Program-made: the position numbers and the translations under genes
Assembly: GCA_003345555.1 (NCBI GenBank)
Contig: PRDJ01000052.1
Span: 1-24,507, forward strand
Reading direction: 5' to 3'
Length of the DNA stretch: 24,507 nucleotides
DNA from: Candidatus Thorarchaeota archaeon
GTDB taxonomy: Archaea; Asgardarchaeota; Thorarchaeia; Thorarchaeales; Thorarchaeaceae
Shown here: positions 1 through 24,507 of the stretch, one piece after another
Numbering within the stretch: position 1 is the stretch's first letter
How the letters are laid out: the number at the start of each line of letters is the position of its first letter
Notes under the pieces: model-generated
What the model was told of the DNA's origin: nothing
The model's database searches: none
Seen by the model: only the letters and a program-made list of their open reading frames with translations

Positions 1-96
1 GTAGGCGGCTATTTCGTTCCTGGTAGCATACTTTCGACAGGTGACGAGACCATTGTTGGTTGGGGCTATGAGAAGGATAAAGCAGAGAAGGGCTGA
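1..96 (+). CDS. 3' end of a CDS running in from the left edge (VGGYFVPGSILSTGDETIVGWGYEKDKAEKG*), function unknown
   Basis: Frame 1 is open from base 1 to TGA at 94-96 and converges on the minus-strand remnant ending at 125. Too short to assign a family. Confidence 0.4.
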   Translation, partial: VGGYFVPGSILSTGDETIVGWGYEKDKAEKG

Positions 97-124
97 TTAC
101 ATTAGTTCGTCGGGCTTCCGACAA

Positions 125-420
125 TCATGTGGGCTCATCAGCTGAATTCTGCCGATTCCTTAATGTCTGTTCAGCTTTGGCTATGTCGCGGCGCCTAAGC
201 GGGTACGCGAGCAGGAGTGGGATCATTGCGATTAACAGACCGCTCGGGATTAGGGATATCGCTATGCGTAGCCCTTTTCTGAGCTGAGGCGTCGCCGGCA
301 TGCCGCCACATACCCCACAAGAGATAGCAGCCAGTCCACAAGTAGGCTGCCTGTTGCTCCTCCGCCTCTGTTTCCCCGCACCGAGTATAGGAATGTTAGG
401 CGTTTCGTCTTCGTGCACCG
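125..420 (-). pseudogene. C-terminal remnant of a GPH/MFS (MelB-like) sugar-cation symporter, 5'-truncated and frameshifted
   Basis: One frame reads ..GATGSLLVDWLLSLVGYVA. A shift of one base near 302-304 continues as MPATPQLRKGLRIAISLIPSGLLIAMIPLLLAYPLRRRDI, matching the last two TM helices of GPH transporters (G..LL...GYV....Q....GLR.....P.....YPL). The upstream frame is closed by TAA at 423-421. Confidence 0.55.
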
Positions 421-449
421 TTAGGTAGGCTTAGTAATGTGTACATAAT

Positions 450-466
450 AATGCTAATATAGCATT
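450..466. promoter_or_regulatory. Perfect 7-3-7 inverted repeat AATGCTA-ATA-TAGCATT, candidate operator
   Basis: Seen directly in the AT-rich region 25 nt upstream of the wHTH start codon at 492. Confidence 0.45.
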
Positions 467-491
467 GAGTCACAAATGATATTGACCTGAA

Positions 492-800
492 ATGCGAATA
501 CATGCCCACGTTCCTTCAGTTCCTCGTGTAGGAATCCCCGAAGCGGTCGAAAAGATCGTTGAAGAGCTCAGGAATGGAGCAAGCCTTTCGATATCTGGGC
601 TCGCCAAGAAAACGGGTGTAGACAGACGGACCGCTGGCAAAGTCGTAGATATGCTTGTTTCTGTACAGGACATCCTGCGCACATTGCAGATTGAGAAGGA
701 CAAGGTGGGTAGGAGCTATATTGTCCGACTGCAAACAAGAACGGAACAAGCTCGCAGGCTCCTCAAGTCGGCCAGGGACAAGGTCTATCGGAGGCATTAG
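492..800 (+). CDS. Winged helix-turn-helix protein, probable transcriptional regulator
   Basis: 102 aa with the HTH pattern LSISGLAKKTGVDRRTAGKVVDML followed by a beta-wing (IEKDKVGRSYIVRL) and a basic C-terminal helix. Confidence 0.75.
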   Translation: MRIHAHVPSVPRVGIPEAVEKIVEELRNGASLSISGLAKKTGVDRRTAGKVVDMLVSVQDILRTLQIEKDKVGRSYIVRLQTRTEQARRLLKSARDKVYRRH

Positions 801-806
801 TAGGCC

Positions 807-1337
807 ATGTCAAAGGTCTTCGGGCTATTACTTACCGTGCTATTTGCCAGCTTGGGCGCTGCCACTTCATACCTCTTATGGCATGCGGCAGGCTGGTATG
901 TGATTGTTCAGATATTCATCACACTCGCTATCGGTGGCCTTGGCGAGCACTATGTTTCGGGCCAAGGGTATTATCACTACACCAATGTGAATGGAGTATT
1001 TGTGGGACGTGTGCCCACTTGGATTCCTTTCATGTGGGTATTCGTTGTACAGGGAACGCTGATTGCCGCTATCCTTCTGGGGTTGAAAGGATTCTCAGCA
1101 GTCACTGGCTCTGGCATTCTCGGACTCGTTCTTGATTCTGTGTTCTTGGAGCCCTATCTCAGCAAGACGAAGGGACTCTGGCAGTGGCGCCATGTTGAGA
1201 GTGGCTACTTTCATTTCGTACCCCCAAATCTCAACAAGTTCTATGCCCCGATAGGCAATTACATGGTTTGGCTGTTCTTCCCGATAGTCATGAACTGGCT
1301 CCTAGGCGGTCTGCTGTTCATTCTCTCTTACCTATAG
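807..1337 (+). CDS. CruF / carotenoid-biosynthesis (DUF422-like) integral membrane protein
   Basis: About 5 hydrophobic segments. Motifs GEH..GQGYYHY...GVFVGRVPTWIPFMW, LD..LEP.....GLWQW and APIGNYMVW match the CruF pattern (E..G...Y.Y..G...GVP..I...W / D..LDP....G.W.W / P..NF.GW). Starts 6 nt after the wHTH stop. Confidence 0.7.
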   Translation: MSKVFGLLLTVLFASLGAATSYLLWHAAGWYVIVQIFITLAIGGLGEHYVSGQGYYHYTNVNGVFVGRVPTWIPFMWVFVVQGTLIAAILLGLKGFSAVTGSGILGLVLDSVFLEPYLSKTKGLWQWRHVESGYFHFVPPNLNKFYAPIGNYMVWLFFPIVMNWLLGGLLFILSYL

Positions 1338-1442
1338 CGCGGAGTTGCTGATTCTCTGCTATTCCCAGAACAATGCCTGAGTGTTACGCTAGATACACAC
1401 ACGCTCTTCAGGTCGCGGCCTCCTGTAGTCGTGCGAGAACTC

Positions 1443-1676
1443 ATGTCAGACTCGAGTGTCAAGTGGCTCCTGAAGAACAAGGTTGTCTGCGACTTCAGGG
1501 GTTTCCCAATCGGACATATTCGTAAGGTATGGTATGACCAAGCAGAAGGCCCAATGGTGGTTGTCGAACGTCTGTCACCCGCGACCGGCAGCACGACATG
1601 GGAGTCTATACCTATGCGAGCCATAGAGAGCGTTACCGAACACGTTCGGCTGAAACCGCCGGTCTTCGCTGAGTAG
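1443..1676 (+). CDS. Single PRC-barrel domain protein
   Basis: LLKNKVVCDFRGFPIGHIRKVWYD...VVVE...IPMRAIESVTEHVRL fits the PRC-barrel consensus (V.D..G..IG.V.D....IP...I..V...V.L). Start is ATG 1443 or GTG 1431. Confidence 0.75.
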   Translation: MSDSSVKWLLKNKVVCDFRGFPIGHIRKVWYDQAEGPMVVVERLSPATGSTTWESIPMRAIESVTEHVRLKPPVFAE

Positions 1677-1679
1677 CGG

Positions 1680-2102
1680 GTGCGAAGAGGAAAAGCACGC
1701 AGCCAAAATAGGAGGCGTCGAGAGCTGACGGCAAGATGTCTCGGGGAAAAGCGCCGGGAAACAGGACGGGCTCATGGCGCCAAGCCAGTTGCTTCTAATG
1801 AGAAGGTCCGAAGCTCTAGGTCCTATCCTATCACTGTGAGCGTGTTTACCAGCGGAGGCTGTGTCTTCTGCAAAGAAGCCCTAGCCATGATACGCGAGGT
1901 GACCAAGAACCTATCCTATGATGACCTCGGTATAGAAATAGTCGAGCTACCGGTCGACGAGAAGCCAGATCTTGTAAAGTCTTTGGACATATTGGCGGTG
2001 CCGACCATCCAGATAGGCAGGAGCCGGGTCGTGGGATTGCCCAATGTTGAGGAACTTGAGAATCTAATGCATGAAGCAGTGCTGGCACGAATTGGCTTCT
2101 AG
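1680..2102 (+). CDS. Thioredoxin/glutaredoxin-like protein (archaeal MJ0307-like), CVFC active site
   Basis: VSVFTSGGCVFC, cis-Pro motif ILAVPTIQI and VGLP. The true start may lie downstream of 1680 because the basic N-terminal ~45 aa look non-conserved. Confidence 0.8.
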   Translation: MRRGKARSQNRRRRELTARCLGEKRRETGRAHGAKPVASNEKVRSSRSYPITVSVFTSGGCVFCKEALAMIREVTKNLSYDDLGIEIVELPVDEKPDLVKSLDILAVPTIQIGRSRVVGLPNVEELENLMHEAVLARIGF

Positions 2103-2167
2103 CCGTTGCAGGGTTCCTGGATTACAGTCCGTGGTTGAGAGTATTCTAGGTATAGTGCAGTGCCCTA

Positions 2168-2920
2168 TCAGAATGGCATTCCAAGTATGAGCCATGCGTT
2201 CTCCTTCATTACTACTCTACTTGTTTCAACGTTCAAATCAATCATATTGAGCGAGTCCATCAAGTCTGGATACTCGGTATGGTGTTCGGATCCGTAGACA
2301 AGATGTCTTACTCCGGCATCTTGAAGGAGCGCATCGAGATAGACGCGAAGAGGTGATTCAACGAGTTTCACGAGAGTGATGGATATATCGAGCCAAAGGT
2401 TCCGACGACCCATGAGCGGAAGTAGATTCGGAAATCCAAACAAGCCACCCATGTGAAGTACTATGAACTTGCCATCGGGCCAGAGTGTAGTGACTTTGTC
2501 GACAAAGCTGATGGTGTCACCCGTGAGCTCATGGGTGTGGAAGTAGACGGGCAGTTCGTTGTCCACGGCTAGCTGGACAAGAGCATCTACTGCTGGGTCG
2601 CTAGGATAGTACATGTTGTCATCAAGGACTAGAGCGACACATCCCTCATCCGTATACTTCTTGAGCCTGCGTCTAGCCGTATCGATTGGCCTTGGCATAA
2701 CCTCACACGCCGCATAGAGACGATCCGGGTTGATTGCCGCAGCCTGTAGATAGAGGTCTGTACCTGTATAGGGATCCACGGGTGTCAAGACTGCTCGGTC
2801 AATGCCAAAAACGTCCATTCGCTGAAGAAGGGTGTCGGTATGTCGTGCGTAGTCATACTCATTCACCTTCTGAATCGACATGCGGTCTGCGCCCAAGTGC
2901 GTGTGGATGTCTGTCGTCAT
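2168..2920 (-). CDS. Amidohydrolase family (Amidohydro_2-like) metal-dependent TIM-barrel hydrolase
   Basis: DIHTH (HxH), LPVYFH, FIVLHMGG and LVYGSE (canonical FGSD). Start placed at ATG 2920 (MTTDIHTH), not the ORF-track start at 3013. Confidence 0.85.
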   Translation of the reverse strand: MTTDIHTHLGADRMSIQKVNEYDYARHTDTLLQRMDVFGIDRAVLTPVDPYTGTDLYLQAAAINPDRLYAACEVMPRPIDTARRRLKKYTDEGCVALVLDDNMYYPSDPAVDALVQLAVDNELPVYFHTHELTGDTISFVDKVTTLWPDGKFIVLHMGGLFGFPNLLPLMGRRNLWLDISITLVKLVESPLRVYLDALLQDAGVRHLVYGSEHHTEYPDLMDSLNMIDLNVETSRVVMKENAWLILGMPF

Positions 2921-3027
2921 ACTATGGCTGCTTATGCATTCAGATTGCCTTTTGTGTAAATGGGTCATGTACTGTGGGTCTATCATCATGTCTAAATAGC
3001 GTGCGGGGCGCATCTGGTCGAAGTGAT

Positions 3028-3699
3028 TTGAGCGAGGTCAAAGGAGCCAGGAATTTCGAGAAGGTCCTTCAGAGCATATCAGCTGAAATCAATAAGGACC
3101 AGTATATGCTGATGGAATATCTTGTCCCTGTGATTGACGGATGCAGGGCCGCTCTGAGGGTGAGCGTTGACAGAGCAAGAGAGCTCCATAACATGCCTGA
3201 CAGCGAATTCGAGCAGTACCTAGATGGGACAGAGCAGTCCTTCCGTGCATTGACTATCTGCTTCAAGATGACTGATACCGGCGAGGTCTGCTCTATTGAG
3301 TTCGAACACGGGAAATCGACAGTATACGATGAATGTGTGGAACCTGATGTTGTTGTGACTTCTGATTTCAATACCATGGCCGATCTGTTTGACGCCGATT
3401 CTCACAGACTGCCGACAGAAGTGCTCGGGTCAAAGGTGAGCGTGACTGGCAACGACTCGCTTGAGGTTGTTGAGGTCCTAGGCTTGTTATGCTTCTCTCC
3501 TCTTCTGAGGATGGCGCGGTCTGGCATAGACCCTTCTTCCCTCCTAGCCGAAGACGCAGACTCGGCGATTATGGCTGCAGCATCTGGCCTCGTGACTGAG
3601 ATGGTCAGTAAGTGGGTTGACCTTCAGATTGAAAAATGCTCGGACACTGAGAACCGTTCTAAGGGAAAGGTCAGGCAAGGCCGTGGTAAGGGAAAATGA
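3028..3699 (+). CDS. Protein with a central SCP2 (sterol/lipid carrier)-like domain
   Basis: ICFKMTDTGEVCSIEFEHGKSTVYDECVEPDVVVTSDFNTMADLF...LGSKVSVTGN fits the SCP2 pattern (..G...V......PD..I..D...L........G...I.G). Likely TTG start at 3028; the ORF-track extension to 2734 overlaps the amidohydrolase antisense. Confidence 0.55.
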   Translation: MSEVKGARNFEKVLQSISAEINKDQYMLMEYLVPVIDGCRAALRVSVDRARELHNMPDSEFEQYLDGTEQSFRALTICFKMTDTGEVCSIEFEHGKSTVYDECVEPDVVVTSDFNTMADLFDADSHRLPTEVLGSKVSVTGNDSLEVVEVLGLLCFSPLLRMARSGIDPSSLLAEDADSAIMAAASGLVTEMVSKWVDLQIEKCSDTENRSKGKVRQGRGKGK

Positions 3700-4816
3700 G
3701 TTCCTTAAGCCTGCGTAGCGTGCGCTCAAGGTCCAGACTAACTTCTTCCCTTGTGAAGTACATTTGAACAACCTCGTCTTGATCCCTTATAGCTGCTGGA
3801 CACTCGTAGTTCAGTTCCTTGCACTTGTCAACGAAGTCCTGTGGTATCTTGCCCGGTACTTTCTCGTCAAGGATTATGGATAGGAACAGTGTCCATAACC
3901 TTGCTACGTTGGCCACGTTATAACCCCCACCGCCTGTGGCAAGCCACCCGATATCGCAGATGCTACTCGAGAGGATCCTCAAACGCCTTAGGACGGTCTC
4001 ATACCCTTTTGTCGTGTAAGTCAGATGCGCTAGAGGATCCAAGTAGTGGCCATCAACTCCCAGCTGAGTCACTAGGAGATTAGGACGGTATGATTCGAAT
4101 AACGGGACAACAATCTCGTCTAGGACTCGAGTGAGTTCCGGAGTACCTCCGCCAGGCAGCAATGGAATATTCACAGAATACCCAACCCCTTCGCCGGCCC
4201 CGGTCTCGTATACGAAACCGGTTCCCGGGAAGAGAGTCTTTCCTGTTTGATGAACTGAAATCGTAAGAACATCCTTGGACCGGTAGAACGCATTCTGGAC
4301 GCCGTCAGCATGGTGAGCATCGAAATCGAAGTATAGAACGCGGCAGGGTTTCTTCTTCAGCAAATGAAGGATTGAGACGACAATGTCATTGAAGATACAG
4401 AAGCCCGATGCCTCGCTTCTCTGCGCGTGATGCAGGCCTCCTGAAATCACGAACGCGTTGGAGGCGCCCTTGATGATTTCTTTCATAGCATCAAGGGTAG
4501 CTCCAACATATCTTGCACCAGCATCATACATTTCTGGGAACGAGGGGTTGTCTGCAGTCCCTATCCCGTATCTTGCGTTGATGTAACTATCGTCATGACT
4601 TGCAATCACAGCGTCAACGTAGTCGGGGGTATGAAACATCTCAATGTCCTCTCTGGTGGCAGAGGAGGGGACTATCTCGCGGACTTTGTCCAACAAGCCC
4701 AACTCCTTGGACAACACGTAAGTGAGCCTAAGCCTCTCCTGTTTAAGCGGATGGTTGTCCGCGAAGTGGTAATTCAGCAGAGAGTCAGAGTATGGGTATA
4801 CAAGCTTTGCTTTCAT
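3671..4816 (-). CDS. acuC: Histone deacetylase family / acetoin utilization protein AcuC-like Zn-dependent deacylase
   Basis: HPLKQER, GGLHHA, SGFCIFND, DFDAHHADG, SVHQ...FPGTG, GVDGH..DPL and GGGGY are all intact. Confidence 0.93.
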   Translation of the reverse strand: MKAKLVYPYSDSLLNYHFADNHPLKQERLRLTYVLSKELGLLDKVREIVPSSATREDIEMFHTPDYVDAVIASHDDSYINARYGIGTADNPSFPEMYDAGARYVGATLDAMKEIIKGASNAFVISGGLHHAQRSEASGFCIFNDIVVSILHLLKKKPCRVLYFDFDAHHADGVQNAFYRSKDVLTISVHQTGKTLFPGTGFVYETGAGEGVGYSVNIPLLPGGGTPELTRVLDEIVVPLFESYRPNLLVTQLGVDGHYLDPLAHLTYTTKGYETVLRRLRILSSSICDIGWLATGGGGYNVANVARLWTLFLSIILDEKVPGKIPQDFVDKCKELNYECPAAIRDQDEVVQMYFTREEVSLDLERTLRRLKELIFPYHGLA

Positions 4817-4945
4817 GCCGGTCTCCGAGTTAAGAAATGAGTGCTTATGTCTTACTGTCTTGCCTCGCTTGACTTGTCCGTTACGTACTTCGCCGATTAG
4901 TCTTACTCTGCTTCCATGTTCAAGTCGACCGCTGGAACCTACAGC

Positions 4946-5479
4946 TCAGGCGAACTCTCTGATGATGATGCCGATGACTGTACCTAGTAGAGAAGAAAAC
5001 ATGACAAAAAGAAAGTAGACCGTGATTACAGACAATCCGGCTAGGAAGAAGCCACCAACTTCCTCAGGCTGCGATAGAAGGGCAGGACTCACCAAGAAGA
5101 TCACGAAGATGGCCGAAAAAAACAATGCTGTCAAGACTGCGCCTATCAGCGCACGGCTCGTCTGGTATGCGGTAAGACCTATTGTGATTGCGACAAGTGC
5201 GGGAATGCCAAACATGTAGGCGGCATTCTGCGCCAACGCCCCGACAGCGATAGCCGAATAGACACTCGCGTCCGTTATGGCCACAAGGAGGGGGATGAGG
5301 AACAAGACCAGCAGATCTCGCCGATTCTCACGCATCGATATTCCTAGGAATTCCACAACGGGACTAGTCTTTCTTGGGGTCGGTCCGGTATCACTAGTGG
5401 GGAGCGGTCTCAACAAGCCAATCTTCTCTGACTCATCTTCACGGGACGGCTCAGTCCTATACTTGTCGTCGTCGCTCAT
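4946..5479 (-). CDS. Hypothetical 4-TM membrane protein with a charged N-terminal tail
   Basis: GGTGA RBS directly upstream of ATG 5479 (MSDDDKYR..). Four long hydrophobic segments follow. Confidence 0.75.
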   Translation of the reverse strand: MSDDDKYRTEPSREDESEKIGLLRPLPTSDTGPTPRKTSPVVEFLGISMRENRRDLLVLFLIPLLVAITDASVYSAIAVGALAQNAAYMFGIPALVAITIGLTAYQTSRALIGAVLTALFFSAIFVIFLVSPALLSQPEEVGGFFLAGLSVITVYFLFVMFSSLLGTVIGIIIREFA

Positions 5480-5647
5480 TCTCACCCACTTGGCACAGCT
5501 CTCCCTGCGTGCTTGGATAAAGCCTTCGCATTGAGCAAGTGCCATCTCTGTTCTCTTGCATAAGGTCAAAGAGACAAGGAATCATACCGACCAAAACTTC
5601 TATCTGTTACTGGAAACAGACTTGAATCATAACGGCGGTGAATTCAC

Positions 5648-6778
5648 TTGGCTAGAGGAGAATCATATAGTTCCCAGAAACTAGGCGGGACAGACGCCAC
5701 AACCAAGAGAAGGAAACTGGATCACATCGAAATATGTCTACAAGAAGATGTGCAAAGCAAAGCCTCCGCCATGTTTGACGATATTCGATTGGTTCACAAT
5801 GCGTTGCCCGAAATCGACAAAGACGCAATTGACCTCACTACAAGTCTTCTGGGCCTGAAGGCTGGTGCGCCGATAGTAATAGCTGCGATGACCGGAGGTC
5901 ATCCCGATACGTATGAGGTGAACCGCAGGCTTGCAGAAGCCGCCGAGGAGCTGAAGCTCCCAATAGGTGTCGGAAGTCAAAGGGCTGCAATTGAAGATAC
6001 TTCGCTAGCATACACGTTTGAAGTGGTAAGAGAAGCGGCGCCCTCGGTCCCAGTAATCGCCAATATCGGTTCTACACACGCCGAACACGCTCCGGAAGCT
6101 GTTCAGATGATTGACGCGGATATCCTTGCTGTTCATCTTAACCCCTTGCAAGAGGCTGTACAACCGGAAGGAGAGTGTGATTCATCCGGCGTACTCGACA
6201 AGATTGCATCAGTGCTAGATTTGGTTGATGTTCCGGTCATAGTGAAAGAAACAGGAGCTGGCATCTCTTCAACGGTGGCCAAGCAATTGGAGGCCATCGG
6301 AGTTGACGGAGTGGACGTGGGAGGACTTGGAGGAACGAGCTGGTCCGCTGTTGAGTATTATCGCGCCCTAAGGGAAAAGAATCATGAAAGAGCCTTCTTG
6401 GGTCATGAATACTGGGATTGGGGAATCCCGACGGCTCTGAGCTTGGCTATGGTGGTTTCATCGACTGACCTCAGTGTTATCGCCACAGGTGGCATTAGGA
6501 CGGGTCTAGACGTCGCGAAGGCTCTGAGCTTGGGCGCTGATGCTGCCGGAGTTGCCTTTCCGCTACTGAAACCCGCCGTGACAGGAAAGACCAGCGACGT
6601 CGTGAACGAGCTGACAAAGATAATCGAGAGCTTGAGGGTCGCCATGTACTTGACCGGATGTCAATACGTGGATGATATGCTTGGTCGTCCCGTAATCATA
6701 CAAGGAAGGTTACGAGAGAATCTCGAGACCCTCGGCATCGACTACTGGAGATACGAGAGAAAGAAAGCGAGAGAGTAG
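5648..6778 (+). CDS. fni: Type 2 isopentenyl-diphosphate delta-isomerase (FMN-dependent)
   Basis: RKLDHI, AMTGG, GSQRAA, HLNPLQE, KETGAG, GGTSW, WGIPT and GGIRTGLD. TTG start preceded by GGTGA. Confidence 0.96.
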   Translation: MARGESYSSQKLGGTDATTKRRKLDHIEICLQEDVQSKASAMFDDIRLVHNALPEIDKDAIDLTTSLLGLKAGAPIVIAAMTGGHPDTYEVNRRLAEAAEELKLPIGVGSQRAAIEDTSLAYTFEVVREAAPSVPVIANIGSTHAEHAPEAVQMIDADILAVHLNPLQEAVQPEGECDSSGVLDKIASVLDLVDVPVIVKETGAGISSTVAKQLEAIGVDGVDVGGLGGTSWSAVEYYRALREKNHERAFLGHEYWDWGIPTALSLAMVVSSTDLSVIATGGIRTGLDVAKALSLGADAAGVAFPLLKPAVTGKTSDVVNELTKIIESLRVAMYLTGCQYVDDMLGRPVIIQGRLRENLETLGIDYWRYERKKARE

Positions 6779-6785
6779 CCACTCT

Positions 6786-8228
6786 TCACTCTGTAGATGT
6801 CGGTTGTGAATCTTCGAGAGCGCCGACTCGTTGGAGGTATCGAGACCGCGTTCTTATTCCGTTCAGCATTTGGACCGCTTCCTCTATCGTGTCCCCGACG
6901 GGGATGCCATTCAACTCGAAACCTCGTATGATTATATCGTACTTCTCGAGGTCCGGCACGTAAGAGACAACCGTTCTGTTGTGGCGCTTGACGACCGCCG
7001 CAACCTTGGCCCCGATTTGCAGAGAAATGCCGGGCGCGTATGGCAAGAGCAATAAGAGGGCCGCGTCAATGTAGTCGATTGCCAGCATCTTGTCTAGGAC
7101 ATGTTCAAAATCAGCATCGGTGGCGCTTCCGGTCAGGTCACATGGGTTCCTGAACGAGGCGATATCTTGGTAAGCAGGAGTCATGACTGCTCGCATTGCC
7201 TCTTGATCTTCGCTTGAAAACGGGGGAATTTCGAGTCCATAGAGGGCAGCTTCGTCCGTGGCTATCACTCCGTGGCCACCACTCACTGTCAGAGCTCCTA
7301 CACGCGGGCCCTTCATAGGGATTGGCTCGAAGGAGAAAACCTTTGAACAGGCCATGAGATGGTCCTCGTCACGAGCCTCTATGACTCCGAACTGTCTGAA
7401 GGCTGCTGAAGCAACAACCGAACTGCCCCCTAGGGCAGACGTATGACTCATTGTGGCTCTGTGTCCTGCTTCTGATACGCCTCCCTTGTAGACAATTACT
7501 GGTTTCTTTGTAGCGTATCTGGCGCAGGCCTCCACAAATTCCCTTCCTTCGTTCTCTCCGAAGCCTTCTAGGTATGCGACTATGACCTTCACATTCTTTT
7601 CATGCTCGAAGTGGTGAACGAAGTCTGTTACTTTGGTTTGAGCGGCATTACCAATTGAAACCGCAGCAGCGATCCCCACATCGCGTTTTGAGAATTCTTC
7701 CAAGCGTTCAACGAGCCAGCCTCCACTCTGCGATATGATTGCCACGCTTCCCCTTCTGGGTCTTGCAACACGTTCCGAGGGAAGAAAGAACGTGTCAAGG
7801 GTATCAGGGACAAAGACGCCAATGCAGTTCGGACCCACGAGGGAAATCTCAAACCTGTTCGCGATATCCACAATCTCCTGCTGCAGCTTGATTCCCTCTT
7901 TTGTCTGGGTTTCACTGAAGCCGCCTGAAACGACCACAACTGCTTCTATACCTTTGTTACCGCATTCCTCGAGTACTGAGGGCACAGATATTGCAGGGAT
8001 GGATATCACGGCAAGATCTATGTCATCAGGAGCTTTGGTGATCGAGGGGTAGACTTGCACACCCTCCACATCGCCGCCCTTGGGGTTGATAGGATAGGTC
8101 TTCAGTGCATTCTCAAATGCTAGCTTGCGGAAGATGACGTTTCCAGGAGAAAAGACATTCGAGGTCGAAACACCAATGACTGCCGCGACTCGAGGGTTCA
8201 GCAACTTATGAAGGCCGGTCATGACCAA
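6786..8228 (-). CDS. acdA: ADP-forming acetate/acyl-CoA ligase, alpha subunit (CoA-binding domain + ligase domain)
   Basis: YPINPKGG, DLAVISIP, SGGFSE, GPNCIG, SQSGG, SIGN, YLEG, phospho-His motif ATMSHT and NPCDLTG. No ATP-grasp beta domain is fused. Confidence 0.88.
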   Translation of the reverse strand: MVMTGLHKLLNPRVAAVIGVSTSNVFSPGNVIFRKLAFENALKTYPINPKGGDVEGVQVYPSITKAPDDIDLAVISIPAISVPSVLEECGNKGIEAVVVVSGGFSETQTKEGIKLQQEIVDIANRFEISLVGPNCIGVFVPDTLDTFFLPSERVARPRRGSVAIISQSGGWLVERLEEFSKRDVGIAAAVSIGNAAQTKVTDFVHHFEHEKNVKVIVAYLEGFGENEGREFVEACARYATKKPVIVYKGGVSEAGHRATMSHTSALGGSSVVASAAFRQFGVIEARDEDHLMACSKVFSFEPIPMKGPRVGALTVSGGHGVIATDEAALYGLEIPPFSSEDQEAMRAVMTPAYQDIASFRNPCDLTGSATDADFEHVLDKMLAIDYIDAALLLLLPYAPGISLQIGAKVAAVVKRHNRTVVSYVPDLEKYDIIIRGFELNGIPVGDTIEEAVQMLNGIRTRSRYLQRVGALEDSQPTSTE

Positions 8229-8304
8229 TCCTCGCTCACTGTGAAGTTGCGATAGAGCTCGTGGCTTATATGCGATTTGTCTGCGGTGCTTGGACGATGG
8301 TCGT

Positions 8305-9375
8305 TCACAGCTTCATCTGGGAGAGCACTTCTCTGAGTCTAGGCTCAGCAAGTATCGCATGGTGCAGTTTCGAAAGAAGCTTTGTGATTTCGGCGTAGAT
8401 GACTTGCCGTGCAGGTTCTGTTGCGTGTGTCGCTTCTTGGAGTGCTTCCTCACATCGCTGGTTGATTCTCTTGATAAGTCGTTTCTCTAGCTCAGGTCCT
8501 CCCCATCCAAATCCGTCGAAAGCAGTCTGTGCTTCAGAAATCTTGTCTTCGACGTTTGGCATCTGTCCTCTCAGCAACTCATCTAGCCCTGAGAAGTACT
8601 TGGCCACCGCACGTTCGAGCCTTTCTGTCTCGCTTGCTTCAAGAGTTGTCTCATGGGCTCGTTTGCTGTATAGGTCTTGGAGCAACCTTGCGCCAGGTGC
8701 CTCAGTGAGGAGGGTTTTGATAATCTTGACCATGTATTCAGCAGGCAGCTTGATGGCTTCCTCCATCAATGGCGAATCTGACCGATATCTGTGGAGCTCC
8801 CGGTTAGCCTCAAGCCAAAAGACTGGGAGTAGGACATGGCAGCGTTTAGAGTACTGGTCGATGATCTGTTGGGCTTGGCTAACGAGTCCCCATTGGTCGT
8901 CTTCAATATCGACTCGCTTGTAGACCTCCTTAGCTTTCGCAACGGCCGTCTCATATAGTGGGAGTGTTGGCTGCGTTTCCACTAGGGGAATCGCGGCTTG
9001 GGGATTCGTGGGCATGGCTTGCTGACGGACCGTGGTCTCGTCGAGGAAAGACAGTATTTCCTGCGTCGGATGACGACCCGCTTCAGCCGCCTTGGCTTTC
9101 TCAGACAGTTTGGGAAGGAGGCTCTCCAGCTGGGCGAGCCTTTTAGCTATGAGACCCATCATGTCTGCAGTACTCTTGGGAATGCCCTCCATCGACATCG
9201 TGTCTTCCATCCATTTCCTTGCGCGCAGAAGTCCCTGAGTCAGAGAGTCAACCCTGTCAGGGTCAACGCTTCCCTCGACCTGAGAGGAGAGTATGAAATG
9301 GATGAGTGTAGAATTGAGAGTCTCTATCAAGAGGAGTCTGTCGACAAGTTCGTCCATACGCAGAGGTTCGGTCAA
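8305..9375 (-). CDS. Hypothetical alpha-helical protein (N-terminal helical bundle, P/Q/T-rich linker, C-terminal helical domain)
   Basis: 356-aa ORF with TTG start and GGGGGTG RBS, 16 nt downstream of the tubulin-like gene. No recognisable catalytic motif. Confidence 0.8.
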   Translation of the reverse strand: MTEPLRMDELVDRLLLIETLNSTLIHFILSSQVEGSVDPDRVDSLTQGLLRARKWMEDTMSMEGIPKSTADMMGLIAKRLAQLESLLPKLSEKAKAAEAGRHPTQEILSFLDETTVRQQAMPTNPQAAIPLVETQPTLPLYETAVAKAKEVYKRVDIEDDQWGLVSQAQQIIDQYSKRCHVLLPVFWLEANRELHRYRSDSPLMEEAIKLPAEYMVKIIKTLLTEAPGARLLQDLYSKRAHETTLEASETERLERAVAKYFSGLDELLRGQMPNVEDKISEAQTAFDGFGWGGPELEKRLIKRINQRCEEALQEATHATEPARQVIYAEITKLLSKLHHAILAEPRLREVLSQMKL

Positions 9376-9391
9376 TGTGACACCCCCAATC

Positions 9392-10777
9392 TTACTCTAG
9401 TGTGCCGCCTTCCATGTAGTAGCTGAACAGCTCACGGAAGTCATTGATAGCAGTCACAAGTTCCTTTCTTGTCGTTCCCTTTGATCTCATGAACCAGCTC
9501 TGCTTCAAGGCAGAGGGTCCGCTGTGCAGATTCACAAGTTGGGTTGCTTCGTTAATGAGCTGAACCAGCTCTGGTATCTTGGGTAATCCCAGCAGAAGCA
9601 AGAGCTTCACGATAGGCTCTGGACCCTGGTGCTGAACATAGCATGGTGTAATTGCGGCACCAGGAGCTATGTACTTGTCGAGAGCCTCCTTGATGTGCAT
9701 CCCATACTCTGCCTTCGAAATATGCCTCGGCCCATCGAAGACGTAGTAGACACTCTCGGCGTTCGGGGTGTCTCCGACGTCAGCGTAAGAGCACTGAGTT
9801 ACTGCGTAATCAATCATTGTTCGCAGCTGTCTTGGCATGCTGCCTGCATCGGGAATCAGTCCAATATCATTGTAGAGAGCGGGCACAACGACTGGATCCA
9901 GCTTCCTTGCATAATCGGCGAGATCTGTTGTTGGAAAGACGTCCTTTTCAGGCTCATAGACTCCCGGTGATAGCATTGCTTCAATCACATCAAGCGCGAG
10001 AGGGTTGACGAGTTCCACAAATGCTTGCTCTGTTCGAGTCTCAAGCTCACTGCTTCCGCCATCGACAGTACTCGGAACCATCTGCTCTATTGACTGAACG
10101 TTGGCGACATCGACGTCAAGTTCCTTTGCCAAGTAGTCGACACTGTCTCCCCTTCTCCATTGAAGGATTCTCTTGAGCATGGTTCTATTGCTGAGGAGTA
10201 TTGTAAGATCTGCACCACGTTCCTGTAGCTGAGCTCGAAGAAGTTTCGAGACAGCCCATATCGAGTTGAGAGCTTCACTGGACTGTCCCTCAAATGGCAG
10301 CACACCTATGACGTATACGAAGATTCGTCTTCCCTCTTCTTCCTGAAACTTCTGCTTGAGAAGCTCGATGATGGCCGGCGTACCACCACAACCAGTACCA
10401 CCGCCCAGACTGGTGAATATGCAAAATCCGGAGACTCCTTCGAAGCCCAAGTTTGTGAGCTGGTCGAAGATGATGTCCTTCGATTCCATGACAGCATTAT
10501 AACCGTCCATGAATCGACCACCGACACCGATTTCGCTTTCTCCATAGAGGAGCGTGTGCTCCTTTGGTATTCCGTATTTCTGACGGACCTTTGTGAGATC
10601 TGAGCGGTCCGTATTCAAGAGCAGATATCCACGAACTCGAGAAGGTAACTTCTTGTCTTCGCTAGCTTTCAGGTACGATCCAACTATATTAGAGCCACAT
10701 TCACCAATCCCAATTGCGAACATCTCCGCAGCTTTACCCAATTCCTCGTCTGCGCCTTTTCCCTTGGTCTTCTGCAT
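9392..10777 (-). CDS. Divergent tubulin/FtsZ-superfamily GTPase (CetZ/FtsZ-like, not canonical FtsZ)
   Basis: T1 IGIGECGSNI, T2 NTD, T3 GVGG, T4 signature LGGGTGCGGTP (10405-10382), T5 VLPFEGQ, T6 LSN, H7 LVN and T7 TTDLADY. AGGAG RBS before ATG. Confidence 0.92.
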   Translation of the reverse strand: MQKTKGKGADEELGKAAEMFAIGIGECGSNIVGSYLKASEDKKLPSRVRGYLLLNTDRSDLTKVRQKYGIPKEHTLLYGESEIGVGGRFMDGYNAVMESKDIIFDQLTNLGFEGVSGFCIFTSLGGGTGCGGTPAIIELLKQKFQEEEGRRIFVYVIGVLPFEGQSSEALNSIWAVSKLLRAQLQERGADLTILLSNRTMLKRILQWRRGDSVDYLAKELDVDVANVQSIEQMVPSTVDGGSSELETRTEQAFVELVNPLALDVIEAMLSPGVYEPEKDVFPTTDLADYARKLDPVVVPALYNDIGLIPDAGSMPRQLRTMIDYAVTQCSYADVGDTPNAESVYYVFDGPRHISKAEYGMHIKEALDKYIAPGAAITPCYVQHQGPEPIVKLLLLLGLPKIPELVQLINEATQLVNLHSGPSALKQSWFMRSKGTTRKELVTAINDFRELFSYYMEGGTLE

Positions 10778-10795
10778 TCGCCTATTCTCCTGTAG

Positions 10796-13486
10796 CTATC
10801 CTCTCTTTTCCAACATTGTTGCCACGAGCTCTTTTACAGCCCAAGACAAGTAAGAACTGATATCATCCCTCGAGTAAGTCTCCTTGATCTTCTTGATGGC
10901 CTCCTCAACGAACTTCTGCCGCTGGTCAGAGCTAGCACCAGGGCTGAAACCAGCCATGTACATCTTCAGGCTCTTGTGCCATTCATCCATCTTCTCCGCC
11001 TTCTCAATCCAACCCTTGCGGAGTTCCTTGATCTGGTTGAAAAGCTTCAGAGCGTCGTCAAGCATACGAGCCGACGCCAAGTCTGACTCCATCTTCTTCA
11101 TCTTATCAAGTGGGTAGATGAGGTTACTGAAATCTTTCGGATGTTTTTCATACACTCGTTCGATGGTCGAATAGTACTTGCTGCGTTCTTTGAGAGTTTT
11201 CTCGTACTCCTGACGGTCCTTGTTCGAAATGCTCTTGATCATTGCTATCATTTGTTCCTGAATATTGGCGAGTGTCAGGCAGACTTCGAGTGACTCATAG
11301 ACATGCTTTGGTTGCGATGCGAGCTGGTCCGGAACCTTTTCGATGAGGGCCTTGAGATTGCTGACCGAATCTCCCATGCCCTGCTCTTCGAAGGTTGCGA
11401 TTGCGTTGTTGATTTGAACGTACGCTTCAGAAGCTCGGCTCTTAATCTTCTGCAGAACAACCGGAGAAGTCGTTAGCTTCTGTAATCTGTCAAAGGATTC
11501 GGCCGCTCCCTCAAGTTCCTGAGGGGGTTCGGATCTTAGGTCCGCCAAGATCTGAAGTTCCTTGTCGAGATCCACACCTATGCTTCTGGCCTTACTGAAT
11601 GACGTTTCAAGATCTGTAACCTTGACCATAAGCAGCTCGATGACCTTTGAGGAGATTTTTTGCTCGTAAACCTCAATCATCTTGCGTGCGACCGCAGGTA
11701 AGCTGAAGACGGTCTCTGCAACAACACCAATGTTGTTGAGTTCCGCGATTCCCTCTTGTACCTCTGGAGGAATCTCAACACCCGATCCCATCAGCTTTGC
11801 AGCTGCAAGTCTGATTTTGACACCAAGTCTGTACCTGAGGTTCTCAAGCGCCTCCTTTGCCATAACCAGAATTGTGTCCTTGATGTTCCTCATCTCAGAC
11901 CTGATTTCTGCGAATTCCTTGAGTTTCTGCAGTTTCTGCTTGCCCTCCTCCAGCCTCTCAGTGATTGGCACGAATATCTCCGCGTAGACTGGCTTTATTG
12001 TCTGGAGGTCCTCGATGATTGCTTCTATCTCCTGATTGCAGGCGTCACGGAACGTGGCCACTCCACTGTCCACGGCTTGCTTAAGTTGACCCAAAGCCTG
12101 AAGCAGGTATAACGTGCTTCCGCTTTGCAGTTCTTCGACTTTGGGTGCCTTCTTGCTAAGCTGGGCATAGTCCAGAACACGGTCTGCAGAAGTTGCCAGT
12201 TCATTGAACCGTGCTAGGTACGACCGTATCTTCTCGGTGATGAACTTGCGCTGTTCATCCTCCATCGTCCTAGCTTTCAGATAGATCCTTATCATTGCGT
12301 CAATATCTGCCTTGTCCAATTGAGACCTTGAGTCGGAAAGGAATTGCTTCACGGCTGGCAAGTCTTTGATGCCCGCATCTGCAGGAACCTCAGCTGCCTT
12401 GTCTATTTGTTGTAGAAGATCCTCAGTCCTGTCCTTCAGTGCGATTCTAACCTGGCCTGTCCACTCCGCCATTCTTCCCAGAGACGATAGCAGACTCGAA
12501 ATATCCAGATTCTCAATTCCTGCGACAGGTGCTTGTGGGATTATGTCTGCGGTAGTAGGGATGCCGCCTTCTACAATCTTGGTCGTCACTTCATGCTTTA
12601 TGTTGATTATCCTGTCCCTAAGCATGTTGGCCATTTGAGTCCTGACAGACTGAAGTTGATTATCGAGGCTCATCAAAGTTGTCAGATTAGTTGCCTTGCC
12701 GGCATCTCTTGCGAGGACACGAAGCTTCTGGCTGAAGTCCATGGGCAGCTCGAGACCGAGCTTTGATGCAGTCTCAACAGAAACAGAGAGAGAATCGATG
12801 TCTGAAACAAGGTGGACTGAAAGCATGCGACTAACTTCGTCCTTTCTGCTGTCGAGATAAGTCCGCTCTGCTTTCAGTCTCTCCAAGAGAAGAATCAGAT
12901 TCATGACTGAGAGGCTGGAAATATCGTCGGTGGATGTAGTCGTAGCAACCTCGCCTGTGTCGATACTGACATGCCTCTGGTAAGTCTCTACAGTGCGCTT
13001 GTTTTCGTCGAGTAAGGTCCTGGTCTCTCTAGAGATTTCTTGATGCAAAGCTACAGAGCGCTTGGAGAAGGTCTCGGCAAAGCCATATAGTTTCTGGAAG
13101 TCTTCGGGATTACCAGCTGCAATCGATGGAAAACTCAAGGTGGCAATCGCCTTGGCCTCTTCTGGCTTGATTGCTTGCAGTTTGGGTAGGATCGCTATGA
13201 CATCCCGCTGCTCCTTCTTGAGAAGGTCAGCGAAATCCCTGACAGTCCTCATGAAGTAATCTTGGAGTTCGCTAGCGACTTTCTCAACTTGTGCCTTCAC
13301 TTTACCCTTCTTCAGCATTCCAGCTGTTGCGGCTTCATTCTCGAGCTTGCTAAAGTTGGCAAAGATGTCATAGAGGTGACGCGTTTGCCTTTCTGTCTGC
13401 TCCTCCAGTGAAGGGTTGACTGAAATGAGCATGGCTTTCATTTCTGCGAGCTTGTCGAGCTGTAGACGCCATTGGTGACTATCCAA
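10796..13486 (-). CDS. 896-aa all-alpha helical-repeat / coiled-coil rod protein
   Basis: Long uninterrupted ORF rich in L/E/K/A with heptad-like spacing. No TM segment or NTPase motif. TTG start with GGAGG at 13498-13494. Ends 18 nt before the tubulin-like gene. Confidence 0.85.
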   Translation of the reverse strand: MDSHQWRLQLDKLAEMKAMLISVNPSLEEQTERQTRHLYDIFANFSKLENEAATAGMLKKGKVKAQVEKVASELQDYFMRTVRDFADLLKKEQRDVIAILPKLQAIKPEEAKAIATLSFPSIAAGNPEDFQKLYGFAETFSKRSVALHQEISRETRTLLDENKRTVETYQRHVSIDTGEVATTTSTDDISSLSVMNLILLLERLKAERTYLDSRKDEVSRMLSVHLVSDIDSLSVSVETASKLGLELPMDFSQKLRVLARDAGKATNLTTLMSLDNQLQSVRTQMANMLRDRIINIKHEVTTKIVEGGIPTTADIIPQAPVAGIENLDISSLLSSLGRMAEWTGQVRIALKDRTEDLLQQIDKAAEVPADAGIKDLPAVKQFLSDSRSQLDKADIDAMIRIYLKARTMEDEQRKFITEKIRSYLARFNELATSADRVLDYAQLSKKAPKVEELQSGSTLYLLQALGQLKQAVDSGVATFRDACNQEIEAIIEDLQTIKPVYAEIFVPITERLEEGKQKLQKLKEFAEIRSEMRNIKDTILVMAKEALENLRYRLGVKIRLAAAKLMGSGVEIPPEVQEGIAELNNIGVVAETVFSLPAVARKMIEVYEQKISSKVIELLMVKVTDLETSFSKARSIGVDLDKELQILADLRSEPPQELEGAAESFDRLQKLTTSPVVLQKIKSRASEAYVQINNAIATFEEQGMGDSVSNLKALIEKVPDQLASQPKHVYESLEVCLTLANIQEQMIAMIKSISNKDRQEYEKTLKERSKYYSTIERVYEKHPKDFSNLIYPLDKMKKMESDLASARMLDDALKLFNQIKELRKGWIEKAEKMDEWHKSLKMYMAGFSPGASSDQRQKFVEEAIKKIKETYSRDDISSYLSWAVKELVATMLEKRG

Positions 13487-13529
13487 ATGCCTGCCTCCGT
13501 GTAGTACGGCTGAAAGTCTGGACTCTGTG

Positions 13530-13538
13530 TTTATTAAA
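13530..13538 (-). promoter_or_regulatory. Putative TATA box (TTTAATAAA) of the rod/tubulin-like operon
   Basis: AT-only tract in a GC-richer intergenic region, 44 nt upstream of the TTG start. The spacing fits a short leader that contains the GGAGG RBS. Confidence 0.5.
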
Positions 13539-13729
13539 CCAATGTGGGATTAAACCCCGAGTATTCCAATCTCACTGCCTCATATGTCCGTAATCTCGGA
13601 AAATCAGAACGGCAGGCAAGGGAAGCTTGGCCTCTGCGTTGAGTGAATGGTCTTACTACATTGGGAGCTAAGAGCGACTAGTGATTTGGGTCGAGAAGAT
13701 TGCAGCTTTCATGTAAGTGTTTAGCTCGA

Positions 13730-14365
13730 TTAGCTGGCATCTCCGTCATCGAGGTCCCCATCCTCTTCCTCGGATGCAAGGACTTCGCTTCGGACATACT
13801 CAAGCCACTCTTCACTCTCTTCCTCAAGCATCGGTTCAATCGAGAACGCGTACTCGGCCGCATCCAAAGCGGAATCGTAGTCATCGTTCAGGAAGTGACA
13901 GACTGCATAGTTGTACCATGTTGTTGCCGAGTTTGGATCGAGAAGCAATGCTCTTTCGAAGGCATCCATAGCTTCATCCAACTCCTCGTTGAGCATGAGA
14001 GTTATCCCGAGCAACTGCCAGTCGCGTGCGTTTCTGGGACTGAGCCGCAGGCTTTCTTTTAGTGCCTTGATTCCTTCAAGGTCCTCGTTCAGGAGCAGAT
14101 GGAGGTAGGCTTTGTCCGCCCAAATCCTGCCGGTCCTCGGTGCAAAAACGAGGATATGGTCGAGCGCTTCTATGGCCTTCTTGGGTTGCCTGAGCTCGAG
14201 ATTGCACACCGCAACTTGCTCCCAAGCCTTCACGTTCGTGGGTTCAACAGACAATCCCCGTTCTAAAGTGGCTATTGCGGCATCGAATCTCCGTTTCCGC
14301 ATCAGGGCTGCTGCCCTGTCTAGGAATCGTTCGATTCGTGATGAGATAGTGCTGATTTGAACCAC
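13730..14365 (-). CDS. Tetratricopeptide-repeat (TPR) protein with an acidic C-terminal tail
   Basis: About 5 TPR units (A...LERGLSVEPTNVKAWEQVA, ALRLSPRNARDWQLLG, ALLLDPNSATTWYNYA) and the tail EEEDGDLDDGDAS. Confidence 0.9.
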   Translation of the reverse strand: MVQISTISSRIERFLDRAAALMRKRRFDAAIATLERGLSVEPTNVKAWEQVAVCNLELRQPKKAIEALDHILVFAPRTGRIWADKAYLHLLLNEDLEGIKALKESLRLSPRNARDWQLLGITLMLNEELDEAMDAFERALLLDPNSATTWYNYAVCHFLNDDYDSALDAAEYAFSIEPMLEEESEEWLEYVRSEVLASEEEDGDLDDGDAS

Positions 14366-14538
14366 TTGGTCGCCGTCTCCTCAGGGCGAGGTCACAAAGG
14401 GTGTCTATTCCTCGATTGTCGGGGTCAGGAAATGGAAAGAAAAAGCTTGTTCTGGTAGCAAAAATGTCCGGGTGCATGGACATCCTGTGCGAGCCACGAC
14501 ATCCACCGTCCGGCTGCCTCAGTATGAGCTGAGTGCTG

Positions 14539-16020
14539 TTAAGGTGTCCATCCAGTCATCTCGATTCTGACTATGTGGCTTAACAGAAGAGCTCCCGGCG
14601 TCACAAGTACGAGCGGGTAGCTCGGGGGTAGCAACAGTTCACCGTTGACCCAGCCTGCCACCACTACGACGTTGGTCGTCATGTCACTAAGCAGCTGATC
14701 AGATGTGAATGTGACGTTGTTGCCAAGCGAGTCGTGCAAAGTCACATTATATCCCAAGACCGCAAGTGTGGTGTTGAATTCGTAGTGGGGCGTGTTGTTG
14801 CCACCGTCGAATGATGCGACTATATCCCATAACGTGGCACCCCAGTACACATCTGGCCCGACTGTGATTGCATGACGATGATGCAAACAGGACGCCATAG
14901 AGTAGTAATCGCTGTGAGGCATCCTCCACGATTGCACACCCTGCAGAGTAAGTAACCAGGGCGTAACCTCGTCTATGAGAGTGATGTTTACGACAAGCTT
15001 GGCCCACCAAGAGCCGTCGGTTACGTACCCATCCTTGTTGAGTATGGCCATTCTTAGAGGTCCAGAACCGCTTATCAGAGCAGTCCCGTTTGCTTCGTAA
15101 GCCACGATGAGCGTACAGTTCACTATTCCGACTGAGCTGCCGTCCGTCTTATTGTATCCTAGGAAACGCCCTTCCACATTAGTCCGGTTGAACACGGTCT
15201 CATATGCATCCGAGCCAATCACTCTGAGACTGTAGTTGGCGGGAAGGGTGCCGCTAAGTATCAACAAATCGAGCACTGCGACTCCGGTGTAGTTGGCTAT
15301 ACCTGTGATGTTTCCACTGGATTTTTTGTATCCGCCCCATCCTGAGATTGCAGGCAGGCTCATGAGCTTGCTCATACTGTAGTTTGTCAAGTGGCCTCCG
15401 GCCTTGACCGAGAGGACGATGGGCGGCCTGTTTGTGACTTGGATCATATCTACGTTAGAGACACACTTTGGTCCAGCTGCCCCGGTGTAGAAATCTGACT
15501 CAAACACGCCTGCCCCGTCTGTATTATTGAAGTAGCCATCTAGTGGGAGGAACATGATTCTGAAGCCATCGGTCCAGGTTGGTACCTCTGTACCATTGTA
15601 CGAGAACGCCAAGACCATGTCGCCTTGGAGGCTGTATCCGGTTGAGTTGGGGTAGACGTTTAGATAGCTGAAGGTCTGATTGTAACCATCTGTGGCGTTG
15701 ATGAATACCAGCTGGTTGGTGGCCATGCCGTCGGCAAGCTCGACCAGGTCTGCTATCTTTACTCCCTTATACTCGCCCGATCCGCGAACGTTGCCGTATG
15801 AGTTCTGGAAAGACGCATTCCTCGTGATTACATTCATGTTTTTCATATCACTGAGCGTCACGACGTGAATTGACCCGTCACTGCTAACAACTCGCACGGA
15901 AGGACCTGTGGACGATGTTGGTTGTTGCATCAGAATAAGAACTGCCGTGGCAGTGCCAGCTATCACGATGACGACTGCTAGTACTGCGTAAAGCTTGGTC
16001 TGGCTTGTGCCTGAGCTCAC
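14539..16020 (-). CDS. Membrane-anchored surface glycoprotein with three tandem molybdopterin-oxidoreductase (SUOX/MsrP)-fold-like repeats
   Basis: N-terminal TM/signal (LYAVLAVVIVIAGTATAVLIL). Three repeats of Y.GV.I.DL...DGY/DAY...LA...NG....GP.R....K.V..I. 19 N-x-S/T sequons counted. Confidence 0.7.
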   Translation of the reverse strand: MSSGTSQTKLYAVLAVVIVIAGTATAVLILMQQPTSSTGPSVRVVSSDGSIHVVTLSDMKNMNVITRNASFQNSYGNVRGSGEYKGVKIADLVELADGMATNQLVFINATDGYNQTFSYLNVYPNSTGYSLQGDMVLAFSYNGTEVPTWTDGFRIMFLPLDGYFNNTDGAGVFESDFYTGAAGPKCVSNVDMIQVTNRPPIVLSVKAGGHLTNYSMSKLMSLPAISGWGGYKKSSGNITGIANYTGVAVLDLLILSGTLPANYSLRVIGSDAYETVFNRTNVEGRFLGYNKTDGSSVGIVNCTLIVAYEANGTALISGSGPLRMAILNKDGYVTDGSWWAKLVVNITLIDEVTPWLLTLQGVQSWRMPHSDYYSMASCLHHRHAITVGPDVYWGATLWDIVASFDGGNNTPHYEFNTTLAVLGYNVTLHDSLGNNVTFTSDQLLSDMTTNVVVVAGWVNGELLLPPSYPLVLVTPGALLLSHIVRIEMTGWTP

Positions 16021-16165
16021 TTGAGAGGCAACCCCCGATATGTTCAGGCGTACCAGTCGACTCTGATAAAAGCATTCCGAAAGCGCACTCCTGACAACTG
16101 ATTAGAAGATCGACTATGGACAAACAATAAGTGGTGCACGATGCGGATTTCTTGCGGTGCAATAG

Positions 16166-16480
16166 ATGGTAAGCTATAGCGGCTCGGGTGATTCTGTCAA
16201 AGACCCTATTGTCATCTCTGACGTCAAGACAGACTTCGAAGCTGTCAAAGCCGAATACGCATACTTGGCCAGACGATTCGGGAGGAAGGGTGTAGACTGG
16301 AAGCTCATATTGCAGACGCTGCATAGCTCAGAAGGTAAGCAGATAGACAGCATAGAAGTTGAGCTTTCAGGCGGCAAGCGCTTAACACTGTATTTCGATA
16401 TCACGAAGTACTTCGGAGTTTTCGGTCAGCGCGACGCTGCAAGTCAGAGCCCCAAAGAGAAGAAGGGGCTCTCTCAATAG
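16166..16480 (+). CDS. Small conserved-looking hypothetical protein
   Basis: 104 aa, divergent from the surface protein. The pattern G.S..DPIVI...V.AEY.YL..FG..DW....Q.L....GK..D.IEV...G....YFDIT.YFG resembles a widespread unknown-function family. Confidence 0.7.
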   Translation: MVSYSGSGDSVKDPIVISDVKTDFEAVKAEYAYLARRFGRKGVDWKLILQTLHSSEGKQIDSIEVELSGGKRLTLYFDITKYFGVFGQRDAASQSPKEKKGLSQ

Positions 16481-16514
16481 GGCATAGGAATACTGCTGAA
16501 TATCGGCAGTATCC

Positions 16515-16898
16515 CTAACTCACAGTCGCAATGGCATCTATCTCTATGCCCGAGTCTCTCGGCAGAGCGGCAACTTGTACAGTAGACCTTGCCGGGGGGT
16601 TCTTCGAGAACCATTTGGCGTACTCGGTGTTCATCTCTTGGAAATCCTTCATATCACGCAGGAAGACAGTGGTTTTCACGACTTTGTCAAGTGAAGAGCC
16701 GGATGCTTCAAGGACTGTCTTGAGGTTCTCAAGGATCTGCTTGGCCTGAGCAGTGATTGAGCCCGTAACGGTCTCTCCCGTCTTTGGATTGATTGCCACT
16801 TGTCCTGAGCAGAAGACCAGTCCCTTGACTTTGATGGCTTGAGAATACGGTCCAATTGCTTTTGGCGACTTGTCCGTAAACACGACTTCGCGACTCAT
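16515..16898 (-). CDS. ridA: RidA/YjgF family reactive imine/enamine deaminase
   Basis: PKAIGPYSQA, SGQVAINP, VVKTTVFL.DM.DF..MN..Y, PARSTVQVAALP and IEIDAIA. Catalytic Arg present. Start ATG 16898. Confidence 0.95.
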   Translation of the reverse strand: MSREVVFTDKSPKAIGPYSQAIKVKGLVFCSGQVAINPKTGETVTGSITAQAKQILENLKTVLEASGSSLDKVVKTTVFLRDMKDFQEMNTEYAKWFSKNPPARSTVQVAALPRDSGIEIDAIATVS

Positions 16899-16961
16899 TT
16901 TGCATCGGAGCAGCCTGTGCTCCGCCAAGTCATTAATGTGACGGTCTTCCACCTACGCTGA

Positions 16962-17939
16962 CTACTTCTTCTTTGAAGGAGCGGAAGGTGCAGCTGCTGC
17001 AGGCACGACTCTCGTTCCGGTCTCGCCGTGCAGTGCCTTGGTGATGTTGGGAGGGTCGGTGATTATCGCCAGCTGGCCGCCATTCCTTATGAAGTCGACA
17101 CATGCTTCGATTTTGGGAAGCATGCTGCCTGCGGCGAAGTGACCTTCCTTTATGTATCGTTGGGCCTCACTGACATCCATCTTGTCAATTGCCTTCTGGT
17201 TTGGTTTGCCGAAATTGAGGTAGACCTTTTCCACTGCTGTTGAGATGATCAGCGCGTCAGCATTGAGTCCGCTGGCAAGCAATGCAGAAGCTCTGTCTTT
17301 ATCAATGACTGCCGCTACGCCTTCGAGCTCGCCGTTCGGCTTCCTGATGACCGGGATGCCGCCTCCGCCAACTGCGTAAACAATAATGCCTTGGGCTATC
17401 AGATTCTTAATGACTGGCAGTTCGATGATTTCTTTGGGAATCGGAGACGGGACAACCCTGCGCCATCCTCTTCCAGCATCTTCCTTGATTGCCCATCCTT
17501 CAGTCTGAGCTCGGGACTTCGCTTCTTGTTCTTCTAGGAAAGAGCCAATTGGCTTGTCGGGGTTCTTGAATGCTGGGTCATCGGTATCGACACGAACAAG
17601 CGTGACAACAGTTGAAACTGGCTTCGTCACTCTGCGCTTCTGGAACTCATTGTAAAGTGCTCTCTGAATCATGTAACCGATTGCGCCTTCCGTGTCAGCA
17701 CCACAGTAGTCGAGGGGAACCTCGTGGAGTTCCTTCCTAGAGAGTTCTGACCTTCTTAGGATGAACCCGACCTGGGGACCATTCCCTGAGGTTATCACAA
17801 CATCCCAACCCTCTAGAATCATGTCGGCGATGTGTTTGCACGTTTCTGCGCAAGCTGCATACTGGTCTGGCACAGTCTGATGCTGCTTGTCTTTTATCAA
17901 AGAGTTGCCACCTATGGCAACTACTGCCCTACGGCCCAT
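16962..17939 (-). CDS. arcC: Carbamate kinase
   Basis: VVAIGGNSL, SGNGPQVG, FKNPDKPIG, EDAGRGWRRVVPSP, GGGGIPV, AVIDKD and GSMLPK. Confidence 0.96.
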   Translation of the reverse strand: MGRRAVVAIGGNSLIKDKQHQTVPDQYAACAETCKHIADMILEGWDVVITSGNGPQVGFILRRSELSRKELHEVPLDYCGADTEGAIGYMIQRALYNEFQKRRVTKPVSTVVTLVRVDTDDPAFKNPDKPIGSFLEEQEAKSRAQTEGWAIKEDAGRGWRRVVPSPIPKEIIELPVIKNLIAQGIIVYAVGGGGIPVIRKPNGELEGVAAVIDKDRASALLASGLNADALIISTAVEKVYLNFGKPNQKAIDKMDVSEAQRYIKEGHFAAGSMLPKIEACVDFIRNGGQLAIITDPPNITKALHGETGTRVVPAAAAPSAPSKKK

Positions 17940-18004
17940 CGTTCTCATCTCCCATAAATGGAGAACCAAGCGGTCACTCGTAGGCTAATTAAAGGAAACG
18001 GTAA

Positions 18005-20182
<2,178 letters not shown>

Positions 20183-20198
20183 CCCCCAGAAGCGAAAG

Positions 20199-20276
20199 CG
20201 ATGAAACCGGAAGGATTCATCGTCGGCGGCGAATCTCCCTGACTGAGCACGCTGCGGTTTGTTGTCCGCACTGCTC
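20199..20276. terminator. Two adjacent stem-loops between the convergent ligA and C69 peptidase genes
   Basis: CGATGAA/TTCATCG (20199-20222) and GAGCA-cgc-TGCGG-tttgttgt-CCGCA-c-TGCTC (20245-20276). Terminator function is unproven. Confidence 0.35.
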
Positions 20277-20317
20277 TGCGGAAGGAGAAGAGCGATTTGT
20301 TTCAAGGCTAAGCTAGA

Positions 20318-21598
20318 TCAGTCCGGCGGCAGTCCAGCCTCGGCGTTTCTCATCCTCCAATACTCGAAGTACTCGGAGTCTATGTCAGGTGGGAATCTGG
20401 CCTTCGCTGCTAAACCCTTGTTAAGCTTCTCATGGTTTTGTACGGCCGTCTCTATTCGCTTCATGTCAAGGCGGTCTACAGGCGTCTTGTATATGTCATC
20501 TTGAAGCCTGATTATCTCTGGAAAGGTAAGGCCGTGGGCGCCAAACTTGAGTGCAAGTGAGCGATTAACTCTCTCACGTCGCCACCAGTAGGACCTGTCC
20601 GAGTAATCCTTTTCTCCTACGTCGAAACCCGGGTAGATGTGGGGCATATCGAAGCTGAACGGCCAAAAGATACTCATGCAGGGACTCGACGAGCCCGTGA
20701 ACCAATGGGTTGACTCGCTGTCAATGTCTGATATCTGACTCCCCGTTACCGAGAAGCCGTCATCGGGTCCAGCGTGTCGGCAAATGGGTGTTACTTCCTG
20801 TTTCCACGGTGTCCAACCTTCCGGATGGCTTCTGAGGAGGGCAGCCAAGTTGAAGAAATCAATCCTGCCATTCATCTGCTGAAGATATTCAGTCGAACAG
20901 TGAAGTCTGTCATCACAACGAGTGATGTAGCGTAAGGTCTCGTCTTCGTATGCAGCTGTGAAGTCGAAGTCTTCCTTACTCTCGGTCCAGCCGCTCCGAA
21001 TCGCATGTTCAATCAGGTCTCTACAGGATAGGTCCCAGTGCGTGTGGATTGTATAGCCATTCGAGATTGACCGCACTGAATCGACTTTCTCTGCGACCCA
21101 TCTCCTGTTTGAGGTCTCCAGCACCCAAGCCTCGCTCTTGTCCGCTATCAGGAAGCTATTGTGATACTTGTTGACACCCCCAAACTCGTAAATCCCTCCC
21201 TGACCATGTTTCTCCAAGAGCGACGTGATCACATCAAGAGCTCCCCGAGAAGTCTTCGCCCGTTCAAGACCCAAACGAAGGAGATCCATGCCCAAGAGTC
21301 CAGTATCAGGTACTTGCTCCTTCGAGTAAACCGCCTCGTTGCCAATTGCTACGCCGTGTTCGTTTGCTCCCATTTCTGCGCCCCAAATCCAGTACGGAGA
21401 TGAGAGGAAGATAGCATACGTTTCCTTAGCTTGAGGGATGCCGATGTATGTACATTTCAGAATCCCGCCCTTATCATGCTGGGCTCTCGGCACATACCTA
21501 ATCACTTGTGCTTCATTTGGGGGTCTATCACTGTTCTTTCCGAACAATGTCCTTCCATCGCTCGTACAGTTCGGCAGAGCAACAATCGTGTCGCACAT
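20318..21598 (-). CDS. Peptidase C69 family, secernin-like Ntn hydrolase
   Basis: N-terminal nucleophile MCDTIVALP, FGKNSDRP..E.Q, WGAEMGANEHGVAIGNEA, LLGMDLLRLGLER, GQGG, YHNSFLIAD..EAWVLET and FTGSSSPCMS.F.P. Confidence 0.92.
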   Translation of the reverse strand: MCDTIVALPNCTSDGRTLFGKNSDRPPNEAQVIRYVPRAQHDKGGILKCTYIGIPQAKETYAIFLSSPYWIWGAEMGANEHGVAIGNEAVYSKEQVPDTGLLGMDLLRLGLERAKTSRGALDVITSLLEKHGQGGIYEFGGVNKYHNSFLIADKSEAWVLETSNRRWVAEKVDSVRSISNGYTIHTHWDLSCRDLIEHAIRSGWTESKEDFDFTAAYEDETLRYITRCDDRLHCSTEYLQQMNGRIDFFNLAALLRSHPEGWTPWKQEVTPICRHAGPDDGFSVTGSQISDIDSESTHWFTGSSSPCMSIFWPFSFDMPHIYPGFDVGEKDYSDRSYWWRRERVNRSLALKFGAHGLTFPEIIRLQDDIYKTPVDRLDMKRIETAVQNHEKLNKGLAAKARFPPDIDSEYFEYWRMRNAEAGLPPD

Positions 21599-21619
21599 GC
21601 ACGACGCCCCCGGGCTGGT

Positions 21620-22363
21620 TCACTTTTTCGGCTGCGGTTCGTTGAGCCATTCATCCTCATAATCGACTTCCATATCAGCCGCGTCTGACAAATCCTTCCC
21701 GGTCATCGCATCGACTAGCATCTTACTTCTCAGTACGATGTATTTGCTTTTCTTGCTTAGTGCAGCGACGAATTCCATTGTTTTCGACATCAACTCAGTC
21801 TGCGGAAACACTCTGTCCGCGAGTCCTGTCTGGAGTGCCTCTTGCGCGGAGACCACACGGGTGGTAAGGAGCAGATCCTTCGTCCTAGCTGGACCAACGA
21901 GATGCAGTAGATTCGATGCAGCGCCTGCTCCCGGGAAAACTGAGAGCTCGACCTCCGGGAACCTGAACCCAGCGGTCTCAGAACAAAACCTGAAGTCGCA
22001 GGCCACAGCGACCATTGCACCGAAGCCAACTGCATATCCGTTTATGGCGGCTATCGTGAAGCAACTCTTGGCTTGTCTTATGAGGCGGGTTGTCTTCTCT
22101 AAGAGCTTGAAAAACGAAGTTTTCTCCTGTCCCTTGAGAGATCTTATGGTTTCGAGGTCAAAGCCAGCCGAGAAAGCCTTGTCACCTTCTCCAGTGAAGA
22201 TAATCGTCGTGATGTTAGGGTCGTTTGTCAGATGACCTACGATTTCACTGAATGAAACAAGCATTTGCTTTGTGACAGAATTCAGTTTCTCAGGCCTACA
22301 AATCGTTACAGTCGCCACGGGCTCGGCCCTGTCAACCTTGATTTCTCCGATTGACTGCGTCAC
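21620..22363 (-). CDS. Enoyl-CoA hydratase/isomerase (crotonase) family protein
   Basis: RPEKLNS, FSAGFDL, IAAINGYAVG.G, ACDFR, FPEV.LSVFPG and SAQEAL..GL. Only the second catalytic Glu is present. Confidence 0.93.
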   Translation of the reverse strand: MTQSIGEIKVDRAEPVATVTICRPEKLNSVTKQMLVSFSEIVGHLTNDPNITTIIFTGEGDKAFSAGFDLETIRSLKGQEKTSFFKLLEKTTRLIRQAKSCFTIAAINGYAVGFGAMVAVACDFRFCSETAGFRFPEVELSVFPGAGAASNLLHLVGPARTKDLLLTTRVVSAQEALQTGLADRVFPQTELMSKTMEFVAALSKKSKYIVLRSKMLVDAMTGKDLSDAADMEVDYEDEWLNEPQPKK

Positions 22364-22397
22364 GAGCTAATGGCCGGTGATACGAACATAAATGCTT

Positions 22398-22775
22398 TCA
22401 GGGTCGCTTCTCCGCTTTCTTCTCGCCCTGAGTCTTGCTCTCGTAATCTTCAATCGCCTTTTGAAGAGCCTCGGCCGCAAGATTGCTGCAGTGCATTTTG
22501 TGAGGAGGCAGGCCATCAAGCGCGTCAGCTACCATCTTCCTAGTGATGGTTTTTGCTTCTTCAATTGTCATGCCCATTGCCATTTGCGTGGTCATTGATG
22601 AGGTGGCTATGGCTGCAACGCATCCGAAGGTCTCGACCTTGATGTCGACAATCTTGTCATCCTTGACTTTTATGAAGAGCCTGAGCATGTCGCCACATAC
22701 TGGATTACCCACTGTTCCCACACCATCAGCATCATCGATCCGACCCATGTTCTGCGGGTTCTTGAATTCCCGCAT
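22398..22775 (-). CDS. iscU: IscU/NifU-type Fe-S cluster scaffold (start probably upstream of 22775)
   Basis: NPQNMG, GNPVCGD, FGC..AIA.SS, LDGLPPHKMHCS.LA. All three Cys, the Asp and the His are retained. Confidence 0.95.
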   Translation of the reverse strand: MREFKNPQNMGRIDDADGVGTVGNPVCGDMLRLFIKVKDDKIVDIKVETFGCVAAIATSSMTTQMAMGMTIEEAKTITRKMVADALDGLPPHKMHCSNLAAEALQKAIEDYESKTQGEKKAEKRP

Positions 22776-22859
22776 GACCTTGTCAGTGTACGTTTCTATT
22801 CCTCCAGTAGCTCACACCAAAGCGACTCGGCAATTCCTAGACAGTGACTTCACAAATCG

Positions 22860-24086
22860 CTACCCTAAACTCTGGTCGTCGTCCGAGGAGCTTTCCTGTT
22901 CTTCATGTTTGGCCTCGGACTTGGCCATGAAGTATTCACCCCTCTTGAGCGGGCTGAATTGACGTAAACGGTTAACTATCGGTACTAGCGCCTCGACAAA
23001 CCCATCAATCTGCTCCTTTGTGTTGAAGCGGGATAATGAGACTCTCACTGACCCGTGAGCGATTTCAGGTCTCAAACCGATTGCTTTCAGCACGTGACTC
23101 CCCTGAAGAGTCTTCGAAGAGCATGCGGAGCCCGTTGAGATTGCGTACCCATCCATATCGAGTTCGACGAGCATAGATTCTCCCTCGATTTGTTCCACAA
23201 CCATGCTGAACAGATTTGGTAGCCTCTTCACCGGATGTCCTGTGACTCTGTAATCTTCGAGAGTGGTACTCATCTTCTGCTCTACGTAATGCCTCAACGA
23301 AAGCAGATTGTCCGACTCGTCTTTTCCCCATATCTTCACGGCCTCTGCGAAGCCAACAGCTCCGGGGATGTTCTGGACTCCCGGTCTGAGTCTTCGCTCC
23401 TCGTCCCCGCCCTCCATGATCCTCTCAACTCTCGTGCCCTTCCTCACGAAAAGCGCACCAATTCCTTTGGGACCATGAATCACATGAGCGTCCATTGTCA
23501 TCAGATTGATTGGAACTGCCTGTATGTCGACTGGTATTTTCAGGTAGCTCTGAGTAGCGTCGGTATGAAAGATCACACCACGGGCTGAGGTCATACGTGC
23601 TATTTCTTCGATTGGCTGAACTGTTCCTATCTCACCGTTAGCGTGTTGAATTGATACAAGAATCGTGTCCTTTCTAATCTTCTTCTTCAGCTGACCGACA
23701 TCTACAAGGCCGTTTTCATCCACGTCCAGGATGTCGAGTTCAAACCCGTCCTTCTCAAGAGCCTTACAGGCCTGCAGCACTGACATGACTTCAATGGAGC
23801 TTGTGATTATGTGCTTCCCATGGTCCTTGTTGGCCAGAGCGGCGCCCTGAATAGCCAAGTTGTTCGACTCAGTTTGCCCTGACGTGAAGACAATTGTCAA
23901 TGGATCTGCATTGATGGATTCAGCAATAACCTTCCTCGCATTCTCGAGTCCTTTCATGGCTGCAACGTCACGGGAATGGCCAAGTTCCATCCCTGCGGTT
24001 CCGTAACTTTCCCTGAAGTAGGGTAACATCGCTTCTATGACTCGCTCATCCACTCTTGTGGAGCTGGCATTGTCGAGAAAAGCCAA
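22860..24086 (-). CDS. iscS: IscS/NifS-like cysteine desulfurase homolog with a degenerate PLP site (probable pseudo-desulfurase)
   Basis: LDNASST, FTSG.TESNNLA, FHTDATQ, HGPKGIGAL, STGSACSS and SVRVSLSR. TTG start at 24086 one base after the HTH stop, with GGAGG RBS; the ORF-track start at 24155 overlaps the HTH gene. Confidence 0.9.
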   Translation of the reverse strand: MAFLDNASSTRVDERVIEAMLPYFRESYGTAGMELGHSRDVAAMKGLENARKVIAESINADPLTIVFTSGQTESNNLAIQGAALANKDHGKHIITSSIEVMSVLQACKALEKDGFELDILDVDENGLVDVGQLKKKIRKDTILVSIQHANGEIGTVQPIEEIARMTSARGVIFHTDATQSYLKIPVDIQAVPINLMTMDAHVIHGPKGIGALFVRKGTRVERIMEGGDEERRLRPGVQNIPGAVGFAEAVKIWGKDESDNLLSLRHYVEQKMSTTLEDYRVTGHPVKRLPNLFSMVVEQIEGESMLVELDMDGYAISTGSACSSKTLQGSHVLKAIGLRPEIAHGSVRVSLSRFNTKEQIDGFVEALVPIVNRLRQFSPLKRGEYFMAKSEAKHEEQESSSDDDQSLG

Positions 24087-24087
24087 G

Positions 24088-24489
24088 TTATCTTCCTCCG
24101 TCTTTGCATGCTCGACACTCCTCCTCCACTTGTTTGCACTGTCCTCGGTGGACATCGCACATGATTCCTGCGTCTCTCATGGCTTTGATGAGTCGATTTA
24201 CTTCCTTCGTCATGAGTTGGTATACGTATTTGTCCGGCTGTCTAGCCTGCCACGCCTTTATCATGGAGTCGACTGATTTCTCAATTTCTGGGATGAAAGA
24301 ACTCGGTATCTCGATAACATCGCCCCGAGATCTCTTGGACTTGGCTAGCTTGTACTGGGTGACCGCCGGTTCAGTAACTCCAAGAATGCCTGCTATATCC
24401 TTCTGGGGTATGCCCTTCTTTATCATCAAGCGCGCCATCTCTCTTCGAAGAGATGGGAGAACATACCATACCTCCAACTCCTGGGGCAT
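24088..24489 (-). CDS. Archaeal HTH transcriptional regulator (COG2522-like) with a C-terminal Cys/His cluster
   Basis: PQELEVWYVLPSLRREMA, HTH IPQKDIAGILGVTEPAVTQY and C-terminal CDVH...C......CRAC. The frame is open to the window edge, so the start could be slightly further upstream. Confidence 0.85.
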   Translation of the reverse strand: MPQELEVWYVLPSLRREMARLMIKKGIPQKDIAGILGVTEPAVTQYKLAKSKRSRGDVIEIPSSFIPEIEKSVDSMIKAWQARQPDKYVYQLMTKEVNRLIKAMRDAGIMCDVHRGQCKQVEEECRACKDGGR

Positions 24490-24507
24490 GAGCCATGTTC
24501 TCTGCTT

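Follow-up and report, generated by a model that had tools for sequence, protein, structure and literature searches.

Three adjacent genes in a Candidatus Thorarchaeota archaeon raise the question of whether a divergent tubulin-superfamily GTPase and the two helical proteins encoded on either side of it belong together, and whether they could form a cytoskeletal system of their own. The genes lie in a 24,507-nucleotide stretch of DNA (contig PRDJ01000052.1 of assembly GCA_003345555.1, positions 1 to 24,507), which is referred to here as the window. A preliminary description of the locus had listed three same-strand genes separated by 18 and 16 nucleotides. In our ORF listing and translation, three minus-strand ORFs are adjacent in the order A-B-C, and the two spacers measure 18 nt (10778-10795) and 16 nt (9376-9391), precisely the lengths listed. 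The elements of the locus are:

13530-13538, minus strand: TATA-like box TTTAATAAA, the probable operon promoter, about 45 nt upstream of the gene A start
13494-13498, minus strand: GGAGG Shine-Dalgarno-like site of gene A, invariant in 12 of 12 aligned Thorarchaeota upstream regions
10796-13486, minus strand: gene A, 896 aa, TTG start
9392-10777, minus strand: gene B, 461 aa, ATG start
8305-9375, minus strand: gene C, 356 aa, TTG start

Each gene had been credited with its own ribosome-binding site, and all three strings are present: GGAGG ahead of gene A, AGGAG within the A-B spacer and GGGGGTG within the B-C spacer. The TATA-like box that had been placed upstream of gene A is likewise found there. 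In the alignment of 12 Thorarchaeota upstream regions, the TTTAATAAA box aligns with a conserved block of the CAGAACACACT-TAAGATA type, in which T13536 and T13537 are invariant, as is the TTG start of gene A. Because GGAGG, the TTG and the two T's of the box are invariant in 12 loci, the promoter and ribosome-binding site call for gene A is better than chance. A separate TATA-like element had been described before the next gene, an acdA-like CoA ligase (6786-8228), and the string CATATAAG does precede it. In the database record (P0130), gene C starts at an ATG six residues later; the alignment of homologs favours the TTG. Spacing and conservation together point to co-transcription of A, B and C as one putative operon.

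The genes usually found next to ftsZ were reported to be missing from this locus. We confirmed that none of the neighbouring genes in the window is sepF, secE/nusG or a ribosomal gene. The trio is surrounded by housekeeping genes, and its flanks are conserved within Thorarchaeota. Upstream lies a TPR gene (13730-14365), a homolog of which accompanies the trio in Thorarchaeota only and is set apart from it by another gene in most Thorarchaeota loci. Small GTPase genes of the Arf and RagA type are found beside some copies of the trio. Other contigs of this genome carry SepF as well as two FtsZ genes of the canonical kind. Since these genuine division genes lie elsewhere, B represents an additional system.

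The protein encoded by gene B matches the Pfam Tubulin family (PF00091) with an E-value of 1.3e-19 and 71.6 bits, against a cut-off of 33; the match joins residues 19-202 to profile positions 2-187 of 190. B is a genuine GTPase of the tubulin superfamily, in which the nucleotide-binding signature is intact and the T7 loop acidic:

10382-10405, minus strand: nucleotide-binding signature (G-box) GGGTGCGG of B, residues 125-132, invariant in 16 homologs of 51-86% identity
9914-9931, minus strand: T7-loop motif TTDLAD of B, residues 283-288, with T284, D285 and D288 invariant in 16 homologs

In GGGTGCGG, a Cys replaces the Ser/Thr of the GGGTG[ST]G-type motif. The T1 loop GIGECGSN and the T6 Asn, N197, are also invariant from Thor to Heimdall/Hod in the 16-homolog alignment, which further reveals an inserted stretch of some 45 residues between T6 and H7 that varies in length. 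The T7 loop, assigned from motif position in the sequence and not from structure, has a Thr where FtsZ and tubulin have Asn. The acidic positions of this loop activate GTP hydrolysis across the subunit interface in polymers of FtsZ (NVDFAD) and tubulin (NVDLTE).

When the profile of B was compared with the PDB, the closest solved relatives were CetZ (E 1.2e-10), followed by the Odin and Asgard tubulins (~6e-5). Language-model features also placed CetZ nearest (0.94), with TubZ-like and viral tubulin clusters close by (0.91-0.93). Matches of B to known families obtained with sequence methods cover the N-terminal GTPase domain only and do not extend into the C-terminal half (residues ~290-461). 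Of 1.84 billion cluster representatives, no more than two represent the B family at full length; apart from the family and its fragments, P0247 (E 9e-40) alone scores better than about E 1e-16. B is 51-57% identical between lineages, whereas between the same lineages the identity of A and of C is only about 20-28%. Such conservation of B would be expected if contacts within a polymer constrain it. All three proteins are acidic and appear soluble, and no transmembrane segment was found in any of them (highest 19-residue Kyte-Doolittle mean, 1.55).

A GTPase family of this kind has been named before. Santana-Molina et al. (2023) defined Asg.Tub, also called the "CetZ-related Asgard clade", as an Asgard-only, CetZ-like group founded on four sequences (OLS26264.1, PWI48967.1, KXH77455.1 and OLS30664.1), and called its distribution sparse (PMC9871819). 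One founder, OLS26264.1 (P0114 in our set), is a full-length homolog of B (52% identical, E 2.9e-146), two of the founders are Thorarchaeota proteins, and the C-terminal half of B aligns motif by motif with the published founders (PTTDLADYARKLDPVVVP, LGLPKIPEL). By these alignments, B is a member of the Asg.Tub clade. To our knowledge, Asg.Tub has never been studied experimentally, and the protein has never been purified or imaged. The sole remark of the founding authors on genomic context was that the neighbour genes are unknown and mostly coiled-coil; they recognised neither two conserved families nor an operon among these neighbours (PMC9871819), both of which are seen here. The preliminary description had not recognised the combination as a described system. 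This holds for the conserved trio with its two specific partner families, which we did not find described in the literature searched, but not for the GTPase, which already had a name.

The preliminary description had also proposed that co-occurrence and synteny of the three genes be examined across archaeal genomes. In 86 related loci, wherever the flank suffices, a homolog of A lies immediately upstream of B and a homolog of C immediately downstream. A, B and C are the only gene clusters that occur in all four lineage groups of these loci; the flanking genes vary by lineage. The A-B-C order is kept with small gaps or apparent short overlaps, the sizes of which derive from first-start ORF calls, and this extends to the most divergent families. 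The distribution of the genes matches equally well. A, B and C were found in 129, 124 and 123 of 400 Asgard species genomes, respectively, and each of them in 32 of the 90 high-quality ones. The families that are positive are the same for all three genes, and so are the empty ones (e.g. 0/135 and 0/31). The B clade is present in about 31% of Asgard species genomes and is near-universal in some families. The same five lineage groups emerge from each of the three gene trees (SH-aLRT ≥99), and as these trees follow the Asgard lineages, they indicate vertical chromosomal inheritance and not carriage by mobile elements. With its order fixed and its distribution matching, the trio is strictly co-inherited as one module in several distant Asgard lineages.

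A second copy of the locus in Hodarchaeales includes A' and B', with no detectable C; C may thus be dispensable for the core function. We also looked in the neighbourhood of the closest other tubulin-like proteins (P0247, P0256, P0260 and P0261; loci L092, L094, L097 and L098) for partners resembling A or C. No homology was found there, with one weak exception: the C profile matched 36 residues of a 262-aa gene that follows P0247 (E 7e-4, probability 26%). A search of the 400 Asgard genomes, run without a positive control, gave no P0247-like protein at E ≤1e-60, a result that carries little weight.

Neither A nor C was assigned to a family in Pfam and NCBIfam searches, which also gave no DNA-binding family (HTH, winged-helix or other) for either, and no TPR was matched in them by Pfam. 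The AlphaFold2 model of A is all-alpha, with about 35 helices (mean pLDDT 86.8, pTM 0.39). A is a long soluble protein, built in this model from tandem helical bundles, and constitutes a new Asgard-only family. Its conserved parts span about residues 110-215 and 770-896. The model of C has a pLDDT of 81.6 overall, above 90 at residues 150-356 and below 50 at residues 116-147, and predicts an N-terminal three-helix bundle that a disordered linker joins to a conserved all-alpha C-terminal domain. Invariant residues are seen in the alignment of the C family, which is another new Asgard-only helical family; A and C would be the first and the second partner of B, respectively. The two are acidic (pI 5.9 for A and 5.5 for C), and no relatedness between them was detectable (hhalign E 0.46).

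Fold searches with the C model (PDB Foldseek, AFDB clusters, VIA wide and Atlas) retrieved generic helical bundles and nothing specific. The A model likewise retrieved generic helical bundles only, and for both proteins Z did not exceed 11, which is within the noise range of helical proteins. Beyond the family of C itself, the only AFDB matches were uncharacterised proteins with weak similarity to the C-terminal domain of C (E 4e-3 to 2e-2). For the N-terminal 110-145 residues of A, weak similarity was found to long helical bundles, BAR/I-BAR-like ones among them (Z 7.4-8.1, within noise). GCP/Spc97-like, PRC1-like and EzrA-like chains ranked non-significantly against the A model in one fold search and were absent from another, which speaks neither for nor against A being such a protein. 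The language-model atlas returned nothing for C, and for A only its own family. A complex prediction for B and C returned "no answer" (score 0.02, mark 0.32), which counts neither for nor against binding.

What could such a module do? On balance we think it fairly probable that A-B-C is a dedicated, Asgard-specific tubulin-superfamily operon in which B forms protofilaments and A and C act on the B polymer. B would bind GTP and most likely assemble head to tail into protofilaments, where the T7 loop of one subunit would complete the GTPase site of the next, by analogy with FtsZ, CetZ and tubulin. A and C would be made together with B, probably in matched amounts, and may act on its polymer by, for example, bundling, anchoring, nucleating or capping it. 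The cellular role of the trio would lie in shape or internal organisation, not in division. Polymerisation of B, and physical binding of A and C to it, are what we infer. Calling A a scaffold and C a regulator amounts to guessing, because neither protein has a recognisable functional domain. Of the self-contained filament system that the preliminary description had put forward, the part that stands is a co-inherited module around a tubulin-superfamily GTPase, as seen from synteny, phyletic pattern and the location of FtsZ and its partner elsewhere in the genome; the filament is the inferred part. The trio probably represents a filament system, so far unstudied, of archaea that are closely related to eukaryotes.

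Several other readings of the locus were weighed against a filament system with dedicated partners. The adjacency could reflect conserved local gene order only, the proteins being functionally unlinked. This is strongly disfavoured already, and we regard it as extremely unlikely: the genes around the trio differ from lineage to lineage but A-B-C does not, the three genes have matching phyletic patterns in family after family, the trees are congruent, and the genes are separated by small gaps or, in some lineages, apparently overlap slightly. B could instead be the motor filament of a machine for DNA or plasmid segregation, of the TubZ/TubR/tubC (type III partition) or PhuZ kind, with A or C as the DNA adaptor. 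TubZ and PhuZ systems are likewise small operons of a divergent tubulin homolog and dedicated partners, and by language-model features B has TubZ-like and viral tubulin clusters for neighbours in addition to CetZ. However, A and C have no DNA-binding family and are both acidic, the locus sits among housekeeping genes with flanks conserved in Thorarchaeota, and the gene trees bespeak vertical chromosomal inheritance, all of which makes a segregation machine very unlikely.

Alternatively, B might act as a GTPase switch that does not polymerise, or as one subunit of a stable complex with A and C (Misato-like, or resembling tubulin with its cofactors). The great divergence of the family would fit, as only the N-terminal domain is recognisable by sequence, and so would its two full-length representatives and single relative, P0247, among 1.84 billion cluster representatives. 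Yet both T7 acidic residues are invariant and the conservation of B is very high. Because the T7 acids matter only when a subunit enters the nucleotide pocket of the next one, their conservation argues for a longitudinal contact, and we consider a non-polymerising B unlikely. A membrane-remodelling or protrusion module, in which B filaments and A shape membranes or the long cell protrusions known from cultured Asgard archaea, is really a sub-case of the filament explanation with a specific cellular role. Comparable proposals exist for the FtsZl1/FtsZl2 families and for artubulin with Snf7, and shape control is a frequent task of tubulin-superfamily members other than FtsZ (CetZ; cited in PMC9856176). 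The BAR/I-BAR-like matches at the N-terminus of A and the small GTPase genes that adjoin some copies point the same way. Against this role, no segment of A, B or C is transmembrane or clearly hydrophobic, the BAR-like matches do not rise above the noise for helical proteins, and no ESCRT or membrane protein is conserved beside the trio across lineages in the 86 related loci. We therefore hold it to be doubtful.

Compared with known tubulin-superfamily systems, the GTPase of the trio is closest, among solved families, to CetZ (PDB 4b46, 4b45 and 3zid; profile E 1.2e-10 to 1.4e-6 over the N-terminal GTPase domain), which it also resembles as an extra tubulin-superfamily paralog beside FtsZ1 and FtsZ2. 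However, CetZ occurs in Euryarchaeota and B in Asgard archaea. No CetZ_C (PF21011), FtsZ_C or Tubulin_C domain was found in B, for which the sole Pfam matches at E-values up to 1 were Tubulin and Tubulin_2. We know of no comparable fixed partner operon for CetZ genes. In the 2023 study, the CetZ C-terminal HMM did not match Asg.Tub, Asg.Tub formed a pair with Halo.Tub (support 62) outside the CetZ clade, and the genomic contexts were described as unrelated (PMC9871819).

The trio shares with BtubA/B-BtubC and TubZ-TubR(-TubY) the arrangement of a divergent tubulin homolog encoded with dedicated partners. Partners of the BtubC and TubR type stabilise the filament or couple it to cargo. BtubC is a TPR protein, unlike A and C, and the trio has one tubulin-like gene instead of a heterodimer pair; TubR is an HTH protein, a fold found in neither A nor C, and the A-B-C locus is chromosomal and vertically inherited. 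FtsZ with its EzrA/SepF/ZapA-type partners relies on a GTPase of the same superfamily, but B scores only 32.1 bits against the FtsZ equivalog model TIGR00065 (cut-off 295.2), over the N-terminal part. A resembles EzrA only in its long stacked helical bundles; it has no membrane anchor, and its EzrA/spectrin matches are not above background.

We judge the chances to be about even that A-B-C is a complete Asgard-specific cytoskeletal machine, made of a GTP-driven Asg.Tub filament and two partners of unseen folds, that arose before the Thor-, Hermod-, Borr/Sif- and Hodarchaeales-type lineages split and works beside FtsZ, Lokiactin and any true tubulins. The lineage from which eukaryotes arose would then possess a third system of the tubulin type, and prokaryotes would offer an example of a tubulin-like polymer served by dedicated associated proteins. 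As A and C have no known relatives, they could reveal new modes of control for a tubulin-type polymer. With three defined proteins, the operon lends itself to direct expression and testing. The true tubulins of Asgard archaea (OdinTubulin, AtubA/B and the Heimdallarchaeales alpha/beta-tubulin) also belong to the tubulin superfamily and are encoded in short operons, but in the profile search against the PDB they are only distant from B (E ~6e-5 to 3e-4, N-terminal stretches only). They occur in about 1% of Asgard genomes, and the module, at about 31%, is roughly thirty times commoner.

The window corresponds to contig 52 in a genome of 2.28 Mb that is 93% complete and whose close relatives carry the label Candidatus Thorarchaeota. 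Three minus-strand genes in the window, here termed A, B and C, encode a tubulin/FtsZ-superfamily GTPase (B) and two helical partner proteins (A and C). The region is arranged as follows:

6786–8228, acdA-like CoA ligase gene, neighbour of the trio
8305–9375, minus strand, gene C, ORF of 356 aa with a TTG start
9392–10777, minus strand, gene B, ORF of 461 aa
10796–13486, minus strand, gene A, ORF of 896 aa with a TTG start
13494–13498, minus strand, Shine-Dalgarno-like GGAGG upstream of A
13530–13538, minus strand, TATA-like box TTTAATAAA upstream of A
13730–14365, minus strand, TPR protein gene (211 aa), neighbour directly upstream of the operon

The preliminary description had proposed a three-gene cytoskeletal operon with short gaps and a ribosome binding site (RBS) for each gene, and the ORFs and spacer sequences agree with this layout: the A-B spacer is 18 nt long and contains AGGAG, and the B-C spacer is 16 nt long and contains GGGGGTG. 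Twelve aligned Thorarchaeota upstream regions agree throughout in GGAGG, in the TTG start and in two T's of the TATA-like box proposed earlier, and vary at the other spacer positions, which supports the putative promoter and RBS of A.

A scan for relatives of B, with one genome per prokaryotic species, detected them in 119 genomes and yielded 80 loci; further loci were fetched otherwise. In every locus with enough flank, an A homolog ends beside the start of B and a C homolog begins beside its stop, on the same strand. By first-start ORF calls the intergenic gaps are mostly a few to ~30 nt, with apparent 4-nt overlaps in some Borr/Sif-type loci. Heimdall/Hod and 'Asgardarchaeia' contigs keep the A-B-C order too, as do the three families that diverge most among those sampled. 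When all ORFs of 86 loci were clustered, only A, B and C were found in all four lineage groups; the next-ranking clusters, the acdA-like and TPR genes included, were essentially limited to Thorarchaeota. Profile matches among 400 Asgard species genomes numbered 124 for B, 123 for C and 129 for A, and each gene was present in 32 of the 90 high-quality Asgard genomes. By family, all three occur in 74–76 of 85, 20–22 of 22, 15–16 of 19, 5 of 5 and 4 of 4 of the 400 genomes, and none of them in five other families (0/135, 0/31, 0/14, 0/12 and 0/12); the few presence mismatches fall in fragmented assemblies. The association of the three genes suggested earlier is thus upheld both by fixed order, where the flank suffices, and by matching presence. 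Trees built separately for A, B and C recovered the same five lineage groups (SH-aLRT ≥ 99), an agreement that is independent for A and C only, since the groups were partly set by B identity. Judged by sequence identity between lineages, B (51–57%) evolves much more slowly than A and C (~20–28%).

In 41 Thorarchaeota loci the trio has a TPR homolog nearby, mostly one gene more distant than in the window; none was found beside it in the other lineages of the 86 loci. BtubC, which partners bacterial tubulin, is likewise a TPR protein. Two distant lineages have Arf/Ras-family small GTPase genes close to the trio (L006:3532–4113; L004:1–37), in an 'Asgardarchaeia' contig directly upstream of A; this may be chance.

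B passes the Pfam Tubulin threshold (71.6 bits; threshold 33) and falls below the cut-off of the FtsZ equivalog model (32 bits; cut-off 295), and the Pfam search gave no match in B to FtsZ_C, Tubulin_C or CetZ_C. Sixteen homologs with 51–86% identity all share, without change, the T1 loop GIGECGSN, the signature GGGTGCGG, N197 and the T7 motif TTDLAD. The stretch between T6 and H7 varies in length, in agreement with the insertion that the preliminary description records elsewhere. Among all PDB sequences the best match of the family profile is CetZ (E 1.2e-10 to 1.4e-6), followed by OdinTubulin and Lokiarchaeal AtubA (~6e-5) and then eukaryotic tubulins, all matches being confined to the N-terminal domain. 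The family is isolated among 1.84 billion cluster representatives, with two full-length representatives and fragments, one orphan relative (P0247) at E 9e-40 and remaining scores of ~E 1e-16 and weaker. Its sequence places B in the tubulin/FtsZ superfamily; on the tests applied, it is none of FtsZ, CetZ or true tubulin.

The supplementary alignment of Santana-Molina et al. (PMC9871819) includes four sequences of the Asgard-only, CetZ-like clade Asg.Tub, two of them from Thorarchaeota. Because one of the four, OLS26264.1, is our full-length homolog P0114, and because the C-terminal motifs of B are common to the published set, B is assigned to Asg.Tub. In the published tree Asg.Tub is weakly paired with Halo.Tub (support 62), separate from CetZ and tubulins, and the only remark on gene context is that the neighbours are of unknown function, most with coiled coils (PMC9871819). 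Our literature search found the name Asg.Tub in no other paper, no paper joining Thorarchaeota with CetZ, and no description of the A-B-C operon or of partner families A and C. The earlier view that the combination was unrecognised therefore holds for the trio and the partners, but not for the GTPase; as far as we found, what is undescribed is the strict trio, its wide yet lineage-specific distribution and the two partner families.

Neither A nor C has a family match in Pfam or NCBIfam, no relatedness was found between them, all three proteins are acidic, and no membrane-spanning segment was found in A, B or C. The AlphaFold2 model of A is wholly helical, with ~35 helices, many of 30–45 residues; its low pTM (0.39) beside a high pLDDT (86.8) suggests well-formed bundles in an uncertain relative arrangement. 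Fold searches with this model returned nothing beyond rods from surface proteins, made up of helical modules, and various helical bundles. Weak off-diagonal matches (probability 83–93%) in a profile self-comparison hint at internal repeats. A of Heimdall/Hod is ~270 residues longer than Thor A (L004:3480–6989 versus window 10796–13486), and Thor residues 329–536 align to two separate places in it, which together with the self-comparison suggests that internal duplication lengthened the rod. Conservation within A is highest around residues 110–215 and 770–896. Every database homolog of C comes from Asgard archaea and is annotated 'hypothetical protein'. The model of C (pLDDT 81.6) comprises a three-helix bundle (7–99), a disordered linker (116–147) and a confident all-alpha domain (150–356), which holds the invariant residues, an EAP triplet and a G...E.R motif among them, and for which fold searches gave no specific structural match.

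The simplest reading is that B would form GTP-dependent protofilaments, because its sequence retains all the nucleotide-contacting motifs along with both acidic residues of T7, and is conserved far above its partners. T7 residues work only across a subunit interface, and a non-polymerising complex appears unlikely. An operon so tight and so conserved implies that B would be co-produced with A and C, and that these two would act on it; coincidental adjacency of the three genes is scarcely credible. A bundling, spacing or anchoring role would suit the length and modular helical build of A, and the bundle-linker-domain layout of C would suit an adaptor or regulator.

We consider a GTP-driven filament with two dedicated partners the probable nature of the module, ahead of DNA segregation, which seems very unlikely, and of the other alternatives. 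The module likely serves something other than core division, because FtsZ1, FtsZ2 and SepF are encoded elsewhere, two canonical FtsZ genes and one SepF gene sitting on other contigs of the same genome. A membrane- or shape-related role, a sub-case of the filament reading, is a modest possibility. The design, a divergent tubulin homolog with dedicated partners, resembles BtubAB-BtubC and TubZ-TubR, but the partners in those systems are unrelated to A and C. What stands of the self-contained filament system first proposed is the co-inherited trio around a GTPase; polymerisation and the scaffold and regulator roles we infer.

Several genomes of one family hold a paralogous copy, A' (~1140 aa) followed by B' (~444 aa); such second loci occur in two Hodarchaeales-type genomes, G067 and G072 (L087:7920–13678, minus; L088:2562–8331, plus). 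They contain no detectable C homolog. A conserved 311-aa protein, 77% identical between these two genomes, is encoded just upstream of A', and in L088 the 3' end of the locus faces a convergent gene, whose 740-aa product has a Gtr1/RagA-like GTPase domain. P0260 and P0261, the closest other tubulin-like proteins outside the family, are on metagenome contigs (L097:191–6637; L098:1328–13233; L099), also in tight same-strand clusters with large proteins of no assigned function. One cluster has 358 and 701 aa proteins before the tubulin-like gene and 672 aa after it; the other has two Tubulin-domain genes and neighbours of 86, 369, 705, 1033, 395 and 948 aa. Three neighbours compared showed no detectable relation to A or C. 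The gene for the orphan P0247 (L092:7001–9149, a 17-kb Logan contig) comes after pyrD/pyrK-like genes and overlaps a 262-aa gene, with no A-like gene at the locus. Over 36 residues, the 262-aa product weakly matches the conserved FDWG...LEKR region of C (hhalign E 7e-4, probability 26%). P0247 had no match in 400 Asgard species genomes at E ≤ 1e-60, in a search run without a positive control.

Elsewhere in the window, a 493-aa ORF (14539–16020, minus) has as its only assignment a weak partial match to a molybdopterin oxidoreductase domain (E 1.3e-7 over ~70 residues). This archaeal window also carries a complete bacterial-type NAD-dependent DNA ligase (18050–20182, plus) with adenylation, OB, zinc-finger, HhH and BRCT domains.

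Follow-up and report, generated by a model that had tools for sequence, protein, structure and literature searches.

The window analysed here, a stretch of 24,507 nucleotides from a Candidatus Thorarchaeota genome (contig PRDJ01000052.1), encodes a tubulin-superfamily protein whose nucleotide-binding loops read as a mixture of FtsZ and tubulin motifs and which carries a long insertion between helices H6 and H7. The locus raises the question of where in the superfamily this protein belongs, whether its branch is new, and what the gene and its surroundings indicate about its function. The reading frame (10777-9392, minus strand; 461 residues) has an SD-like GGAG 9 nt upstream and lies between two further genes of the same orientation:

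9392-10777, minus strand: Asg.Tub tubulin/FtsZ-superfamily GTPase, 461 residues (PF00091 match, AlphaFold2 model, VIA structural comparison, 52% identity to OLS26264.1)
10796-13486, minus strand: upstream rod, 896 residues, all-helical, tandem helical bundles, C-terminal domain conserved; separated from the GTPase by 18 nt
8305-9375, minus strand: downstream partner, 356 residues, no family assigned, with the sequence pattern of a helical protein; 16-nt gap containing an SD-like GGGGGTG

The 461-residue protein matches the Pfam Tubulin family (PF00091) with 71.6 bits (cut-off 33, E=1.3e-19). Its AlphaFold2 model, built from 31 homologues (pTM 0.84), was matched to tubulin/FtsZ folds by Foldseek (E ~1e-17) and by VIA (Z 32-35), the top structural match being OdinTubulin (VIA Z 35.4, rmsd 3.0, 366 residues aligned); the CetZ structure 3zid scored Z 34.2 (rmsd 3.0, 322 residues). 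Both the fold and the signature of the superfamily are present, the latter in a Cys variant (GGGTGCG). The protein is not an FtsZ: it reaches 32 bits with the FtsZ equivalog TIGR00065, for which the cut-off is 295, its T7 loop reads TTDLAD as opposed to NxDxxD, and it falls outside the FtsZ clade. The same genome carries two ordinary FtsZ genes besides. As originally predicted, an FtsZ-type linker and C-terminal peptide are absent, and the C-terminus consists of three predicted helices instead.

The gene is intact and belongs to Asg.Tub, a clade that already has a name, and so is no discovery in itself. Asg.Tub was named as a CetZ-like group of Asgardarchaeota by Santana-Molina, del Saz-Navarro & Devos in 2023 (PMC9871819), in the supplement of which it is defined by four sequences (OLS26264.1, KXH77455.1, OLS30664.1 and PWI48967.1). 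Our protein is 52% identical to OLS26264.1 (homologue P0114 in our set) over 97% of its length (E=2.9e-146), and the Thorarchaeia members in that study share the GECG, GGGTGCGG and TTDLADY motifs as well as the insertion. PMC9871819 puts both Asg.Tub and Halo.Tub in the interval from CetZ to the tubulins, judged nearer to CetZ, presents a C-terminal alignment of four members whose C-terminal HMM matched no other family, and mentions coiled-coil genes of no known identity beside Asg.Tub; in our data, too, Asg.Tub is encoded in Asgardarchaeota beside helical or coiled-coil genes of no known family. Its text, as far as consulted, has no description of the insertion, of the constant order of three genes, of the spread over 126 of 400 genomes, of the two-gene duplicate or of the tubulin-like tail, all taken up below. 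Asg.Tub is probably also what bioRxiv 10.64898/2026.02.15.705738 takes for its outgroup under the name "CetZ-related Asgard archaeal clade". Our search of the literature on Asg.Tub found no experimental paper.

Homologues that are 50-97% identical occur in Thor-, Hermod-, Sif/Borr-, Baldr- and Asgardarchaeia and in Hodarchaeales (50-87% across classes), and the loci closest to that of the window are from Thorarchaeota. In a full profile search Asg.Tub formed a tight, isolated set, the next full-length relative following at E=1e-40 and others at 1e-16 or weaker. It was monophyletic in our trees (support 100/99) and separate from FtsZ, from canonical CetZ and from tubulin. The original prediction of a distinct clade is borne out in this respect, no nesting inside FtsZ or canonical CetZ having been seen, but not as a new clade, given the published name and the 52% identity to OLS26264.1. 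A quick tree left the deep relationships unresolved. In a careful site-heterogeneous tree, the CetZ group (100/98) and the tubulin clade (100/100) both exclude Asg.Tub, which is sister to Halo.Tub-like proteins (90/78) within a larger group that includes the tubulins (100/96). This deep placement with Halo.Tub and tubulins is only suggestive, since long branches meet there. Profile comparisons rank Halo.Tub-like proteins first (E=5.4e-30), followed by CetZ (1e-22) and Asgard tubulins (2.8e-10).

The putative nucleotide-site elements of the protein are as follows:

10685-10705, minus strand: T1 loop, core of GIGECGSNI (G25-I31), with an invariant E26
10598-10615, minus strand: T2 loop, N-T-D-x-x-D (N55-D60), of the CetZ-type NTxxxDL pattern
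10385-10405, minus strand: T4 signature GGGTGCG, with Cys in 130 of 133 members
10265-10297, minus strand: T5/H5, with P161, F162, Q165, E168 and N171 invariant and E163/G164 variable
10004-10021, minus strand: start of H7, with invariant F253 and N258; the aromatic residue stands five residues before the Asn, where four is usual
9914-9931, minus strand: T7 loop, T-T-D-L-A-D, with D285 and D288 invariant and mostly Thr at the Asn position

All of the motifs that had been read from the sequence are in place, namely GECGSNI (residues 25-31), NTD (55-57), GGGTGCG (125-131), PFEG (161-164), N197, N258 and TDLADY (284-289). Conservation was computed over 133 Asg.Tub family members, in every one of which E26, N30, N55, T56, D60, G84, G86, G87, P161, F162, Q165, E168, N171, N197, F253, N258, P282, D285 and D288 are retained. 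The mixture of motifs stands as far as the letters go, but its interpretation as an FtsZ/tubulin mosaic does not: T1 G-x-G-(Q/E)-(C/A)-G, T2 NTxxxDL, T5 LP, the H7 Asn and a T7 without Asn are common across ~110 CetZ-like proteins (a set labelled by motif, not by annotation), and the apparent mosaic is therefore mostly the usual CetZ-like signature. Asg.Tub itself has the CetZ-type nucleotide-site motifs (NTxxxDL, GVG, T7 without Asn, and the H7 Asn). The PFEG segment, taken earlier for an FtsZ-like T5, is coincidental, because E163 and G164 differ freely from member to member, whereas all 133 share Q165, E168 and N171; the E168-x-x-N171 (ExxN) pattern is in register with the E-P-Y-N of tubulin. 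As for the supposedly FtsZ-like DxAD of T7, the acidic pair D285/D288 is indeed invariant, but the Asn of FtsZ and tubulin is replaced by Thr in 126 of the 133 members and retained in three; in OdinTubulin this Asn is a cation binder (PMC8956254). The invariant GTP-site residues, together with D285 and D288, fit the predicted activity as a GTPase. At the start of H7, the aromatic residue of OdinTubulin (F222) is four residues ahead of the Asn (N226; PMC8956254). The guanine pocket of Asg.Tub may be slightly remodelled exactly where the insertion ends, because F253 stands five, not four, residues before N258.

The insertion lies between the T6 Asn and the H7 Asn:

10049-10156, minus strand: H6-H7 insertion, approximately residues 208-243, seen as a gap in the profile alignment with Halo.Tub-like proteins

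The predicted extent of the insertion (10165-10043) agrees closely with this gap, and the distance from N197 to N258 is 61 residues, as claimed. The corresponding spacing is 21-22 residues in Asgard tubulins, 20 in the two FtsZs of the genome and most often 18 in CetZ-like proteins. All 133 Asg.Tub members possess the insertion (spacing 50-69, compared to 18-22 in CetZ, FtsZ and tubulin), whose length is ~36-43 residues in alignments with shorter-spaced relatives. By sequence the insertion is a marker of the Asg.Tub clade, since it occurs in all of the members and the close outside relative P0127 has no large insertion (spacing 29). Its acidic character holds for the present protein, in which residues 209-250 have a net charge of -7 and the most acidic 42-residue window starts at residue 210, but is lineage-dependent in the clade at large (-7 to +1 over 23 members dereplicated at 80%). 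Among the same 23 members the first half (~207-227) keeps the pattern W-x-x-G-x-x-x-D-x-L-x-x-x-L-G-x-D-I-x-D, and the second half is a hypervariable linker, free in both length and sequence. The AlphaFold2 model shows two short helices here (pLDDT ~46-55) and is unreliable in this region. In established structures, the H6-H7 loop leads into the helix that binds guanine, at the end of the subunit where GTP is exposed (the "nucleotide sensor motif" of PMC8956254), and the argument that the insertion adjoins the guanine site is upheld. The insertion may, as originally proposed, serve to bind a partner or to set filament geometry.

The original prediction dealt with a single gene and overlooked its two operon partners, which are inherited along with it, as well as the likeness of its C-terminal helices to those of tubulin. 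Asg.Tub is probably the GTPase of an ancient three-gene module of Asgard archaea, handed down mostly by vertical descent, in the order 896-residue rod gene, 18 nt, GTPase, 16 nt, 356-residue gene, with SD-like sequences in both gaps. This order is kept in nearly all of the 81 loci where the contig allows (two gaps are longer) and recurs in 14 loci of more distantly related families (a few of them from already sampled genomes); in these ~95 loci the gaps are mostly shorter than 50 nt. The trio is maintained across Thor-, Hermod-, Sif/Borr- and Baldrarchaeia and Hodarchaeales, and the neighbours outside it change between lineages. Of 400 Asgard genomes, 126 have the GTPase, 125 the rod and 123 the 356-residue partner, all three being spread over the same families, and 121 have both the GTPase and the 356-residue partner; these counts are descriptive, as related genomes are not independent. 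Each of the three genes occurs in 32 of the 90 high-quality genomes. The GTPase, mostly in single copy, is present in 75 of 85 genomes of its own Thorarchaeia family, in 21 of 22 of the family containing Hodarchaeales, and in 15 of 19, 5 of 5 and 4 of 4 genomes of others. It is absent from many Asgard families (e.g., 0 of 135 and 0 of 31), and hence is not a universal Asgard function.

The rod model is all-helical (mean pLDDT 86.5, pTM 0.40). Its relatives range from 873 to 1311 residues, partly through extra units of ~122-125 residues, and the C-terminal 150 residues are the most consistently detected part. Extended rods at L089:112-3183 (1023 residues), L090:3750-7685 (1311 residues) and L081:4437-7952 (1171 residues) fit a length-tunable spacer. 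Searches of Pfam, NCBIfam and PDB sequences, and by Foldseek, VIA-wide comparison and the atlas, gave only generic helical matches for the rod and the 356-residue protein; the dynein-tail and PRC1 Foldseek rows were discarded as non-significant (E >= 0.09). There is no detectable homology between the two partners, and the genes upstream of the outside relatives P0157 and P0252 do not match the rod. A predicted transmembrane helix is found in none of the three operon proteins of the window (maximal 19-residue hydropathy 1.2-1.55), and a scan for bacterial promoters and terminators gave a chance-level result. A three-chain prediction (GTPase 17-457, rod C-terminal domain and 356-residue protein) scored 0.65, compared to 0.58 with the downstream chain replaced and 0.00 with the GTPase replaced; the design is confounded, and the scores count neither for nor against a complex.

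Eight genomes of the Hodarchaeales family carry a second GTPase copy, always together with a duplicate of the rod gene. In five second copies that were compared in detail, the 356-residue partner is absent and the insertion is the shortest (spacing 50). These rod-GTPase pairs are located at L092:7420-12180 (minus strand), L096:3560-8331 (plus strand), L097, L098 and L102, and show changes at the otherwise conserved L417, G420, A374 and D190. A 739-residue open reading frame that follows a Hodarchaeales second copy was ruled out as a partner, being convergent and on the opposite strand.

Several features of the wider surroundings were recorded. In 43 Thorarchaeia loci a divergent gene for a WD40 propeller of ~640 residues (with a weak TPR match at ~326-352) lies between a TPR gene and the rod, e.g., at L012:3168-5111 (minus strand) and L019:3123-5084 (minus strand); it is missing at 13487-13729 of the window, and tblastn found no orthologue in the 93%-complete genome to which the window belongs. 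Genes resembling NDP-forming acyl-CoA synthetase (6786-8228, minus strand) and FMN-dependent IPP isomerase (5648-6778, plus strand) come after the operon here and in the majority of loci from Thorarchaeia and Borr, which is probably plain synteny. By inspection of their sequences, a carbamate kinase (16962-17969, minus strand), an NAD-dependent, bacterial-type DNA ligase (18050-20182, plus strand) and an IscU/IscS-like pair (22398-24155, minus strand) provide an ordinary housekeeping context. The closest outside relative, P0127 (L104:8001-10149, with P0273), has SMC/ScpA genes in its vicinity, and the gene after it codes for a 262-residue protein with an N-terminal hydrophobic helix and a faint likeness to the C-terminus of the 356-residue partner (prob 19). 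The deep CetZ-like relatives P0252 and P0137 (L119:954-5748, L121:150-9238) lie amid large unannotated genes, for proteins of 1085 residues (with a 4-bp gap) and of 680, 222 and 648 residues and a beta-propeller, suggesting further uncharacterised modules.

The GTPase model ends in helices 402-417, 423-433 and 437-454, the last two of which cover the following feature:

9416-9496, minus strand: tubulin-like H11'-H12 tail, W428-F429...K433-G434...L440, A443, D446, L450, Y454 (profile match and model helices)

In VIA structural alignments tubulins extend to residue 457-461 and CetZ proteins stop at 416-425. Within the tail W428, F429, K433 and G434 are invariant in Asg.Tub, and L440, A443, D446 and L450 nearly so. 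Residues 428-454 matched the H11'-H12 tail of 11 Asgard tubulins with an HH probability of 81 (score 34.9, 35 columns), compared to scores of at most 21 for the controls (reversed, 100 column-shuffled, unrelated helical, CetZ and Halo.Tub profiles); the region is an amphipathic helix and was chosen after inspection. A tubulin-tail HMM run over a 135-sequence superfamily set ranked Asg.Tub directly after tubulin-like proteins, in a single register and at only 2-14 bits, and in the reverse search a tubulin ranked first outside the Asg.Tub family. The tail profile by itself retrieved no tubulin in an hmmsearch of the PDB. We conclude that residues 428-454 weakly but specifically resemble the tubulin H11'-H12 tail, as a lead and not as proof; the similarity bears on the timing of the MAP- and motor-binding surface of tubulin.

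The reading that we favour, and to which we give a somewhat better than even chance, is that of a GTP-driven head-to-tail filament with in-trans hydrolysis through D285/D288, organised by the rod and a small regulator, that serves cell shape or internal organisation apart from FtsZ-based division. Asg.Tub would bind GTP and assemble head-to-tail. As FtsZ, CetZ and tubulin do, each subunit would contribute its D285 and D288 to the catalytic site of its neighbour, and the filaments could thereby turn over. The loss of the Asn from T7, together with the Cys in T4 and the Glu in T1, would probably change the rate of hydrolysis and not abolish it. The conserved half of the insertion, which would sit at the GTP-exposed end beside the guanine pocket, probably forms an extra helix-turn packed on its own or the next subunit, and the variable half may be a disordered surface loop with little specific function. 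The tubulin-like tail would contribute an outer helical surface; the rod, varying in length by whole repeats, is most likely a spacer, cross-linker or tether, and the 356-residue protein most likely a regulator or anchor. From analogy and from the presence of the FtsZs, we infer a role that is probably in shape or internal organisation rather than septation, since both FtsZs of a second, FtsZ-based system are present.

The filament reading is weakened by the replacement of the T7 Asn, the cation binder of OdinTubulin, by Thr in 126 of 133 members, and by the 36-43-residue insertion at the plus-end face, which could hinder head-to-tail contact. The same features would suit a GTPase that forms no filament, its insertion capping the plus-end face and the protein acting as a monomer, a short oligomer or a gamma-tubulin-like subunit fixed by the rod and the small partner. 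The insertion is universal in the clade and lies at the GTP-exposed face, and a large all-helical partner is always adjacent and co-duplicated; however, the invariance of D285/D288 in 133 members is best explained by in-trans catalysis, and the rod has no specific fold match to gamma-tubulin complex proteins, so that we regard such a template as unlikely. An accessory role in membrane remodelling or trafficking, comparable to that of Halo.Tub in the Halo_adaptin ESCRT system (a link reported in PMC10936438), is quite improbable in our view. Halo.Tub-like proteins are the best profile match (5.4e-30, against 1e-22 for CetZ and 2.8e-10 for tubulin) and the sister group (90/78), and Thorarchaeia have the divergent WD40-propeller gene in 43 loci, but that gene is absent from the genome of the window and from loci outside Thorarchaeia, the conserved neighbours include no ESCRT or membrane gene, and the operon proteins lack transmembrane segments.

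The chromosomal position of the operon amid housekeeping genes, the variable neighbours beyond the trio, and two net acidic partners with no DNA-binding domain make a DNA segregation system of the TubZRC type very unlikely, even though a three-gene operon around a CetZ/TubZ-like GTPase, and the location of P0127 a few genes from an SMC/ScpA pair, would be in keeping with it. That Asg.Tub is a third FtsZ-like protein of cell division is scarcely credible: its near-universal retention in lineages that have it agrees with such a function, but the TIGR00065 score (32 against 295 bits), the lack of an FtsZ C-terminal linker or peptide, the position outside FtsZ in the trees and the two true FtsZs of the genome all argue against it.

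The favoured filament reading has a bolder extension, which we hold to be doubtful: Asg.Tub may be a surviving side branch of the stem leading from CetZ-like proteins to tubulin, with the tubulin tail already present, and form a dedicated Asgard cytoskeleton with its own rod cross-linker and regulator, in which the insertion sets an unseen filament geometry. If Asg.Tub does polymerise, it would exceed every other filament of the tubulin family except FtsZ, by a wide margin, in its spread among the archaeal relatives of eukaryotes. The module probably encodes an unexplored filament system in these close relatives, and its two dedicated partners make the system directly reconstitutable from three genes.

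Among known systems, the rod resembles EzrA/spectrin-like rods in its tandem helical-bundle architecture, by analogy only. It has no significant sequence or fold match to EzrA or spectrin and no transmembrane anchor; the EzrA atlas row gives TM 0.23/0.44, and comparisons with spectrin/EzrA and others yielded matches to helical bundles of a generic kind only (Z no higher than 11.4, atlas TM <0.5). CetZ1/CetZ2 (Haloferax 4b46 and 4b45, Methanosaeta 3zid) are the best PDB sequence matches to Asg.Tub and have in common with it NTxxxDL, GVG, the Asn-less T7 and LP at T5. They differ in forming a separate clade, in a spacing of 18, and in lacking the tubulin-type H11'-H12 tail, no H12-like helix being aligned (ends ~416-425). 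Halo.Tub, the haloarchaeal CetZ-like group of PMC9871819, shares the T1 Glu and is the best profile match (E=5.4e-30 over 328 columns), as well as the sister of Asg.Tub in our careful tree and in the Fig. 6 tree of that paper (support 62). Unlike Asg.Tub, it has a spacing of 15-33 and no large insertion, no W-x5-G tubulin-type tail and a different gene context.

True tubulins are reported in ~1% of surveyed Asgard genomes (PMC13394414), and we found them in 8 of 400, all in families without Asg.Tub. The four families with true tubulins and the nine with Asg.Tub do not overlap in this sample, in small numbers of related genomes. Tubulin_C (PF03953) has no match in the genome of the window or in any Asg.Tub-bearing family. 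Asg.Tub is 15-20% identical to true tubulins and differs from them in a T2 of NTD instead of DLE and a T3 without AxNNWA. The structural alignment with OdinTubulin covers the C-terminal helices, and the ExxN pattern in H5 is common to Asg.Tub and to OdinTubulin, AtubA/B and eukaryotic tubulins.

Follow-up and report, generated by a model that had tools for sequence, protein, structure and literature searches.

The three-gene locus

The window, i.e. the whole stretch of 24,507 nucleotides of Thorarchaeota DNA which was analysed, carries on its minus strand three genes forming one unit: those for a candidate HTH/Cys regulator (P0003), for an IscS homologue (IscS*) and for IscU.

24088..24489, minus strand: P0003, HTH protein with a C-terminal C-x2-H-x10-C-x2-C motif, upstream of IscS* in relatives too
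22860..24155, minus strand: IscS*, IscS/MisS-like, without PLP site, identified by a PF00266 match and structure matches
22398..22793, minus strand: IscU/MisU scaffold; the called ORF, starting with ATG, is 22775..22398 (125 aa)

The longest ORF of IscS* encodes 431 amino acids from an ATG at 24155. The true start is probably the TTG at 24086-24084, giving a 408 amino acid protein: this codon lies 1 nt past the stop of the upstream gene, has a GGAGG 7-8 nt on its 5' side and yields the length of the database gene call (P0004). An earlier note on this DNA, made from the sequence alone, had placed the end of the feature at 24086, in agreement with this start. Residue numbers refer to the 431 amino acid ORF; subtracting 23 gives those of the 408 amino acid form.

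IscU matches PF01592 (E 1e-42) and TIGR03419 (179 bits). Its conserved N-terminus (YTDKV) reaches further 5', as far as an ACG (22793-22791) whose counterpart in relatives is ATG; a GGAGG is found 7 nt 5' of this ACG and the family match extends to 22793. The conserved N-terminus of the IscU in the window has no standard start codon, which we count against the explanation favoured below. The cluster ligands are all present (Cys27, Asp29, Cys52, His95 and Cys96 of the 125 amino acid ORF, corresponding to C37, D39, C63, H105 and C106 of E. coli) and are invariant in 15 IscU sequences of the clade. With canonical ligands all kept and the two genes adjacent, IscS* is paired with an intact IscU, as the note had claimed. 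The neighbouring genes beyond IscU are those of an enoyl-CoA hydratase and of a C69-type peptidase.

IscU adjoins IscS* in most loci of the clade. In genus g12 the two genes are no longer adjacent, which also counts against the favoured explanation; there IscU lies 10-15 kb off on the same contig in three out of five checked genomes, and all five have at least one IscU match. Prediction of the IscS*-IscU complex (IscS* residues 24-410 with a 41-row alignment, IscU with a 15-row alignment) scored 0.13, the mark being 0.32, and is weighed neither for nor against binding.

Fold and active site of IscS*

IscS* matches PF00266 over residues 26-385 (E 3.5e-69), as expected of the aminotransferase class V fold, and PDB entry 4eb5 with 344 bits. 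It falls under the cut-off of every NCBIfam equivalog, including the NifS/IscS models TIGR03402 (412.5 bits, cut-off 530.75), TIGR02006 (360 bits, cut-off 643) and NF010611 (366 bits, cut-off 548). The AF2 model (pLDDT 85) superimposes on A. fulgidus IscS with a TM of 0.94, and with 0.89-0.94 across IscS, NFS1 and A. fulgidus IscS; the modelled fold is that of an intact type I cysteine desulfurase. It resembles the canonical IscS/NFS1/NifS enzymes (E. coli 1p3w, 3lvl; human 5wkp, 8rme) in this fold (TM 0.89-0.92), in its Cys loop and EGES segment and in the C-terminal helix, but differs from them in lacking the PLP Lys, the stacking His and three further PLP contacts. The relevant positions, from an alignment to the real E. 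coli IscS with which solved-structure alignments concur, are the following.

23787..23789 (GTC), minus strand: Val123 at the PLP ring-stacking His (E. coli H104); codon read, alignment
23490..23492, minus strand: Asp222 for the phosphate-binding Ser (E. coli S203); alignment
23481..23483 (GTG), minus strand: Val225 at the Schiff-base Lys (E. coli K206); codon read, alignment
23376..23414, minus strand: loop EGGDEERRLRPGV, residues 248-260, for canonical HGGGHERGMRSGT; alignment
23121..23123 (TGC), minus strand: Cys345 of the mobile loop, STGSACSS (E. coli C328); 56/56 in the clade

The substitutions which the note had listed all hold, by codon or by alignment to E. coli IscS (K206V, H104V, S203D, T243V, N155G and A75Q, together with GNP to GTA through N35T and HGGGHE to EGGDEE through G234D and H235E), and so does the retention of D180, Q183, R354, C328 and EGES (E311); T76 and H205 are retained as well. 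Among the PLP contacts H104, N155, S203 and T243 are thus changed, while T76, D180, Q183 and H205 are kept.

Fifty-six full-length members of the clade were compared. At the position of K206 they carry His (36), Leu (11), Arg (8) or Val (1), never Lys, and at that of H104 Val (24), Thr (24), His (6), Ser (1) or Arg (1). Of the 56, 54 have Asp in place of S203; among 119 canonical relatives the share is 0%. In the rebuilt loop Asp251, Glu252, Arg254, Arg257, Pro258 and Gly259 are each found in 56/56, and position 260 (E. coli T243) is Val in 38 and Ile in 14; residues 248-254 are poorly modelled (AF2 pLDDT <50). The residues corresponding to C328, R354, H205, D180, T76 and E311 are kept in 100% (n=56), Cys345 (C328) and Arg371 (R354) being present in 56/56 each. 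The PLP site is truly taken apart, with Cys loop, substrate Arg and EGES segment all invariant, which supports this part of the note's reading. The Val/Val/Asp pattern, which the note had proposed to follow in orthologs, is conserved in its Asp and in the consistent absence of Lys; the Lys and His sites themselves are variable.

Conservation and origin of the Lys loss

The pattern recurs in about 60 clusters of proteins, which come from Asgard MAGs throughout and never have Lys; they include a relative of 87% identity with the same residues as IscS*. The clade was found in 24 of the 76 genomes sampled from one family and not elsewhere in the phylum sample. Against the nearest relative, the one pair to which the estimate is limited since synonymous sites are saturated in other pairs, dN/dS is 0.07 for IscS*, 0.03 for IscU and 0.05 for P0003. 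Sharing by the whole clade together with strong purifying selection makes the pattern more than chance.

In a sister lineage which keeps both Lys and His (L052, of the P0065 type), the genes for regulator, IscS and IscU form the same operon. This shared layout places the loss of the PLP site within an operon already at work, and the Fe-S context predates the loss of the Lys.

Such a loss is not rare in this family: among the 150 nearest 50%-identity representatives 16 have no Lys, and the tree calls for at least 8 changes at this site. Since the loss is recurrent in the IscS family, the concept of a Lys-less IscS is already known. A. fulgidus IscS2-IscU (4eb5, 4eb7, 4hvk; D199K mutant 4r5f) is like IscS* a type I fold without the Lys, with the Cys kept and paired with IscU. 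The two proteins have about 44-50% identity and differ in that A. fulgidus IscS2 has Asp at the Lys site, where the IscS* clade has Val, His, Leu or Arg, and in that it keeps H104, S203, T243, GNP and GGGQE, all of which are lost from IscS*. The genome of the window also encodes a paralogue of the A. fulgidus type (SSNDIYGPKG, 451 bits to 4eb5), which likewise keeps H104, S203 and T243 but has lost the substrate Arg kept in IscS*; the claim that IscS* is the more extreme case is therefore sound.

In trees IscS* does not fall into the lineage of A. fulgidus IscS1/2. The IscS* and A. fulgidus Lys-to-Asp types form separate starred clades, and joining them is rejected (AU p 0.014, for a group named after the tree was seen); AU tests were run on a 36-row subset of the 90-row tree. 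Together with the co-occurrence of both types in one genome, this upholds the proposal that the loss was independent of that in A. fulgidus. The nearest large group to IscS* (about 48-50% identity) is a family with Lys replaced by Thr and His by Asp (motifs SAHTIHGPKG, IEDFPV, YAVATSE and DGGFQEF). It resembles IscS* in lacking Lys and His, in its Cys loop and in a one-residue insertion after the GNP motif, but its replacement residues differ. It is a family of numerous anaerobes; going by source names, it is spread over Thermoplasmatota, Chloroflexota, Methermicoccus, Halanaerobiales, Heimdallarchaeota and Deltaproteobacteria. This family is a starred clade of its own; one clade with IscS* gave an AU p of 0.29, which leaves independence of the two losses not established. 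Our literature search returned no paper on this family and nothing specific on Asgard IscS or on surveys of Lys-less desulfurases.

P0003 and its candidate operator

The gene for P0003 lies immediately 5' of IscS* in 25/25 clade loci, g12 included, as the sole neighbour kept in all of them, and it is found likewise at the Lys-keeping sister locus. The protein is nearly restricted to Thorarchaeota. P0003 had no Pfam match above cut-off, HTH_23 and HTH_Crp_2 being sub-threshold, and no Rrf2 match. Its AF2 model (pLDDT 81) matches solely archaeal HTH models of the cro/C1 type, and no PDB fold was matched at an E of 0.001 or better.

In the window the promoter of P0003 would lie past the contig end (24507). 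In relatives a conserved TATA followed by the palindrome TTCAC-N4-GTGAA is found 5' of the gene. The window's own genome has six such sites versus none in a reversed control, and they precede FTR1, an HMA P-type ATPase and three AhpC/TSA genes, i.e. functions in iron uptake, metal export and peroxiredoxin activity. A second IscS-IscU operon has two near-copies, one on either side of its TATA box. The regulator-IscS*-IscU operon thus appears to belong to an iron/redox regulon, and we infer that P0003 binds the palindrome. From its sequence P0003 is a candidate metal- or Fe-S-sensing autoregulator. It is like IscR, the Rrf2-family repressor of iscRSUA that senses Fe-S, in being first in its operon, in combining an HTH with a site of the three-Cys/one-His type and in having a palindromic operator at the promoter; it differs from IscR in being non-homologous, almost confined to Thorarchaeota and without Rrf2 or PDB fold match.

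Fe-S assembly genes and source of sulfur

SufB/D was not found in the genome of the window nor in three other genomes of the genus, the genome search for SufC gave nothing over the cut-off, an A-type carrier was not found in the own genome, and an SMS/SUF partner system was not found in the genus. The two IscU genes of the genome each lie beside a Lys-less IscS; the second of these operons is fused to tusA and dsrE genes. The single canonical desulfurase is SufS-like and encoded on contig C26 (motifs LEHHS, SVHKMCGPTG and RSGWHCAAP). The note's candidate PLP-independent Fe-S assembly system goes further than the evidence, since the genome keeps the canonical SufS-like enzyme, which could feed persulfide. 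A complementarity of SufB and IscS* was considered and dropped: among genera with IscS*, g1, g12, g14 and g15 are mostly devoid of SufB, whereas g2, g3, g10 and g16 have it as well; many g9 genomes show neither.

In gene content the locus corresponds to the minimal ISC system (MIS: MisS-MisU; e.g. M. acetivorans IscSU1-3) found in anaerobes among both archaea and bacteria, a pair of IscS and IscU genes not accompanied by HscAB, Fdx or IscA. MIS includes by definition a working desulfurase giving sulfur from cysteine, whereas IscS*, judged by sequence, has no PLP site for this step, and a dedicated HTH/Cys gene precedes the pair. M. acetivorans IscS2 is active. IscS1 of this species has itself been reported to lack the Lys (PMC7585200; PMC13066941; bioRxiv 10.1101/2024.03.20.586028).

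A probable non-catalytic partner of IscU

On balance, IscS* is probably a pseudo-desulfurase, a non-catalytic partner of IscU acting as Cys ligand or persulfide acceptor. The anatomy of the sequence, its conservation throughout the clade, the purifying selection, the operon and the operator motif are observed; the loss of PLP binding, the contact with IscU, the role of the Cys and the source of sulfur are inferred, IscU binding and the ligand role by analogy with the precedent. The protein would be a folded dimer-type IscS which no longer binds PLP and does not cleave cysteine, but still serves cluster assembly on IscU. Cys345 would hold the nascent [2Fe-2S] on IscU as fourth ligand, as in the A. 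fulgidus complex, or may alternatively carry a persulfide made elsewhere; sulfide, environmental or cellular, or else the canonical SufS-like enzyme would be the source of the sulfur. The new and invariant acidic side chains of Asp222, Asp251 and Glu252 would fill the old phosphate pocket. A. fulgidus IscS, in which Asp replaces the Lys, is reported to be inactive as a desulfurase and to donate its Cys to the [2Fe-2S] on IscU (PMC7585200; bioRxiv 10.1101/2024.03.20.586028). Its iscS2U2 genes failed to rescue an E. coli mutant, even when sulfide was supplied (bioRxiv 10.1101/2024.03.20.586028), so that the cellular role of this precedent is unproven. The pocket of IscS* may still bind something, as R354, H205 and D180 are invariant and the acidic loop is new.

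A rather unlikely alternative is that IscS* is specifically a persulfide relay, with Cys345 accepting persulfide from the SufS-like enzyme (C26) or from a carrier of the TusA/DsrE type and passing it to IscU. The SufS-like gene remains although no SufBCD, SufE or SufU scaffold was found for it to serve, the second IscS-IscU operon is fused to tusA and dsrE, and the Cys loop is invariant across the clade. Against this, we saw no linkage between the IscS* and SufS-like genes, and our literature search gave no transfer from a type II to a type I desulfurase. Under such a relay the system would still depend on cysteine, and on PLP in trans.

It is clearly unlikely that the pocket was re-purposed to bind Fe(II), sulfide/polysulfide or free cysteine for PLP-free delivery to IscU. 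Such a site might comprise Asp222, His224, often His225, His227, Asp251, Glu252, Glu253 and the kept Arg371. The idea draws on 14 clade-invariant residues without counterpart in the 119 canonical relatives, 8 of them in three active-site segments (53-63, 222 and 251-252), on the old Lys site reading D-A-H-H-I-H in most members, and on the substrate Arg being kept in 56/56 but lost from the A. fulgidus-type paralogue. The variability of the Lys site (H/L/R/V) and of the His site (V/T/H) fits a filled pocket better, the acidic residues may only stand in for the phosphate charge, and model confidence for the loop is low. The bolder version, in which the rebuilt acidic/His site makes a self-sufficient, cysteine- and PLP-independent Fe-S synthase under its own Fe-S-sensing regulator, is no less doubtful; if true, it would be the housekeeping Fe-S machinery of a genus without SufBC.

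A role outside Fe-S assembly, with IscS* either acting beside P0003 as partner or co-sensor or carrying sulfur for another pathway (tRNA thiolation, cofactor synthesis), is highly improbable. It would fit with P0003 as the only constant neighbour, with the 1 nt between stop and start in the window, with the displacement of IscU in g12 and with the many acceptors of E. coli IscS (3lvj is an IscS-TusA complex). But a regulator first in its own operon is common (E. coli iscR-iscSUA), the Lys-keeping sister operon is laid out alike, and the short IscU co-occurs in all checked genomes.

There is only a very slim chance that IscS* is still a PLP enzyme, holding PLP non-covalently or through another Lys, e.g. 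that of GPKG. T76, D180, Q183 and H205 are kept, but five further PLP contacts are gone, acidic residues stand at the phosphate site, and loss of the Lys alone is reported to abolish the activity of A. fulgidus IscS (PMC7585200). As canonical enzymes conserve the GPKG Lys to the same degree, it is not a compensating novelty. Gene decay or an assembly error, which a metagenome-assembled genome of 82 contigs might invite, is already refuted by conservation and selection (intact ORF, same pattern in the 87%-identical relative and across the clusters, dN/dS 0.07), in line with the view taken in the note.

Significance

The mechanism of the minimal IscS-IscU system and its sulfur source in strict anaerobes are an open question of Fe-S biogenesis, and the sole Lys-less IscS studied, that of A. 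fulgidus, has no proven cellular role. In the Thor lineage the PLP site was lost a second time, independently and more thoroughly, and a closely related operon that keeps the Lys is at hand for comparison; this occurs in Asgard genomes where SufBC was not found and both IscU scaffolds are paired with a Lys-less IscS. Loading of IscU without a cognate desulfurase, the IscS body as ligand or chaperone, and a type II SufS as feeder become testable. From the same locus emerge a candidate archaeal iron/Fe-S regulator and its candidate operator. Because loss of the catalytic Lys is common in the IscS/NifS family, automatic annotation as "cysteine desulfurase" overstates cysteine-dependent sulfur mobilisation in anaerobes.

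The operon and its neighbourhood

The window is contig C52 in full; its final 2.1 kb hold three co-directional genes on the minus strand:

24489..24088, minus strand: first gene, P0003, HTH protein with a C-terminal Cys/His motif
24155..22860, minus strand: second gene, IscS* (P0001), IscS-like protein without the PLP lysine, longest ORF 431 aa
22775..22398, minus strand: third gene, IscU (P0002)

The probable start of IscS* is the TTG at 24086, one base past the P0003 stop and with a GGAGG 7-8 nt before it, giving a protein of 408 aa, as long as the one called in the database. On the side of IscU the operon borders on genes for an enoyl-CoA hydratase and a C69-type peptidase; HscAB, Fdx and IscA genes are thus missing from its vicinity. 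IscU of relatives begins with M-Y-[ST]-D-K-V; in the window (22791-22805, minus strand) the codon for this Met is ACG (22793-22791), with GGAGG 7 nt upstream, and a start at the next ATG (22775) would drop the conserved N-terminal Tyr. The ACG could be a non-ATG start, the mark of a truncated IscU, or a base error of the MAG.

Elsewhere in the window, 18050-20182 (plus strand) encodes a full NAD-dependent DNA ligase of the bacterial LigA type, here in an Asgard archaeon, with adenylation, OB, Zn finger, HhH and BRCT domains. At 9392-13486 (minus strand) a tubulin/FtsZ-family GTPase of 461 aa (PF00091, E 1e-19) directly follows an 896-aa ORF with no Pfam match, and the 493-aa ORF at 14539-16020 (minus strand) matches the molybdopterin-binding oxidoreductase domain only weakly and in part (PF00174, E 1e-7).

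Active site and fold of IscS*

The three codons named in the earlier note were re-read, all as it had given them. The alignment of E. coli IscS, P0001 and 56 full-length relatives likewise bore out the substitutions that it had listed, in E. coli numbering K206, H104 and T243 to Val, S203 to Asp, N155 to Gly, A75 to Gln and N35 (of GNP) to Thr, and the retention of D180, Q183, R354 and C328. In the same alignment G234-H235 are replaced by Asp-Glu, and T76, H205 and E311 are unchanged. IscS* matches Pfam PF00266 with E 3.5e-69 and solved IscS proteins with 344-349 bits, and its AlphaFold model (pLDDT 85) superposes with TM 0.94 on A. fulgidus IscS and about 0.9 on NFS1 and E. coli IscS; its score lies below all NCBIfam equivalog cut-offs. 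Outside the changed site IscS* is a normal type I desulfurase.

Conservation of the lineage

A large protein search gave about 60 clusters at 57-100% identity to IscS*, after which identity falls abruptly to 52% or less; clusters with a named source are mostly from Thorarchaeota, with a few from Promethearchaeota, Hermodarchaeota or Lokiarchaeota. Among 50%-identity representatives the lineage forms one cluster (546 bits, next match 394). Lys is absent from the PLP position in all 56 full-length members (His 36, Leu 11, Arg 8, Val 1), and the stacking-His position is Val in 24, Thr in 24 and His in 6. Invariant or nearly so in this clade are Asp222, Asp251, Glu252, Arg254, Arg257, Pro258, the Cys loop STGSACSS and Arg371 (numbering of the 431-aa ORF). 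A set of 14 residues is constant throughout the clade and practically missing from 119 canonical relatives; eight of the 14 fall in three segments of the active site (53-63, 222 and 251-252). From this pattern it follows that the centre of the old pocket drifts and that the former phosphate region was remodelled with acidic side chains.

Measured against the closest relative, which is 87% identical, dN/dS comes to 0.07 (IscS*), 0.03 (IscU) and 0.05 (P0003); pairs further apart have saturated synonymous sites at an amino-acid change of only 10-20%. Genomes of the phylum were sampled to a total of 301; the lineage is present in 24 of the 76 from the window's own family (genera g1, g2, g3, g10, g12, g14, g15 and g16) and was not found outside it. 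IscS* is a conserved lineage and no accident, a real feature under selection; the clade-wide pattern and the dN/dS of 0.07 agree with the earlier argument against sequencing error or simple decay.

Origin of the lysine loss

In a maximum-likelihood tree of 90 rows the IscS* lineage is a separate clade on a long stem (0.58), grouped with an Asgard protein that keeps Lys and His (P0065/P0070; SH-aLRT 96). The locus of this relative, L052, has a three-gene operon identical in layout to that of the window, including a P0003 homologue (31% identical) with the C-x2-H...C-x2-C motif, and the PLP site was thus lost within a pre-existing regulator-IscS-IscU operon. The Lys-to-Asp type of A. fulgidus forms another clade. 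AU tests, with groups named after viewing the tree, rejected both its union with the Thorarchaeota lineage (p 0.014) and a single clade of all Lys-less rows (p 0.0013), in line with the proposal of a probably independent origin. Lys is missing from 16 of the 150 nearest representatives, with ten different replacements among the 16, and the tree needs at least eight changes at this position; Lys loss is common in the IscS family.

A union of the lineage with a large family in which Thr replaces Lys and Asp replaces His (SAHTIHGPKG, IEDFPV) was not rejected (AU p 0.29), so that these two losses may share an origin. This family (proteins P0067-P0123; loci L053, L054 and L056), for which no description was found in the literature searched, comes by source names from Thermoplasmatota, Chloroflexota, Methermicoccus, Halanaerobiales, Heimdallarchaeota and Deltaproteobacteria, and in Asgard loci its gene adjoins a longer IscU of about 215 aa.

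Other desulfurases and the proposed function of IscS*

Three of the four desulfurase-like proteins of the genome lack the Lys:

IscS*, contig C52: Val at the Lys position
IscS, contig C80: Asp at the Lys position
SufS-like protein, contig C30 (L002:1465-2676): FFSGNVGLMGP, PLP Lys missing
SufS-like protein, contig C26 (L001:1462-2829): canonical

The search for another canonical desulfurase, suggested previously, thus yielded one, the C26 protein, the sole member of the desulfurase family here with a complete active site. The C80 paralogue is of the true A. fulgidus type (SSNDIYGPKG, 451 bits to structure 4eb5) and belongs to a second Fe-S locus, tusA-dsrE-iscS-iscU (L003:636-3241; TusA-like, DsrE-like, Lys-to-Asp IscS), in which IscU carries a fused C-terminal domain of some 140 aa. 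SufB/D (PF01458), A-type carriers (PF01521) and SufC above the cut-off were not found in this genome (93% complete) or in three congeners, an absence not proven at the 83-93% completeness of the genus. As the genome has exactly two IscU genes, its recognisable Fe-S scaffolds are these two, each adjoining a Lys-less IscS. Across the family a clean complementarity of SufB and IscS* does not hold.

Since the PLP site is gone while body and Cys loop are under strong constraint, the best-supported reading is that IscS* would be a pseudo-desulfurase still serving IscU, acting without PLP chemistry, with sulfur that may come from sulfide. Its precedent is A. fulgidus IscS; PMC7585200 and bioRxiv 10.1101/2024.03.20.586028 report that this protein is inactive and, in complex with IscU, contributes its Cys to ligate the cluster, and that the Lys is likewise missing from M. 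acetivorans IscS1. The main rival is that persulfide from the sole canonical SufS-like enzyme feeds IscS*-IscU. A ligand or metal site re-purposed from the old pocket, consistent with the retained Arg371, His224 and Asp199 and with the new invariant acidic loop, appears rather improbable. The GPKG Lys is conserved to the same degree in canonical enzymes, which makes it an unlikely basis for residual PLP catalysis.

P0003 and a candidate regulon

All 25 clade loci have a P0003 homologue immediately upstream of IscS*, and in most of them IscU adjoins IscS*; of five g12 genomes examined, three have a short IscU on the same contig at a distance of 10-15 kb. The P0003 family (about 116 clusters, nearly all from Thorarchaeota) has no Pfam domain. 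It contains an HTH, and its N-terminus MPQE.EVWY as well as Cys111, His114, Cys125 and Cys128 are invariant. Its model (pLDDT 81) matched no solved structure and only predicted archaeal HTH regulators of the cro/C1 type. In several relatives (L030, L035, L039, L044, L045 and L051) the operon has a conserved sirtuin-like neighbour (GAGVSRESNVPTFRG), oriented divergently to the P0003-like gene; in the window the contig stops short of that site.

In 24 related loci the P0003-like gene is preceded, at 60-120 nt (L028-L052), by a TATA-like CTTATATGG or CTTATTAG, after which comes the palindrome TTCAC-N4-GTGAA in one or two copies; the Lys-keeping sister locus has TTAAC-AATA-GTTAA instead, and the window's own promoter lies beyond the contig end. 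The 14-mer pattern TTMACWATNGTKAA occurs at six sites in the genome (C3:2223, C24:25792, C35:53089, C55:1369, C73:21148 and C77:10082), against none for the reversed control and about 0.3 expected, and is over-represented in 40 of 41 family genomes. The genes that follow these sites encode an FTR1 iron permease, an HMA P-type ATPase, three AhpC/TSA peroxiredoxins, a TspO-like protein and one unknown product. Two copies of TTAACGATAGTT, each agreeing at 12 of 14 positions, flank the C80 operon's TATA box. From these sites P0003, a putative DNA binder, is likely an autoregulator of the operon, and we infer an iron/redox regulon that would take in both IscS-IscU operons. P0003 would be an analogue of IscR, not a homologue.

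A Lys-less IscS partner of IscU is already known, and IscS* is not a new category; the Thorarchaeota form is independent of the A. fulgidus type and more radical. What the finding adds is a new candidate regulator and regulon, together with an informative genome background.
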